Shown here: one piece after another, positions 1-62,413 of the stretch
Position numbering within the stretch: position 1 is the stretch's first letter
How the letters are laid out: the number at the start of each line of letters is the position of its first letter
Assembly: GCA_050261575.1 (NCBI GenBank)
Contig: JBLNDL010000015.1
Coordinates: forward strand, 1-62,413
Direction of reading: 5' to 3'
From: Sphingomonadaceae bacterium
GTDB lineage: Bacteria > Chloroflexota > UBA6077
Length of the DNA: 62,413 nucleotides
The notes under the pieces: model-generated
What the model was told of the DNA's origin: nothing
The model's database searches: none
The model's input: only the letters and a program-made list of their open reading frames with translations
Made by a program: the position numbers and the translations under genes

Positions 1-58
1 GGGCCCCCCCCCCCCCACTTTCTGGATTCCTCGGTGGCACCAGCTTGCGGTCGCCGGT

Positions 59-1000
59 CTACCCGATCAGCGGCCGAGACAGGGGATACGGGCACCAGCC
101 GCGGCGACCGGTATTGCGGACACGGAGCAGATACCCGCGGCCCGCCACCATGTCCTCGCCAGCGCTGACGTACAGAGTGCCGAGATCTTCGCCCCCGAAG
201 GTGCAGTTCATCGGCAGGTCGGCTGGCACAGGATGCGACTCCAGGATCTGTCCGGAGGGTGTGATGACGTAGATCATCGGCCCCGCCCCCCTTCCGGACC
301 GGCCCGCGCAGGCGATGATATTGCCCTCCTCGTCCAGGCACATTCCCTCGACGCCGCGATGGGGACCACGATGGTCGCACCCAAACGACACCAGGACATC
401 GTAAGGGCCCAGCGTGCCGTCTTCGCGAACCTGGTAAGCACGCAGTTCGCGCTTGCCCTCCGGTTCTTCGCTGCTCTCCGACACGTACAGCGTCTTCTCG
501 TCCTTGGAGAACAGTATCCCACGTGGGTTTGTGGTGTCGAAGGTCATGCGGTTCACGTGCCAGTGGTCGTGACCCCTTGCCAGACGCAGCACCGACGCGT
601 GCTCCAACGGCTCGTGCATCTGCGGCCCGATGGTCGGTATCGGGCTGTAGGGATCGGTGAACCAGATCCTCCCCTTGCGATCGCAGACCAGATCGTTGGG
701 GTGGTTGTGGATTCGACCGTCGAGCCGCTGTTCCATTGGTGACGTCGAGCCGTCAGTGTTGAAACGCACGATCCTTCGGGTACCAGATTGGCAGCCATAG
801 AGGTTGCCCTCGGGAGAAAAGGTGAGCCCATTCACCCGATAAGTGTACTTGCGGAACAGGGAGGTGCTGCCATCCCCCGGATCGTAACGAAGGATGCGCC
901 CCTCGGAAACAACACTGAAGAGGATAGTCTTGCCGTCCCAGGCGAGACCCCCAACCGGGCCGCTGAAAGGGCCGGCGATCAGTTCGAACTCCCATGCCAT
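59..1000 (-). CDS. SMP-30/gluconolactonase/LRE family protein
   Basis: PNDLV..D..G.IWFTDP, P.GI.FS.D..TLYV and EGM..D.EGN beta-propeller motifs; ATG at 1000 with GGAGGT RBS. Confidence 0.85.
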   Translation of the reverse strand: MAWEFELIAGPFSGPVGGLAWDGKTILFSVVSEGRILRYDPGDGSTSLFRKYTYRVNGLTFSPEGNLYGCQSGTRRIVRFNTDGSTSPMEQRLDGRIHNHPNDLVCDRKGRIWFTDPYSPIPTIGPQMHEPLEHASVLRLARGHDHWHVNRMTFDTTNPRGILFSKDEKTLYVSESSEEPEGKRELRAYQVREDGTLGPYDVLVSFGCDHRGPHRGVEGMCLDEEGNIIACAGRSGRGAGPMIYVITPSGQILESHPVPADLPMNCTFGGEDLGTLYVSAGEDMVAGRGYLLRVRNTGRRGWCPYPLSRPLIG

Positions 1001-1017
1001 AACGGACCTCCTGCGCC

Positions 1018-1923
1018 CTACGCCTGACCGACGGGAATGCCGGGGATACTCAGTCGGACCCGATACACAGTGGTGTGCGTGGTGATAAACATGGTTCTCC
1101 AATCGGAATCGCCCCATGCCATATTGGTGACGACACCCGGAACCCTGAGCCGACCGAGAAGCTTGCCCTGAGGGCTCACCACATGTATGCCAGCGGGTCC
1201 TGAGCAGTAGACGTTGCCCTCCACGTCTACCTTCATTCCGTCGGCGTGTCCAGGCTCGTTCCCGACCAGCTCGTAGAACACACGGCCGTTGGCCAATGTG
1301 CCGTCGCTCTGAACATCGAAGACCCGGATGTGGTACCGCTCCGTGTCGTTGATGTACATGAGGGTCTCATCGGGGGAGAAGCAGAGGCCGTTGGGGATAC
1401 CGAAGTCTTCCACCAGCAGAGAAATGTCTTCGCCGTCCTTGGAGATGCGGTAGACGCCCTGCCAGTCGAGATACCGCTGGACATCCTGGCCATCGTACTG
1501 GAATCCGGGGACGTAAAGCCCGCCTGCAGAGTCGGTCCAGTAGATTGAGCCGTCGCTCTTCACGACCACATCGTTGGGTGTGTTCAGCTTGACGCCCAGG
1601 TAGTGAGATGCCAGGGTGGTGGTCGAGCCGTCGTGCTCGACCCGCCAAACGCGGCGGGAACTCCATCCCGCCACGATCAGTCTGCCCTCCCTGTCCAGCG
1701 TCAACCCGTCGGCCTTGCCGCTCGGATTCATGAAGACCTGCGAGCCGACCCCCGGCGTCCACTTCCAGATCCTGTCGCCACCGATTTCGGTCCAGTAGAG
1801 GGCCCCCTCTCGGGCGTTCCACACCGGACCCTCGCCAAAGTACAGACCGGTCGCGATTGCGTCCAACTGAGAGTTCGGCGGCAGGATCCGCTCGAATCCA
1901 GGGGATACCATATCTGCGTCCAT
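1018..1923 (-). CDS. SMP-30/gluconolactonase/LRE family protein
   Basis: FGEGPVW, LNTPNDVVVKSDGSIYWTD, PNGLCFSPDE, DGMKVDVEGNVY motifs. Confidence 0.92.
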   Translation of the reverse strand: MDADMVSPGFERILPPNSQLDAIATGLYFGEGPVWNAREGALYWTEIGGDRIWKWTPGVGSQVFMNPSGKADGLTLDREGRLIVAGWSSRRVWRVEHDGSTTTLASHYLGVKLNTPNDVVVKSDGSIYWTDSAGGLYVPGFQYDGQDVQRYLDWQGVYRISKDGEDISLLVEDFGIPNGLCFSPDETLMYINDTERYHIRVFDVQSDGTLANGRVFYELVGNEPGHADGMKVDVEGNVYCSGPAGIHVVSPQGKLLGRLRVPGVVTNMAWGDSDWRTMFITTHTTVYRVRLSIPGIPVGQA

Positions 1924-1969
1924 TGTGACCTCCGCGTGGTTCTGCCGTGGCTGGATGGCATCTCCACTG

Positions 1970-3067
1970 CTACTGCTGGGCCTTCGCCTCCTGCAGCAGT
2001 GGCTTCACTTGCTTCTCTAGGTCGCCCCAGTGGGAGGACCACTCGGCGGTGCCCATGTAGTGAACCGTCAGGCCGACCTGCTCGCATCTGGCGTTGAACT
2101 CGGCGTCTTCGGTCATCTTCTTGGAGAGGGCGGCTAGCTTCTCGATGATCTCCTTTGGGGTGCCGGCTGGCGCGAGCAGCCCGCGAGAAAGCACCATCGG
2201 CACATCGAATCCCTGGTCTTTCAGCGGCTTCACACCGGGAAGGAACTTGTTCTCCTGGCTGCCCGTGACACCAAGGGGTCGGATATCGCCGGCCTTCCAC
2301 CCACCCAGAATGGTTGCCGCGCCACCGACCATGACATCGGTGTGTCCGCCCAGGAGCGCCGCGAGGTTGTCGCCGTCACCGTTGAAGTGCACGGAGGCGA
2401 AGGTCGTTCCCGCCGCCTTCCCGAGCATTACCGTCTCCAGATGCGTCGGAGACATGTGCCCCTGATCGCCGACTTTGATCTTCTCGGGGTTTGCCCTGGC
2501 CGCATCTACCAGATCCTTGATGGTCTTGTACGGACTGCTGCCCTTCACGCTGAACACGTTAGGTTCCATCACGACAGCGGCTATTGGCATCAGGTCCTTC
2601 CGGCTGAAGGCAGCCTTACGCTCCTCATCCAAGTAGACCAAGATGGTGGTTGGCTGGGAGGTCATCGCGAGGGTATATCCGTCGGGCTTCGCCTTCGCCA
2701 AATCCGTGATGCCCACCTGAGTGGTAGCCCCAGGCTTGTTCACTACCACAGTGGGGGTGCCAAGCTCCTTCTCAAGGAAGGCGGCCATCAGGCGCCCCAG
2801 GGTGTCGTTGGTGCCGCCCGAGAAGGGCACGATGAGGTTGATGGTCTTGCCCTTTTCCGGATACGTCGTCTTCTCCACCGGCGCTACGGTCGGCTGCGGT
2901 TTCGCAGCGTTCGTGTCGGGCTGGCTGGCCTTGGTCGGTTCGGCTAGGCTGGCAGTAGCCGTCGTGGACGCCGGTGTAGAACCAGGCGATGCAGCCTGAC
3001 TGCATCCGATCGAAGCCATCAGCATGGCCGCAAGCGTCACCAGGATCAAGGGAAATGCACGCGTCAT
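1970..3067 (-). CDS. TctC/Bug-family tripartite tricarboxylate transporter substrate-binding lipoprotein
   Basis: Lipobox-like IGC, P/T/A linker, YPEK..I.LIVPF.GG, VVNKPGA, AKPDGYTL, LLGGH.D, APAGTP; start 3067 or 3079. Confidence 0.9.
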   Translation of the reverse strand: MTRAFPLILVTLAAMLMASIGCSQAASPGSTPASTTATASLAEPTKASQPDTNAAKPQPTVAPVEKTTYPEKGKTINLIVPFSGGTNDTLGRLMAAFLEKELGTPTVVVNKPGATTQVGITDLAKAKPDGYTLAMTSQPTTILVYLDEERKAAFSRKDLMPIAAVVMEPNVFSVKGSSPYKTIKDLVDAARANPEKIKVGDQGHMSPTHLETVMLGKAAGTTFASVHFNGDGDNLAALLGGHTDVMVGGAATILGGWKAGDIRPLGVTGSQENKFLPGVKPLKDQGFDVPMVLSRGLLAPAGTPKEIIEKLAALSKKMTEDAEFNARCEQVGLTVHYMGTAEWSSHWGDLEKQVKPLLQEAKAQQ

Positions 3068-3273
3068 CGCTCGTCCCACCTCTCCTTAAAGAGTTCTCGT
3101 GGAGGCCGCGCCATCGCGGCCTCTTCTCCGTGCCCCGTCAAACCCTGATTGTGCTTAAGCACTGCGACTTGAGATGCGATGAGATCGCCAGAGAGTCCAT
3201 GGCCAGGCCCCGAAGCGGGCGCTGCGCGGTGCCGTCTGGACCCGCCTTCCAGGACGGACCAACGATCGTCTGC

Positions 3274-4926
3274 TCAGCCCCACGACGCCAGCACGTTGAC
3301 GTCGGTCACGACGTCGACGACCACCGGCCTGTTGGCTGCTAGCGCCCTCTTCAGAGCGCTTTGCAGTTCGTCGGGCCGCTCCACGCGGATACCCAGGCAT
3401 CCAGCAGCTTCCGCCATAACCACGAAGTTGGTCTTGTTGAACACCCACATTTCGTGGGCTCTCCCCCGCTGCTTCCCTCCGTAAGCTGCGTCGAAGCCTC
3501 GTTGCGTCTGGCCCAGAGCCCCGTTGTTGTTCACTACCACGACCACGTTGATGCCCAGGCGTGCTGCGGTCTCCAGTTCAACCATGTGGGGATAGAACCC
3601 GCCGTCGCCGGTGAAACACACCACACTGGAGTGCGGAAGTGCGCACTTCACCCCGATCGAGGCAGGGAAGGCCCAACCAAGAGTGCCTGCGCATCTGATG
3701 AACCTTTGTCCGGGCCTCTTCAGTTCGACCATGGTCCCGCACCAGATCGAAGCGTGGCCGGTGTCAACAACCAGGACGCCGTCCTCGGGGAGAGCATCGG
3801 TGATCTCTTTGCAGACTCGCTCTGGCCGGATCGGAATAGCATCCGAACTGAGCAGGGGGGCCACCTCCGCGAGCCAAGCATCCTGCAGCGCTCGCACCCG
3901 CTGGAGCCATGCGGATCGTCCTGGCCCGGGCTCGACCACGTCGAGAAGCCGTTGCAGTGTCGCCTTGGCATCACCCACCAGCGCGACCTTTGCCGGGTAG
4001 TTCCTACCGATCTCCGCCGGATCTATGTCCAGTTGGATGACTGGGGTGCCGGGCCGGGGGAATCTCCAGTTGTTGGTCGTCATGCCTCCCGCCCGAGTTC
4101 CGATGAAGAAGACGAGATCGGCCTCCTCCACGGCCTGATTGGTGGACGGACGGCCGTATCCTCCCATCGTGCCCGCGGAGAGCGGGTGGTCTTCAGCGAT
4201 GGTTCCCTTCCCGGTGAGCGAGGTCGCCACGGGTATGGACAGCCTCTCGGCCAGCTTCACCACCTCAGATGCAGCCTCCGAGGCAATCACCCCGCCACCT
4301 GCCACGATGATGGGTCTTTCAGCCGAGGCGAGGAGTGCAGCGGCCTGCCGAACCGGCCCCATTTCGGGCTCCGGTCTGTGGGCTGGATACCTCGTGTAAC
4401 GCTCCTCGATGAGCAGCTCGAAGTCACCGTTTGCCGACAGGCCCTCCCCGATGCGCCCCGGGATCTCGAGGTGAACCGGCCCAGGTGCGCCGGTAGTGGC
4501 TGTCCGAAATGCCTGCCGCAGAAGGTCGGCTAGCCGGCTCGGTTTCTCCACCATGGCATTGAACTTGGTGACCGGATCGAACGCGGAGAAGTCTTCGATC
4601 TGCTGGTAGACATACCGATATCTCGTATCGGGGTGAGGACCACCGGTGATGGCGATGACCGGGGAGGAGGCCAGCCAGGCATCTCTGAGACCTGCGGCAA
4701 GGTTGAGCGCTCCAACCGACTGGGCCATGCAGATGCCCGGGCGGTGAGAGGCTCTGGCGAACCCATCGGCCATGTAGGCGGCTGCGATTTCGTGGTGGGT
4801 CGTCACCCGCCTGACCTGTAGGTCCTCCATCTCCGCCAGGGCGCGGCTCAATATGCTGGGAACAAAGAAGACGTGGGTTACCCCGTACCCGCTCACCGTC
4901 TCAGCGATCAGACGATCACTGCTCAT
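3274..4926 (-). CDS. Thiamine pyrophosphate-dependent enzyme (acetolactate synthase-like)
   Basis: HEIAAAYMADGFAR, PGPVHLEIP, GDGGF...NN TPP motif; start could be TTG 4935. Confidence 0.9.
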   Translation of the reverse strand: MSSDRLIAETVSGYGVTHVFFVPSILSRALAEMEDLQVRRVTTHHEIAAAYMADGFARASHRPGICMAQSVGALNLAAGLRDAWLASSPVIAITGGPHPDTRYRYVYQQIEDFSAFDPVTKFNAMVEKPSRLADLLRQAFRTATTGAPGPVHLEIPGRIGEGLSANGDFELLIEERYTRYPAHRPEPEMGPVRQAAALLASAERPIIVAGGGVIASEAASEVVKLAERLSIPVATSLTGKGTIAEDHPLSAGTMGGYGRPSTNQAVEEADLVFFIGTRAGGMTTNNWRFPRPGTPVIQLDIDPAEIGRNYPAKVALVGDAKATLQRLLDVVEPGPGRSAWLQRVRALQDAWLAEVAPLLSSDAIPIRPERVCKEITDALPEDGVLVVDTGHASIWCGTMVELKRPGQRFIRCAGTLGWAFPASIGVKCALPHSSVVCFTGDGGFYPHMVELETAARLGINVVVVVNNNGALGQTQRGFDAAYGGKQRGRAHEMWVFNKTNFVVMAEAAGCLGIRVERPDELQSALKRALAANRPVVVDVVTDVNVLASWG

Positions 4927-5005
4927 GAAGACCAAGGGACAACCTCCGAAGCTGGTGAGATTCAACCGTGATGACCCGGTCGGAGCGTGTAGGCTCAGCG
5001 TTGGA

Positions 5006-5413
5006 CTACGCGACCACAGCCGCTATTCCTGCTTTGACCACTTCTTCGTCCTCCTCTGAGGTTCCCCCGCTGGCGCCGACGGCTCCGACCACCTGTCCAG
5101 AGATGAGGACTGGAAGCGCTCCTTTTCCTATGACCGCCCTCCCGCGAGTCGCGGTAGAGACGCTGGCGAAGAAAGCATCCCTGTTCGCGGCGCGCTTCTC
5201 GACCTCGGCGCTGGGCATGCGCCACGCGGCGGCGGTCACCGCCTTGCCGGTCGCGATGTCGGGTGCGAGGAAGCTCGCCCCGTCCATCCTCGAGAGATGG
5301 AGAAGGTTGCCTCCCTCGTCCACGACCGCCACCGCTACTCTGATGCCCATTTGCTGCGCACGAGCTACCGCAGCCTTCGTGATTCGTTCGGCGGTCTCCA
5401 GTTGCAGGTTCAT
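5006..5413 (-). CDS. GlcG/HbpS-family heme-binding protein
   Basis: VAVVDEGG.L...RMDGA, A..KA.TA, GAVGASGG.SEED; ATG 5413 with AGGAGG RBS. Confidence 0.88.
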   Translation of the reverse strand: MNLQLETAERITKAAVARAQQMGIRVAVAVVDEGGNLLHLSRMDGASFLAPDIATGKAVTAAAWRMPSAEVEKRAANRDAFFASVSTATRGRAVIGKGALPVLISGQVVGAVGASGGTSEEDEEVVKAGIAAVVA

Positions 5414-5576
5414 GTAGCCTCCTTCTTCATGGTATGGTTTCGCATCCGTGGAACGCAGCAGGCGGACGACGAGCAGGCAAGTGGGAAGAGTCGCGGCCCG
5501 AGCTCCGGGATGCATGGCGGATCCGGGCGCCTGGCCCACGATGAATACGCGGGTGGCCACCCAGGCACCAAATGAG

Positions 5577-6392
5577 CTAGCTCCTGCCGTTTGGCCCCCT
5601 GCTGGCGGTCTCGGTCAAGAGACCTGCGGCGCCCAGCAGCGACGAGATCCTGCTTGCGGCCTCCCGAACCGATTCCACCAGCGACTGCTCACGGTCGGGG
5701 GTGAAACGAGTGACGGGAACTGCCACGCTCAGGGCGGCCAGCAGACGCGGCGGCATGCCTCCCCAAATGGGCGCCGCAACACAGGCGTTGCCCGCGACGG
5801 CCTCTCCGACGCTGCGGGCCCAGCCCTGCGCCTTGACCAAGTCCAACTCGCGCCGTAGCGCGATCGGATCCGCTATCGTGTTATGGGTGATCTCTTGGAG
5901 GCCGCTGGCGAGGACCGTCTCCAACTGTTCCGCGGGGAGATGGGCCAAAAGCACCTTCCCTGCGGCGCCTGCATAGATCGGTATCCTGGTTCCGATAGAT
6001 ACCACCGATCTCACACCCTGACGGCTCTGCACGCTTTCGACACAGACGCGTTCGGCCCCGTCGGCGACGAATAGGTCAACCGTCTCATCGCAGCGGTCGC
6101 GCACGTCGCACATGACTGGGTAGGCGACCCGGCGGAAGTCGAGTCGCTCCAGGAAGCGAGCCCCCAACTCCAGAATCTTGGTCCCCAGGACGTATCCCTC
6201 GGATTGTGCGTCCTTTCGCACGAAGCCGTGGGCTTCGAGGGTCGTCAGGATGCGGTGTGTCGCCGTGAGAGGGTATTCCAGAGACCGGGCCAACTCCCTG
6301 GTCCCGATGGGCGAATCGGAGCGGCTCACCAACTCCAGAAGGCTCAGGGCCCTATCGAGTGCTCTAGAGGTATCGAAACCAGTCTTGTTCAT
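5577..6392 (-). CDS. IclR-family transcriptional regulator
   Basis: RAL.LLE wHTH, G.R.P.YA.A.GK.LLA, CVAAPI C-terminal domain; start uncertain. Confidence 0.92.
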   Translation of the reverse strand: MNKTGFDTSRALDRALSLLELVSRSDSPIGTRELARSLEYPLTATHRILTTLEAHGFVRKDAQSEGYVLGTKILELGARFLERLDFRRVAYPVMCDVRDRCDETVDLFVADGAERVCVESVQSRQGVRSVVSIGTRIPIYAGAAGKVLLAHLPAEQLETVLASGLQEITHNTIADPIALRRELDLVKAQGWARSVGEAVAGNACVAAPIWGGMPPRLLAALSVAVPVTRFTPDREQSLVESVREAASRISSLLGAAGLLTETASRGPNGRS

Positions 6393-6612
6393 CGGGTCCG
6401 ACCCAGCAGAGTAGAGTTGGAACGACTGTTCCGGAACAGTCGTTCCGAGTAGGCGTACCATCGCACTTTCGATTCCGGGCGTCAATACCCCCCTGCGGTA
6501 TCACCGATGCCTGCCGTCAGCATGTAAGGTGATCTCCTCGTGCACCATCCCAACGCAATCTACACCGGTTGCGCCTGACGGCAGTGATCTCCTCGCCTCC
6601 AGCGTCAAGCCC

Positions 6613-6642
6613 TTGCACCCGGCAATCGGTATCTGTTATCAT
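6613..6642 (+). promoter_or_regulatory. Sigma70-type promoter for the T-box/tRNA/leuS transcript
   Basis: TTGCAC (6613-6618), 18-nt spacer, TGn-TATCAT extended -10 (6634-6642) just upstream of Stem I. Confidence 0.65.
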
Positions 6643-6827
6643 TTCCGTGCGTTGAGCGGGAGCAGTAGGCCACTTCAAAGCAGAGAGCCGGGAGGGTGGA
6701 AACCGGCAGGGCAGGCAGAGCGCCGCAGGCCGAACTCGCCCGGGAGCAGCAGCGGTGAAGGCCAGTAGTCGCTGCCGGTTGGCGGCCGTTACAGCGCCAG
6801 CGAGCGGACGGGCGGATCCCGAATCAT

Positions 6828-6902
6828 GGGGCAGTGGCGCAGCGGGAGCGCGCTTCCTTGGCATGGAAGAGGTCAGGGGTTCAATTCCCCTCTGCTCCAC
6901 CA
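6828..6902 (+). tRNA. tRNA-Ala (anticodon GGC)
   Basis: Cloverleaf: acceptor GGGGCAG/CTGCTCC with G3:U70, D-stem GCGC/GCGC, anticodon arm CTTCC-TTGGCAT-GGAAG, T-arm AGGGG-TTCAATT-CCCCT, encoded ACCA end. Confidence 0.97.
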
Positions 6903-6995
6903 CGAGGGGCTCCTCGCAATCGGGAGCCCCGGCATCCCACTCGACCGTGGGACAGGGATCGAGACAAACGTCAAACAGGGTGGTACCGCGGAACG

Positions 6996-7030
6996 GCCTT
7001 TCGCCCCTGAACTCGGGCGAGAGGCTTTTT
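6996..7030 (+). terminator. T-box intrinsic terminator
   Basis: GCCTTTCGCCC/GGGCGAGAGGC hairpin followed by TTTTT; overlaps the antiterminator 3' strand CCCTG (7005-7009). Confidence 0.9.
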
Positions 7031-7190
7031 CGTGTTCCCTCGTTGGGGTCTCCGTGGGGACCGCCTTTGTAGACCACGGGCGCGGCAGGGGACACGCGAC
7101 GCGAGCGAGCACGCGAGGCGAGCGAGCACAGCCTCGCGGTCACGCCTGCCCCACGGACCACACAGCAGGCTACGCAGCGGAGGTCGACGG

Positions 7191-9641
7191 ATGGCAAAGC
7201 AGGTGGACAAGTACAACCCGAGCGAGATCGAGCCGAAGTGGCAGGCCTGGTGGGAACAGACCGGCATCTACAAGGTCCGGGAGGACCCCACCAAGCCGAA
7301 GCACTACGCCCTGGTCATGTTCCCCTACACCTCGGGTGACCTCCACGTGGGCCACTGGTACAACTTCGCCCCAGCCGACACCCACGCCCGATACAAGCGG
7401 ATGCGGGGCTTCAACGTCTTCGAGCCGATAGGTTTCGACGCCTTCGGTCTGCCGGCCGAGGAAGCCGCAATCAAGAACGGCATCAACCCGGCCGACTGGA
7501 CGATGCGCAACATCGAAAACATGACCCGGCAACTAAAGACCATCGGCAACATGTACGACTGGAGCCATTCCGTAGCCACTTGCCTGCCCGAGTACTACCG
7601 CTGGAACCAGTGGTTCTTCCTGCAGTTCTACAAGCGCGGCCTGGCCTACCGGGCCAATGCTCCGGCCAACTGGTGCCCCCACTGCGAGACCGTGCTCGCC
7701 AACGAGCAGGTCGAGGACGGCAAGTGCTGGCGGTGCGACACCATCGTCACCCGGCGCGACCTGGAGCAGTGGTTCTTCAAGATCACCGCCTACGCCGACG
7801 AACTGCTGGACTTCAGCGAGATCGAGTGGCCCGAGCGGGTCGTAACCATGCAGCGCAACTGGATCGGCCGCAGCGAGGGCGTCCAGTTCACCATGCCGGT
7901 GGCCGACCGCAGCGAGACCTTCGAGGTGTTCACCACCCGCCCGGACACCATCTTCGGCATCACCTACGCCGTCCTCGCCCCGGAGCACCCCTTGGTGGAG
8001 AAGCTGACGACCCCCGACCGGCGGCAGGAGGTAGCGGAGTACGTGGCGCAGGCTCGCCGGCTGACGGAGATCGAGCGGCTCTCCACTGAGAAGGAGAAGA
8101 CAGGGGTCTTCATCGGCTCCTACGCAGTCAACCCGGTCAACGGCAGAAAGGCGCCGATCTGGATCGCCGACTACGTCCTGGCCACCTACGGCACCGGCGC
8201 CATCATGGCGGTGCCAGCACACGACGAGCGGGACTTCGAGTTCGCCCGGAAGTACGGGCTGCCCATCGTGGAGGTGATCAGCCCCACCGGCCAGCCCACA
8301 GGCGAGCTGCATCAGGCGTACACGGAGCCGGGCATCATGGTCAACTCCGGCCCCTTCGACGGCATCCCCTCGGAGGAGGGCAAGGTCAAGGTGGCCGAGT
8401 ATCTGGAATCCAAGGGGATCGGCAGACGGACGGTGAACTACCGCCTCCGCGACTGGCTGATCTCCCGCCAGCGATACTGGGGCACCCCCATCCCGATGAT
8501 CTACTGCGACCACTGCGGCATCGTACCGGTGCCCGAGGATCAACTGCCGATCACCCTGCCCCGGTACGAGGGCCTGGAATTCCAGGCTCGGGTGAACCCG
8601 CTGCGGTACGATGAGAACTTTGTCAACACCACCTGCCCGCAGTGCGGCGGCCCCGCTAGGCGCGAGACCGACACGATGGACACCTTCGTGGACTCCTCCT
8701 GGTACTTCCTGCGCTACACCAGCCCGGGATACCAGGAGGGCCCGTTCGATCCGCAGAAGGCCGCCTATTGGATGCCGGTCGACCAGTACATGGGCGGAGT
8801 GGAGCACGCCGTCATGCACCTGCTCTACTCCCGCTTCTTCCAGCGGGTGATCCGGGACATGGGGCTGTCGAAATACGGCGAGCCATTCAAGCGGCTGTTC
8901 AACCAGGGGATCATCCTGGGCCCGGACGGTTTCCGAATGAGCAAGTCCCGCGGCAACGTGGTGAACCCGGACGACTACGTGAAGCAGATGGGCGCCGACA
9001 CCGTCCGCTGCTACCTGATGTTCATCGGACCATGGGACTCGGGAGGACCGTGGAGCGCCAGCGGCATCAGCGGGGTGTTCAAGTTCCTGAACCGGGTATG
9101 GGGCGTGGTGCTGCAGGAGGCACCCAGCCGGGGCGCGAGCGACGCCACGGCCCAGGCCGACAAGAGCCTGACCCGGGCCATGCACAAGACGATCAAGACC
9201 GTCACCGACGACATGGAGAAGTTTCGCTTCAACACCATGCTCGCCCGACTGATGGAGTTCGTCAACACTATGAACGCGACCTACAACTCCGTCTCGGCGC
9301 CGGTGTGGAAGGAGGCGGTGGAGAAGCTGATCCTGCTACTGGCCCCCAGCGCGCCCCATCTGGCCGAGGAGCTGTGGCACCGCGTTGGCCACGAGGAGAG
9401 CGTTCACACCCAGTCGTGGCCACAGTACGAGGAGGCACTCACCGTCGAGGAGATGGTGACCCTCGTGGTGCAGGTAAACGGCAAGGTGCGTGACAAGCTG
9501 GAGATCCCGGTGGGAACCCCAAGGGAAGAGGTGCAGCGGCTGGTACTGGAGCGGCCCCGGGTCCTGGCGCAGATGGATGGGCGCCGGGTGAAGGACGTCA
9601 TCTACGTACCCAACCGGCTGGTGAACGTGGTGGTGGTGTAG
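7191..9641 (+). CDS. leuS: Leucine--tRNA ligase
   Basis: MFPY.SG.LHVGH (HIGH), RMSKS (KMSKS), YGTGAIMAVPAHD editing domain, VQVNGKVR C-terminus; ATG 7191 with GGAGG. Confidence 0.98.
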   Translation: MAKQVDKYNPSEIEPKWQAWWEQTGIYKVREDPTKPKHYALVMFPYTSGDLHVGHWYNFAPADTHARYKRMRGFNVFEPIGFDAFGLPAEEAAIKNGINPADWTMRNIENMTRQLKTIGNMYDWSHSVATCLPEYYRWNQWFFLQFYKRGLAYRANAPANWCPHCETVLANEQVEDGKCWRCDTIVTRRDLEQWFFKITAYADELLDFSEIEWPERVVTMQRNWIGRSEGVQFTMPVADRSETFEVFTTRPDTIFGITYAVLAPEHPLVEKLTTPDRRQEVAEYVAQARRLTEIERLSTEKEKTGVFIGSYAVNPVNGRKAPIWIADYVLATYGTGAIMAVPAHDERDFEFARKYGLPIVEVISPTGQPTGELHQAYTEPGIMVNSGPFDGIPSEEGKVKVAEYLESKGIGRRTVNYRLRDWLISRQRYWGTPIPMIYCDHCGIVPVPEDQLPITLPRYEGLEFQARVNPLRYDENFVNTTCPQCGGPARRETDTMDTFVDSSWYFLRYTSPGYQEGPFDPQKAAYWMPVDQYMGGVEHAVMHLLYSRFFQRVIRDMGLSKYGEPFKRLFNQGIILGPDGFRMSKSRGNVVNPDDYVKQMGADTVRCYLMFIGPWDSGGPWSASGISGVFKFLNRVWGVVLQEAPSRGASDATAQADKSLTRAMHKTIKTVTDDMEKFRFNTMLARLMEFVNTMNATYNSVSAPVWKEAVEKLILLLAPSAPHLAEELWHRVGHEESVHTQSWPQYEEALTVEEMVTLVVQVNGKVRDKLEIPVGTPREEVQRLVLERPRVLAQMDGRRVKDVIYVPNRLVNVVVV

Positions 9642-9711
9642 CGGCATAACTGGTTTACAATGTGGTTGGACCAACAAGCCATCGTGCCCGTACAGAGAAG
9701 GAGGGACGACC

Positions 9712-11346
9712 TTGAAAGGTGCTGCCGCAGTTGCCCACATCCTCCAACGGGAAGGGACCGAACAGCTCTTCTGCTTCCCCGTCAACCCCGTCATCGACAC
9801 GGCCGCCCAGTTGGGTATCCGGCCGATCATGGCCCGCTCGGAGCGCGCGGTGATCGGCATGGCGGACGGCTTCTCCAGGGTCACGAACGGCCGGCGGATC
9901 GGCGTCTGCGCCGTGCAGTACGGCCCCGGAACGGAGAACTCCTTCGGCGGCATCGCCCAGGCGTACTCCGACTCCACGCCCCTTCTCTTCCTGCCCGGCG
10001 GCGTTCCTGAGAGCAGGGCGGGGGTCAAGCCGAACTTCGAGGCCGTGTCCGCCTACCAGTCCGTCACCAAGTGGGTGGCCCGAATCAACCGGGCCGAACG
10101 CATCCCAGAGTTCATGAGGCGCGCCTTCACCTACCTGCGGACGGGCAGGTTGGGACCGGTGGCCCTGGAGCTACCGATGGACGTGCTGTCGGCGGAGACC
10201 GACGAATCCGAGGTCTCCTACCAGCCGGTGAGGGGCGCCAGGGCGATGGCCGACCCCGCCGACGTCTCCGCGGCCGCGAAGGCGCTGGTGGAAGCCGAGA
10301 GACCACTCATCCACGCGGGGGCGGGTATCCTCTACGCCCAGGCGTGGGAGGAGCTGCGGGAGCTGACCGAGTTGCTCCAGTCCCCGGTGATGACGACCCT
10401 GCCCGGCAAGAGCGCCTTCCCCGAGAACCACCCGCTATCCCTCGGGAGCGGCGGGCTGGCGTGGCCCAAGGCGGTGACCCACTACCTGGCCGAGTGCGAT
10501 ATCCTCTTCGCTGCCGGCGCCAGCATGTCCATCTCCAGCTTCGCCACCCTCATCCCGGCGGGTAAGGTCGCCGTGCAACTCGCGGTGGACGATCGCGACT
10601 TCAACAAGGACTACCCCTGTCGCCACCTGCTGCTCGGTGATGCGAAACTGGTGCTGCGCCAGCTCATCGAGGAGGTCCAGCGACGGCTGGGCCCGGAAGG
10701 CCGGAAGGGGGACGACAGGGTCGCACGGGAGGTGAAGGCGATCAAGGACTGGTGGCTGGCCGAGTGGATGCCGAAGCTCACCTCCGACGAGATCCCAATC
10801 AATCCCTACCGGGTGATCTGGGATCTGCAGCGGGCCCTGGACCCGCGCAACACCGTGGCCACCCACGACGCCGGCAATCCGCGAGACCAGATGAGCCCCT
10901 TCTGGCGAGCGGTGCAGCCGAACGGCTACATCGGCTGGGGCAAATCCACCCACCTGGGCTACAGTCTCGCCCTCGCTATGGGAGCCAAGGTAGCCCTGCC
11001 GGAGAAGACGGTGGTCAACGTCATGGGCGACGCCGCCTTCGGGCAGGGCGGAATGGACCTGGAGACGGCGGTGCGCAACCGGATAGGCACGCTCACCGTC
11101 CTGATGAACAACTCCTGCTTGGGAGGCTACGACAAACACCTGCCCAACGCCACTCGGCTGTACGGCACCCGCTACCTCACCGGGGACTACTGCAAGATAG
11201 CCGAGGGGCTGGGGGCCTACGTGGAGCGTGTGGAGCAGCCGGGGGAGATCGTTCCGGCCGTCCTGCGGGCCGTGAAGGTCACCGCCGACGGCCGTCCGGC
11301 GCTGCTGGAGGTGATCACGCGGGAGGAGAAGGAGTTCTCCAGGTAG
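9712..11346 (+). CDS. Thiamine pyrophosphate-requiring enzyme
   Basis: ER....MADGFSR, GPV.LELP.D, GDAAF...NN; TTG start with GGAGG. Confidence 0.88.
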   Translation: MKGAAAVAHILQREGTEQLFCFPVNPVIDTAAQLGIRPIMARSERAVIGMADGFSRVTNGRRIGVCAVQYGPGTENSFGGIAQAYSDSTPLLFLPGGVPESRAGVKPNFEAVSAYQSVTKWVARINRAERIPEFMRRAFTYLRTGRLGPVALELPMDVLSAETDESEVSYQPVRGARAMADPADVSAAAKALVEAERPLIHAGAGILYAQAWEELRELTELLQSPVMTTLPGKSAFPENHPLSLGSGGLAWPKAVTHYLAECDILFAAGASMSISSFATLIPAGKVAVQLAVDDRDFNKDYPCRHLLLGDAKLVLRQLIEEVQRRLGPEGRKGDDRVAREVKAIKDWWLAEWMPKLTSDEIPINPYRVIWDLQRALDPRNTVATHDAGNPRDQMSPFWRAVQPNGYIGWGKSTHLGYSLALAMGAKVALPEKTVVNVMGDAAFGQGGMDLETAVRNRIGTLTVLMNNSCLGGYDKHLPNATRLYGTRYLTGDYCKIAEGLGAYVERVEQPGEIVPAVLRAVKVTADGRPALLEVITREEKEFSR

Positions 11347-11364
11347 GGGGGCGAGGACACGACA

Positions 11365-11407
11365 GGGGCCGGCGAGGGAGTCCTCAGGGTTCTCCCCGCC
11401 GGCCCCT
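11365..11407 (+). terminator. GC-rich hairpin after TPP enzyme gene
   Basis: GGGGCCGGCG...CGCCGGCCCC inverted repeat directly after the stop codon; weak U-tract. Confidence 0.45.
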
Positions 11408-11512
11408 TCGGCCCGCGGGCAGAGCCTCTCGCGAGCGCCACACGTTGGAGTTGTACTGGCACGGGGACCCGCGAGGCATCCCCATCGGCCGCGGAGCGAC
11501 CCGATTGAACCC

Positions 11513-12499
11513 ATGGTGACAGACCCACAGCACACCCTGCGAATAGGTCCCCTGTCCCTGGAGACACCCATCCTGCTCGCCCCCATGGCAGGCTACACCA
11601 GCCTACCCTTCCGGACGATCGTTCGGCGGATGGGAGGGCTCGGCATGGCCTTCGCCGAGATGGTGAACCCCCAGAGCGTCCTTTGGGGCGGCGGAAAGCG
11701 GCGAGCGGAGATCCTGGCCACCGACCCGGCGGACCGGCCGCTTGGATACCAGATCTACGGCACCGACCCCCGCCTCATGTGCGACACTGCACGATGGCTG
11801 GAGGAGCGCGGAGCCACGCTGATCGACATCAACATGGGATGTCCCCGGCGGGAGATCACATCCTGTGGCGCGGGTTCCGCCCTCTTGAAGGAACCCATCA
11901 AGGCGGCCCGCTTGGCCGAGCAGGTGGTCGCCTCGGTCTCCATCCCCGTCACCGCAAAGCTACGGCTGGGCTGGGAGGCGGGATCGATGGTCGCCCCCGA
12001 TCTGGCCCGCGACCTGGAGAGGGCCGGCGTGGCCGCCGTCACCGTCCACGGGAGGACTAGGGCTCAGGCGTTCGCCGGAGAGGTGGACCTGGGCGGGATC
12101 CGGCGGGTGGTCGAGGCGGTGGAACGGATCCCGGTGATCGGCAACGGCGACGTCACGTCCCCCGAGGCGGCGCTGCGGATGTTGCGGGAGACCGGCTGTG
12201 CCGGGGTGATGGTTGCCAGGGGCGCCATCCGTGACCCGTGGCTGATCCGCGACGTCTGGCAGGCGTTGAGGGGTCTGCCGCCCCTGCCGGAACCCACTCG
12301 GGCCGAGCGGGCTCGACTCCTGCTGGAGCTATTCGAGGGATGCGTCCTCCACCACGGGGAGAAACACGCCGTCCCCGCCTTCCGCAAGTGGATCCCGGAG
12401 GCCAGCAAGAAGCTCGGGCTGAGCAAGGAGGCGATGATCCGCCTCCTGCGGATCGACGAGGTCGACGATGTGCGGCAGGCGCTGGCAGGGCTGAGCTGA
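11513..12499 (+). CDS. dusB: tRNA-dihydrouridine synthase (DusB-like)
   Basis: LAPMAG, IDINMGCP, GAGSALL, TVHGRT, GNGDV, GVMVARG. Confidence 0.9.
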   Translation: MVTDPQHTLRIGPLSLETPILLAPMAGYTSLPFRTIVRRMGGLGMAFAEMVNPQSVLWGGGKRRAEILATDPADRPLGYQIYGTDPRLMCDTARWLEERGATLIDINMGCPRREITSCGAGSALLKEPIKAARLAEQVVASVSIPVTAKLRLGWEAGSMVAPDLARDLERAGVAAVTVHGRTRAQAFAGEVDLGGIRRVVEAVERIPVIGNGDVTSPEAALRMLRETGCAGVMVARGAIRDPWLIRDVWQALRGLPPLPEPTRAERARLLLELFEGCVLHHGEKHAVPAFRKWIPEASKKLGLSKEAMIRLLRIDEVDDVRQALAGLS

Positions 12500-12556
12500 C
12501 CCGTCCCGTTCCCGCGCCTTCGGACACCGCGCTTCGTATCGAGAAGGCCCCCTCTC

Positions 12557-12565
12557 TGGTATAAT
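12557..12565 (+). promoter_or_regulatory. Extended -10 promoter for the rplI-dnaB operon
   Basis: TGG-TATAAT about 45 nt upstream of the rplI ATG. Confidence 0.6.
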
Positions 12566-12609
12566 CCCCCCACCAGTTGGGTGAAGTTGCTTTCCCAAGG
12601 AGAGGCCCT

Positions 12610-13065
12610 ATGAAGGTTCTGCTGCTTCAGGACGTCAAAGGGGTCGGCGAGGCCGGCCAGGTCAAGGAAGTTGCCGAGGGCTACGCCCGCAACTACCTGT
12701 TCCCCAAGAAGCTGGCCACACCCGCCACCCCGAGCGCCCTCAAGGAGTTGGAGGCCAGGCAGGCCGCGGAGAGGAAGCGGCAGGCGAAGCTCGACGAGGA
12801 GATGCGCGGTCTGGCCCAGAAGATCGCCGGCAGTTCCGTCACCGTCCGCTCCAAGGTCGGCGAGGGAGGCAAGCTGTACGGCTCCATCACCACCGCGGAC
12901 GTCGCCGAGGCGCTTGAGAGGCAACTGGGCGAAGTCGTGGACAAGCGCAAGATCGAGATCGAGGAGCCGATCCGCCACGTAGGCGAGTACAAGATCCCGG
13001 TCAAGCTCTCCAAGAACGTGAGCACCACCGTCAACCTAGTCGTCGAAGGCGAGGAAGGCGAGTAG
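12610..13065 (+). CDS. rplI: 50S ribosomal protein L9
   Basis: MKVLLLQDV...G..G...[18 protein letters not shown]. Confidence 0.98.
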
Positions 13066-13159
13066 CCCCTGAGGGCTGAGGACTAGGGACTGAGAGCTGA
13101 GTGCCCAAACCAGGCTCAGTCCTCCGCCCTCAGTCCCGCGGAACACCCCCGGGTATCCG

Positions 13160-14527
13160 ATGGCCGTAGACAGCATCAACACTCAGAATCCTATCGACCG
13201 CCTGCCACCTCAGAATCCCGAGGCAGAGGAAGCCGTGCTCGGCAGCCTCCTCATGGATCCGGAGGCGATTGGCAAGATCTGCACGTTCCTGAAGCCCGAG
13301 GACTTCTACCGGGAACGGAACGCGGTCATCTACTCCGCCATGCTCGCGATCTACGGCCGCACCGCCCCGCAGGAGCCCGTGGATTTCCTCACCGTCAGCG
13401 ACGAGTTGAGGCGCACGGGACGCTACGAGGAGGTGGGCGGTCTCGCCTACCTCTCCCACTTGATCGGCGTGGTGCCCACCGCGGTCCACGTCGAGCACTA
13501 CGCCCGCATCGTCGAGCGCACCGCCGTCAAGCGCCGTCTCATCAGCACCGCCGGCAAGATCGCCGCCGTCGCCTACGACGACAGCCTGGACCTGGACGTG
13601 ACCCTGGAGAAAGCCGAGCAGTTGCTGTTCAACGTCTCTCAGCGGCGGGTCACCAGAGACTTCGAGCCGCTGTCCGCCATCCTGGGCGACTACCTGGAGC
13701 AGATGCACGCCACGGGAGCGGACGCGGAGCACGCAGGCGCTATCCCGTCCGGCTTCATCGAACTGGACAAGTACACCGGGGGGTTGCAGCGGTCCGACCT
13801 GATCATCGTGGCGGCTAGACCCAGCATGGGGAAGAGCACCTGGGCGCTGAACATCGTCCAGAACGCCGCAGTCCGACACCACGCCACCTGCGCCGTCTTC
13901 AGCCTGGAGATGTCCAAGCAGCAGTTGGCCCACCGGCTGCTGTGCGCCGAGTCCGGCGTGGACGCCACCAAGCTGCGCCTGGGCATGATCAACGACGCCG
14001 AGCAGCGAAAGCTCCACCACGCCTTCGAGACGCTATCGGAGGCGCCCATCTACATAGACGACACCCCCTCCATCAATCTGACAGAGTTGCGCTCCAAGGC
14101 TCGCAGGCTGCACCTTCAGGTGGGCATAGACGTCTTGGTGGTGGACTACCTCCAACTGATCACCACCAACCGCTCTGGAGACAACAGGGTTCAGGAGATA
14201 TCGGAGATCTCGCGCTCGCTGAAGGGGCTGGCCAGGGAGCTGAACGCGCCCGTGATCGCGCTCTCCCAGCTCTCGCGCGCCGTGGAGGCCAGAACCCCCC
14301 ACATCCCGATGCTGTCGGATCTGCGCGAATCGGGCAGCATCGAGCAAGACGCGGACATCGTCCTCTTCATCTATCGCGAGGATATGTACAACAAGGACAC
14401 GGAGAAGAAGGGGATCGCGGACATCATCCTGGCCAAGCACCGCAACGGGCCAACCGGACAGTTCCCGCTGCTGTTCTTGGACAAGTCCACCCGCTTCGTG
14501 GACCTGGAGGCCTACCGCCATGAGTAA
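13160..14527 (+). CDS. dnaB: Replicative DNA helicase
   Basis: PPQN.EAE.AVLG, AARPSMGKS, DYLQL, LSQLSR, SDLRESGSIEQDAD, KHRNGP. Confidence 0.98.
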   Translation: MAVDSINTQNPIDRLPPQNPEAEEAVLGSLLMDPEAIGKICTFLKPEDFYRERNAVIYSAMLAIYGRTAPQEPVDFLTVSDELRRTGRYEEVGGLAYLSHLIGVVPTAVHVEHYARIVERTAVKRRLISTAGKIAAVAYDDSLDLDVTLEKAEQLLFNVSQRRVTRDFEPLSAILGDYLEQMHATGADAEHAGAIPSGFIELDKYTGGLQRSDLIIVAARPSMGKSTWALNIVQNAAVRHHATCAVFSLEMSKQQLAHRLLCAESGVDATKLRLGMINDAEQRKLHHAFETLSEAPIYIDDTPSINLTELRSKARRLHLQVGIDVLVVDYLQLITTNRSGDNRVQEISEISRSLKGLARELNAPVIALSQLSRAVEARTPHIPMLSDLRESGSIEQDADIVLFIYREDMYNKDTEKKGIADIILAKHRNGPTGQFPLLFLDKSTRFVDLEAYRHE

Positions 14528-14626
14528 TGGCAGACGCGGAGACGCGGAGATATGGAGATGCAGAGAAGGCATCTTCTCCCCGCGTCCGCGCGCGTTCGCG
14601 TCTCCATGTCGTAACCGAGACGGCAG

Positions 14627-15358
14627 GTGCGCACGGTGAGGAAGTTCAGCGGCTTTCCCGACAGGATGAAGTTCACACCCGTCCCCAACCTCTTCTTCAG
14701 TTCGCTGCTGGTGGAGATCGGTGACCTTGCGGAGTTGAAGGTAACCCTCCACATTATCCGTGTGCTGTACGAGAAGCGGGGATTCCCCCGCATGGTCCGG
14801 CTGAGCGAGCTGGCCAGGGACAGGTCCCTGCTGATGGCGCTTCAGGGTCCAGGCGGGGAAGCGCCCGAAGAACGGCTGCTGGCCGCTCTGGAGAAGGCTT
14901 GCGCCAGGGGCACCCTGGTCACTGCACACCTCCAGGAGGGGGAGTCCGAGGATCGCTGCTACCTGCTGAACACGGCGCTGAACCGCGAGGTGCTGAAGCA
15001 GGTGGAGCGGGGAGAAGTGAAACTGACTGAGGGTGCTGCCCGGGTGGATTGGGCTACGCTCCCCGAGCAGCGGCCCACGATATACGATCTGTACGAGCAG
15101 AACATCGGGCTGTTGACCCCGTTGATAGCCGAGGAGCTGCAGCAGGCGGAGGAAACGTACCCCCAGGAGTGGATCGTGGCCGCCTTCCGAGAGGCGGTCA
15201 GCTACAACCGACGCAACTGGCGCTACGTCCGCCGGATCCTGGAGAACTGGGCCACCGATGGGAGAGGTGAGGATGGAAAGGGTAGGCGACATTCTAAAGG
15301 GTCTGAATCCCCTGCAAAGTACCTCACGGGAAAGTACGCCCACCTCCTCCAGCGATAG
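14627..15358 (+). CDS. DnaD domain protein (replication initiation/helicase loading)
   Basis: N-terminal TPVPN.FF..LL..I.DL.ELKV.L; C-terminal YEQNIG.LTP...EEL...W...A..EAV..N.R.W.YV..IL.NW (DnaB_2 domain). Confidence 0.85.
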   Translation: MRTVRKFSGFPDRMKFTPVPNLFFSSLLVEIGDLAELKVTLHIIRVLYEKRGFPRMVRLSELARDRSLLMALQGPGGEAPEERLLAALEKACARGTLVTAHLQEGESEDRCYLLNTALNREVLKQVERGEVKLTEGAARVDWATLPEQRPTIYDLYEQNIGLLTPLIAEELQQAEETYPQEWIVAAFREAVSYNRRNWRYVRRILENWATDGRGEDGKGRRHSKGSESPAKYLTGKYAHLLQR

Positions 15359-16703
15359 CGACGAGCCCGAGGAGGAGCCCGTCTGCCCCCTCTGCCGGGG
15401 AGCTCGCTTCCTGCGGATGGACGTCCCCCCTGGCCATCCCGATTCCGGCAAGCTCGTTCCCTGCAAGTGCCAATCGGAGGCCATCACCCACGAGCGGAGA
15501 GCGCGGCTCCAGAGGCTCAGCAACCTGGGTCCCCTGGCACGACTCACCTTCGGCAACCTGATCAAGGAGGGGCGCAACCCCGACCCCCGCAGTCGGGATC
15601 GCTTCCGCCGGGCCTACACCCTCTGCCGCGAGTATTCGAAGGCGCCGGATGGCTGGCTCGTGCTGTTGGGCCCCAGCGGCTGCGGCAAGACCCACCTAGC
15701 GGCCGCCATCGCCAACGAGCGGATGGAGGTCGGCGAGCATGTGCTCTTCGTCGTCGTGCCGGACCTCCTGGACCACCTGCGCGCCTCCTTCAGCCCCAAC
15801 AGCGAACTGCCCTACGACGAGCTGTTCGAGAACGTGAAGGCCGCGCCGCTGCTGATCCTGGACGACTTCGGCACCCAGAGCGCGACCCCCTGGGCTCAGG
15901 AGAAGCTGTTCCAGATCTTCAACCACCGCTACAACGCTCAACTGCCCACGGTGATCACGTCCAACAACCAACTGGACGAGATCGACGAGCGGCTGCGCTC
16001 GAGGATGACCGACCCGATGCTGTGCAAGGTGTGCACGGTGGAGGAACGACAGTCCCTCGCCTACGAGAAGCTGGGCAGCGAGTTGCCCGAGTTGCTGAGG
16101 GGAATGACCTTCGACAGCTTCGATCGCCGGGGTCAGGCGGTGGACGATATGGCGCTGGACAGCCTGCGGGAGGCGTACAAGCTGGCCCGAGCCTTCGCGG
16201 AGGAGCCGCATCTCTGGCTCGTGCTGTTGGGCCCAACCGGCTGCGGCAAGACCCACCTGGCAGCGGCCATCGCCAACGAGGTGATCGCCCGGGGGCAGCC
16301 GGCCTACTTCGTGGTGGTGCCAGACCTGCTGGACCACCTCCGCTCTGCATACAGCCCCGATAGCAGGGTACCCTACGACGAGCTGTTCGAGGCGATCCGC
16401 ACCGCGCCGCTGCTGATCCTGGACGACCTGGGGGCCCACAGCAGTACCCCCTGGGCGGAGGAGAAGCTGTTCCAGCTAGTCAACCACCGGTACAACCACC
16501 GGCTGCCCACGGTGATCACCACCAACCAGTCGCTGGACGAGATGGACGAGCGGCTGGCCTCCCGCCTGGCGGATCTGAAGGTGAGCACCCTCCTCCTGAT
16601 CTCGGCCCCCAGCTACCGGGCCACGCCCCAGCCGAGGTCCGAGAGGCGCAAGACGGCGGGCGGCCGAACCGTGAGCCGCAGGACAACCAGGACCGGGGAC
16701 TGA
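15273..16703 (+). CDS. DnaC/IstB-like ATPase with Zn-ribbon and two tandem AAA+ domains
   Basis: CPLC...C.C; two copies of G.GCGKTHLAAAIAN, LLILDD.G and NHRYN..LPTVIT. Confidence 0.9.
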   Translation: MERVGDILKGLNPLQSTSRESTPTSSSDSDEPEEEPVCPLCRGARFLRMDVPPGHPDSGKLVPCKCQSEAITHERRARLQRLSNLGPLARLTFGNLIKEGRNPDPRSRDRFRRAYTLCREYSKAPDGWLVLLGPSGCGKTHLAAAIANERMEVGEHVLFVVVPDLLDHLRASFSPNSELPYDELFENVKAAPLLILDDFGTQSATPWAQEKLFQIFNHRYNAQLPTVITSNNQLDEIDERLRSRMTDPMLCKVCTVEERQSLAYEKLGSELPELLRGMTFDSFDRRGQAVDDMALDSLREAYKLARAFAEEPHLWLVLLGPTGCGKTHLAAAIANEVIARGQPAYFVVVPDLLDHLRSAYSPDSRVPYDELFEAIRTAPLLILDDLGAHSSTPWAEEKLFQLVNHRYNHRLPTVITTNQSLDEMDERLASRLADLKVSTLLLISAPSYRATPQPRSERRKTAGGRTVSRRTTRTGD

Positions 16704-16737
16704 GAGAGTATCGCTCAGGACGCGGGGCCCAGCACTC

Positions 16738-17559
16738 TCAGCGTGCCGGCACCACCAGGGGCTGTCCCGCCCGCACGCTGGCGCCCTCCGCCAGCCCGTT
16801 TGCCCTCCTCAGATCCTCCACCGTCACCCCTAAGGAGGCGGCTATGGAGGAAAGGGTTTCCCCTTCCTTCACAGTATAGAGCCTCACCACCGGTGGGGCG
16901 GTGGCGCCGGGGACGGGGGTGGGCCCCGCGGTGGCGGCCGGCCGGACCGCCGTCTGAGTAGGGGGAACCCGGGTCGCCGTCGCTCTCGCGGGAGCCCGGG
17001 TCGCGGTGGCCGTCGCGGGGCCGCGCGTGGCGGTGGCGGGGGCCGACGTCGGCCGACCGGCCGATGCGGTGGTTCCCGTGGGAGTCGGGGATGGCGCTGG
17101 GCTCTCCGTCGGAGAGGGAGTCGCCTCGGGGGTGGCGGAGGCCGACGGGGCTGGCACGACCCCGGCGCCGGCCGGAGTGGCGGTCTCTGCGGCGGCAGGC
17201 ACCCTGTCGCCCTCCAGGGAGGCGGGAGCCATCCACGACCACGGTCTGAAAAGGATCAGCGCGACCGCGATTGCCAGGGCCAGCGCGACCAAGCCCAGCA
17301 GTCCACGCCCCCCGAAGGGGAGCGGGCCGCTCACCTGCCGGGGCTGCGCCAGCTCCAGGACGGGCACGAACCAACCGCAATCGGAGTAGCCGGCCAGGCA
17401 GAAGGACTCCTGCTGCCGGTCATCCACGGGCTGTGGCGTGGGCCATCGGAAGCAACGATGGGAAGGGGTAGGATGGGGACAGTGCAGCGAAGGGGCGCTG
17501 CCGAGCCCCAGGTAGGGACAGCAGTGGAGATCCTCGCTGTCGCTCTCTCGATCGTACAT
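16738..17559 (-). CDS. Membrane-anchored LysM domain protein with Cys/His-rich N-terminus
   Basis: C-terminal YTVKEGETLSSIA..G.....L..AN LysM, P/T/A linker, one TM helix, N-terminal CPYLG..H..HRC..FCL..C; start uncertain. Confidence 0.85.
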   Translation of the reverse strand: MYDRESDSEDLHCCPYLGLGSAPSLHCPHPTPSHRCFRWPTPQPVDDRQQESFCLAGYSDCGWFVPVLELAQPRQVSGPLPFGGRGLLGLVALALAIAVALILFRPWSWMAPASLEGDRVPAAAETATPAGAGVVPAPSASATPEATPSPTESPAPSPTPTGTTASAGRPTSAPATATRGPATATATRAPARATATRVPPTQTAVRPAATAGPTPVPGATAPPVVRLYTVKEGETLSSIAASLGVTVEDLRRANGLAEGASVRAGQPLVVPAR

Positions 17560-17563
17560 GGTT

Positions 17564-17606
17564 GTATGGTACTGGTTGACCCATATTGGGTCAACCAGTA
17601 CCATAC
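17564..17606. repeat. Perfect 20-bp inverted repeat
   Basis: GTATGGTACTGGTTGACCCA-TAT-TGGGTCAACCAGTACCATAC. Confidence 0.95.
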
Positions 17607-17609
17607 GGG

Positions 17610-18911
17610 TCAGGCGTAGAGGCCTCGCAGCTTCTTCGCCTCGGCCACCCGGCCCACCCCCAGGATGTAGGCTGCCATCCGCAGATCCACCTGGTGCCGC
17701 TCCGCCGTCTCCGCCACGTCCCGGAAGGCGGCCACCATCTTCTCCTCCAGACGATCCCGGACCTCGGACTCGCGCCAGAAGTAGCCGTGCCTATCCTGCA
17801 CCCACTCGAAGTAGCTCACCACCACCCCGCCCGCATTCGCCAGGATGTCCGGCACTACCTTGATCCCACGTTCCGCCAGGATCGCGTCCGCCTCAGGCGT
17901 CGTCGGCCCGTTCGCCCCCTCGAGCACCAGCTTCGCACGAACCTGCCCGGCGTTCCTCCCCGTAATCTGTCCCTCCAGCGCCGCAGGCAGCAGCACGTCG
18001 CACGGGCAGGCCAGCAACTGCTCGTTGCTGATCGCCTCGGCCCCCGGGAACCCTACCACAGACCGGGTCGCCTTCACGTGCTCGAGCAGGGCCGGCACGT
18101 CGATCCCGTTCTTGTTGTAGACGCCCCCCACCACGTCGCTCACGGCCACCACTCGGGCTCCGGCCTCGTACAGCAACCTCGCCGCACTCGACCCCACGTT
18201 GCCGAAGCCCTGTATCGCGAAGCTCGTCCCCACGAGGGCCTGGCCGTAGTACCGGAGCGCCTCCCGAGCAGTGTAGAGGAGCCCTCTTCCCGTCGCTTCC
18301 ACTCGCCCGGCCGACCCTCCAAGCCCCATCGGCTTGCCGGTGACCACCCCGGGCTCCACGAACCCCTTCTTCATGCTGAAGGTGTCCATGATCCAGGCCA
18401 TCACCTGCGAGTTCGTCCCGACATCAGGCGCCGGTATATCCAGGTTCGGCCCCAGAAGATCGAAGATCTCCGCAATGTACCGCCGAGTCAGCCGCTCCAA
18501 CTCCCGCTCCGACAGCGTGAAGGGATCGCACACGATGCCGCCCTTCGCGCCGCCGAAGGGCACGTCCACCACCCCGCACTTGAAGCTCATCCAGGCCGCA
18601 AGAGCCTTCACCTCGTCCAGGGTCACCCCGGGGTGATAGCGAACGCCCCCCTTGCCTGGGCCACGAGTGGTGTCGTGCAGCACACGGTAGCCCGTGAACA
18701 CCCTCGTCTCGCCCGAGTCCAGCCGGATCGGAAGCGAGACGACAACCTGCCGCTTCGGACTCTTGATCCGATCGATGATGCCAGGCTCGTACTCCAGATA
18801 GGCTGCTACCTTGTCGATGGTCTCGACCACGCTGTCGAAGGGATTGTATTGGCTTTGGCCGCAGGTAACTGGGGACCCAAGTCTCTCTGACACTGCCCTC
18901 TCGCCTTTCAT
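17610..18911 (-). CDS. gdhA: Glu/Leu/Phe/Val dehydrogenase (glutamate dehydrogenase)
   Basis: GPGKGGVRY, PFGGAKGG, DIPAPD, GFGNVG, EGANGP, ANAGGV.VSYFEWVQ; start 18911 or 18893. Confidence 0.95.
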   Translation of the reverse strand: MKGERAVSERLGSPVTCGQSQYNPFDSVVETIDKVAAYLEYEPGIIDRIKSPKRQVVVSLPIRLDSGETRVFTGYRVLHDTTRGPGKGGVRYHPGVTLDEVKALAAWMSFKCGVVDVPFGGAKGGIVCDPFTLSERELERLTRRYIAEIFDLLGPNLDIPAPDVGTNSQVMAWIMDTFSMKKGFVEPGVVTGKPMGLGGSAGRVEATGRGLLYTAREALRYYGQALVGTSFAIQGFGNVGSSAARLLYEAGARVVAVSDVVGGVYNKNGIDVPALLEHVKATRSVVGFPGAEAISNEQLLACPCDVLLPAALEGQITGRNAGQVRAKLVLEGANGPTTPEADAILAERGIKVVPDILANAGGVVVSYFEWVQDRHGYFWRESEVRDRLEEKMVAAFRDVAETAERHQVDLRMAAYILGVGRVAEAKKLRGLYA

Positions 18912-19076
18912 CAACAAGGCACCCCCTCGGTAGTTTGCAGGTGCGCGGACGGGCGCCCCGCATAAGCTCATTATAGCGCCGCTTCGCTCGCCGCGGTCGA
19001 TTTTTCACACTTCTTTCATTGTCCTGGTTTCCGGGCATATAACCTGCTCAGCGGGAGCCAATACATGGGCTTTTGA

Positions 19077-19105
19077 TTGAATGACCTGTCGACGGGTGTT
19101 AGAAT
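19077..19105 (+). promoter_or_regulatory. Sigma70-type promoter for the HNH gene
   Basis: TTGAAT-17 nt-TAGAAT with TGn extension. Confidence 0.6.
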
Positions 19106-19149
19106 GAGAGTGGCAGTGGAGTTAGCACACTGTTGGGGGTAGACACACA

Positions 19150-19662
19150 ATGGAGTCTGTCTTAGTTCTCAACCAAAACTACGAGCCGCTGAACATCTGC
19201 AACACCCGACGGGCCCTGGTCCTGCTCGACGGGGGAAAAGCGGAAGTGCTGGAGCATGGCACGGGCGGCATCCGGACTCCCTCCCGTCTCTTTCCCAAGC
19301 CCTCGGTGATCCGCCTGGTCTACCTGATCAAGCGGCCCCGCCCCCGGGTCAAGCTCTCCAGGCGAGAGATCTTCCACCGGGACAACTATACCTGCCAGTA
19401 TTGTGGAACCAAGAGCAAGGAGTTGACCATCGACCACGTCGTGCCTCGCCATCGGGGAGGCAAGCATAGCTGGGAGAATCTGGTCAGCGCCTGCCGTAGC
19501 TGCAACCACCGCAAGGGGGGCAAGACCCTGGAGGAGAGCAAGATGAAGCTGCTTCGGCTGCCCTTCGAGCCGAAGAACAACAGCTTCTACATCCTGTACC
19601 AGCACCTCCAGAGCTACGAGAGTTGGGCCAAGTTCGTCCCCGAGTGGGAGGAACGAGCCTAG
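19150..19662 (+). CDS. HNH endonuclease (McrA-like, VLVLN..YEPL family)
   Basis: RD.Y.CQYCG, LTIDHVVP...GG..SWENLV.AC..CN..KG. Confidence 0.92.
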   Translation: MESVLVLNQNYEPLNICNTRRALVLLDGGKAEVLEHGTGGIRTPSRLFPKPSVIRLVYLIKRPRPRVKLSRREIFHRDNYTCQYCGTKSKELTIDHVVPRHRGGKHSWENLVSACRSCNHRKGGKTLEESKMKLLRLPFEPKNNSFYILYQHLQSYESWAKFVPEWEERA

Positions 19663-20318
19663 GCACCTATCAGGGCCTTCCGCAACTCCGGCTCTCGCTC
19701 CGGCCGGCACAGGGCGATCACCTCGTCTCCCTCCTCCAGGCCAAGCTGACCCGAGGGAATGAGGAAGGAGCCTCCCCGGATCACGGCGGCGATGGAGGAT
19801 TCCGAAGGTAGCGACAGGTCGCTGATCCTCTTGCCGATCCCCCGCGCCCCCTCGGTAAGGATCGCCTCCACTATCTCCACCTCCGGATGCCTTATGGCCA
19901 GCAGATGGATCAATGCCCTCCTCGGCATCTCGTGCTCGATCATCGACATCAGTATGTTCGTGGCGCTCACCGTGACATCGATCCCCAGCAATCGGAAGAT
20001 GTGCTCGTTCTTGGGGTTGTTCACCCGAGCGATGGTTCTGGGCACGCCGAAGTGGGTCTTGGCCAACTGGCAGGAGACGAGATTGTCCTCGTCGTCCCCG
20101 GTCACCGACACCAGCACGTCCGCCCTCCCCACACCCGCTTCCTGGAGGATCGCCACCTCGCAGCCGTCCCCCTTCAGCACCACGTTCCCCAGCTCCTCGA
20201 CGATCCGGTCAGCCCGATCCGGGTTCCGCTCGATCACGAGCGCCTCGTGGCCCTCTTCCAGCAACTCTTTAGTGAGGTAGTAGCCAACCTTCCCCCCGCC
20301 AACAACCACGATGTACAT
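19659..20318 (-). CDS. trkA: TrkA-family K+ uptake regulatory protein (RCK_N+RCK_C)
   Basis: VVGGGKVG Rossmann fold, TGDDEDNL, IARVNNP.N. Confidence 0.9.
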   Translation of the reverse strand: MYIVVVGGGKVGYYLTKELLEEGHEALVIERNPDRADRIVEELGNVVLKGDGCEVAILQEAGVGRADVLVSVTGDDEDNLVSCQLAKTHFGVPRTIARVNNPKNEHIFRLLGIDVTVSATNILMSMIEHEMPRRALIHLLAIRHPEVEIVEAILTEGARGIGKRISDLSLPSESSIAAVIRGGSFLIPSGQLGLEEGDEVIALCRPEREPELRKALIGA

Positions 20319-20723
20319 CTATTCCTTCCCCAAGATCATCTCGTGAAGCAGGCGAGCCCCCACCAACGTCGGGCAGTAGGTCTTCAGCCCGAGCCGCTCA
20401 TACACCTCGGCCCGCCCGGGATCGTAGGTCCTCGCGATCACCGTCGGCACGTTGAACACCTTCTGCGCGATCTGCGCCGACATGATGTTCCGGTTGTCGC
20501 CCTCGGTGGTGGCCACGAAGACGTCGGCCTCCTCGACACCGGCACGCCTCAGCACGTCCTCGTCGATGCCGGTGCCAAGCACCGTGTTCCCTCGGAAGTC
20601 CTGCCGAAGCCGGCGGAAGGACCTGGCGTTGAGGTCGACCACCGTCACGTCGTGCCCCTCCGCGTCCAGCACGTTGGCCAGCCTGCTGCCCACACGGCCG
20701 CACCCCATGATGATTACCTTCAT
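20319..20723 (-). CDS. TrkA-family RCK_N-only protein
   Basis: MKVIIMGCGRVG, GDNRNIM.AQ, IAR.YDP.R; lacks RCK_C. Confidence 0.88.
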   Translation of the reverse strand: MKVIIMGCGRVGSRLANVLDAEGHDVTVVDLNARSFRRLRQDFRGNTVLGTGIDEDVLRRAGVEEADVFVATTEGDNRNIMSAQIAQKVFNVPTVIARTYDPGRAEVYERLGLKTYCPTLVGARLLHEMILGKE

Positions 20724-20880
20724 TCCTCGGTTTCTCCTCCCAACTCCAGGAGAGCCCAACAGGGATCACCCGCAGATGCACGTCGATACTCTCGGATGCT
20801 GATCCAGCAGGCATCCTTCTGCGTCGATCTGTCACATCTGTGGGTCTGTTGCGGTTTCTTGGTGGTCCCACGGAAGCGGT

Positions 20881-21306
20881 TCACTGGATCGGCTCTCGCA
20901 AGACGCACACCCTGCAGAGGGCGTTCTTCAGGATATGCATCACCGTACCGCCCAGGTAGAACTGATCGTACTGCTTCCTGTACCGTAACCCCACCACGAT
21001 GAGGTCGACATTCCGCCGCTCCGCCTCTTCCACGATGGCCGTCCCGGCGTCCCGGGCCTGCAGCAACTCCGTCTCGATCTCCTGCTTGCATCCGCGGGCC
21101 GCCGTCTCCGCCCTGCGCAGGATCTGCTCGCCCTTCTCCACCTCCGCCGGCAGGTCGGTCTCCAGGGGTAGCGCCCGCTTCACTTCGATGACGTGGACGG
21201 CATAGAGCTTGGCTCGGTTCCGCTTCGCCAGGTCGCATGCGAAACCCACGATCTCCTCGTCGAGGGAGCCACCGCCAACCGGAACCAGTATCCTGCTCGG
21301 GTTCAT
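20881..21306 (-). CDS. Universal stress protein (USP)
   Basis: RILVPV.G, AIVEEA....DLIVVG, LG.TV..ILKNA.C.V. Confidence 0.9.
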   Translation of the reverse strand: MNPSRILVPVGGGSLDEEIVGFACDLAKRNRAKLYAVHVIEVKRALPLETDLPAEVEKGEQILRRAETAARGCKQEIETELLQARDAGTAIVEEAERRNVDLIVVGLRYRKQYDQFYLGGTVMHILKNALCRVCVLREPIQ

Positions 21307-21711
21307 CAACTCTCTACCTCTCGATGCCCAGCAACGTCGGTCTCTCCAGGCGGACACTCACGCCAGGGATCCACTCTCATTGATCGGCGCATTCTAATCC
21401 CGCCCACCACCCCAGTCAAAGGGTGATGCCTGCATACTGCTTGCCATGACCATCGTCCCCCCGCCTGATCGGGAAGCCGGCCTCGGTCTTCCGCCTTCAG
21501 ACTCCACTCCAAGGCACACGACGGTGATCATGCTCTCCGCAACTGGACTTCCATCAAGGGCCGCTCAACGGACTCTCGACGACTTAGCATCCATCTTGCA
21601 CAGTCGACCATCCGTGGAAAGCGGCAACATCTGCGCTGCACTGTTGCGGCGAATCCTCAGTAGTACTATGATGCGCCCTTGCCACATTTGGCCATCCAGG
21701 AAGGTCGGCTC

Positions 21712-23139
21712 ATGGCCACTACCCCAGGCAGACCGGTTCGCAGACCTTGGGAGCAGGTGCTCCGGGTTCCCCTCGCCCCGCCCGAGAAGGTGGCGATCGA
21801 ACGGTATCGCCCCCCAAAGCCCCCGGCCAGGGGCCCGGTTCTACTAGCCCTAGGCTTCGCCGTAACCATCCTGGTGGGGTCGCTGTTGCTCTCACTCCCC
21901 ATAGCCAACCGCGAGGGCGTGATCACCCCCTACGTCACTGCGCTGTTCACCGCCACCTCGGCCGTCTGCGTGACTGGGCTGGTAGTGGTGGACACTGGGA
22001 CCTACTGGAGCCCGTTCGGGCAGGCCGTCATCCTGGGGTTGATCCAGGTGGGGGGGCTGGGCTTCATGACCAGTTCCACCATCCTGCTGCTGCTGATCGG
22101 CCGCCGGGTGAGCCTCAGGGAGCGGATTCTGCTCCGCGAAGCCCATGGGGTGACCCCGCTCGGCGGGATACTGAGGCTGACCCGGCAGGTCGTGCTGATG
22201 ACCCTGATCATCGAGGGGATCGGGGCCACCATCCTGTTCCTCAGGTTTCTCTTCGAGTTTCCTCCGGATCGGGCCCTGTGGATGGGGGTCTTCCACTTCG
22301 TCTCCGCGTTCAACAACGCCGGCTTCGATCTGTTCGGTGGGTTCCGATCGCTGACGATCTACAACCAAGACCCAGTGGTGATCCTGACCATCGCCTTCGG
22401 TATCATCCTGGGGGGGATCAGCTTCACGGTGATCCTGGACACCACGCGCCAGCGCAGCTTCCGCAACCTGCTGCTGGACACCAAGATGGTGCTGGTAACC
22501 ACGGCGGCCCTACTGCTGGTGGGCACCCTCACGATACTGGTCATGGAATACGACAACCCCGCCACCCTCGGCCCCATGGACCTGCCCACCAAGCTGCTCA
22601 ACGCATTCTTCGCCGCGGTCACCCCGCGAACCGCGGGCTACAACAGCATCAGTGTGGCTGAAATGACCAAATCCGGGCTGTTCCTGACCATCGCGCTGAT
22701 GTACATCGGTGCCGCGTCGGGCTCCACCGGCGGAGGCATCAAGGTGAACACCTTCGCGGTGCTCACCGCCGCAGTGATATCCTCCATTAGGGGTCGGTCG
22801 GAGGCGACAGCCTTCGGGCGGGAGTTGCCTCAGGATTTCGTCTACAAGGCCCTCACGGTAGCGCTGCTGGCCTTGGGCCTGGTGTTCGGGGTCACGCTCG
22901 TGCTCAGCCTGTGGGAGCCCTTCCAGTTGTTGCAACTGCTGTTCGAGGCCACTTCAGCCTTCGGCACCGTGGGGCTCACAATGGGCATCACCCCGAATCT
23001 CTCCCTGGGAGGAAAGCTGCTGATAGCCGCGACCATGTACGTCGGTCGGGTGGGCCCCCTGACGGTAGCCCTGGCGCTGGCCCAGATCGAGAAACCCGTT
23101 CGCTACCGCTACCCTGAGGGCCGAATCAAGATAGGATAG
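21712..23139 (+). CDS. trkH: TrkH/KtrB potassium uptake permease
   Basis: TSAVCVTGL, QVGGLGFM, SAFNNAGF, RTAGY, STGGGIK, SAFGTVGL pore motifs. Confidence 0.95.
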   Translation: MATTPGRPVRRPWEQVLRVPLAPPEKVAIERYRPPKPPARGPVLLALGFAVTILVGSLLLSLPIANREGVITPYVTALFTATSAVCVTGLVVVDTGTYWSPFGQAVILGLIQVGGLGFMTSSTILLLLIGRRVSLRERILLREAHGVTPLGGILRLTRQVVLMTLIIEGIGATILFLRFLFEFPPDRALWMGVFHFVSAFNNAGFDLFGGFRSLTIYNQDPVVILTIAFGIILGGISFTVILDTTRQRSFRNLLLDTKMVLVTTAALLLVGTLTILVMEYDNPATLGPMDLPTKLLNAFFAAVTPRTAGYNSISVAEMTKSGLFLTIALMYIGAASGSTGGGIKVNTFAVLTAAVISSIRGRSEATAFGRELPQDFVYKALTVALLALGLVFGVTLVLSLWEPFQLLQLLFEATSAFGTVGLTMGITPNLSLGGKLLIAATMYVGRVGPLTVALALAQIEKPVRYRYPEGRIKIG

Positions 23140-23148
23140 GTGAGACAC

Positions 23149-23802
23149 ATGGCCAAGAAGCAGGTGGTGGTAATCGGACTCGGGCGATTCGGGAGTAGCC
23201 TCGCCCGGACACTGTTCGAGAGAGGCCACGAGGTGCTGGGGCTGGACGCGGATCTGAAGCGGGTGGAAGATGCCGCCGAGTTCACAACCCAGGCCGCTCA
23301 GGTGGATGCCACCGACGAGGAGGCCCTCAGAGAGATGGGGGTGCGCAACTTCGACATCGGGGTGGTCGCCATCGGCACAGACCTGAAGAGCAGCATCCTG
23401 GTGACGATGCTGCTGAAAAGGCTGGGGATGAAGATGGTCGTCTCCAAGGCCATGGACGACCTACACGGGGAGATCCTGCAGCGGGTGGGCGCCGATAGGG
23501 TGGTGTTCCCGGAGCGGGAAACGGGAGTCCGGTTGGCCCACGCCCTCACCACTCCCAACCTGGTGGACTACCTGGAGGTGATGCCGGGCTACGGCATCGC
23601 AAAGCTGGTGGTTCCCGCTGCCTTGGGCGGCAAGGAACTGGGGCAACTGGATCTGAAGGCGACCTTCGGCCTCACCACCCTCATCCTGCGACGAGGAGAC
23701 GAGCTGATCGTGAACCCCTCCCGCAGCGAGAATGTGAGAGAGGGGGACGTGCTGGTGCTGGCGGGTCGCGACCAGCAGTTGGAGGCGCTGAAGACGAGTT
23801 GA
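23149..23802 (+). CDS. trkA: TrkA/KtrA regulatory subunit
   Basis: VIGLGRFG, H..IL..VGAD.VVFPERE.G. Confidence 0.93.
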   Translation: MAKKQVVVIGLGRFGSSLARTLFERGHEVLGLDADLKRVEDAAEFTTQAAQVDATDEEALREMGVRNFDIGVVAIGTDLKSSILVTMLLKRLGMKMVVSKAMDDLHGEILQRVGADRVVFPERETGVRLAHALTTPNLVDYLEVMPGYGIAKLVVPAALGGKELGQLDLKATFGLTTLILRRGDELIVNPSRSENVREGDVLVLAGRDQQLEALKTS

Positions 23803-23887
23803 TTGCTCGCCTGCTGATGGCTGGCGGCTCCGCTGTGATACAATACCCCCGCGCGCCTCTCCCTGCACGCCGCCAAAGAGTGGGCAC

Positions 23888-24883
23888 ATGTGGCAAGTCA
23901 TCGGGCACGACCGCCCGGTCCGTCTGCTGCAGAACAGCATCGATGCCGGCCGGGTTTCCCATGCCTATCTTCTCTCGGGCCCCAGGAACACCGGCAAGCT
24001 GACACTGGCCAAGGAGTTCGCCAAGGCCCTGAACTGCCTGCAGCCCGAACCTCCTTGCGGGCAGTGCCTGTCCTGCCGGAAGATAGACCGCGGGGTTCAC
24101 CCCGACGTGCGGGTCGTCGAACTGGAGGAGGGCACCAAGAACATCAGCATCGACGCCGTCCGGGCGATCCAGGATGCGGTGGCGCTGCGCCCCGCGGAAG
24201 GTCGGGCGAAGGTCTACATCATCGAGGAGGCCGAACGGCTCTCCGAGCCCGCAGCCAACTCCATGCTGAAGACCCTGGAGGAACCGCCACCATCGGTGGT
24301 GCTGGTGCTGACCACCCAAGACGCCTCGCTGCTGCTGCCCACCCTGGTATCCCGGTGCCAGCAGATCGACCTCCATCCGGTGCCAAACGAGGCCATCGAG
24401 ACGGCCCTTCGCCGGCAGCCCGGAGTGGATCCCGCCCTCGCCCGATTGATCGCCGGACTCGCCCGCGGCCGGGTCGGCTGGGCCCTGAGGGCAGCCTCGA
24501 ACCCCGCGATGCTGAACCGGCGGGCGGAGTCGATGGAACGGCTGATCTCCCTTTCCGGAGCCGATCGAGTGACCCGCTTCGCCTACGCCGCGGAGTTGGC
24601 GACGCTTCACGGCCGCGACCCCGAGGCCGCCCGGTCGACCCTGGAGAGCTGGCAATCGTGGTGGCGGGATCTGCTGCTCGCCCGCTTGGGACTGGGCGAT
24701 CTGGTAGTCAACGCCGACCTGCACGATCGGCTGAGGCAGCAGGCTCACGGCTACTCGGTCGAGACCCTCAGCCGGATGGTGAAGGCGATCCAGGAGGCGA
24801 TCTCACTGCTGGCCCAGAACGTCAATGCCCGATTGGCCCTGGAGGTGCTGATGTTGGAGACCCCTCGGCCACAAGGTAGGTAA
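23888..24883 (+). CDS. holB: DNA polymerase III subunit delta'
   Basis: HAYL.SGP...GK, C..PCG.C.SC, HPD, AANS.LK.LEEPP, SRC; TGn-TACAAT promoter at 23836-23844. Confidence 0.95.
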   Translation: MWQVIGHDRPVRLLQNSIDAGRVSHAYLLSGPRNTGKLTLAKEFAKALNCLQPEPPCGQCLSCRKIDRGVHPDVRVVELEEGTKNISIDAVRAIQDAVALRPAEGRAKVYIIEEAERLSEPAANSMLKTLEEPPPSVVLVLTTQDASLLLPTLVSRCQQIDLHPVPNEAIETALRRQPGVDPALARLIAGLARGRVGWALRAASNPAMLNRRAESMERLISLSGADRVTRFAYAAELATLHGRDPEAARSTLESWQSWWRDLLLARLGLGDLVVNADLHDRLRQQAHGYSVETLSRMVKAIQEAISLLAQNVNARLALEVLMLETPRPQGR

Positions 24884-24890
24884 CGGAAGA

Positions 24891-25736
24891 ATGACTCGGA
24901 TCGTAGGAGTTCGATTCAAGAAGGCCGGCCGGATATACTACTTCGACCCCGGAGAGCACATCCTCGCCCAGGACGAGATGGTTATCGTCGAGACCGCCAA
25001 GGGCACGGAGCTGGGCAAGGTAGTGATCGCACCCACCGACGTGGTCGAGAGCGAGGTGACGGAACCGCTCAAGCCGGTGCTGCGAAAGGCCACCGCCGAG
25101 GACATCGACAGGCTCCACAGCTTCAAGTCCCGTGAGGCCGACGCCCTGGCCAAGTGCAGGGAGCGGGTCAAGCACTTCGATCTGCCGATGAAGCTGATCG
25201 CCGCGGAGTACAACTTCGACGGCAGCCGCCTCGTGTTCACCTTCACCGCCGAGGGCAGAGTCGACTTCCGCCAACTGGTGCGAGATCTGGCCAGCGTCTT
25301 CAGAACCCGCATCGAGTTGCGACAGGTGGGCGTGCGAGACGAGGCCAAACAGCTCACGGGCTACGGTCGTTGCGGCCGCCAGCTCTGCTGCAGCGCCTTC
25401 CTGGACGACTTCGCGTCGGTCTCCATCAAGATGGCCAAGGAGCAGGAGCTTCCCCTCAATCCCATGAAGATCTCGGGCCTTTGCGGCCGCCTCCTCTGCT
25501 GCCTGGGTTACGAGAACAAGGCATACTGCGAGCTTCGACAGGGGCTCCCTAAGGTCGGGGAGAGGGTGGCGACCCCCCAGGGCGAGGGCCGCGTGGTGGC
25601 GGTCAACGTGCTCAAGCAGGCCATCACGGTGGAGATCGAGGAGAGGGGTATCCAGGAGTTTTCCCCCGCGGAGATCTCCCGTCTGGCGGAGAAGGTCACC
25701 CCCCCCCAGGAGAAGCAGAAGCCTTCCAAGAAGTAG
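24891..25736 (+). CDS. ricT: RicT/YaaT (PSP1 domain) Fe-S regulatory protein
   Basis: GVRFK.AG.IYYF, RVDFR.LV.DLA, RIELRQ.GVRDEA, CGR.LCC, KISG.CGRL.CCL.YE. Confidence 0.93.
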   Translation: MTRIVGVRFKKAGRIYYFDPGEHILAQDEMVIVETAKGTELGKVVIAPTDVVESEVTEPLKPVLRKATAEDIDRLHSFKSREADALAKCRERVKHFDLPMKLIAAEYNFDGSRLVFTFTAEGRVDFRQLVRDLASVFRTRIELRQVGVRDEAKQLTGYGRCGRQLCCSAFLDDFASVSIKMAKEQELPLNPMKISGLCGRLLCCLGYENKAYCELRQGLPKVGERVATPQGEGRVVAVNVLKQAITVEIEERGIQEFSPAEISRLAEKVTPPQEKQKPSKK

Positions 25737-25744
25737 GAGACGCC

Positions 25745-26680
25745 GTGGCCGAGACCCAGCTCCCCGAGATCGTCGTGGTGGGCGCCAGTTGTGTGGATGT
25801 GAAGGCCCGCCCCCTCGCGCCAGTGCAGCCGGGCACCTCCAACCCGGCCCAAATCCGCCTCAGTCTGGGAGGATCCGGCAGGAACATCGCCGAGAACCTG
25901 GCTCGGCTCGGGGTCCAGGTTGCCCTCCTCTCGGTGGTGGGAAACGACCTGCTGGGCCAGAGGCTACTGGAGCACACGGCCGAGACCGGCGTGGATGTCA
26001 GCAGGATCATCGTGGCCGCCGATCGCACCACCGGCACTTACCTGGCCCTCTTCACCGAGGAGCCGCAGCAGGGCTTCGCCCTGGGCGACGTCTCGCAGTT
26101 GAGTCTGGCCACCCCCGAGTACCTGCGAACCCACGAGGGGCTCATCCAGCAAGCGCGTATGGTGATGATCGACGGCAACCTGGATCGGGAGACGGTGGCC
26201 GAGGTCCTCTCCCTGGCACGGGAGGCACACGTCCCCGTGGGGCTGGATCCGGCATCTGTGCACCGAGCCTACGCCCTGAGGCCGCACCTGGCCGAGTTCT
26301 CCATGGTCACACCCAACCGAGTCGAGGCCGAGGCTCTCCTCGACGTCTCCATTCGATCCGTCGCGGAGGCACAGCAGGCGGCCAGACAAATGGTCTCGCT
26401 GGGGGTGAACGTTGCCATCATAACCCTGGGCGAGAAGGGGCTGGTCTACGCCACCTCCGATGGCCACGGCAGGATCCCAGCCATCCGCTGCGACGTGGTG
26501 GACTGGACAGGGGCAGGAGACGCCCTGGCGGCCGCCGTCATCTACGCCCTCATCAACCAGATGCCGGTGGACGAGGGCATGCGGTTGGGTGTCGCGGCGG
26601 CCACGCTGACCCTCAGATCCCAGGAGAGCGTCAACCCCGAGATGAGCCTCGAGCAGCTCTATGCCAACATGGTGATCTAG
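25745..26680 (+). CDS. PfkB-family kinase (pseudouridine kinase-like)
   Basis: GGSGRNIAENLARLG, TPNR.EA, D.TGAGDA. Confidence 0.85.
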   Translation: MAETQLPEIVVVGASCVDVKARPLAPVQPGTSNPAQIRLSLGGSGRNIAENLARLGVQVALLSVVGNDLLGQRLLEHTAETGVDVSRIIVAADRTTGTYLALFTEEPQQGFALGDVSQLSLATPEYLRTHEGLIQQARMVMIDGNLDRETVAEVLSLAREAHVPVGLDPASVHRAYALRPHLAEFSMVTPNRVEAEALLDVSIRSVAEAQQAARQMVSLGVNVAIITLGEKGLVYATSDGHGRIPAIRCDVVDWTGAGDALAAAVIYALINQMPVDEGMRLGVAAATLTLRSQESVNPEMSLEQLYANMVI

Positions 26681-26699
26681 AGCGCCCAACGCAACCAAT

Positions 26700-26772
26700 G
26701 CAGGGGCAAACCTATGTGTCTGCCCTCCGTGCGGAATAGGCCGCGCGGGCGGACCCGCAGGTCCGCCCCTAC
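26700..26772. repeat. GTAG-family REP doublet (REPIN-like)
   Basis: GCAGGGGCAAACCTATGTGTCTGCCC ... GGGCGGACCCGCAGGTCCGCCCCTAC; related copy at 42281-42353. Confidence 0.75.
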
Positions 26773-26868
26773 CAGTATCGTTGGGGTCTCTCAGCGCCAG
26801 GCCGCTCTGGTTCACAGCAGCGCTGCCCTGAGCCCAGGACTCAGAACTCACAAGGAGGCCACTCCCCA

Positions 26869-27765
26869 ATGGGCGATGAACTCGGTTTTGTCGGCATCGG
26901 CACCATGGGCACCCCGATGTCCAAGCGGCTGGCGGCGGCCGGCTACCAGTTGGTGGTCTACGACGTGAACCCCCGCGCGATGGCTCCCCTGCAGGAGCTT
27001 GGCGCGAGAGCCGGCGCCTCGCCAGCGGACGTGGCCAGACGTTGCAGCAAGGTGATAACGATCCTCCCCAACTCCAGCATCGTCGAGCAGGTGGTGCTGG
27101 GCCCGTCTGGGCTGGCCGAGGGCTTCGCCCCGGGCTCGGTGCTGCTGGAGATGAGCAGCGCGGTGCCCACCAGCACCCGGAAGATCGCCGAGGCCCTCGC
27201 CCCCAAAGGGGTGGCGGTGCTCGATGCCCCCGTGAGCGGTGGCCCGGTCGGCGCCGCGGAGGGAACCCTGGCCATCATGGTGGGCGGTGCAGAGGAGGTC
27301 TACGAGCGCTGCCTGCCGATCCTCCAGGCCATGGGGAAGAACATCTTCCACGTCGGGCCCACCGGCTCGGGCCACACGATGAAGACCCTGAACAACATGA
27401 TGTTCGCCGTGAACATGTTGGGCGTCTGCGAGGGGCTGGTGCTGGGGGTGAAAGCCGGCCTGGAGCCGGAGAAGATTGTCGAGGTGATAAGCAAGGCCTC
27501 GGGCAGATCCTTCGCCCTGGATACCAAGGCGGTGCGCCACATCCTGACTCGGGACTACCAGCCCGGCTTCACCACCGACCTGCTCTACAAGGACGTGGAC
27601 ATAGCAACATCCCTTGGCCGCCAAATGGGGGTGCCGATGCTGGCCGCCAATCTGGCCCAGCAGATCCTGGCCGTGGCCCGGGGCCGGGGGATGAACGCCC
27701 TGGACAACGCCTGCATCCTGAAGCTGCTGGAGGAGGCGGCCGGGGTGCAGGTAGTCCCAGAGTAG
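26869..27765 (+). CDS. 3-hydroxyisobutyrate dehydrogenase / 2-hydroxy-3-oxopropionate reductase family
   Basis: GFVGIGTMG.PM, DAPVSGG, L.IMVGG, K..NN, F......KD. Confidence 0.9.
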   Translation: MGDELGFVGIGTMGTPMSKRLAAAGYQLVVYDVNPRAMAPLQELGARAGASPADVARRCSKVITILPNSSIVEQVVLGPSGLAEGFAPGSVLLEMSSAVPTSTRKIAEALAPKGVAVLDAPVSGGPVGAAEGTLAIMVGGAEEVYERCLPILQAMGKNIFHVGPTGSGHTMKTLNNMMFAVNMLGVCEGLVLGVKAGLEPEKIVEVISKASGRSFALDTKAVRHILTRDYQPGFTTDLLYKDVDIATSLGRQMGVPMLAANLAQQILAVARGRGMNALDNACILKLLEEAAGVQVVPE

Positions 27766-27800
27766 ACGCGCAGACGCGTCCCCCCGTCTCCGCGTCCCTG

Positions 27801-29519
27801 TTACGGGCCGGCCGGCAGCGTGGCAACGGGCGGGGATTCCGGCACGGTGGCGTCCAGCGGAAGCAGGCCAGCCTCCTTCGCGATGTCCCCACCGTTGGCC
27901 ACCGTTATCTCCCCCGCCTTCGCCCAGGGAACGTCCTCCTTCCATCGCTGGAAGACTGCTCGCTGAGCGCGGAGCACCACCGCGTTCCCCATATCCTGCA
28001 GGCTGATCGGCAGGCCGTAGTGGGCAAGGGGATCCGGATCGGCCTCGAAGCGGGCCTTGATCTTCGGGTCCCCATCCAGGATCCGCCAGTGGCGCTCTAC
28101 GATCCGCTCCCAACTCAAGCCCGCGTCGGCGGCGCTCCCCGGATGCCTGGGCGTCTGTCGAAAAGCCAGCAGCCAGTCGTCCTTCTTCCTGTCCGCGAGC
28201 ACGTCGAAGACGTTGACGAACCAGACCTCCCGGCGCTCGGGCCTCCACTGAAGGATGAACTTCTGGGTGGCCTGGGAGATGAAGCCGTCCATGAAGAATC
28301 TGCGAGACACCGGATAGCCCAGGACATCGACCCCGCCCAGCCGCTGGAACTCGCTCCAGAGGAGGACCCCCGCATCGTCGGTGATGCTGTAGCCGTAGGG
28401 GCTCTTCCCCAAGGGAGAACCGTTGGCCTGGGTGAAGAAGCGGCCATTGGCGATGGGATAGTCCAGCTTCCCGCTCACCAGCAGGATGGCATTGGAGGAG
28501 CCCATCGCGGTCGAGTGGGGGAGGGAGGAGAGAAAGGTGGGGGAGCCGGGGGTCTTGGGCATCCGGAGGAGCATCCTCGCCGTGGGGGAGAGGTTGATGG
28601 CGCTGCCTGCGTCGTCGGCGTCGAACATCCAGAAGACCTTCGCCTCCGGATTGTAGAAGTGAGGGGTGGCCGCCACCACCCTGGGGTCCTTCAGCCAGTG
28701 GTCGAAGGCGGTCTGGTAGTACCTGGCGATCGCATCCTTATCGTCCACGAAGCCGATGTAGGACTCTATGATGAAGACCGGCAGATTCACCCCTATGAAA
28801 TCCAGCTCCTGTGCATAGCCCCTATAGGTGTAACGGATGCCCCGGTCCTCGAAGAAGTGGTAGGGGTTGGCTGCCCAGCCATCCAGGCGGCTGAAGATGT
28901 CCGGCACCTCGGCCCTCATCCCCGCCAGGAACTCGAAGTCGTCTATCATTCCAGGACCGGTCAGGTTCGAGATGTCCATGGGGGCATTCAGGATCCGGAA
29001 ACTGCTGCGGACGTCGGAGAAGGTATCGAGGAAGGATTCCAGGTAGCGGGCGTACTCGCGGGGATTGGGCTGCCCACCCCACTCCAGACCAAGGTTCGGC
29101 TCGTTCCCGACGGTCATGTAGACGGGGGAGGTGTGCCATTTCAGGCCGGTGAGGAATCTCTTCCACTCGGCGGGATCGTTGGGCTCCGGCTTCACCCAGA
29201 TGGCTCCATCCATCCGGGTCGAAAGCCGCAGGATCGGGATCAGGTGCAAGCGGTTGGCGTCGTCCAGGAAGCGCTGGATCCGCGCTGGGTCCCTCCAATC
29301 CTCCTTGAGCAGCAACACGGAGACGTAGCCCCAGTCGCCGCCAGAGGAGTTGACCACCTGGGAGACGGCGCTGAGGTAGCGAGTGTCGAAGTGCCGGATC
29401 ACGTTGATCCCCACCTTGTTGTTGGGATAGAGGGGTTCGGCCTGGGCCAGGGGAGAGGGAACGGCCAGCGACGCGGCGAGGGAGAGGGACAGCAGTAACA
29501 GCCGGACGACTACGCTCAA
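27801..29519 (-). CDS. Secreted protein: clan GH-A-like barrel plus C-terminal domain
   Basis: Signal peptide (AQA), GNEPN acid/base motif, PVFIIES nucleophile-like strand, C-terminal GG...LGYP.S.RF....Q..QK..LQW domain; TTG 29519 with GGAGG. Confidence 0.7.
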   Translation of the reverse strand: MSVVVRLLLLSLSLAASLAVPSPLAQAEPLYPNNKVGINVIRHFDTRYLSAVSQVVNSSGGDWGYVSVLLLKEDWRDPARIQRFLDDANRLHLIPILRLSTRMDGAIWVKPEPNDPAEWKRFLTGLKWHTSPVYMTVGNEPNLGLEWGGQPNPREYARYLESFLDTFSDVRSSFRILNAPMDISNLTGPGMIDDFEFLAGMRAEVPDIFSRLDGWAANPYHFFEDRGIRYTYRGYAQELDFIGVNLPVFIIESYIGFVDDKDAIARYYQTAFDHWLKDPRVVAATPHFYNPEAKVFWMFDADDAGSAINLSPTARMLLRMPKTPGSPTFLSSLPHSTAMGSSNAILLVSGKLDYPIANGRFFTQANGSPLGKSPYGYSITDDAGVLLWSEFQRLGGVDVLGYPVSRRFFMDGFISQATQKFILQWRPERREVWFVNVFDVLADRKKDDWLLAFRQTPRHPGSAADAGLSWERIVERHWRILDGDPKIKARFEADPDPLAHYGLPISLQDMGNAVVLRAQRAVFQRWKEDVPWAKAGEITVANGGDIAKEAGLLPLDATVPESPPVATLPAGP

Positions 29520-29809
29520 TGCCGTACCTCCCAGCAACCGGAGGGTGACGAACGGCACAAGAAAGGGGCCGGGGGGACAACGCGGGAAGCCACGGGTTGA
29601 ACTAACCAGGAGATTATCGGAGGGTACCCGCACCGTCAACCCCTTGGGGGGCTGTGGTCGGGCCGAGGGGTACAACTCCGCGCGTAACGGGAGGTGCGGG
29701 CATCCGGCGCACGGAAGGCGAGGCGGAGAGAAGCCGGCGCCGTGGCGCCGCTTCGAAGGCCCCCGGGAAGCGGCGTAGAGTGGCCGCTTCCCGGGGGGCG
29801 GAGCCTACC

Positions 29810-30115
29810 CTACGCGACCCTATCCCGGACCCTGGCCATCACCGGAGAGGGGAGGGAAACGGACCGCAGATTCTGCCGGAGCATCCGATCACCGTCTTCC
29901 TCGCTGTCGCGGAGCCGGAGCCCGGCAAGCAGGAAGCCGACGGCAGCGGCGGCGGCGCCGAGGGTGAGCAGAACGCGGATCACCACGTCCACCGGGGAGG
30001 GCGCGGCGCTCACGCTCGTCGCCAGGGCGACGGCGATGAAAGCCATCCAGGCGGCCCCCAGTGTGAGCGTGGCGAACACGTTGGGAACGTAGAAGTTGCT
30101 GGGGAACTTGTACAT
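29810..30115 (-). CDS. Small two-TM hypothetical membrane protein (paralog of 57077-57340)
   Basis: AAGGAG RBS, two hydrophobic helices, ungapped similarity to the 57077-57340 product. Confidence 0.7.
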   Translation of the reverse strand: MYKFPSNFYVPNVFATLTLGAAWMAFIAVALATSVSAAPSPVDVVIRVLLTLGAAAAAVGFLLAGLRLRDSEEDGDRMLRQNLRSVSLPSPVMARVRDRVA

Positions 30116-30269
30116 GGTCGCATCTCCTTCGATCGATCTTTCCGCCCATACTGTGACATAGTGGACCTAGAAAGTCCAATTCGAAGTTGGCGACGCTACC
30201 ATGTCCTGTGGGTTATGGATCCCACCGCCAGCGCGGCCTCATCCCACCCCGTCGACGGCCTCGGAGGTC

Positions 30270-31721
30270 TCACGGCGCCCCACTCACCTGGATCGGACAC
30301 TCCCAGCACCGCTTCGCCTCACACCAACCCCAATAGAGGTGGAGCAGCCCCTGCTGCCGGCAGGCGGAGCGGGCGACCCGCGGACGCGGCTGGCCGGTGA
30401 CCTGCGCCGCCACGTAGCGGGAGAGCTCGTTGTCCCCGCGCTTCGGGTAGAGCCTGAATGCCTCCCAGACCCGACCGGCGAGTTCGGGCTCGTTCCGGTG
30501 GGCGGACCAGGCGATGAGGAAGGGCAAGAAGACGTTGACCGCGATCTCGGCCGCGCGCTGGCGCCCGATCAGCTCCCTGGGACGGCGCAGGGGAAGATCG
30601 AAGTCGCACCGGCCTGCCCAGTACCCGTGAGGTGCCCCGAGCAGGAGGGGTGCCTCCAGGGCCCTCGGGAGCGACCTCGGATCCGAGGCGCACACCAGGC
30701 CGGCCAGCAGCTCCGCCATCCCCTCCCGCGGCCACCTATGCACCAGGCCGGCGAGGGCCGCGATACGGCGGGTGGGGAAGTTGGCCGGACGCACCCGGAA
30801 GAACTCCCACTCCAGCGCATCCATCGGCTCCGCCGCCCACACGGGGCCGCAGGCGGCCCACCTCGCCTCCAACTCGCGGGCGTAGCCGTCCCACTGGCCG
30901 CTGGAGAAGCCTCGTTGGGAGGGTAGGAGGCCCGCCGTCCCCAGCAGCAGCGCCTCCAGGCCCGGCAGCGATGAGTCCTGCGTCCGGGGCCCCGTCTCCC
31001 GGTACCGGTAGGCCAGCAGGCGATCCAGGGGCAGCCGATCGGCAAGCCGGCCGAAGGGCAGCCGGTTCTGGGAGTAGCCCAGAGCCACCGCCACACCCCG
31101 GTAGAGCAACTGGTCGGGCGAGGCGCAGGTCAGGTCCGCCTCGAAGCGGGCAGCCTTGGCCGCCAGTCGGTCCCCACCACTTCGATCCAGCAGCGCCGCC
31201 AGGTTGCCGTCTTCGGCCGAGCCGGCCCAACAGGGGATCGGCGGGGATGGGTCCGGGGGAGGCGATCCCAGGAGGCTCTCCAGGGGAACCGAGAGGTGGG
31301 AGGCGATGGCGACCGCGGGGACGGGCACGCCGTCCTGCCGTGCTGCGGGTGCCGCCGCATCGTCCCACAGCACCGCCTGGAGTATCACGCGGTTGTAGCG
31401 GGGATCTCGATGGTGGCCGTGCGCCCACCAGTCGGTCGAGCGGACGTGCACCTCCACCTCTCCGCTCCGCAGTCGGGCCCCCGGCCAGGCTATCAGCGCG
31501 CCCGCGAAGTCGGGGCCTCGATCCCACCGCCTGCGGCCGCGATAGACGACCTGGATCTCCTCCCCTCCTGTGGTGGTGAGAGGCAAGGTGAGGGGATGCT
31601 GCTCCTCCCAGATGCGGGCGACCAGCCTCTCCGAGACGGCCGGAGTCGCGGTGGTGCCGGGCCGGACTTCCACGGATGCCTCCCGCGGGGCGAACGTGGC
31701 AGGCGCGAGCCGTCGCTGCAA
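30270..31721 (-). CDS. DUF2851 family protein
   Basis: GPDF..A.I, G.VE.H....DW..HGH..DP.YN.VIL, W.FFR.RPANFP.RR.A, Q.GLL.LY...C....C..C; start uncertain. Confidence 0.85.
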   Translation of the reverse strand: MQRRLAPATFAPREASVEVRPGTTATPAVSERLVARIWEEQHPLTLPLTTTGGEEIQVVYRGRRRWDRGPDFAGALIAWPGARLRSGEVEVHVRSTDWWAHGHHRDPRYNRVILQAVLWDDAAAPAARQDGVPVPAVAIASHLSVPLESLLGSPPPDPSPPIPCWAGSAEDGNLAALLDRSGGDRLAAKAARFEADLTCASPDQLLYRGVAVALGYSQNRLPFGRLADRLPLDRLLAYRYRETGPRTQDSSLPGLEALLLGTAGLLPSQRGFSSGQWDGYARELEARWAACGPVWAAEPMDALEWEFFRVRPANFPTRRIAALAGLVHRWPREGMAELLAGLVCASDPRSLPRALEAPLLLGAPHGYWAGRCDFDLPLRRPRELIGRQRAAEIAVNVFLPFLIAWSAHRNEPELAGRVWEAFRLYPKRGDNELSRYVAAQVTGQPRPRVARSACRQQGLLHLYWGWCEAKRCWECPIQVSGAP

Positions 31722-31793
31722 CGATGTTAGCAGGGATCAGGTTAGAGGAACAAGCTGGAGGATGGCCGGAGGGCTTGCCGATGGGAGGCCGTC

Positions 31794-33641
31794 CTACAGC
31801 GGCGCCTCGTGACCCAGCTCCCGGCAGCGGCGCAGCCAGGGGAGCATCCAGTGGACGCCGAAGACCCCCACGTTATCCGGAGGTGCCTCCTCCATCGCGG
31901 CGACGGCATCGGCGAAGGCATCCCGGCTGCCCCGTTCGCCCTCGCCGATCGCCCCTGCGAGCCGAATCTGCACGGCCCGGTGGATGGCCTCCTCCAATCG
32001 GTGGGCCAGCAGCGCGGCGGGCAGTGGATCCCTCCACCGGCAGGATGCCGCCGCCCTCTCCAGCAGGCTGCCCGCCTCCCTCAAAAGCAGCGCGCCGCGC
32101 TCCATTTCGGTCCGGTGGGTCCACACCTCCTCCTCCGGGGTCGATGGCGGGAATGGGAGGGTGGCCCAGGCGCCGTCCCCTGCGTAGCCGCAGAAGCGCA
32201 GGTGGGTCCCGGCGGCTTCGCCCTCGAGCCGGTAGTAGCGGGACAGCAGATCGCCCGCCGTCTCGCCCGCGACGGCCCTGGCGAACTCATCCACCGCCGA
32301 GCCGGCCGATGCTGGATCCCAGCTTCCCCGCGCGAAACCGTACAGTTGGACGGGGTAGAGCCACCAAGAGAGAGCCCCGAAGACCAGCGTCGAGACGCCT
32401 CGCACTCCGGCACTCCCGTACGCCGCGAGGTCCGAGGCCACCAGCCCCGCGCGGTTGGCAGGTCGCCCTAAGAGGATGGGGTCGCCGTAGTACTCCAATA
32501 GAGATAGCGCCTCACCCCCACGGGCGATCGCATCCCGCAGCTCTCGCATGTAGCCTCGGTTGCGGGGGCAGTCTCCGTCGATGGGGTGGAGGTAGCAGCG
32601 CTCCCGCGGGGCGAAGAGGAGGCGGGCGCCCAGGGGTGCGTGGGTCGCGGCCCCCAGCGACTCGTGGTAGAGCAGCGCCGAAACCAGCGCCCCGGGCCTC
32701 ACCTCGGCTAGCCCCTCCGCGGCGGCGGCGATGGCCCGCCACATCTGCTCGCCCGTCGACCTGGAGCGGCAGTCCGGGCAGCCACACCAGGGATCGTCCT
32801 TGGCGTCGTACGGCCAGAAGTGGTAGAGGTCGGCGGGGGGAAGCTGCTCGACGTAGCGGCGGGCTCCATCCTTCAGCAAGTCGAGCGCTCGCTGGGTGGC
32901 CGTGCAGAAGTTGCCGTCTGGTCGCCTCACCCCGGCCACCAGCCGGCACAGCTCCGGCTCCTCCTCGCGGGCTCCCGCCGGCAGCAGCTTCGGCAGGTTA
33001 TGCCCTCCCAGCTCAAGGGCGATCCCCCGCCGCTCCAGTTTCGGAAGCAGGGGGGCGAGATCGCCCGGCGGAAGCCGGTTGAAGTGCACGAAGAGGCGGT
33101 TCATCCTCATCTTCCCCATCCAGTCCACCACCGACCCCATCTCCGCCAGCCAGGCATCGAAGGACGCGGTGCCCGGCCACCAGGAGAGACAGCCGTCGAC
33201 GAGGCCCCGCCGCGGGAAGGCAGGCACAGAGGTGAGCTCCAGGGCCGGGGGCGGGCCGTGGTGGGGACGGATCGCCTCCCCGCGCGGGCCCGGCACGATC
33301 CAGCGAGCACCCAACGCCTCGAGGAAGGCGTAGGCGGCGTGGAGGACCGCGGATGGGCCGGCTCCCGCCACGGCGTAGCGCCGCCCGTTGCCGTGGACCA
33401 GGATGGCGCCCTCAGAAAGGGACGTGATCCTCGGCAGGCCGGCTGCCGGAAGAGCCTGGTCTGGCGGCCCCAGGTAGACGTCCAACTCGGCATGGGGCAG
33501 CAGCCGGGGGAGATAGCGGAGCAGCTCCTCGGCGGCGAAGCGCACCGGAGGAGCCTCCCCCAGGAGGTGGACGGCGATGGATCCCGCCCGGAGGCCGGAA
33601 GCCTCCGGGTCGGAAAAGGTCGAACCTTCGGCTGTGGTCAT
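31794..33641 (-). CDS. DUF4838-like / GH20-like barrel protein
   Basis: FAAEEL.RYL, LG.RW..PG..GE, P.F..RG, DWMGK.RMN, GHN...LLP, NFC, WC.C..C. Confidence 0.65.
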   Translation of the reverse strand: MTTAEGSTFSDPEASGLRAGSIAVHLLGEAPPVRFAAEELLRYLPRLLPHAELDVYLGPPDQALPAAGLPRITSLSEGAILVHGNGRRYAVAGAGPSAVLHAAYAFLEALGARWIVPGPRGEAIRPHHGPPPALELTSVPAFPRRGLVDGCLSWWPGTASFDAWLAEMGSVVDWMGKMRMNRLFVHFNRLPPGDLAPLLPKLERRGIALELGGHNLPKLLPAGAREEEPELCRLVAGVRRPDGNFCTATQRALDLLKDGARRYVEQLPPADLYHFWPYDAKDDPWCGCPDCRSRSTGEQMWRAIAAAAEGLAEVRPGALVSALLYHESLGAATHAPLGARLLFAPRERCYLHPIDGDCPRNRGYMRELRDAIARGGEALSLLEYYGDPILLGRPANRAGLVASDLAAYGSAGVRGVSTLVFGALSWWLYPVQLYGFARGSWDPASAGSAVDEFARAVAGETAGDLLSRYYRLEGEAAGTHLRFCGYAGDGAWATLPFPPSTPEEEVWTHRTEMERGALLLREAGSLLERAAASCRWRDPLPAALLAHRLEEAIHRAVQIRLAGAIGEGERGSRDAFADAVAAMEEAPPDNVGVFGVHWMLPWLRRCRELGHEAPL

Positions 33642-33650
33642 TTGCTAAGA

Positions 33651-33724
33651 CTAGGCAGGTATCTCTAGATAGAGTACACGTTTCCCGCTTAGAGAAGCTG
33701 ACACGAACTAGAGATGCCCGCTCA
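33651..33724 (-). mobile_element. ~72-bp MITE-like element, copy 1
   Basis: Reverse complement aligns with copies at 38429 and 50360; terminal IR GCAGGTATCTCT. Confidence 0.75.
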
Positions 33725-33904
33725 GGAGAGGCCACGCAATCGCGGCTAAGAGAGTGAGAAGGGGATTATATCACCAAGAAACCCCGAAGGAATCCGCAGA
33801 TGTCGCAGATGCACGCACATGATTGTCGTCCGGATCTGCAGACGGGGAACAACCGCGGGCGTCAGCGCGCGTCCACGCGTGCGCGGACAGACATCTTCCC
33901 CCTG

Positions 33905-35116
33905 TCAGTATAGCCGGTACCTGCCCTGGATCAGGTCCTCGGTCAGCCGGCCGATGGAGGCGAACTCGTCTTCGATAAGCTCTCTCACCCGGCCCGAGAC
34001 GCTCTGCAGGGTCGTCCCCGGCTCCAGGATCAGTTGGGCAGAGGCGACCAGCGGCTGGTCGATAGGCCGGCCGATCTGGCTGCAGAGCCAGACGTACACC
34101 TCACGAAGCCCCGGCACCTCCCTGTAGATGCGGGCGGCCACCCTGTGGCTCAGCAGGTTGTACACCTTGCCTGGGTGGCTGATGGGGTTCTTGCCGGCCG
34201 CCGCCTCGGCCGAGCTGGGTCGGTGCAGGGAGATGATGCCGTTCACCCGGTTGCCCCGACCCACCTGGCCCGAGTCCCCGTCCTCCGCCGAGGTGCCCAG
34301 CACGCTCAGGTACATCCCCTCCGGCCCCCGCCCGGGCTCGTCCAAGGTGTTCAGGTAGACGTGAAGCTGCGTGGTGCTGCCGCGGAGGGCGTCTATGTGG
34401 GCACGCAGTACATCCGCCGCCTCGGCTTTGCGACGGAAGTAGAGCCCCTCGTCCGGAACGTAGCGATCGACGAAGGACATCGCCACCGTCAGGTGGAGCG
34501 TCCTCTCCACCCGAAAGCCCATCACCTTGACGTCCTGGCCGGTCTCGGGGAACTGCTTCTTGAAGTCGGGCGAGTTGAGGAAAGCCTCCGCCTCCAGCAC
34601 GAGCCGCTCCGTCTCCGTCAACGGCGCGTAACCCACGGCCGCCGAGGTGTCGTTCGCCTTGAGGGGACCTTCGGCGTGGCGGAAGATGCCCGCGAGCTCC
34701 TGCGACCCCGGCTGAAGGTCCACCTCGTAGAGGACGTGGCGCTGAGGATCGACGTGAGGAAGATGGGAGCTGATCCACCTGTTGGCCGCATCGATAGCTA
34801 TCTCGTCCACGGCCACCGGCTGGCCATCCACCTCGAAGGTCGCCCGATCGCCGAAGACGAAGCGCATCGGCTTGAGGATCTGCCCGCCCCCCAACCGGTG
34901 CTCGGCCGCGCCCGCGATCAACAGCCCCTTGTCCACGTTGTAGTGGGGGATGAAGCCGAACCGGCGGCGATACTCGTGGGAGAGGGCCTGGGAGACCTCC
35001 TCCATGATGCCGTCGCAGATGGTGTCCGGGTGCCCGATGCCCTTCCGCTCCACGATCTCCACGGGCTGCTCCGACACCGGCGGCGCTTCCAGTTGCTCCA
35101 CCCAAAGGTTATCCAC
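33905..35116 (-). CDS. mat: Archaeal-type methionine adenosyltransferase (SAM synthetase)
   Basis: VEIVERKGIGHPDTICD, H.NVDK, ANDTS, GQDVKVMG, GTSAE.GD.G.VGRGNR.NG, EA.AGKNP..H.GK.YN; GTG 35116 with RBS. Confidence 0.93.
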   Translation of the reverse strand: MDNLWVEQLEAPPVSEQPVEIVERKGIGHPDTICDGIMEEVSQALSHEYRRRFGFIPHYNVDKGLLIAGAAEHRLGGGQILKPMRFVFGDRATFEVDGQPVAVDEIAIDAANRWISSHLPHVDPQRHVLYEVDLQPGSQELAGIFRHAEGPLKANDTSAAVGYAPLTETERLVLEAEAFLNSPDFKKQFPETGQDVKVMGFRVERTLHLTVAMSFVDRYVPDEGLYFRRKAEAADVLRAHIDALRGSTTQLHVYLNTLDEPGRGPEGMYLSVLGTSAEDGDSGQVGRGNRVNGIISLHRPSSAEAAAGKNPISHPGKVYNLLSHRVAARIYREVPGLREVYVWLCSQIGRPIDQPLVASAQLILEPGTTLQSVSGRVRELIEDEFASIGRLTEDLIQGRYRLY

Positions 35117-35319
35117 GAAGCCCCCTCCCCCATCGAAGACGAGGCCCCCTGTGGCCTCGACATGTCCCAACCACGCCCCCAGCCCTTCGATCAGCATCAA
35201 TCCCCATGCCAGGGGAGGCGGTGCTTGACGGCGTCCCCCTATTGGCAGCCATAATGGGCGCCCCGGGAGAGGCGGAGGGTGCAGAGCAGCTACCGAGAGG
35301 CCCGGACAAAGAGGAGACG

Positions 35320-35772
35320 ATGCCGACTACGAAAGAGATCCGCGACTTCCTGGCCCTGAAGCGAATCGCCGTGGTAGGGGTTTCACGCGATCCCAAGCAG
35401 TTCGCCAACAGCGTCTATCGAGCGCTCAAGCAGAGGGGCTACCAACTCTACCCCGTCAACCCCAACGCCCGAGAGTTGGAGGGCGACAGGTGCTATCCCT
35501 CGGCAACCCATCTTCCAGAGCCGGTGGATGGGGCGCTGGTGATGGTGTCGCCCGCGGCGGCCGAGGCGGTGGTGCGAGACTGCCACACGGCAGGGATCCA
35601 ACGAGTGTGGCTGGGAAACGGAGCGGTATCGCCCGAGGCGGTTCGCTTCTGCCGAGAGCAGGGGATATCGGTGGTGGACGGGGCGTGTCCGATGATGTTC
35701 GCCGAGCCGGTGGGCTTCGGCCATCGCTGCCACCGCTTCATCCTGCGCCTCGCTGGGAAGCTGCCCGCTTAA
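35320..35772 (+). CDS. CoA-binding protein (YccU-like)
   Basis: IAVVGVS, YPVNP, VW, CPMM; ATG with GAGGAG. Confidence 0.88.
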   Translation: MPTTKEIRDFLALKRIAVVGVSRDPKQFANSVYRALKQRGYQLYPVNPNARELEGDRCYPSATHLPEPVDGALVMVSPAAAEAVVRDCHTAGIQRVWLGNGAVSPEAVRFCREQGISVVDGACPMMFAEPVGFGHRCHRFILRLAGKLPA

Positions 35773-35783
35773 AGGGCAGGAGA

Positions 35784-35812
35784 CGGGGGTGGGGAATCGA
35801 TCCCCACCCCCG
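35784..35812. terminator. Hairpin between convergent genes
   Basis: CGGGGGTGGGGA-ATCGA-TCCCCACCCCCG perfect 12-bp stem. Confidence 0.65.
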
Positions 35813-35824
35813 CCCGCGCTCGGT

Positions 35825-36946
35825 CTACTGGTCCTTGATCCGCTTGTCGATCCACTTCTGGACGGTCGCGAAGCTGTCGTTGTACATCTTGGTGAACTCT
35901 GTACGTCCCACGATCACCACGGGCTGGCCCGCTTCCTCGATCTTGGTGATGTGCTCGGCGGTCTTCATCGCCTTCACCAGCGAGTCCTCGAGCTTCTTGA
36001 GGATGGGCTCGGGCACCCCCTTTGGGGCCGCGAAACCGCGCGTCGACGAGGAGAGGACCTCCGGATAGCCCAACTCCTTCATGGTGGGCACGTCGGGGAA
36101 GAACTTCTGGGTTCGTTCCTTATCCATCACTGCCAGGACCCGGATATTCCCCCCCTTGGCCTGGACGAAGTTATCCCCCACTGTGCAGAAGGTGACGTTC
36201 ACGTGGCCACCCAGCAACGCCTTTATGGCGTCGGCAGCCCCATCGAAGCGAACCGGGCGCAGATCCATCCCGGTCACCTCGGACGCTTGGAGGTAGCCGA
36301 CCTCGTCATCGTTGAGGATGCCAACGACACCAGCGGTGATCTGCTTCGGTCGCTTCTTGGCATCGTCCACCAGGTCCTTCAGGGTCTTCCAGGGGCTATT
36401 CGCCGCGACAGCGATCTGGGTTGGGTCGACCGCCTGGGTGGCGAGGGGTATCAGATCCCCCTGCTGGAAGACGGCCTTCCGCTCCTGGTCCACCACGATG
36501 GCAGGTAGGTGGGGCAGGTTGATCCCTCCGATGGTGTAGCCGTCGGGCTTGGCCTTCGCCAACTCCGTCCAGCCGATCTGGCCTCCGGCGCCACCCCGGT
36601 TCACCACCTGGACTGGCTGGCCCAGATCCCTGGACATGATGTCGGCCACGATTCGAGCCCCGACGTCACTGGAACCACCGGCGGTGAAGGCCACCAGGAT
36701 GGTGATTGGCCTGTTGGGGAAGTCGCCGGCCGCGTCGGCAGCCGCCTTGGTAGGTGCAGCAGCAGGCGCCACGGTGGGCGGCGCCGTTGTGGCGGCAGGC
36801 GCCTTGGTGGGGACGGCAGGCGCCGCAGTGGCGGCGGGCGTGGAAGCCGGGGTTGAGGCGGGCGCCGGAGCACCGGGTGCACAGGCTCCGACCAGGAAGG
36901 CTAGCGCTAGAATCGACACCAGGGAGAATACGGCCTTTCCGGACAT
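35825..36946 (-). CDS. TctC/Bug-family substrate-binding lipoprotein
   Basis: LVGAC lipobox, P/T/A linker, FPNRPIT..V.F.AGG.SD, AKPDGYT, LLGGHV, APKGVP. Confidence 0.92.
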   Translation of the reverse strand: MSGKAVFSLVSILALAFLVGACAPGAPAPASTPASTPAATAAPAVPTKAPAATTAPPTVAPAAAPTKAAADAAGDFPNRPITILVAFTAGGSSDVGARIVADIMSRDLGQPVQVVNRGGAGGQIGWTELAKAKPDGYTIGGINLPHLPAIVVDQERKAVFQQGDLIPLATQAVDPTQIAVAANSPWKTLKDLVDDAKKRPKQITAGVVGILNDDEVGYLQASEVTGMDLRPVRFDGAADAIKALLGGHVNVTFCTVGDNFVQAKGGNIRVLAVMDKERTQKFFPDVPTMKELGYPEVLSSSTRGFAAPKGVPEPILKKLEDSLVKAMKTAEHITKIEEAGQPVVIVGRTEFTKMYNDSFATVQKWIDKRIKDQ

Positions 36947-37168
36947 GCGATCCTCCTTTCCGCTATTCGGGCGCACCTTGCTGGTGACATTCCGTACCGC
37001 GAAGACCCCTGCTGATACCACCCCCTTTCGGCTGCGCAGATTGGCACTGGGGCTCTGTCGATCCCCGATGCCCCGTCGCCGCTGAAGGGGCTTGGCTGGC
37101 CTCGTCGCCTCGGACGTCTCGGCCGGCGCCTACCTGCCGGCCCAACCCAGTAGGTCGTGGAGGTTCAC

Positions 37169-37390
37169 ATGGAAAGGATCGTGCGCCGAGCGTGTTCGAA
37201 CGCCGGCCTCTTCAAAGGAAACGTGATCAGTCAGATCTTCTATGAAGCTGATCTGAACGAGTTTAGCACGAGCCCGTTTGGCTTGTCCACAAAGAAGCTT
37301 CCCCTCGCCTTGACGGCCTCCAAAGGGGCAGGTTACGATCCCTTCGGGCTGGGGGTGCAGTTCAGCAGACTCGCAGCATCCCCCTGGTGA
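37169..37390 (+). CDS. Small hypothetical protein
   Basis: GGAGG RBS before ATG 37169; stops 6 nt before the rhomboid gene; no recognisable motif. Confidence 0.4.
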   Translation: MERIVRRACSNAGLFKGNVISQIFYEADLNEFSTSPFGLSTKKLPLALTASKGAGYDPFGLGVQFSRLAASPW

Positions 37391-37396
37391 GGAAGC

Positions 37397-38431
37397 TTGA
37401 TCCCCATCTCGGAAAGCGTCGACGTTCGCCGCCGCGCCTGGGTCACCACGACCCTGGTCGCGATCTGCGTCGCGGTGTTCCTCTACGAACTGCTGCTGCC
37501 CAGCCGGGCGCTGGACCGCTTCATCCAACAGTGGGGGGCCAGCTCTCAGTTGATCCTCGCGGCACTAGCGGGGCACCCTCGGGTCCCGAGGGGTGAGCTG
37601 CTCACCCTGGTGACCTCCCAGTTCCTCCACGCCGACTGGCTGCACCTGCTCTCCAACATGGTCTTCCTCTGGGTGTTCGGTCGCGCCGTGGAGGATCGCT
37701 TCGGCCACCTACCCTACCTGGCCATCTACCTGCTCGGCGGGGCCGGCGCCGGCATCTTCCAATCGTGGATGACCGGCCCGGAGAGCAACGTCGTGATGAT
37801 CGGCGCCAGCGGCGCCATCGCCACGGTGCTGGGCACCTACTTGGTCTCCTTCCCGACCGCGTGGGTGACGGTGCTGGTGCCCATCTTCGTCTTCTTCTGG
37901 GCGTTCGATGTCCCTGCGGTCTTGATGCTCGCCTTCTGGTTCCTGAGCCAGTTCTTCACGGGGCTCACCTCCTTCAGCCAGATCGCCGCGCCCAGCCACA
38001 TCGCCATCTGGGCCCACGTCGCCGGCTTCGTCCTCGGCATGGGCGTTGGCGTCGTGGTGCCGAGGGAGGCCGGCCGCGCCGGGGGGCGACGGCGACTGGA
38101 ACGGCGGCCCGACGGCCCGGGTCCCGCCGGCCTGGTCTCCTCGGTCGGCACCCTGATCGGCCTGGCGCTCGGGCTGCGGATCCTGCTGATCCTCTCCCTG
38201 GTTCGCCCCGGTAGGAGCCTGATCGGGCAGCTTGCAGACGTGGTGTTCGGATTCACCGATCCGGTGGTGCGGCCCTTCGCGGCGTTCATCCCCCGCCTCA
38301 CCTTCGCCGGACTCCCCTTCGACCTGCCGGCCCTCGTGGCGATGCTGGTCGTCTACCTCGTCTCCCTCCTTCTGATCGAGACGATCCGAGGCAGGTCGCG
38401 CCGGGGCGAGGGCCGGCGGGGCTACCGCTAA
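37397..38431 (+). CDS. Rhomboid intramembrane serine protease with C-terminal YggT-like domain
   Basis: MIP..., FLH....HL..NM.FLW.FG, GASG and AH.AG catalytic motifs; C-terminal TDPVVRPF...IP......DL. Confidence 0.88.
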   Translation: MIPISESVDVRRRAWVTTTLVAICVAVFLYELLLPSRALDRFIQQWGASSQLILAALAGHPRVPRGELLTLVTSQFLHADWLHLLSNMVFLWVFGRAVEDRFGHLPYLAIYLLGGAGAGIFQSWMTGPESNVVMIGASGAIATVLGTYLVSFPTAWVTVLVPIFVFFWAFDVPAVLMLAFWFLSQFFTGLTSFSQIAAPSHIAIWAHVAGFVLGMGVGVVVPREAGRAGGRRRLERRPDGPGPAGLVSSVGTLIGLALGLRILLILSLVRPGRSLIGQLADVVFGFTDPVVRPFAAFIPRLTFAGLPFDLPALVAMLVVYLVSLLLIETIRGRSRRGEGRRGYR

Positions 38432-38500
38432 GCAGATGTCTCTGGTTCATGTCGACTCCTCTAGCGGTAAACGCGCACTCTATCTAGAGATACCTGCTTA
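38429..38500 (+). mobile_element. ~72-bp MITE-like element, copy 2
   Basis: TAAGCAGATGTCTCT...AGAGATACCTGCTTA; begins at the rhomboid stop codon. Confidence 0.75.
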
Positions 38501-38706
38501 GGGCTCACCCTGTGACTGCACGAAGCCGGTAGAGCTACGGGGGACGCCCAAGCCTTCGGCGCCGCGACCGACGTGGGCTGGCTGCCTTGCCCACTCTGGG
38601 GCAATCTCCTCCCCCTTCTCCGTCCATTCTCCGGCACGGATGTTGCCCGCGCCCCCGACCCAATGGTGGCCAACGCTTGAAGTGGCCCGACCCGCGGAGG
38701 CAGCCG

Positions 38707-41193
38707 ATGCAAGCTCGAACCCTGTCCGATCTGGTGGCGCAACTGGGAAACCTGGGGAATCGGACCCTCTTCCGCCATAGAACGGAGTACCGGACCTTCA
38801 ACTGGAGCTACGAGGAGGTAGAAAAGGCCGCGTTCAAAGCGGCGGCCCTCTTCCACGAAGACGGCGTATCTCAGGGCGACAGGGTGATGCTGTGGGGGCC
38901 CAACACCCCGCACTGGGCAATCGCATTCCTGGGCTGTCTCCTCGGGGGAATGGTTCCGGTGCCGGTGGATCTCCGCTTCCGCCGGCCCTTCCTGCGACAG
39001 GTCCAGCAGGAGACGGAGGCCAGGCTGCTGCTAACCACACACCTCAAGCCCGATCCAGGGCTGGGGATCCCCACCCTCTTCCTGGAGGAGCTGGAGGACC
39101 AACTGGAGAGGGCACTGCCCGAGCGGTTCAGGCCACCTCAGGTCGGTGAGGACGATCTGGCAGAGATCCTCTACACGTCCGGCACCACAGCCACCCCGAA
39201 AGGGGTGATGCTCACCCACCGCAACCTGCTCTCGGAGCTGGAGGCCTTTCAGCCGGTGGTTCCCCCGGAGCCGGAGTACCGGTTCCTTTCGGTCCTTCCC
39301 CTGAGCCACATCTTCGAGCAGATGGGGGGGCTGCTGCTGCCCGTCTCGCGCGGCGGAACGGTGGTCTACATCGGAACCGCCAGGCCCTCGGCCCTGCTCC
39401 AGGCCTTGAAGGAGGAACACCCGAACGCGATGATGCTGGTGCCGCGGCTGCTGGAGCTGCTGAGGGACCGCACGGAGCAGGGCTTCAGGGCGTACCCCGG
39501 AGGTCGGTGGGTCCTTGGGCTCCTGATGTTGCTGGCGTCCCGCCTCCCCGGTCCCGCCCGCCGGCAGCTCTTCTGGCCCGTCCGGCGCCGTCTGGGAGGC
39601 CACCTCAGGTACCTGGTTTCCGGCGGGGCGGCGCTGGACCCCAACCTGGAGCGCTTCTGGGAGAGGATGGGCATGGTGGTGCTGCAGGGCTACGGCCTGA
39701 CGGAGACCTCCTCGGCCGTGAGCTGCAACCGAGTGGAGGCCCGACGAACCGGCTCGGTGGGCAAGCCTCTCGAGAACCAGGAGGTGAGACTCGCGACGGA
39801 TGGCGAGATCCTGGTACGCGGGCCGAACGTGACCCCCGGCTACTACCGCAAGCCCAAGCTCACCACCGAGGCGTTCGAAGACGGCTGGTTCAAGACCGGA
39901 GACGTGGGGCAGTTCGACCCGGGCGGGTTCCTCTACATCCGAGGGCGGAAGAAGGAGGTGATCGTCACTTCGGCTGGGATCAACGTCTACCCGGACGACG
40001 TGGAGGCGGCTCTGGCCCGAGTGCCGAGGGTAAAGGACAGCGCCGCGGTGGAGTGGCATGGAGGTGTTTACGCCGTGCTACTCCTGGAGGAGGGGGCCGA
40101 TCCCCGCCGAGTGGTTATGGAGGCCAATCGCTACCTGGATCCGAGCCAGAAGATCCAGGGTTACACCGTGTGGCCCGGCCCCGATCTCCCGCGAACGCCC
40201 ACGATGAAGGTAAACAGGCGCCTTGTGCTGGAGTGGCTGAAGGAGGGGGAGAAGGGGAAGCGGGCCGCGGCCTCCGCGGAGGCCGCGGGAACGCCGCTGA
40301 GGCGCGTGGTGGCGGAACTCGCCCACGTCTCCTCTGACAAGGTGGAAGCCGCGGCGCAACTTGGGGCCGACCTGGGGATGGACTCCATCGAGCTGGTGGA
40401 GTTGGTCGTGCGGCTGGAGCAGGAGTTGGGGGTTGATCTGCCCGAGGAGCAGGTGACCGCCGAGACGACGGTGGGGGAACTGGAGCGGCTGGTGGAGAGA
40501 GGCAGGGGAGAGGTGACACAGACGTCCCTCCCGTGGTGGGCGCTGTCGCGCCCCGTTCGGGCGGTCCGGCAAGCCATCCAGAGGCTGATCCTCTTTCCCG
40601 CACTCAGGTTCTTCTGCGAACTGCGGGTGGAGGGGCTGGAGAATCTACGTGGGGTTTCCGGTCCGCACCTGCTGGCGGCCAACCACACCAGCATGCTGGA
40701 TGCCCCGGTGATCCTGATGGCCCTACCCCCCCAATGGCGGGATCGCACGGCGACCGCCGCCTGGGCGGAGTACTTCGAGGCACCTGGACAACCCTGGCCG
40801 ACGCGCCTCCTGAGGCGACTGGAGTACTACCTGGCGGAACTGCTGGTGCCCGTTTTCCCGCTGCCCCAGACCCGTCTGTTCCGGCCCAGCCTCCGCTCCG
40901 CTGGCAAGCTGGCGGAAGAGGGATGGAACGTGCTGATCTTCCCCGAGGGGGCCAGAACCCATACCGGCGCGGTGGGTAGCTTCAAAGAGGGGGTAGGGGT
41001 AGCGGCCTCCTGGTTAAGGCTGCCGGTGATACCGGTGAAGCTGGAGGGGCTCTTCCAGGTCCTGCCGGCGGGCAGGGTCGTGCCCACGCGGGGAAAGGTC
41101 ACGGTCCGCTTCGGCGCCCCCCTGCGCTTCCCCACGGCTGCCTCCCACCTGGAGATCACCCGGCAGGTAGAGGAGGCGGTGAAGAGGATGTGA
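38707..41193 (+). CDS. Long-chain acyl-CoA/ACP ligase fused to ACP and PlsC-type acyltransferase
   Basis: YTSGTT..PKG, GYGLTE, F.TGD; LGMDS phosphopantetheine site; NHTS.LD and FPEG.RT. Confidence 0.92.
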   Translation: MQARTLSDLVAQLGNLGNRTLFRHRTEYRTFNWSYEEVEKAAFKAAALFHEDGVSQGDRVMLWGPNTPHWAIAFLGCLLGGMVPVPVDLRFRRPFLRQVQQETEARLLLTTHLKPDPGLGIPTLFLEELEDQLERALPERFRPPQVGEDDLAEILYTSGTTATPKGVMLTHRNLLSELEAFQPVVPPEPEYRFLSVLPLSHIFEQMGGLLLPVSRGGTVVYIGTARPSALLQALKEEHPNAMMLVPRLLELLRDRTEQGFRAYPGGRWVLGLLMLLASRLPGPARRQLFWPVRRRLGGHLRYLVSGGAALDPNLERFWERMGMVVLQGYGLTETSSAVSCNRVEARRTGSVGKPLENQEVRLATDGEILVRGPNVTPGYYRKPKLTTEAFEDGWFKTGDVGQFDPGGFLYIRGRKKEVIVTSAGINVYPDDVEAALARVPRVKDSAAVEWHGGVYAVLLLEEGADPRRVVMEANRYLDPSQKIQGYTVWPGPDLPRTPTMKVNRRLVLEWLKEGEKGKRAAASAEAAGTPLRRVVAELAHVSSDKVEAAAQLGADLGMDSIELVELVVRLEQELGVDLPEEQVTAETTVGELERLVERGRGEVTQTSLPWWALSRPVRAVRQAIQRLILFPALRFFCELRVEGLENLRGVSGPHLLAANHTSMLDAPVILMALPPQWRDRTATAAWAEYFEAPGQPWPTRLLRRLEYYLAELLVPVFPLPQTRLFRPSLRSAGKLAEEGWNVLIFPEGARTHTGAVGSFKEGVGVAASWLRLPVIPVKLEGLFQVLPAGRVVPTRGKVTVRFGAPLRFPTAASHLEITRQVEEAVKRM

Positions 41194-41311
41194 GCTCCTC
41201 AGGATGCCTGTGACAGGGCACATCCGCAGATAGACACAGATGCATGCAGATACGAGTCCAGGATCTGTCAATCTGCGTCCATCTGCGACATCTGCGGATG
41301 CTTCACGGTTT

Positions 41312-41560
41312 CTAGGCGGCGGTGCTCGCCGTCTCGCACTTCGATCCGCCCTCACCGGACTCCGATTTGGGCTTTGGACGGCTGTCGGTGCAGTACCAGC
41401 CACTGCCCTTGAAGACGATACCCGCAGGGAAGAAGACGCGGCGAAGCGTCCCGCCGCAGGTCGGGCACTGGGTTAGAGGGCTCTCGTCGAACCGCTGCCG
41501 CCGCTCCAACGAGGCTCCGCAGTCGCTACATCTGTATTCGTAGGTAGGCACGGGTCCCAT
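41312..41560 (-). CDS. FmdB-family zinc-ribbon protein
   Basis: PTYEY.C..CG, CP.CGG, FKGSGWY.TD; start 41560 or 41551. Confidence 0.9.
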   Translation of the reverse strand: MGPVPTYEYRCSDCGASLERRQRFDESPLTQCPTCGGTLRRVFFPAGIVFKGSGWYCTDSRPKPKSESGEGGSKCETASTAA

Positions 41561-41710
41561 TCCTCCTTCCGAGGCGCAGCTATTAGCGTGTCTATCGATA
41601 CCCATTAGTGGCCGAGGTTAGCCCGCACGTGTATGAATCGTGTAGGAGTCCCGTAAAAGCTCTGTTAGGATGTACGTGACAACGGTGAACGAGATCGAAG
41701 GTGAATAGGT

Positions 41711-42223
41711 ATGACGGAAAAGATCGACATCGACTACCGGGATGCCTTTCTCCCCACCATCGAGGCGATGGCGCGAGACGGGGTGCTGCTGGTCTCGGTG
41801 GACAGCCAGGGGAACTCGAGCGGCATGACGATCAGTTGGGGAACCATCGGCACCATCTGGGGGAGGGAGATCTTCACCGTGCTGGTGCGTCCCTCCCGCA
41901 ACACCTACCGCCTGCTGGAGGCCAGCGGCGACTTCACCATCAACGTCCTCCCCGCCCAACTCGCATCGGCGCTGGACTTCTGGGGAAAGAACTCCGGCCG
42001 CAACGTGAACAAGTGGGCGAGGACGGGCCTCTCCCCTGCCCACTCTCGAAGGGTGCGCTCCCCCATCGTCGAGCAAGGGATCCTCCACTTCGAGTGCCGT
42101 ATCGTCCACCGCCACGACCTGGTGCCGGCCAACATCGTTCCAGAGTTGATACCCGCCTACTACGCATCGGGGGACCACCATAGGGTATACTACGGTGAGA
42201 TCCTCGCCTGCTACGGAAGGTGA
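41711..42223 (+). CDS. Flavin reductase-like (flavoredoxin) protein
   Basis: MTI.WG..G..W, VRPSR.T, FTIN, SGR...K, ECR, H..YYGEI. Confidence 0.88.
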   Translation: MTEKIDIDYRDAFLPTIEAMARDGVLLVSVDSQGNSSGMTISWGTIGTIWGREIFTVLVRPSRNTYRLLEASGDFTINVLPAQLASALDFWGKNSGRNVNKWARTGLSPAHSRRVRSPIVEQGILHFECRIVHRHDLVPANIVPELIPAYYASGDHHRVYYGEILACYGR

Positions 42224-42280
42224 GGGGTGGATCAGGTGGCGCCACCCCCGGCCAGATGCTTAGAGACCCCAACCGTATCC

Positions 42281-42353
42281 GTAGGGGCGGACCTGCGTGC
42301 CCGCGCGCATGGCCTACCCGCACGGGGACAGGCGGCACATAGGTCCCCCCTGC
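42281..42353. repeat. GTAG-family REP doublet
   Basis: GTAGGGGCGGACCTGCGTGCCCGC ... CACATAGGTCCCCCCTGC; inverted relative of 26700-26772. Confidence 0.7.
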
Positions 42354-42397
42354 ACAGGTTGCGTTAGGCGCTCTTAGGGCGGTTGCGCGGGGAAAAC

Positions 42398-42443
42398 TAG
42401 GGTGTTCACCCTATTCCACCGGCTTTGTGAATACAGGTACAAT
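42398..42443 (+). promoter_or_regulatory. 7-2-7 palindromic operator plus promoter upstream of ferredoxin
   Basis: TAGGGTG-TT-CACCCTA (42398-42413) abutting TTCCAC-18 nt-TACAAT. Confidence 0.55.
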
Positions 42444-42631
42444 CTTTACCAGATTAGGTAGTTGGATGGTCGGGTGGCTGCCTGGAGCGACCGGCGGTGA
42501 CGATGTTGCCGTGCCTCCAGATCCAGCCCCGTTCAACATCCCACGGAGCCGGCCTGAGGTGTGGGTGCGGCTCAAAGGCGGCACGGTTAGTCGCGCAGTG
42601 GGCTGTCTGCAGCTCCATGAGGAGGCTAGCC

Positions 42632-42889
42632 GTGTACCAGTTATCTATCGACAACAGCAAGTGCGAACGGTGCTTCGACTGCGTCACCGCCTGCCCTCGC
42701 GGCGTTCTCCAGGAAGGGGCTGATGGCCCCGTCGTGACCCGCGCCGAGGAGTGCATGGGCTGCTGGGTTTGTCTCGTGGTGTGCCGAAACCATGGGCTGA
42801 AGGTCGACGGTCTCTCGTACTCCTCCAGGCCCGATTGGGTCGACAGATTGCTCGCTTCTAGACCCGAGTGCACTCCGGTGCTACACTAA
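42632..42889 (+). CDS. 2[4Fe-4S] ferredoxin
   Basis: CERCFDCVTACP and CMGCWVCLVVC; GTG with AGGAGG RBS. Confidence 0.85.
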   Translation: MYQLSIDNSKCERCFDCVTACPRGVLQEGADGPVVTRAEECMGCWVCLVVCRNHGLKVDGLSYSSRPDWVDRLLASRPECTPVLH

Positions 42890-42953
42890 CCTCCTGACAG
42901 CAACTGCCTGACAGCAACTGCTGCTCTCGCGCGGTCGTGACCGCGCGAGAGCT

Positions 42954-43631
42954 GTGCTCGGGAGGTTCTTCATCGGATCCTGGAGAGACGCCGCCGTAAC
43001 CCTGGCCAGGAAGCGCGCCACGGACGAATCGCTGGATCTGTGGGGCCAAGGGCCCGGCGAGAGCCCGCGCTTCAACTACCGTTGGGAGCATCTTCAGGCG
43101 GTCGTCCGCCTGTGCCACCTCCTCGGACGCCAGTTGGGCGCCGACATGGAGGTGCTGATCGCCGCCGCGTGGCTCCACGACATCGTCAAGAGCCACTCCA
43201 AGGAGCAGGGCGAGGTCTCCGACGCCGAGCTGGCAGCCGAGGAGGCTCGCCGCTTCCTCCTGACCACCGACTACCCCCCCTCCAAGACCGATGCCGTGGC
43301 ACACGCCATCCGAGTCCACGAGGGCCTCTACAAAGACCACCCCATCGAGCCGCTGGAGGCCGCCATCCTGTGGGACGCCGACAAGCTGAGCAAGCTGGGG
43401 GCGACCTACCTGGTCCACAGCCTCTGCATCCGCCCAGCCTTCGACCCCATCTTCCAGGGCAAGCCCACCGACACCGACCTGGTGGTCCGCTCCATGGAGG
43501 GGTGGCTGGAGATCGGAGAGAGGATAGTGGCCAGCATGAACACGCAGCCGGGCAGGGAAGAGGCGGCCAGACGGCTGGCCCACCTGCAGGAGTTTGTGAA
43601 GGAGCTGAAGGACGAGTGGGAAACGAACTGA
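42954..43631 (+). CDS. HD-domain phosphohydrolase
   Basis: H...V, AAWLHDI, AI..H, LWDADKL; start uncertain. Confidence 0.88.
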   Translation: MLGRFFIGSWRDAAVTLARKRATDESLDLWGQGPGESPRFNYRWEHLQAVVRLCHLLGRQLGADMEVLIAAAWLHDIVKSHSKEQGEVSDAELAAEEARRFLLTTDYPPSKTDAVAHAIRVHEGLYKDHPIEPLEAAILWDADKLSKLGATYLVHSLCIRPAFDPIFQGKPTDTDLVVRSMEGWLEIGERIVASMNTQPGREEAARRLAHLQEFVKELKDEWETN

Positions 43632-44104
43632 TCCTGGTCCGTAAGCTGAACTACGAGGATCGAGAAACCTGGCGATGGTCCGGCAAGCTGGTGGAGCGCG
43701 GCGAAGGCGTCATGGTGATCGACGCCATCTTCAACGCCCCACCGCGGGATCTGGGCTACATGAAGCTGGAGAGCACCGACCTCTTCCACGAGTTCTACTT
43801 CTCGGATCGCTGGTTCAACATCTTCCAGGTGTTCGGGGCAGACGGCACCCTGAAGGGCTGGTACTGCAACATCTGCAAACCGGCCCGGTTCCTGGAGAAT
43901 CAGATCGATTTCGTGGATATGGTGCTGGACGTCTTCGTCTACCCGGACGGCCGATCACTGGTGCTGGACCAAGAGGAGTTCCAGGCGAACAGGCAGGGGG
44001 GGCTGTACTCGGCGGAGGACGCCGAGAGGGCCGAGAAGGCCGTCGAGCAGCTACTGGATATGGTCCGCCGGGGCGAGCACCCGTTCAACAGAAGTGATGA
44101 GTGA
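43616..44104 (+). CDS. DUF402 (FomD/Ntdp-like) protein
   Basis: RWFNIF, GWYCNI..P, D..LDV.V.PDG....LD.EEF; GTG 43616 inside the longer listed ORF. Confidence 0.85.
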   Translation: MGNELILVRKLNYEDRETWRWSGKLVERGEGVMVIDAIFNAPPRDLGYMKLESTDLFHEFYFSDRWFNIFQVFGADGTLKGWYCNICKPARFLENQIDFVDMVLDVFVYPDGRSLVLDQEEFQANRQGGLYSAEDAERAEKAVEQLLDMVRRGEHPFNRSDE

Positions 44105-44129
44105 GATTCACTCGTTGCCCATCACTTGG

Positions 44130-45410
44130 CTACGCCGTCACCTCCTGCCCCTTCTTTCGTAGGTACCAGCGGTACTGCTCCTGGAAGTGGCGGGAGGGAT
44201 CCTCGTAGTACTCGGGCGTCGAGACCGGTAGCACCAGCTTCTCGCTGCCCCACCCCTTCAACTCGCCGGATTTGAGGCGGCGGGCGAACCGCTGGTACTC
44301 CAGGGCGGCGGGCTTGAGGGATCCATCGGCCCGGGTGAGGCCGAAGCTGCGCTCCCGCACGGCCCGATCGAAGGGAGGACTATCCCACAGGGCGGGGTCG
44401 TAGTCGCTGAAGCACCAGGGAAAGGCCCCCAGCGAGCCAACCAGGTACAGCTTCTCCAGCACCTCCCGGTAGTACTGCCCCGCTTCCTCCTCGCTGGCCA
44501 GGTACTGCCGCTTCATCTCCCCCAGAAACTCGTCCTCGATGTATGTTCCGCTCTGCCCGGGTGGTGCGGTGCAGAGACCGAACTCCTGGAACAGGGTCGG
44601 CTTTGCGCCCAGCGACTCCGTCAACTGGTTCAGAAAGGGAACGAAGTCGCTGTCCAGCGGGCCCCGCGCCACATCGGAGTAGAGGGGATAGCCGTGCATG
44701 GAGAGGTAGTCGTTGGACTCCGCCAGGTCGCCCACACTCAGCCCGTTGTAGCGGGAGAGGGATGGGGTGTGGGCCCCGTAGGTGACCGAGTGGCTGGGAT
44801 CCAGCTTGCGGACCTCCTCTGCGAGGAGGTAGCTCCAGAGCCACCCCCCATGGTAGCTCTCGGGGTTGCGCACCTCGTCCAGCTCGTTGGCCAGATCCCA
44901 GCCGAAGAGCGCCGGATGGGTGGCCAGGGCGGGAACGATCACCCGAAGCTGGAACAGCTCCGCCCTGAGCATGAAGGGTTCCTCGAAGAGGTCGCGCGGT
45001 TCCCTGTCGGAGTAGTGGCCTCGAACCATCGTCAGGGCCGGAGTCGACCGCGGCCGATCCGTCATCGCCCAGGGCGGGAGCCAGAAGATGCCGCTCATGT
45101 TGCCGGTGAAGAACGTCGGCATAACCCCCAGCCCCGCCTCGTGCGCCGCATCCATCGTCCGAATGAGGTCGTCCAGCCGTCGAGAGTCGAGCGACCAAGG
45201 CTCCGGCTGGAAGTCCTCCCACATGAGGAAGATGCGCACGACCTGCGATCCCAGCGCGGCGATCTCGGCGAACTCGGAGCGGACCTCGCCGGCATCGAAC
45301 TGCTTCCACCAGTACATCGCCTTCTTCCTGGGCCAGTAGTTGATCCCCAGGACGAAAGGTCGAGGGGCTGAGGCAACCAACCGGATCTGGGAAGTCTCCT
45401 CAATCTCCAC
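44130..45410 (-). CDS. Glycoside hydrolase family 5/2-like (beta-mannanase-type)
   Basis: GINYWP, RIFL.WEDFQP, WDLANE, HGYP, QEFG, WCFSDY, ER.FGL. Confidence 0.85.
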   Translation of the reverse strand: MEIEETSQIRLVASAPRPFVLGINYWPRKKAMYWWKQFDAGEVRSEFAEIAALGSQVVRIFLMWEDFQPEPWSLDSRRLDDLIRTMDAAHEAGLGVMPTFFTGNMSGIFWLPPWAMTDRPRSTPALTMVRGHYSDREPRDLFEEPFMLRAELFQLRVIVPALATHPALFGWDLANELDEVRNPESYHGGWLWSYLLAEEVRKLDPSHSVTYGAHTPSLSRYNGLSVGDLAESNDYLSMHGYPLYSDVARGPLDSDFVPFLNQLTESLGAKPTLFQEFGLCTAPPGQSGTYIEDEFLGEMKRQYLASEEEAGQYYREVLEKLYLVGSLGAFPWCFSDYDPALWDSPPFDRAVRERSFGLTRADGSLKPAALEYQRFARRLKSGELKGWGSEKLVLPVSTPEYYEDPSRHFQEQYRWYLRKKGQEVTA

Positions 45411-45492
45411 GGGGGGCTCCTCTCTGGATCGAAAGGGCTGTGCGCCTCTTCTACCGGGGCAGGTTCCGTGCCGAGGGGTAATCCCTCACTCC

Positions 45493-45700
45493 CTACTCCT
45501 CTTCGGACAGGAACGCAGCGTACTGGGCCGGTCCCACGAAGCTCACGGAGAGCCCCGCCTCTCGCGCGGCATCCCGAGACTCGAGGGCAGAGGCAGCCCC
45601 GTGGCGAGACCTGGCCACATGGCAAGCTTCTTCCAGTTGCAGGAAAACGGCTTGAGACCTTCCGGGCAGGTCGGAATCGGCGGGGCCACCGAACCAAGCG
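45493..45700 (-). pseudogene. Degraded C-terminal fragment of a TctC-family gene
   Basis: Minus strand reads WFG...VFLQLEEACHVA...DAAREAGLSVSFVGPAQYAAFLSEEE*, resembling TctC C-termini; no start codon or N-terminus. Confidence 0.5.
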
Positions 45701-45716
45701 GCTCCTCCCTACGGGA

Positions 45717-46400
45717 TCAACGACGGCGGGCAGCCCGCCGGACGGCGCTTGCCCCACGACCGCGCTCGCTCCCAGCCTCGGCGTCCAAGGCCGCCTTACG
45801 TTGATGGAAGGTGTCGCGGTCGATCATCATATCGTAGTAGAGCACCTCCACGCCCAGCAGACTGCGCCGGAAGAACTGGATTACGTCGCGGTACTTGGGG
45901 TCGCTGAAGACGGGAGGGAAGACTGAGCTGGGGTGCTCGGTCCAATGCTGGCCCACGTAGCTGAAACCGCACTTCTCGTAGCTGCGCATCGCCCGCTGGT
46001 TGAAGGCCGCCACGTCCAGCCACATCTCGCGGAAACCCATGGAATCGAAGTAATAGTCGAGAAACGCCATCAGGGCATCGGTTCCGTAGCCCATCCCCAT
46101 CCTGGTGGGATTCAGGGCGATTCCCAGCACGCTGGTTCCAGCTTCGCTGTTGATGTTCCGAAGGGTGATCCACCCGATCATGTCGCCGCTGTAGTCGTCG
46201 ATGGCGAACATCCGGTAGTTGCCGTTGACGCTGCGATCCAGAAACCAGAGGTCGCGCTCGCGGGGCGACATGGGGCGAGGATCGTTGTGGCTGTAGAGGG
46301 GATCGGTGTGCCTCGGCCACTGCTGGCGCCGGTCCACGTCTTTCCTCTCGAACCATCGGACCACCGTCTTGCTTCCCCTGGCTACGATACCCTCAGCCAT
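45717..46400 (-). CDS. GNAT (RimL-like) N-acetyltransferase
   Basis: LGI.L......GYGT.A, LDVAAFN.RA.R.YEKCGF. Confidence 0.88.
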   Translation of the reverse strand: MAEGIVARGSKTVVRWFERKDVDRRQQWPRHTDPLYSHNDPRPMSPRERDLWFLDRSVNGNYRMFAIDDYSGDMIGWITLRNINSEAGTSVLGIALNPTRMGMGYGTDALMAFLDYYFDSMGFREMWLDVAAFNQRAMRSYEKCGFSYVGQHWTEHPSSVFPPVFSDPKYRDVIQFFRRSLLGVEVLYYDMMIDRDTFHQRKAALDAEAGSERGRGASAVRRAARRR

Positions 46401-46757
46401 GGCCCACATCCTTTGCTGGGCACGCGCCCCGTGCGACCTTGACTTGCAGTCTAAAGCCGCCTCCTGCCACTGTAAAGGGGCGCGCCGCGAAATCTGGCGC
46501 TCCACCCGAGCGGGGACGCCACACATACACACTGCAGGGAGGCGCCGCCCGACTGTCGCCTGCGATGCGGTCCCGCAAAGGCTGTGCCGAGTGAGAGGAA
46601 AACGGGTGGGGCAGCCGAGAGTGGAATCCAGCTTGCCCAGAAGGGTACCCGGGAAGTTGCACGGCCAGGTTGAGTGGTCTATCTTTTAGCGGGGTTTCCA
46701 GCTTTCCAGGGGGGCGCACGACCGTGCATCCCCGCTCTCGACAAGGAGGTGGGCGCC

Positions 46758-47729
46758 ATGAAGCGCATCGCAGTGTTGACCAGCGGCGGGGACGCCCCCG
46801 GCATGAACGCCGCCATCAGGGCCGTAACCAGGACGGGGCTCGACTCGGGAATGGAGGTGCTGGGAGTCCGGCGCGGTTTCGCGGGACTGGTAGACGGGGA
46901 TATGGTGCCCCTCTCCGCTCGCGACGTGGGGGGCATCATCCAGCGGGGGGGCACGGTCCTAGGCAGCGCCCGCAGCCCCCGGTTCCGGACCGAGGAGGGA
47001 CGAAGGCAGGCCCTCGTGCATCTGGCCGAGCGCGGGGTGGAGGGGCTGGTGGTCATCGGCGGCAACGGCTCGCAAGCCGGAGCCTACGCCCTACTCCAGA
47101 TGGGGTTTCCGGTGGTGGGGGTGGCCTCCACCATCGACAACGACCTGGTGGGCTCCGACATCACCATCGGGGTGGACACCGCCCTGAACGTGGCGCTGGA
47201 GGCCATCGACCGGCTGAAGAACACCGCCTCCTCCCACAACCGGGCCTTCGTGGTGGAGGTGATGGGTCGGGACTACGGCTACCTGGCGCTGATGGCCGGC
47301 ATCGCGGGCGGCGCGGAGGCGGTGATCATTCCTGAGGTGCCGACGACTCCCGACGCAGTGGCGGCGGAGCTTCGAGCCGCCTACGCTCGCGGCAAGCCCC
47401 ACGCCATCGTCGTCGTTGCCGAGGGGGCGAGTTGCAGCGCCGAGGTGCTGATGGAGCACTTCAAGAGCCACCGCGACCAGCTCGGCTTCGAGCTGCGGGC
47501 CACCATCCTCGGACACGTGCAGCGGGGTGGAAACCCACTGGCGTTCGATCGGCTGCTGGCATCGCGGCTGGGCACCCGCGCCGCGGAGTTGCTCTCCAGG
47601 AACGAGAGCGGCAGGCTGGTGGGGCTGATCGGCGGGGAGGTGACCACCACCCCACTGGAGGAGATAGCCGGACGAACCAAGCCCATCGACATGGAGATGT
47701 ACCGAATGGCCAACGTCCTGGCACGGTAA
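46758..47729 (+). CDS. pfkA: ATP-dependent 6-phosphofructokinase
   Basis: IAVLTSGGDAPGMNAAIR, GGT.LGSAR, TIDND, EVMGR, LGHVQRGG. Confidence 0.95.
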   Translation: MKRIAVLTSGGDAPGMNAAIRAVTRTGLDSGMEVLGVRRGFAGLVDGDMVPLSARDVGGIIQRGGTVLGSARSPRFRTEEGRRQALVHLAERGVEGLVVIGGNGSQAGAYALLQMGFPVVGVASTIDNDLVGSDITIGVDTALNVALEAIDRLKNTASSHNRAFVVEVMGRDYGYLALMAGIAGGAEAVIIPEVPTTPDAVAAELRAAYARGKPHAIVVVAEGASCSAEVLMEHFKSHRDQLGFELRATILGHVQRGGNPLAFDRLLASRLGTRAAELLSRNESGRLVGLIGGEVTTTPLEEIAGRTKPIDMEMYRMANVLAR

Positions 47730-47735
47730 CGAGCG

Positions 47736-49013
47736 ATGAGCGATGCGCAATCCCCTCTCCCTCTGGGCGGGGGTCAGGGTGCGGGCGCGACCCCCCCAAA
47801 GGAGGAGGCACGGCTCCTCGACGCGGGCGCGCGAGGGGAGACGGCGCAGGCCGAAAAGGGGCAGTCGGCCCGCCTGGTTCTCCTCGCCTGCTGTGCCACC
47901 CACCTGGTGACCGATGGGCTGAACTCGGCCATCTACCCCCTCCTGCCGTTGATCGCCCTGGATCTCCAGCTCAGCTACACCGCCGTCGGCTCCCTGCGAA
48001 CCGCGCTGATCGCCAGCACCAGCACCCTCCAGATCCCGGTGGGCTACCTGGCGGACTGGATACCGGAGGTCACGCTGCTGGGGGCTGGCATGCTGTGGAT
48101 GTCCGTGGGCTTCGCCGCCATGGCGCTGGCCACCGGGTTCTGGCATCTGCTGCTGATCGTCGTCGGCGCCGGAATAGGGGGCAACGTCCAGCACCCCATC
48201 GCCACCGCCATAGTCTCCAAGGTGTACGAGGGAAAGGGGCGGGGGACTGCCGTCAGCAGCCTCAACTTCGCCGGAGATGTGGGGAAGGCGATCCTGCCAA
48301 CGGTGGCCGGCCTCATCGCCATCGCATACGGCTGGCGAGGAGCGATGCTGGCGCTGGGGGTGCTCGGCACGGCCGCCTCTCTTGCCTACTTCCTGGTCGT
48401 GCGCAGGGCGAGTGCCGGAGCGGAACGACAGAAGAGCTCCCGAAACGGGGCGAAGGGCTGGGGGATCCAGAAACGCTGGGCCTTCTCCCTGCTCACCACT
48501 ATGGGGATCATCGACAACAGCACCCGGGTGGGAGTGCTCACCTTTCTCCCCTTCCTGATGACCGACAAGGGTCTGGATGCGGCGGGGGTTAGCTTCCTCC
48601 TGACCCTCCTGTTCGCCAGCGGCGCCGCCGGCAAACTGGGATGTGGCTTCCTCGCCGATCGCTTCGGCAACGTGGGCGTGATCGTCATCACGGAGGCGAT
48701 CACCGCCCTCGCCATCGTGACGGCGATCCCCGTCGGCCCGTTGATGCTGATCCCCGTGGTCTTCGCCCTCGGCTTCGTGGGCAACGGCACCTCCTCGGCC
48801 CTCTACTCGGCAGTGGCCGAGATGGTGCACGTGGAGAGGCGAGCTCGCGGCTACGGTCTCTTCTACACCCTGACCCTCGGGGTGGGCGTCCTCGCCCCCC
48901 TATTCTACGGGGCGCTGTCCGACGCCGCGGGCATCCCCGTTGCCTTCGTCGCAATGGCCCTCCTCACCCTGGCAACATTGCCGATGGCCGTGGCGATGGG
49001 CCGGCAACGCTGA
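47736..49013 (+). CDS. MFS transporter (Fsr-like)
   Basis: 12 hydrophobic segments, G.LAD and G.LADRFG loop motifs, H...D and HP motifs. Confidence 0.9.
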   Translation: MSDAQSPLPLGGGQGAGATPPKEEARLLDAGARGETAQAEKGQSARLVLLACCATHLVTDGLNSAIYPLLPLIALDLQLSYTAVGSLRTALIASTSTLQIPVGYLADWIPEVTLLGAGMLWMSVGFAAMALATGFWHLLLIVVGAGIGGNVQHPIATAIVSKVYEGKGRGTAVSSLNFAGDVGKAILPTVAGLIAIAYGWRGAMLALGVLGTAASLAYFLVVRRASAGAERQKSSRNGAKGWGIQKRWAFSLLTTMGIIDNSTRVGVLTFLPFLMTDKGLDAAGVSFLLTLLFASGAAGKLGCGFLADRFGNVGVIVITEAITALAIVTAIPVGPLMLIPVVFALGFVGNGTSSALYSAVAEMVHVERRARGYGLFYTLTLGVGVLAPLFYGALSDAAGIPVAFVAMALLTLATLPMAVAMGRQR

Positions 49014-49121
49014 TCTTGTTGCCTACCCCACTCCACGGGAATACAATCTGCTCACGGAGAAACCTGGGAGTTGCGGTGAGGCCCGCATGGTTCTTGCCTC
49101 ACCTGCATTGGAGGATCGGAG

Positions 49122-50231
49122 ATGATCATCGGGGTGCCCAGGGAGATCAAGGACAACGAGTACCGTGTAGCCGCTACCCCAGGTGGGGTGGAGCTGCTGA
49201 CCGGCACGGGGCACAAGGTGCTGGTGGAGGCCGGTGCCGGCGTGGGCAGCGGCTTCACCGACGAGGAGTACGTGCGCGCCGGGGCGGTCCTCGTGGAGCA
49301 CGAGGACGCGTTCCGCGAGGCAGATCTTGTGCTGAAGGTCAAGGAGCCGCTCCCCTCCGAGTACGGCCTGCTGCGGGAGGGCTTGGTCCTGTTCACCTAC
49401 CTTCACCTTGCCGCGGAGCCGGCGCTCACGAAGGCGATGGTGGAGCGCCAGGTCACCGGCATCGCCTACGAGACGGTGGAGATGCCCGACCGGACACTCC
49501 CTCTCCTGATCCCCATGAGCGAGGTGGCCGGCCGCATGTCGATCCAGGTGGCCGCCCACTACCTGGAGGAGCCCCACGGCGGGCGCGGCAAGCTGCTGGG
49601 CGGGGTTCCGGGGGTCCGTCCCTCCGACGTCGTGATCGTCGGCGCGGGCACCGTGGGCACCAACGCGGCCAAGATCGCCCTGGGCATGGGGGCACACGTC
49701 ACCCTGATCGACAGGGACCTTTTCCGGCTGCGCTACCTGGACGAGGTGCTCCACGGCAACCTGACGACCCTCAGCTCCAACCCCAGAAACATCGCCGACG
49801 CCGTGTCCACCTCCGACGTCGTGATCGGCTCCGTCCTGATCCCCGGGGCGAAGGCACCAAAGCTTGTGACCAAGGAGATGGTCGCAAGCATGAAGCCGGG
49901 CAGCGTGGTGATCGACGTGGCGGTGGACCAGGGTGGCTGCATCGAGACCTCCCGAGTCACCAGCCACACCAACCCCACCTACCAGGTGAACGGGGTGGTC
50001 CACTACGCCGTGCCCAACATGCCCGGCGCCGTCCCCAGAACCTCCACCTACGCCCTCTCCAACGCCACCCTGCCCTACGTGGTGCGGCTGGCGAAGCTGG
50101 GCTTCAAGGAGGCGGTGCGCCAGATGCCCGAGCTGGCCAAGGGGGTCAACACATATCGGGGCAAGATCACCCACCAGGCCGTCGCCGACGCCTTCGGCTA
50201 CGAGTACGTGCCGTTCGCGAAGCTGTTGTAG
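49122..50231 (+). CDS. ald: Alanine dehydrogenase
   Basis: IGVPREIK.NE.RVA.TP, KVKEP, FTYLHLA, PMSEVAGR, DVAVDQGGC.ET, YAVPNMPGAVPRTST. Confidence 0.97.
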   Translation: MIIGVPREIKDNEYRVAATPGGVELLTGTGHKVLVEAGAGVGSGFTDEEYVRAGAVLVEHEDAFREADLVLKVKEPLPSEYGLLREGLVLFTYLHLAAEPALTKAMVERQVTGIAYETVEMPDRTLPLLIPMSEVAGRMSIQVAAHYLEEPHGGRGKLLGGVPGVRPSDVVIVGAGTVGTNAAKIALGMGAHVTLIDRDLFRLRYLDEVLHGNLTTLSSNPRNIADAVSTSDVVIGSVLIPGAKAPKLVTKEMVASMKPGSVVIDVAVDQGGCIETSRVTSHTNPTYQVNGVVHYAVPNMPGAVPRTSTYALSNATLPYVVRLAKLGFKEAVRQMPELAKGVNTYRGKITHQAVADAFGYEYVPFAKLL

Positions 50232-50359
50232 TCGGACGAAGTGGGGCGGGGGCTTGTCCCCCGCCGCCTCCGGGCAATGCATGGCGGCGGCGGGGGATAC
50301 GTGACGCGAGCGAGCACAGCCCCGCGGTTACGCCTGTCCTGCCTCAGGAACGACGGCCA

Positions 50360-50431
50360 TAAGCAGGTATCCCCAGTTCATGTCGACCTCTCTGGCGTGA
50401 GACGCGTTCTCTACCAGAGATACCTGCCTAG
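50360..50431 (+). mobile_element. ~72-bp MITE-like element, copy 3
   Basis: TAAGCAGGTATCCCC...AGAGATACCTGCCTAG; terminal CTA is the trpB2 stop codon. Confidence 0.75.
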
Positions 50432-51795
50432 CCTACCTTCGGCAGGTCCGCCAGGGCCTCCCGGACCTTGGCCTCGGGATACTCGTAGTCCACCAGTTTG
50501 CCGGCGAAGTATGCGTCGTAGGCGGCCATGTCGAAGTTGCCGTGGCCGCTCAGGTTGAAGAGTATCGTCTTGGCCTCCCCCGACTCCTTGCACTGAAGCG
50601 CCACGTCGATGGCGGCCTTGACGGCGTGGGCCGACTCCGGCGCCACCACGATCCCCTCCAGCCGCGCGAACTGCACGGCGGCCGCGAAGACCGCGGTCTG
50701 CGGTAGCGCCACGGCGTCTATCAGCCCCTGATCCAAGGCGGCACTCACAAGTGGGGCCATCCCGTGGTAGCGAAGGCCACCAGCGTGGATCCCCTCGGGC
50801 ACGAAGGCGTGGCCGAGGGTGTACATCTTGGCCACGGGAGCTATCTTGGCCGTATCGCCGAAGTCGTAGGCGTAGACCCCCTTGGTAAGGCTTGGGCATG
50901 CCGCTGGCTCGACAGCAATGAACTGCACCTTCCTTCCGGCCAGCTTGTCCGGCATGAAGGGGAAGGCGATGCCGCCGAAGTTGCTGCCGCCCCCGACGCA
51001 CCCGATCACCACGTCCGGGTAGGCGTCCACCTTCTCGAGCTGCTTCTTGGCCTCCTGACCGATCACCGTCTGGTGCAGCAGGACGTGGTTCAGGACGCTG
51101 CCCAGGGAGTAGTGGGTGTCCTCTCGCATCACGGCATCCTCCACCGCCTCGCTGATGGCGATCCCGAGGCTGCCGGTCGACTCCGGATCCAGCTCCAAGA
51201 TCGCACGACCGGCTGCGGTATCTCGGCTGGGGCTGGGCACCACGGTGGCACCGAAGGTCTCGATGAGGGACCGGCGGTAGGGCTTCTGGTAGAAGCTCAC
51301 CTTCACCATGTAGACCTTGCACTCCAGCCCGAAGAAGGAACAGGCCATCGCCAGGGCACTACCCCACTGGCCTGCCCCCGTCTCGGTGGAGAGCCGCTTG
51401 ATCCCCTCCAGCTTGTTGTAATACGCCTGGGGCACCGAGGTGTTCAGCTTGTGGCTGCCGGCGGGGCTCGCACCCTCGTACTTGAAGTAGATCCTGGCGG
51501 GGGTGTCCAGCGCCCTCTCCAGATTCCGCGCACGGAACAGGGGAGATGGCCTCCAGAGGCGGTAGACCTCCTGCACCTCCTCGGGTATCTCGACGTATCG
51601 CTCCAGCGAAACCTCCTGCTGGATCAAGGCCATCGGGAAGAGCGGCGCCAGATCCTGGGGCCCCAAGGGCTTTCCCGTGGCAGGGTGGAGTGGCGGGTCC
51701 AGCGGCTTCGGCAGGTCGGCCGCCAGGTTGTACCAAGAAGTGGGCATCTCGCTCTCTTCCAGAAGGATCTTGGTGGCTCGTTGTGCTGCGTTCAT
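50428..51795 (-). CDS. trpB: Tryptophan synthase beta chain, TrpB2 type (stand-alone)
   Basis: [59 protein letters not shown]. Confidence 0.95.
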
Positions 51796-52043
51796 CTCTA
51801 TCTCCAATCCGGTTCTGGGTTCTCAGTCCTGTGTCCCGGGTGCTGTGTCCTGACTGCTGACAGGTGATGGCTGCCGGCCGTCAGCCGGCACCTGCTTCGG
51901 GGCGACGGGCGGTCGCCCCCAGCGCCACGAGCCGGGCGACGCTGGCAACGACACCCGCCTAGGCTCGCCGTCACGGCTCCCCGCTGAAGTCGCCATCGTC
52001 ACCCTGGCCATCCTTCCCCACTTCCATATTCCCGATTTGGCCC

Positions 52044-52341
52044 AAACAAGAAGCCTCTCGTCCCTAGGGACGAGAGGCTCAGCCTTCGTGGTGCCACCCT
52101 GGTTGCCGGAAGACCGCTCCAACGAGAGGGAATCCCAGCATCTCTTCACGAGTACGGGAAACCGTAGGGTTTCCGATACCCGGCGCCCTGATAACGGGGG
52201 CCAATCCGGCGCGACCTACTCGGGGAGCACCCTTTGGGCCTGCGACTCCCGGGTCCATTCGTCGACGCGCCCGGTGCCGGCTCTCACCTACCCCGGCTCT
52301 CTGACCCTAAACGCAGCCGCTTACTAGTCCCGTTCACCGTC
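52044..52341 (-). promoter_or_regulatory. Trp T-box riboswitch (specifier UGG)
   Basis: Minus strand: AGTA, AGAGA, GGTGAGA, GAA-TGG specifier (52255-52260), CCGTTA, AGGGTGGCACCACG (52087-52100), terminator AGCCTCTCGTCCC/GGGACGAGAGGCT + TCTTGTTT. Confidence 0.93.
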
Positions 52342-52363
52342 TTTAGCGTGGTGGATTTCCCCC

Positions 52364-52392
52364 AGTATACAGATCTCCACCGGGGAAATCAA
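52364..52392 (-). promoter_or_regulatory. Sigma70-type promoter of the Trp T-box transcript
   Basis: TTGATT-17 nt-TATACT on the minus strand. Confidence 0.7.
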
Positions 52393-52400
52393 GCAAACAG

Positions 52401-52919
52401 CTACTGCCCCGCCTTCTCCCGCGCCAGCCCCTGGGGGCTGTGGTGCGTCTCGCCTCCGGTCACGGAGCTCTGGTCCGCGGTGCGCACGTGGATCCGCTTC
52501 GGGATCACCGCTTCTGCCTTTCTCAGGTTGACCGTGAGCACGCCGTTATCCAGCGTGGCGATGATGTGATCGGCATCCACCGGGAATGGCAGCTCGATGG
52601 TGCGACCGTAGGGGCCGTAGTCCCACTCCTTCACCAGGTAGTCCCGGTCCTCCTGGCCAGGGGTGCGCCGTCCCCGCAGGGTCAGGATGTTGCCGGCGAC
52701 GGTCAGCTCGACGTCGTTCGCCTGCAGCCCCGGCATCGGGGCGATCACCATCAGCCCCTCCGGCAACTCGAACATGTTCACCGGCACCCACTGCTCCTCG
52801 CCCAGGCCGCCCAACCGGCCAGGAAAGAGCGAGCGACCGAATAACCCCTCTCCAAACAGTCGCTCGATGGCATCGCGCACCGTCAGCATCCGCAGGGGAT
52901 CCGCCCGTCTCATGCTCAT
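52401..52919 (-). CDS. Hsp20/alpha-crystallin small heat shock protein
   Basis: PVNMFE, MPG, L.LRG.R, E..YG.Y.R.IELP..VD, A.LDNGVL.V.L.K. Confidence 0.9.
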   Translation of the reverse strand: MSMRRADPLRMLTVRDAIERLFGEGLFGRSLFPGRLGGLGEEQWVPVNMFELPEGLMVIAPMPGLQANDVELTVAGNILTLRGRRTPGQEDRDYLVKEWDYGPYGRTIELPFPVDADHIIATLDNGVLTVNLRKAEAVIPKRIHVRTADQSSVTGGETHHSPQGLAREKAGQ

Positions 52920-53062
52920 CCTGTTGGTTCCTCCCTCGTATGCGGGTTACGTAAGGGGAGAGACAGCAAGCATTATCCGGGCCATCTGCGCATCGGGGCT
53001 GTTGCACCGGAGGCATAGGTATTGCCGGGAAAGGGGTCAGCCAAGGAAAGGAGCAACCGGCA

Positions 53063-53284
53063 GTGGCCTTTAAGACTTGCCCTACCGGCTGGAAGCCGGC
53101 GGCGAGGATGGTGAAGCACTTCGTCGTTGGCGCGCACCGGCTCGCCATCACCAGCGAGTCGCTGGCCGAGCTGTTGGGGCTCAGCGATGCCGAGTGCCAA
53201 GCCGCCCTCGAGGCACTCGCCGCCAGGGGCGCGCTGAAGAAGGTCGAGCGGGATTCCGACTCCCCGCTATACTGCAAGGGCTGA
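53063..53284 (+). CDS. Small hypothetical protein, winged-helix-like
   Basis: AGGAG RBS; T.ESLAELLGLS..EC.AALE.LAARG.L..V pattern. Confidence 0.5.
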   Translation: MAFKTCPTGWKPAARMVKHFVVGAHRLAITSESLAELLGLSDAECQAALEALAARGALKKVERDSDSPLYCKG

Positions 53285-54469
53285 GCGCACCAGCCGAAAC
53301 GCCTCTTCCAGGGCCGCGCCGACCTTCTCCCCGTCCGGGATGCCCCCCTGGGCAAGGTTCGGCCGCCCGCCCCCCCGCCCACCGAAGGGGCCGCACGCCT
53401 GGCGCAGGAGCACACCTGCGTCCAGCGAAAGCTCCTCCGACCGGGCGAAGACCAGGTGAGGCTTCTCCCCGGCCGTGGCCAGCAGCGCTACCCGCCCTGC
53501 GTCCACGGTGATGCGGCCGGCGAGATGCTTCAACTCCTCCGGGCTGCTGCCGGGCAGGATAGCCAACACCACCGAGGCCGCGCCCACCGGCCTGGCCTCC
53601 CGCAGCAGCTCCTCCGCCCGGTAGTCCAGCAAGCGGTCCCTCAGCAGCCCCGCCTGGTGCCGGACCTCCCCGTTCTCCCGCACCAGCCGCTCCACGGCAT
53701 CCCGCACCTCCCGGTCCCGCACGCTGAGAGCGGCCGCGAGGCCGACAACGGTCCGGTTCTTCGCCTGGTAGTCCCGTAACGCCCGACCGCCGCAGAGGAG
53801 CTCCACCCGGGTGTTGCCGCCGCGCCGTTCCCATTTGACCACCTTCACCAGCCCCACCTCCGCAGTGGAGCGGCAATGGGTGCCGCCGCAGGGAATGGCT
53901 TCGAAGTCCGGTATCTCCACTATCCGAACCTGCTCGGTCCGATCGGTTCCCTTTCGCAGGTCGAAGCGGGCCAGATCGGAAGGGTCCACTATGTGCACCA
54001 GAATGGGGCGGTTCTCGAAGACCACCTGGTTCGCCAGCAGCTCGACCGACTCCACCTGCTCCCAGGACGGAGAAGGGGCCGCCAGATCGATGGTGGATGT
54101 CTCCGGCCCCACGTGGAAGGAGACGGTCCGGGCAGCGAGCAGCCGCTCGAACGCCTGGGAGAGGAGGTGCTGGCCGGAGTGCTGCTGCATGTGATCGAAC
54201 CGCCGCGCCCAATCCAGCCGGCCCACCACCTCCCCGCCGTGCAGTTCCCCCTCGATCCTGTGTACCACCTTCCCCTCGCGCTCCACCACGTCGACGACTC
54301 GCGCGCCGGCCAGCTCGCCCAGGTCGGCGGGCTGCCCGCCCCCCTCCGGATAGAAGGCGGTGCGATCCAGGATCACCTCCTGGTGGCCCTCGACCGATCG
54401 GGTCTCCAGGACCCGCGCAGTGAACTCCGTGAGGTAGCTGTCGAGGTAGTAGAGACGATCGGCGGACAT
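53267..54469 (-). CDS. AlaX alanyl-tRNA editing protein with DHHA1 domain
   Basis: LYY.DSY, T.FYPEGGGQP.D.G, MQQHSGQHLLS, CGGTH, GGRGGG.P..AQG. Confidence 0.92.
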   Translation of the reverse strand: MSADRLYYLDSYLTEFTARVLETRSVEGHQEVILDRTAFYPEGGGQPADLGELAGARVVDVVEREGKVVHRIEGELHGGEVVGRLDWARRFDHMQQHSGQHLLSQAFERLLAARTVSFHVGPETSTIDLAAPSPSWEQVESVELLANQVVFENRPILVHIVDPSDLARFDLRKGTDRTEQVRIVEIPDFEAIPCGGTHCRSTAEVGLVKVVKWERRGGNTRVELLCGGRALRDYQAKNRTVVGLAAALSVRDREVRDAVERLVRENGEVRHQAGLLRDRLLDYRAEELLREARPVGAASVVLAILPGSSPEELKHLAGRITVDAGRVALLATAGEKPHLVFARSEELSLDAGVLLRQACGPFGGRGGGRPNLAQGGIPDGEKVGAALEEAFRLVRSALAV

Positions 54470-54516
54470 AGGCACCTCGGTGACAGGTGATGAGTAATGG
54501 GTGATGAGTGAACCGT

Positions 54517-55530
54517 TTATCCGTCACTCGTTGCTGGTCTTGGCTCGGCGGCGCGGCCGTCGCGTCGTTGGAGGCGCCGGTGCCAGGCCAGCAAGCTGAC
54601 TATCTCCATGATTACGTTGGCCGCTAGCATACTGGTGATCTCCGACTGATCGTAGACGGGAGCCACCTCCACCAGATCGGCGGCCACCAAGGGCAGGGTC
54701 TTCAGCCCCCGAACGAGGGCGAGCACCTCCCGGCTGCTGGGTCCACCCACCTCGGGGGTTCCGGTGCCGGGAGCGAAGGCTGGGTCGACGAAGTCGATAT
54801 CGAAGGTCAGGTAGACCTTCTCACCGACGAGGTCCAGCACCTGGGCTGCCACGTCTTGGCACCCTCGCTGGAACAGCTCCTCGCTCGTCACGATTGTAAG
54901 CCCCAACCCCCGTGTACGGTCAAGATCGTCCGGGAAGGGCTGGGTGCCCCTGATGCCGATCTGGATCGACCTGTGTGGATCGATCAACCCTTCCTCGATG
55001 GCCCTCTTGATGGCCGTGGAGTGGCTGTACTCCTTGCCGAACACCTTCTCCCAGGTGTCGACGTGGGAGTCGAACTGCACCAGCGAGACCGGGCCGTGCT
55101 TCCTGGCACAGGCCCGCAGGAGTGGGAGGATCACCGAGTGGTCGCCCCCCAGAGCCATGGGGAAGACGTCCTGGAGGTAGAACAGCTCCACATCCCTCTC
55201 CACCAGGGCGTAGGTATCGCCGATGTCGCTGGGAACCACCTCCAGATCGCCGTAGTCGATCACGGAGAGATCGTCGAAGGGCCGGACATCCTGGGCATAG
55301 TTGTATGTCCGCAGCAGCCGCGACGCCTCGCGTATACCCTGAGGGCCGAAGCGAGCGCCCGGGCGGAAGCTGGTGCCGCCATCGAAGGGCACGCCGAAGA
55401 TGGCCACGTCGACCCCCTCCAGCGACTGGGTGTGGGGCAGCCGCGCGAAGGTGGGAAACCCGGCGAAGCGGGGAACGGTGTGGCCGTGGGGCCTCTTGCG
55501 AGACTCTTGCTCGAAGCCAACGTCAGCCAT
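54517..55530 (-). CDS. speB: Agmatinase / ureohydrolase
   Basis: GVPFD.G.S.RPGARFGP, GGDHS, DSHVDT, DIDFVDPAFAPGTGTPE.GG, VEVAP.YD. Confidence 0.9.
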   Translation of the reverse strand: MADVGFEQESRKRPHGHTVPRFAGFPTFARLPHTQSLEGVDVAIFGVPFDGGTSFRPGARFGPQGIREASRLLRTYNYAQDVRPFDDLSVIDYGDLEVVPSDIGDTYALVERDVELFYLQDVFPMALGGDHSVILPLLRACARKHGPVSLVQFDSHVDTWEKVFGKEYSHSTAIKRAIEEGLIDPHRSIQIGIRGTQPFPDDLDRTRGLGLTIVTSEELFQRGCQDVAAQVLDLVGEKVYLTFDIDFVDPAFAPGTGTPEVGGPSSREVLALVRGLKTLPLVAADLVEVAPVYDQSEITSMLAANVIMEIVSLLAWHRRLQRRDGRAAEPRPATSDG

Positions 55531-55726
55531 GAGACGCTACCTTTCCAGCACGACACCGAGGGTGAAGGGGCCAGTCCCGAGGCCGGCCACGATTAGCTTA
55601 ACCAGTTAGATGCAGTTTGAGTGCCGCACTATGAGGGTCGGGGGATGGTTCGGTGAGCGGGCAACGGTAGAGGCAGCGAGGATAGGGGTGGTCTCAGGGC
55701 GCCAGTCTATCGGGAACGGCAGCTAG

Positions 55727-56125
55727 TCAGGCACAATTGCGCTCGCCGCCTTCTCGGTCATCGGCCTTGGCGGAGTCCTCAGCCCCACCGCCCATCAACT
55801 CCGCAGCCATCTGCGCCCCCAGAAGGAGCTCCAACAGGAAGCGCAGGCTGTCGACGAGACCCTGAAGGGCTAGCGTTGCCTCACGGGAGCAGCCCTGGCC
55901 GCCGGTCCCAGGGTGGTTGGCGTAGAGACGGGAAAGGTCGAGCCTGCGGCCCCTCAGCTCAACCTCTGCCAAGAGTGGCCACCGAGCGCGAGCGTCCTCC
56001 AGGGACCGCGAAAGGATAGCCTGGGCCCCCGAGCCGCCCAGCAACTCTTCCAGGCTCCCTGCCATGGCGGAGAACCAGCTTTCGGCCAATCGGGCATCCG
56101 CGGTTCCGAAGGGGAGGTTCGACAT
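55727..56125 (-). CDS. Hypothetical protein
   Basis: AGGAGG RBS; helical 132-aa ORF with L..LLG repeats. Confidence 0.55.
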   Translation of the reverse strand: MSNLPFGTADARLAESWFSAMAGSLEELLGGSGAQAILSRSLEDARARWPLLAEVELRGRRLDLSRLYANHPGTGGQGCSREATLALQGLVDSLRFLLELLLGAQMAAELMGGGAEDSAKADDREGGERNCA

Positions 56126-56294
56126 GGCAGATCCTCCTTGCGCTGGGTGTGATCCGACACCTATCCCGCCTGAGAGGATGCCTCAATGATGAAGCTGTTG
56201 CACGATGCGCGCAATACCCGTTTCTCGCCCTTTGGGAGACAGTGCCAGTACACACGTGCATAGCTCACCAACTGCTCGCGCGCCCTCCGGTACT

Positions 56295-56383
56295 GCGTAT
56301 CCCTCACGCAATGGGAACGAGGTAGAGCCTCGAAATCGTGCTTCCCGACCATGCCGCGTATCCCTCACGCAATGGGAACGAGG
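56295..56383. repeat. Two identical 28-bp direct repeats separated by 33 bp
   Basis: GCGTATCCCTCACGCAATGGGAACGAGG at 56295-56322 and 56356-56383. Confidence 0.9.
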
Positions 56384-56537
56384 GGGTGCAGAAAGGCCGG
56401 GTGCCCCCTGCCCGGAGCGTCATCACGGCATAGCGTCGAAGACCACCTCGGAATCCCGCGCAGCGGCCCGAATATTGCATCTTTCTTCTTCCAGTCGCTG
56501 ATGGCTATATACCACATCATTGAAGGAGAGCATATCG

Positions 56538-56753
56538 TTGAGCAGGATTAGCCTTACTTTCGCAAATGCCTCCTGCGCACACTGCGCTCGGGTGGTGACC
56601 CGATCCCTCCAGAAGATGGACGGCGTTCTATCGGTGGAAGTGGATCGCGTTGGCCAACGGGTGCTGGTTGGATACGACTCCACGCGCGTCTCCCTGGATA
56701 CCATCCGCTCCCGCATGGAGGGGGCCGGATACCCCACCCGACTCCTCGGCTGA
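56538..56753 (+). CDS. Heavy-metal-associated (CopZ-like) chaperone
   Basis: SCAHC metal-binding motif, GV..V.V, V.YD, AGY; TTG with AAGGAG RBS. Confidence 0.85.
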   Translation: MSRISLTFANASCAHCARVVTRSLQKMDGVLSVEVDRVGQRVLVGYDSTRVSLDTIRSRMEGAGYPTRLLG

Positions 56754-57076
56754 GGAGCGGTTCCCCTGCCCTGGCAGTCCCCACTGCCAGGGCCCAGCAC
56801 GCCCCACCTTTCTTGTCCTCTCGCTGAGCACCAGACCGCAGTGGCACGGTACCGAGGGAAGCAATGGCCACCCCAGAAACGAAAGCGCGCCGGAGGCACC
56901 GTCACGGTGGTCCGACGCGCCGCAAGGAGGGGACCCCGATCTAACTCAGATTCGAGCAGGGGGACCAGGACCGAGTGTCAGCCGTCCGGCAGCAGATACC
57001 CGCCGCCACGCACGATGGGGCGGCGTCACGCCCACCCGGTGGGGTCGACCCAGTGGCCGTGGACGGGAGGGAACGC

Positions 57077-57340
57077 CTACCTTCTGCGCCGGACCGGGAC
57101 AGGCACCGGCACAGGGATCCCCGTCGGCCCTTCGTTCTCATCGGCTCTCAGCTCCACCGCCATCCAGAAAGCGAGACTCGACGACCCCATGAGCGCGAGG
57201 GCCACCAGCACCGCATGGATCACCTCGACAGTCGAGGGGAAAACGGCCGCCCCGATCGCGACGGCGAAGGCCATCACCGCCATCCAGAGAGAGGCTATCA
57301 GCATCGCTTCGACGCCTCTCTCGCGCAACTGTTCACTCAC
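57077..57340 (-). CDS. Small two-TM hypothetical membrane protein (paralog of 29810-30115)
   Basis: GTG with GGAGGA RBS; WMA..A.A.A......PS.V.V...VL..L pattern shared with 29810-30115. Confidence 0.7.
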   Translation of the reverse strand: MSEQLRERGVEAMLIASLWMAVMAFAVAIGAAVFPSTVEVIHAVLVALALMGSSSLAFWMAVELRADENEGPTGIPVPVPVPVRRRR

Positions 57341-57645
57341 CCTGGTCCTCCAAAGCTCCAAGAAGTCCCCCTGTGATCGAGGCCACTATTGCATACTTGC
57401 CGCATTGGAATCCAATGCCGGCTTTTTCTAGTTACCATCAACTCCGGGTTATCCATCGGCCGGCTTCGGCTCCTTCTCGCACAACTCCCCCACTACAGGA
57501 GTGAGCGGCGGCTCTAGATGGTGCATTGGCAGGATCGGGGCCACACTCGGTAGGCAGGAGTAGGACAACCGGCGAACCGCTGGAATCTGGTCGAACGAGA
57601 GTCTACAATCGCTGTGTGGACAAAGAAGCATTAGGCCGAAGTCTC

Positions 57646-58854
57646 ATGGGCGGAAGCTCCACGGAGCGCACGGGCCGGGTCTTGATCCTCGCCTCCTTCC
57701 TCTCGGCGGCGGGTTTCACCTCGGTCTTCTCCCTTCTGCCCCTCTACATGCGAGATCTGGCCGAGCCCGGTCCCTCCGCCGCCTTCTGGGCTGGCATCGC
57801 CATGGCAGCCACCCCTCTCGGCGGCGCCCTGGCCGCGCCGGTCTGGGGGAGACTGGCCGACCGCTTCGGCTATCGCCCCATGCTGCTACGAGCCCTGGTC
57901 AGCACCTCCCTGATCACCATCCTGATGGCGCTGCCCAACGCCCCATGGCAACTGGTGGCGCTGCGGGCCCTGGCCGGGGCGCTGGGCTCCTTTCAGCCCA
58001 TGGCGATGGGAGCGCTGACCTCCTGGAGCAAGCCGGAGGATCTTTCCCAGGCGATCAGCCGGCTTCAGATGGCCCAGGTCGGAGGTGCGATCCTCGGCCC
58101 GCTCATCGGGGGCGTCGTCGCCGCACTCGCCGCTATCCGGCTCGTGCCGGTGGCAGGTGGGCTGTCGATCGCACTGGGGGTGATCCTGGTCGCCCAATGG
58201 TTCCACGAGCCGAAGATCCGGCGGGCTCAACTCAGGGGGGCCGGTGTGCCGCTGCGCCCGTGGGTCCTGTGGCTTCCCATGGCGACCCTGGTGGCGGTGC
58301 AGTTCACCGACGCTTCCTTCAACCCCATCTTGCCACTCCTGCTCGCCCAGGGCGGGGGCGACGTCGCCACGGTCGCCGCGCTGACGGGGCTGGCCGCCTC
58401 CTTCAACGCCACGGCGGCCGCGGTCGCCTCGGGGGTGGCCGGACGGGGCTTCCAGCAAGGGGTGAAGTCACGCACCATGGTGCTGGTGGCACTTCTACTG
58501 GGTTGCCTGGCCGTGGCCGCCGTGGCGGCTCCCGCACCCTGGGGAGTGGTGGGGATACGGATCATCTGCGGCGGTATAGCCGCCGCACTGTCCGTCGCCG
58601 CCTTCTGCGCTGGAGGACTTCGGGTGCTCCCCGGCCAGCGCGGCTCGGCCTACGGCTGGCTCTCCAGCTCCAGCCAGATTGGCTACGCCTCCAGCCCCAT
58701 GGTAACCGGCGCCCTGGCCGCCATCGACCTCAGGGCGGTGCTGGTGGTGGACGCCCTGCTCTGCCTGGTGGTGGCGGCGGGGTGGGGAGCGGTTCGGCCG
58801 GCCACCGCCCCGACAGGGGCCGACCGGGCGGCGGAGGCAGAGGAAGGGGCGTGA
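57646..58854 (+). CDS. MFS transporter (DHA1/MdtG-like)
   Basis: LPLY, P.WG.LADRFG.RPMLLRA, G.ILGP.IGG. Confidence 0.9.
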   Translation: MGGSSTERTGRVLILASFLSAAGFTSVFSLLPLYMRDLAEPGPSAAFWAGIAMAATPLGGALAAPVWGRLADRFGYRPMLLRALVSTSLITILMALPNAPWQLVALRALAGALGSFQPMAMGALTSWSKPEDLSQAISRLQMAQVGGAILGPLIGGVVAALAAIRLVPVAGGLSIALGVILVAQWFHEPKIRRAQLRGAGVPLRPWVLWLPMATLVAVQFTDASFNPILPLLLAQGGGDVATVAALTGLAASFNATAAAVASGVAGRGFQQGVKSRTMVLVALLLGCLAVAAVAAPAPWGVVGIRIICGGIAAALSVAAFCAGGLRVLPGQRGSAYGWLSSSSQIGYASSPMVTGALAAIDLRAVLVVDALLCLVVAAGWGAVRPATAPTGADRAAEAEEGA

Positions 58855-58930
58855 GCCCTGGAGAGCGAGCCTCGGCCTCCATCGGCGTACACGAAGGCGC
58901 AGACAGAGATGACGGAGAAGGAGGAGAACG

Positions 58931-59719
58931 ATGTCCGCCAGTTCAACCCTTTTGACGGAGGAGATCAGGGAGCTGTCGATGCGGGAGGGCGGCTACCTGT
59001 TCGGAGTGGCCGACGTCGACCGCTTCGAAGGGGCGCCGCGGGGACACCACCCAGCTGAGATCGTGAGGGGCGCCAAGACGGTGATCGCCATCGGGATCCC
59101 GCTGGTGGAGCAGGTGTGCGACTGGGAGGAGATGTACCAGGACTCGGAAATCCTGGGCCCGGAGATCCGCAAGACGCTGCTCCAGGACTACCTCTACTCC
59201 GAGGTCAACTACAACTTCATCAACGACCGTCTGAACCAGATCGCGCTCCGCCTGACCCTCCGCCTTCAGGCCCGGGGCTACCGATCGACCTACTTCCCCG
59301 CGACCTTCGGGCCCGGCTACAGGCAGTACCACGATATGATACCCGGCTGGATGGGGCTCTTCTCCCAGCGACACGCGGCGGTGCGGGCGGGATTGGGGGA
59401 GTTTGGGCTGAACAACGTGGTGGTAACCCCCGAGTACGGGCCCAGAGTGAGGTTCAACACGGTGATCACCCAGGCGCCCCTGACGGTATCGCCCCTGCTG
59501 CGCGAAAAGGCTTGCCTGGGTAGCGGCTGCTCCCTCTGTCTGGAGCAATGCGGCGGCCAGGCGTTGCGGTTGCTGCCGTCCTTCGACGACCGGGAGGTGT
59601 GGCTCAACCCGGTGTCCCGAACCGACATGTCCCGCTGCCGCGAGGCGAGGAAGGAGGCGTTCTGCTACGGTCGCTGCCTCCGGGTCTGTCCGGTGGGCCG
59701 CCACACGACGAGCCGGTAG
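58931..59719 (+). CDS. Epoxyqueuosine reductase (QueG)-like Fe-S protein
   Basis: FGVAD...F..AP, SQRHAAV.AGLG.FG.N...TP.YGPRVR, C....C..C...C and C..C..RC..VCP. Confidence 0.75.
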   Translation: MSASSTLLTEEIRELSMREGGYLFGVADVDRFEGAPRGHHPAEIVRGAKTVIAIGIPLVEQVCDWEEMYQDSEILGPEIRKTLLQDYLYSEVNYNFINDRLNQIALRLTLRLQARGYRSTYFPATFGPGYRQYHDMIPGWMGLFSQRHAAVRAGLGEFGLNNVVVTPEYGPRVRFNTVITQAPLTVSPLLREKACLGSGCSLCLEQCGGQALRLLPSFDDREVWLNPVSRTDMSRCREARKEAFCYGRCLRVCPVGRHTTSR

Positions 59720-59787
59720 CCGTCGGCCTTCAGCCTGGGGCGCTCGGCAGAAACGATCCGCGGAGTGGGTGATGCACAGCGGGTCTG

Positions 59788-61755
59788 TCACCCCGACTCG
59801 GCATCACCACCCTCACTCGCGAGGGGGAGGCTGAAGCGGAAGGTAGAGCCCTTCCCCTCCTCGCTCTCGAACCAGATGCGCCCTCCGTACCGCTCGATGG
59901 TGAGCCTGCTGAGGTAGAGGCTGAGGGGGGCAACACTCTGGTATCCTGGGGCGCCCGGCGGGATCGGCTCGTAGAAGGGCTCGAAGACGTAGGCCTGCCG
60001 CTCCCTGGGAATGCCCACCCCGTGGTCCCTCACCGAAACCACCGCTTCACCCCCCTGGGACTGCACCTGCACCTCGATCTCGCCCCCATCCGGAGAGTAC
60101 TTGATGGCGTTGTCCAGGAGGGCCACCAGCACATCCTCGATCCGTTCCTGGTCCGCCTCGACTGGGATAGCCGCCTTCCGTCGAAAGACCAGGCGGTGGA
60201 TCTCGGTGGTGGACTGCATCTGGGCCACCATCTGCGTGACCAAATCCACCAGGTCGAAGCGCACCCGATGCAGCGGAGGAGGGGCGATCCTCAACCTGGC
60301 GACCTCCAGCATCTCCTGCACCCGTCTGGCGATGCGATCGGCCTGGGTGTTGATCACCTGGAACGCCTTCCCCTCCCTCGGTTCGTGTCCCCCCGGTGCC
60401 CAGTGCTGCATCAGTTGCACGTACCCCTTGATGCTGGTAACCGGAGTCTTTAGCTCGTGGGAGGCCGTGGCCAGGAACTCGTCTCTAAGCCTCTCCTGCT
60501 CCTTGACGCGGGTGATGTCCTCGTACGTGGCGACGGCGCCGACGATCCGCCCCTCGGCGCCCCGTATCGGCGACGAGTTCACCAGGAGGTACAACTCGCG
60601 GCCCGATGGCTGACGGATCACCAACTCCGCACCGACGCAGGACTCGCCTCGGAGCGCGCGGGCGATAGGCATCTCCTGAACGGGGACAGGCTCCCCGCTG
60701 GGTCGCGAGATCCGGTAAAGGACAGCCTGCTCGACTAGGGTCATCCTCGGCGTCGGGACTCTCCCCAGGATGGCCTCGGCGGCCTTGTTGAGAAGCTCCA
60801 CCCGACCGTCTGGCGCCAGGTAGAAAGCGATCCCAACGGGCGCGGTATCGATGAGGGTTTGGAGCCGGCCCCGCTCTCCTTCCGCCTCCTGCCGCAGCAG
60901 CTCCAGCTCGCGGGATCTCTCCAGCTCGCTACGGTAGAGGCCAACGTACTCGGCCAGCAGACCGAACAGCATCATGGAGAAGCCGGCGAGCCAGAGGATA
61001 CGTTGCCAGTACCACCATTGGTCGTAGAACCGCTGGCCGACGATGACCGTCAGCATCGTGAACGCGAGGAACAGTTGGGTGAAAGCCACGTAGCCGAAGA
61101 GCAGGTCACCGGTTCGCCGGTAGCGGCGTGCCGAGAGCACAGCGCCCGCGGCAAAGGCCAGCAAGAGGGCGAAGTCCCAGGAGGTGTTGAGAGGAGTCCA
61201 GGCTCCATCGGCCACCAGCACGGGGAGGGATGGCTCCAGGTCGACCAACAGCCAGCCAACCGCGGCGCCGACGGTCACCCCAGCCACCACCAGCCAGAGC
61301 CACCAACGCTCTCCGGCCGCACTGGCCCGTGGCCATGACACCAAGGTGGACACCAGAAGGAAGATGGCCTGGACGCTGAATTGGAGGTGCCAGAACCAGC
61401 TAGCGGTGTTGAGGTGGTGGCCGATGAGGCTACCCCCGCCTGGCAGGAGGCCGGGCAAGGAGAGGACGTAGAACACCGCGAAGACCGCGAATCCCGTGAA
61501 GGCCACACCAATCCAGAAAGGCGCGAGGTCGCGCAGTACCCGATACCGGCCGAAGCTGAGGAAGGCAATGCTGATGCCCGCCAGCGCCACGAGGCCGTTC
61601 ATCATCGGGGAGTACCAGGGGAGTGCTGCTATGACCTGTCCACGCCCCCAAAGGAGTATCAGGGCGACGTGAAGCACCGCCAAGCCAACGGCGGTGCCCG
61701 CGAGCCAGCGCAGCAGCGGGTAGTCGGACGTTCTACTTCCCACGGGGCGGCCCAT
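59788..61755 (-). CDS. Membrane sensor histidine kinase (MASE-type TM sensor, PAS, HisKA, HATPase)
   Basis: About 8 TM helices, PAS domain, SHELKTP H-box, LLDNAIKYS, DHGVGI, EGKGSTF; start uncertain. Confidence 0.9.
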   Translation of the reverse strand: MGRPVGSRTSDYPLLRWLAGTAVGLAVLHVALILLWGRGQVIAALPWYSPMMNGLVALAGISIAFLSFGRYRVLRDLAPFWIGVAFTGFAVFAVFYVLSLPGLLPGGGSLIGHHLNTASWFWHLQFSVQAIFLLVSTLVSWPRASAAGERWWLWLVVAGVTVGAAVGWLLVDLEPSLPVLVADGAWTPLNTSWDFALLLAFAAGAVLSARRYRRTGDLLFGYVAFTQLFLAFTMLTVIVGQRFYDQWWYWQRILWLAGFSMMLFGLLAEYVGLYRSELERSRELELLRQEAEGERGRLQTLIDTAPVGIAFYLAPDGRVELLNKAAEAILGRVPTPRMTLVEQAVLYRISRPSGEPVPVQEMPIARALRGESCVGAELVIRQPSGRELYLLVNSSPIRGAEGRIVGAVATYEDITRVKEQERLRDEFLATASHELKTPVTSIKGYVQLMQHWAPGGHEPREGKAFQVINTQADRIARRVQEMLEVARLRIAPPPLHRVRFDLVDLVTQMVAQMQSTTEIHRLVFRRKAAIPVEADQERIEDVLVALLDNAIKYSPDGGEIEVQVQSQGGEAVVSVRDHGVGIPRERQAYVFEPFYEPIPPGAPGYQSVAPLSLYLSRLTIERYGGRIWFESEEGKGSTFRFSLPLASEGGDAESG

Positions 61756-61899
61756 ACCACGGTTCGGCACGACTAGTGCCGCCCTCCAATCTAGAGCACC
61801 AGCCAGAGCATGTGAACGCGTTCGCAGCATTCGACATTACATATTACCACTCACCACCTAATCGCTCCGTCCAGTACTGCATCCCTACACCCCGCCGTC

Positions 61900-62224
61900 C
61901 TTGGCCCTCCAACTCGCACCGCCGCACCGCGCTCAGGCTCTCGTGCCCGAGCTCGACCAGCTTACGCTTGGCCTCAGTCGGCAACTCCAGCTTGTTTCAG
62001 CCAGTCCAACCCCACACCTGCCCTTTTACTGGGCGATATGCCCGCGATGCACCCCGTACTCGCCGGCGATCTCGTTCATCGTCCGCTGCCCCTCGATCGC
62101 ATCCAGAGCTACCTTCGCCTCGAACTCCGCGCCGCTTGTACTGCCCCACCTCGACCTTCCCTCGTGCGACTCCTCGGCACAGCCATCCTAACAAGTCACT
62201 CTGTCCAGTTTTCGGGGGATATCA
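61900..62224 (-). mobile_element. Degraded IS3-family remnant (left end, orfA, start of orfB)
   Basis: Left IR TGATATCCCCCGAAAACTGGACA (62224-62202); AEFEAKVALDAIEGQRTMNEIAGEYGVH..IAQ* (HTH_Tnp_1 with premature stop); LDWLK; KRKLVELGHESLSAVRRCEL. Confidence 0.85.
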
Positions 62225-62297
62225 TAGCTAGACCAGGTCTGAAGACAATCCACCATCCGTACTGTGCGATGCCAATCGGGGCTGGTCCAGTTCCCGT

Positions 62298-62362
62298 GTT
62301 GCCTCACAATTAGATCTTACCGAAGGGGCTTCGTTGCCTCATAAAGGGACCTTACCGAAGGG
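62298..62362 (+). repeat. Bipartite direct repeat, period 35 bp
   Basis: GTTGCCTCA-N9-CTTACCGAAGGG, twice. Confidence 0.75.
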
Positions 62363-62413
62363 CATCCTGGTTTGGTATGCCAGGAGGTCCACCCGGTGCC
62401 TGCCTGGCCCATT

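Follow-up and report, generated by a model that had tools for sequence, protein, structure and literature searches.

The T-box riboswitch is the textbook example of an RNA that senses tRNA, and the leaders of tyrS, glyQS and leuS in Bacillus subtilis are canonical transcriptional representatives. Transfer RNA genes are also known to be co-transcribed with protein genes, as in the Escherichia coli tRNA-tufB operon and in mitochondrial "tRNA punctuation". A T-box leader may itself be cut: processing of the B. subtilis thrS leader reportedly stabilises the readthrough mRNA, in work from 1996 by Condon, Putzer and Grunberg-Manago.

The discriminator domain of T-boxes is defined, in the available portions of two accounts, by the 5'-RRRxG-Stem III-AA-3' flanks (PMC7583486, PMC7778990). 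The first of these speaks of "curious insertions in every domain", and excerpts of a third account describe stem Sa of staphylococcal glyS as a lineage-specific T-box insertion (PMC9177973). No description of a tRNA gene nested in a T-box was found in the literature searched, the comparative survey of Vitreschak et al. 2008 lying outside the search. Such an arrangement is presented here, upstream of leuS in a 62,413-nucleotide stretch of DNA (the window) from a genome of the phylum Chloroflexota. The tRNA sensor itself carries the gene of another essential tRNA, within its aminoacylation-sensing domain.

Anatomy of the leuS leader

The features of the locus are the following.

6613-6642, + strand: promoter read from the sequence, with TTGCAC (6613-6618), an 18-nt spacer and the extended -10 TGTTATCAT (6634-6642); predicted start at about 6649
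6643-7031, + strand: Leu-specific transcriptional T-box leader with an interrupted Stem III (RF00230 alignment)
6649-6747, + strand: Stem I, with GA/K-turn region, AGAGAG bulge, GGUGGAAACC distal loop and specifier loop (cmscan alignment)
6750-6774 and 6776-6788, + strand: Stem II and Stem IIA/B (cmscan alignment)
6802-6820, + strand: 5' side of Stem III, with the purine string GAGCG (6802-6806), base helix arm GACG (6807-6810) and extension arm GGATCCC (6814-6820)
6828-6902, + strand: tRNA-Ala(GGC) gene, with G3:U70, discriminator A and encoded CCA (ARAGORN and RF00005)
6906-6930, + strand: post-tRNA hairpin 1, GGGGCTCC / GGAGCCCC, without T run (fold)
6935-6952, + strand: post-tRNA hairpin 2, TCCCAC / GTGGGA (fold)
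6955-6974, + strand: 3' side of Stem III, with extension arm GGGATC (6955-6960), base helix arm CGTC (6969-6972) and the conserved AA (6973-6974)
6977-7008, + strand: T-box sequence and antiterminator, with helix A1 AGGG/CCCU, bulge UGGUACC and helix A2 (cmscan alignment)
6995-7031, + strand: intrinsic terminator, a 12-bp stem (6995-7026) followed by TTTTT (terminator scan)
7075-7155, + strand: dispersed palindromic repeat, probably a passenger, in the 160-nt spacer between terminator and leuS (blastn, fold)
7191-9641, + strand: leuS, leucyl-tRNA synthetase of 816 aa (Pfam PF13603, 2.9e-72; PF00133; PF08264; ORF table)

The whole RF00230 model (positions 1-219) aligned to 6643-7011 with a score of 49.5 bits, at an E-value of 9e-10 in the local search and 1.0e-9 genome-wide. 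The alignment contains a sole large insertion, of 158 nt, at the position of the model's 11-nt Stem III loop. The genome has nine T-box matches including this leader, of which two exceed the Rfam gathering cut-off of 93 bits. With 49.5 bits the leader falls below this cut-off, which is a score threshold and not a structural feature. The low score is attributed to the 158-nt insert, as nested relatives with shorter inserts score 100.7-133.2 bits.

In the cmscan alignment, the specifier CUC occupies 6735-6737 and is followed by the purine G (GAA-CUC-G, 6732-6738). It matches a tRNA-Leu(GAG) with discriminator A that is encoded on contig C25 of the genome, and 76 of 84 distinct related records contain GAA-CTC-R. 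The same alignment places the T-box sequence AGGGUGGUACCGCG at 6977-6990, where the UGGU of the bulge (6980-6983) complements the ACCA end of tRNA-Leu(GAG). The terminator stem, folded in isolation, has an energy of -24.5 kcal/mol. It shares 6995-7008 with the 3' strand of the antiterminator, so that the two structures are mutually exclusive. The sequence-only reading had listed one promoter, a Stem I with GAA-CTC as Leu specifier, Stems II and IIA/B, the T-box, the terminator and leuS. All are present, and the positions given for its elements were exact or within a base or two, apart from the ATG of leuS, which is corrected to 7191.

The RRRxG and AA flanks of Stem III are intact (GAGCG at 6802-6806 and AA at 6973-6974). 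The base arm GACG (6807-6810) is paired with CGUC (6969-6972) in the cmscan alignment, and the extension pairing (GGATCC with GGGATC) is seen in the minimum-energy fold of the leader together with both post-tRNA hairpins. The flank pairing and the hairpins at 6906-6930 and 6935-6952 had been proposed from the letters of the window, and both are thereby recovered. The locus of the source genome (G000) was compared with that of two further genera in its family (G001 and G003). The helix extension is present in G001 and absent from G003, as is hairpin 1 (6906-6930). In hairpin 2, three pairs are changed on both sides between G000 (TCCCAC/GTGGGA) and G001 (CCTCGC/GCGAGG). GC-rich hairpins without T runs occupy the same post-tRNA position at other loci, for example L066, L096, L124 and L137.

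The nested tRNA and its distribution

The tRNA-Ala(GGC) gene scores 66.5 bits against a cut-off of 29 for RF00005, and is also called Ala(ggc) by ARAGORN. The two methods agree on the intact tRNA that had been read at 6828-6902, and its G3:U70 and CCA are plain from the sequence. It is the sole Ala(GGC) gene among the 51 tRNAs of a 100%-complete assembly, and a single match was found in each of G000, G001 and G003, which answers the suggested check on whether the genome has any other. Across the three genomes the tRNA is 100% identical, against 84-85% for its flanks. Its uniqueness and its invariance between diverged flanks indicate that the nested tRNA gene is real and needed. The encoded CCA was considered as a special feature and rejected; 27 of the 51 tRNAs of the genome and 60 of 85 nested tRNA-Ala records encode it.

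It is very improbable that 6828-6902 is only a tRNA-like structural module of the leader from which no decoding tRNA is produced. Its location within a structured RNA would suit such a role, and a precedent is offered by the GOLLD RNA, whose embedded tRNAs are proposed, in the accessible part of the account, to be held back from maturation (PMC12990946). Against it stand the lack of a second tRNA-Ala(GGC) gene, the full tRNA scores, and the G3:U70 pair and discriminator A. In addition, a 99% identical gene serves as an ordinary tRNA gene in relatives devoid of the T-box.

The composite is kept in G001 and G003, with T-boxes of 65.6 and 82.3 bits that each span the tRNA. A motif scan of species genomes listed 119 stretches, among which at least 83 are loci with a tRNA-Ala(GGC) followed by a T-box motif. 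The carriers among the matches listed belong to several classes of Chloroflexota, to Syntrophomonadaceae, to Armatimonadota and to others. A full-length T-box across the tRNA was found at 18 of the 21 nested loci tested, six of them above the 93-bit cut-off (100.7-133.2 bits). At the three others it was not seen: L067 lies at a contig end, L071 gave no match and L111 a weak partial one. Directly downstream of 56 of the 83 listed loci lies leuS. Nesting of other tRNAs was also considered; the 19 such loci among the matches listed were tested, none has a T-box, and they are regarded as chance motif matches.

A survey of Chloroflexota for the same nesting had been proposed from the window. Of 401 genomes sampled from the phylum, 35 carry the pattern (24 of 216 genera), as against no match to the reversed pattern in the same 401 genomes; the recurrence of the composite exceeds chance. 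In the window's own class, the nesting is confined to its own family within this sample. Sister families of the same order have tRNA-Ala, terminator and leuS adjacent with no T-box. In these T-box-less relatives the tRNA gene is 99% identical and has its own promoter-like box and terminator. The leucyl-tRNA synthetases of the phyla with nested loci are 50-64% identical to that of the window. Across the listed loci, the insert that follows the tRNA ranges from about 20 to about 77 nt, and in compact versions such as L042 and L104 Stem III abuts the 5' end of the tRNA. Taken together, the comparison indicates that the nested arrangement is widespread and old, and not peculiar to the source genome.

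The source genome is a draft of 103 contigs, and a misassembly could in principle have fused a tRNA locus with a T-box locus. Independent assemblies of more than 80 species, among them the cultured isolates Tengunoibacter tsumagoiensis Uno3 and Thermosyntropha lipolytica DSM 11003, show the parts in the same order, which makes the probability of an artefact negligible.

Covariation was assessed by counting the contiguous base pairs of a Stem III helix anchored at the flanks, in place of free duplex folding. Among the 83 loci listed, the anchored helix has a mean length of 5.96 bp with the locus's own partner, versus 2.88 bp with foreign partners. It reaches at least 5 bp at 65 of the 83 loci, compared with 15.8% of 6806 foreign pairings. 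The first four base pairs make at least 41 distinct helices among these 83 loci. Free duplex folding of the two flanks also favours the own partner (-17.2 versus -13.7 kcal/mol, Mann-Whitney p 7e-6) and separates single loci poorly, 13 of the 83 listed loci ranking under 5%. These counts indicate that the base helix of Stem III is maintained through compensating changes across the 83 distinct loci listed. Along with the intact RRRxG and AA flanks, they lend support to the proposal of the sequence-only reading that the tRNA protrudes as a loop from Stem III and leaves the geometry of the riboswitch intact.

Transcription of the locus and possible function of the insert

Promoters were called from motif searches with sigma-70-like motifs, and those of this phylum may differ. 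On the + strand between 6400 and 7300, the leader promoter provides the sole TGNTANNNT and the sole TTG[AC][CA]N; between 6637 and 7300 the sole extended -10 and the sole TANNNT belong to it. Past the leader promoter, the + strand from 6643 to 7300 has no TANNNT and hence no -10-like hexamer. CCTTGC-N18-TGnTATCAT is kept in G000, G001 and G003, with n variable. A generic sigma-70 scan of 6300-7400 called no promoter at all and missed the leader promoter too. The conserved promoter and the absence of TANNNT support the earlier claim that one promoter serves both the tRNA and leuS.

It is improbable that the locus is split into two or three separate units, with a promoter of its own for the tRNA, for leuS or for each of them, and that the T-box halves are a decaying relic that no longer regulates here. 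The score under the Rfam cut-off could be taken in this sense, as could the other families of the order that may have lost the T-box and kept the tRNA beside leuS. The long spacer ahead of leuS could be as well. Its 160 nt carry a repeat that blastn matched 39 more times in the genome, on both strands, and that folds into a hairpin of -44 kcal/mol; an unrecognised start could be hidden there. However, the conserved T-box motifs are all intact, and invariant in three genera whose spacers have diverged, and antiterminator and terminator are still mutually exclusive. The stretch from 6643 to 7300 is devoid of TANNNT on the + strand, and the insertion accounts for the low score, which relatives with shorter inserts do not share.

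RNA-library contigs were also inspected in four of six runs, all six having small shares (0.04-0.10). One near-identical contig was found, in leuS at 7397-7587 (run X1), and none on the organism's own leader. Among contigs from related organisms, record 11 of X4 spans 6681-6882 at about 90% identity, and record 1 of X1 has T-box-like sequence flanking a tRNA on both sides. In X3, X4 and X6, contigs from relatives join 6902 to 6969 through 14-16 other letters. These bridging contigs are taken as a hint only, since contigs cannot prove a single transcript and the libraries may contain DNA.

The locus is most probably a single transcription unit in which the tRNA would always be made, whereas readthrough into leuS would require uncharged tRNA-Leu(GAG). 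The promoter at 6613-6642 would drive one transcript. It would begin with the 5' two-thirds of a Leu(CUC) T-box (Stems I, II and IIA/B) and the 5' strand of Stem III, continue with tRNA-Ala(GGC) and the two hairpins and then, past the 3' strand of Stem III, reach the antiterminator/terminator and leuS. The tRNA and the two small hairpins would stand in for the Stem III loop, and the 158-nt insert would project away from the sensor. Pairing of uncharged tRNA-Leu(GAG) with the CUC specifier and the UGGU bulge would stabilise the antiterminator and allow transcription of leuS. As the tRNA lies upstream of the terminator, every transcript would contain it. Ordinary tRNA-processing enzymes would excise it, and tRNA output would consequently track promoter strength and not leucine supply. 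Terminated transcripts would thus be tRNA precursors, and RNase P and 3' processing would cut the leader, the outcome of which may be a two-piece riboswitch. Were RNase P cleavage fast enough to occur during transcription, it could sever the sensor from the switch.

The tRNA could, beyond this, be a working part of the switch, a possibility that we regard as unlikely. The additional 75-160 nt would delay the antiterminator and leave more time for tRNA-Leu to dock, and programmed cleavage by RNase P and 3' processing would put the sensor out of action or give the leuS mRNA a new 5' end protected by a hairpin. In its full form, about which we are equally doubtful, tRNA-Ala would be under selection as an integral part of a composite riboswitch, in which it would rigidly extend Stem III, introduce a transcriptional delay and act as a programmed processing site that splits the leader after the decision. 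Expression of leuS would be coupled to processing capacity by a two-piece, self-retiring switch older than the divergence of Chloroflexota and Syntrophomonadaceae. One tRNA species at one position in all loci examined (83 listed Ala(GGC) loci and none of the 19 with other tRNAs) is consistent with such a role. So is the persistence of the nesting across phyla whose LeuRS are merely 50-64% identical to the window's. The GC-rich hairpins without T runs that recur just after the tRNA in several lineages, and the compensatory changes in hairpin 2 between G000 and G001, point the same way. In the compact versions (L042, L104) the abutment of Stem III on the tRNA 5' end would also fit; RNase P is hindered when leader pairing extends the acceptor stem, according to the part of PMC9433436 available. 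However, G003 is devoid of both hairpins and of the helix extension, which indicates that these parts are dispensable. The variable insert after the tRNA (about 20 to about 77 nt) does not suggest a tuned delay, and the sister families that keep tRNA-Ala, terminator and leuS with no T-box indicate that the linkage of tRNA and leuS survives without the switch.

If the single-transcript reading is true, the leader is a tRNA precursor too and "aborted" leader transcripts are productive. The leuS gene would ride the promoter of a tRNA, growth-rate control being added to leucine control, and tRNA-processing enzymes would have to cut inside a riboswitch helix. The function of a two-piece T-box, and the order of folding, sensing and cleavage, would become testable. 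The cultured carriers T. tsumagoiensis Uno3 and T. lipolytica DSM 11003 open the way to experiments. Such leaders may be undercounted in T-box surveys because they score below the Rfam cut-off, as with the 49.5 bits found here. In annotation pipelines, a nested leader appears as a lone tRNA gene upstream of leuS.

Comparison with known systems

With the canonical T-box (RF00230), the locus shares Stem I with its specifier, Stems II and IIA/B, the RRRxG-Stem III-AA arrangement, the UGGN bulge, the competing antiterminator and terminator, and an aminoacyl-tRNA synthetase gene downstream. An ordinary leuS leader, that of G046 (L019), measures 217 nt and scores 95.7 bits with the same GAA-CTC-G specifier. 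In the window, by contrast, a whole tRNA gene for another amino acid, with optional hairpins, takes the place of the Stem III loop. The leader, below the Rfam cut-off, would double as a tRNA precursor.

The insertions of the staphylococcal glyS type, as portrayed in the excerpts cited above, likewise show that the discriminator region can accommodate extra structure with no loss of the core contacts. As far as those excerpts go, they are small helices with no independent gene product, whereas the insertion found here is the gene of an essential RNA. The GOLLD RNA has in common with this locus a tRNA sequence inside a larger structured non-coding RNA (PMC12990946). In the accessible part of that account, however, it is a large RNA without known function, found in tRNA arrays and prophages; the host is here a well-understood cis-regulator that senses another tRNA.

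As in the tRNA-tufB operon and in tRNA punctuation, RNase P and 3' processing would release both a tRNA and an mRNA from one transcript. The relatives that have no T-box, where a promoter is followed by tRNA-Ala, a terminator and leuS, resemble this simpler tRNA-tufB type. In those systems the tRNA is placed between genes, whereas here it lies inside a riboswitch helix. The thrS leader offers an analogy for the fate of the transcript, as cleavage ahead of the terminator could in both cases give an mRNA that starts with a structured 5' end. A general endonuclease reportedly acts at a leader site in thrS, whereas here the embedded tRNA would supply the cut sites.

Anatomy of the leuS leader

The sequence-only reading had described a complete tRNA-Ala(GGC) gene inside Stem III of a leucine T-box leader preceding leuS. 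The tRNA, a full-length RF00230 alignment, the CUC specifier, the terminator and leuS were all recovered by ARAGORN and Rfam, covariance-model alignment, terminator calling and Pfam searches, so this description is accurate. Its coordinates hold with one correction, the leuS start codon being at 7191.

Elements of the leuS leader (coordinates, strand, element, source)
TTGCAC (starts 6613), 18-nt spacer, extended −10 box TGTTATCAT (6634–6642), +: promoter; sequence
~185 nt after the −10 box, +: features typical of T-box Stems I, II and IIA/B; sequence
GAGCG (6802–6806)-GACG, 3 nt, GGATCCC, +: 5′ side of Stem III; sequence
6828–6902, 7 nt past GGATCCC, +: tRNA-Ala(GGC); ARAGORN, Rfam
6906–6930 and 6935–6952, +: two GC-rich hairpins past the tRNA; sequence
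GGGATC, 8 nt, CGTC-AA (AA, 6973–6974), +: 3′ side of Stem III; sequence
Between CGTC-AA and the terminator, +: T-box/antiterminator sequence AGGGTGGTACCGCG; sequence
12-bp stem 6995–7026, then TTTTT, +: terminator; sequence and separate terminator scan
ATG at 7191, +: leuS (leucyl-tRNA synthetase); Pfam PF13603 (2.9e-72), PF00133, PF08264

RF00230 is not reported in the leader at the Rfam gathering threshold. With an E-value threshold, the whole model (positions 1–219) aligns to 6643–7011 with 49.5 bits (E 9e-10), the lowest score among nine T-box matches in the window's own genome, G000. The sole large departure from the model is the replacement of its 11-nt Stem III loop by 158 nt. The alignment places the specifier CUC (6735–6737) within GAA-CUC-G. 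The cognate tRNA-Leu(GAG) is encoded in G000, and its discriminator A fits the variable position in the UGGU bulge. The GACG/CGTC helix of Stem III is flanked by GAGCG and AA; judged from the sequence, the essential portion of Stem III is intact and the insert lies in the portion known as variable. The 5′ arm of the terminator shares bases with the 3′ strand of the antiterminator. A second T-box leader in the window (52063–52346, − strand) is uninterrupted and matches the full model with 84.2 bits.

The embedded tRNA is the only one found by ARAGORN in the 62-kb window. It scores 66.5 bits with the Rfam tRNA model (cut-off 29) and displays G3:U70, discriminator A and an encoded CCA. The question whether the genome has another Ala(GGC) gene is answered in the negative: it is the sole one among 51 tRNA genes of G000, an assembly rated 100% complete. 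The 51 include three tRNA-Trp(CCA) and one tRNA-Sec. ARAGORN did not find tRNA-Ile, tRNA-Tyr or tRNA-Ala(UGC) in this 103-contig draft, and these may sit in unassembled rRNA operons.

The 160-nt spacer between terminator and leuS (7031–7190) holds a palindromic dispersed repeat of ~70 nt at 7075–7155, with 39 further blastn matches in G000 on both strands of many contigs. Its predicted fold is a long hairpin (−44 kcal/mol); the repeat resembles an element of the REP/MITE type and is treated as a passenger. A different palindromic repeat, with GCTGACAGC/GCTGATAGC-like units, occupies the same place in the leuS spacers of loci L011 (genome G001), L012 (G003) and L023 (G018).

Promoter and transcription unit

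The presence of an independent promoter near the tRNA or before leuS, which would speak against a common transcript, was examined by motif search. The + strand of 6400–7300 contains one extended −10 box (6634–6642) and one −35-like hexamer (TTGCAC, 6613), and no TANNNT hexamer occurs on this strand between 6643 and 7300. This argues against a separate sigma-70-type start directly 5′ of the tRNA, 3′ of it or 5′ of leuS, on motif evidence only, a generic promoter scan having missed even the leader promoter. The promoter CCTTGC-N18-TGnTATCAT is kept in all three genera with this leader, n being variable. Among the assembled contigs of six RNA libraries with small shares, none covers the leader of the window organism; in a handful of contigs from related organisms the tRNA is joined to portions of the T-box, which is compatible with co-transcription without demonstrating it.

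The interpretation with the best support is one unit, in which one promoter is followed by the leader with its embedded tRNA, a conditional terminator and leuS. Every transcript would yield tRNA-Ala(GGC), and leuS would be expressed solely upon antitermination by uncharged tRNA-Leu(GAG). As the cell has no other Ala(GGC) gene, the tRNA would be excised by RNase P and 3′-end enzymes. Cutting could come before or after the switch decides; Stem III may then keep the two pieces joined, and the insert may impose a delay or leave the mRNA with a protected 5′ end.

Conservation and distribution of the nested arrangement

The composite is also present in G001 and G003, which belong to different genera of the same family, with full-length RF00230 matches spanning the tRNA (65.6 and 82.3 bits, respectively). 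The T-box motifs and the tRNA are all invariant across the three-genome alignment. The nested tRNA gives a single match in each genome and shows 100% identity across these genera, versus 84–85% for the surrounding leader. In G003 both post-tRNA hairpins and the GGATCC/GGGATC extension are missing, which leaves as Stem III a short base helix around a ~100-nt loop that contains the tRNA. Between G000 and G001, three pairs of hairpin 2 are altered on both sides. Given these differences, the hairpins and the extension are read from the alignment as optional structured additions to a constant base helix.

The survey of leuS leaders proposed in the sequence-only reading found that the nesting recurs. 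It occurs in 35 of 401 genomes and 24 of 216 genera of a phylum sample at least 80% complete (the tally includes one unpublished genome, G048, on which no specific claim is based), and a reversed-pattern control gave no match in the same 401 genomes. Within the window's class the pattern is confined to its own family (G000, G001 and G003, not the 85% complete G002); other families of the order gave 0/7 (f2), 0/6 (f3), 0/6 (f5), 0/3 (f6) and 0/1 (f7).

A scan of one genome per species, requiring by exact motifs a tRNA T-loop followed within 34–94 nt by a T-box core, matched at least 119 stretches; its counts are lower bounds, since exact motifs were required. A same-strand tRNA covers the T-loop in 102 of the 119 listed, and in at least 83 of these it is tRNA-Ala(GGC), two being the G001 and G003 records. 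Among the matches listed, cmscan found a full-length T-box spanning the tRNA in 18 of 21 Ala(GGC) loci, six of the 18 scoring above 93 bits despite the insert, and in none of 19 loci with other tRNAs. Of the remaining three Ala(GGC) loci, L067 is truncated by a contig end, L071 has no T-box and L111 gives a weak partial match. A simple regular expression detected a GAA-CTC-purine specifier in 76 of 84 distinct records among those listed. In 56 of the 83 listed loci leuS is directly next; the downstream LeuRS of listed loci are 42–85% identical to that of the window over the aligned part, mostly 50–64%. Going by record titles, carriers among the matches listed include Ktedonobacteria, Thermomicrobiales, Sphaerobacteraceae, Anaerolineae, Caldilineae, Thermoflexales, Limnocylindria, Syntrophomonadaceae, a Peptococcaceae MAG, Gelria and Armatimonadota; the isolates Tengunoibacter tsumagoiensis Uno3 and Thermosyntropha lipolytica DSM 11003 are two of them. 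The leader in the window joins this group and has two additional hairpins and an extended helix.

Covariation of Stem III was assessed in 83 distinct loci by counting contiguous Watson-Crick or G-U pairs between the RRRNR motif (5′) and the A-rich linker (3′). Own partners form 5.96 bp on average (at least 5 bp in 65 of 83 loci), versus 2.88 bp when every 5′ flank is paired with each foreign 3′ flank by the same criterion (at least 5 bp in 15.8% of 6806 pairings). The count comes from a purpose-written script without phylogeny, and kinship among the loci makes the foreign control conservative. The first four pairs of the closing helix take 41 different forms among the 83 loci. The architectural interpretation, a conserved composite with a functional tRNA gene housed in Stem III, is supported.

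Variants occur among the listed loci. Of the 53 whose flanks are long, 18 have a tRNA-Ala(CGC) gene 200–300 nt upstream on the same strand (L041, L052, L054, L061, L066, L075, L077, L087, L088, L091, L092, L096, L101, L103, L104, L106, L107 and L109), so that Stems I–II, the 5′ part of the T-box, are effectively a spacer between two alanine tRNA genes. Past the composite, the next gene encodes a class IV (branched-chain-type) aminotransferase rather than LeuRS in six loci (L075, L085, L106, L108, L113 and L114; PF01063, E 1e-46 to 1e-55), a GNAT acetyltransferase in two (L040 and L072), and a methyltransferase, with leuS behind it, in L096.

Relatives without the T-box and known systems

Eight genomes from other families of the same order (G032, G009, G014, G012, G018, G023, G026 and G020) carry a tRNA-Ala(GGC) 91–99% identical to that of the window directly upstream of leuS (loci L015, L022, L023, L024, L025, L026, L027 and L029). 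No RF00230 match at E ≤ 0.001 and no T-box motif was found in their leuS loci. The order is a TGnTAnnnT box, 25–45 nt, a tRNA lacking an encoded CCA, a hairpin plus T run, and leuS; terminators were called in all three loci tested. In G032, G012 and G023 the T run lies ~15–35 nt from the leuS start, a gap in which a separate promoter would hardly fit; this suggests that leuS is transcribed by readthrough from the tRNA promoter. These neighbours also hold the closest counterparts of the window's tRNA and LeuRS. G046, of the same class, has an ordinary 217-nt leuS T-box (L019; contig C112, ~1859–2075, − strand; 95.7 bits); it shares the GAA-CTC-G specifier and contains no tRNA. The sister families probably lost the riboswitch halves and retained the tRNA, the terminator and leuS.

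That the embedded tRNA is itself a selected working part of the riboswitch, acting through delay or programmed cleavage, is rather unlikely. The sister families offer an informative contrast to the window, keeping the tRNA-leuS pair after the presumed loss of the riboswitch.

A T-box riboswitch with a tRNA gene in Stem III is a conserved and apparently undescribed arrangement. Full-text searches, largely outside subscription journals, found no description of a tRNA gene within a T-box leader. The available portions of the TBDB paper (PMC7778990) and of a 2008 in-silico T-box survey (PMC2494555) are silent on it, and those of a 2020 review (PMC7583486) go no further than "curious insertions in every domain". 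The nearest published analogue found is the GOLLD RNA, which, in the accessible part of its description (PMC12990946), likewise contains an embedded tRNA.
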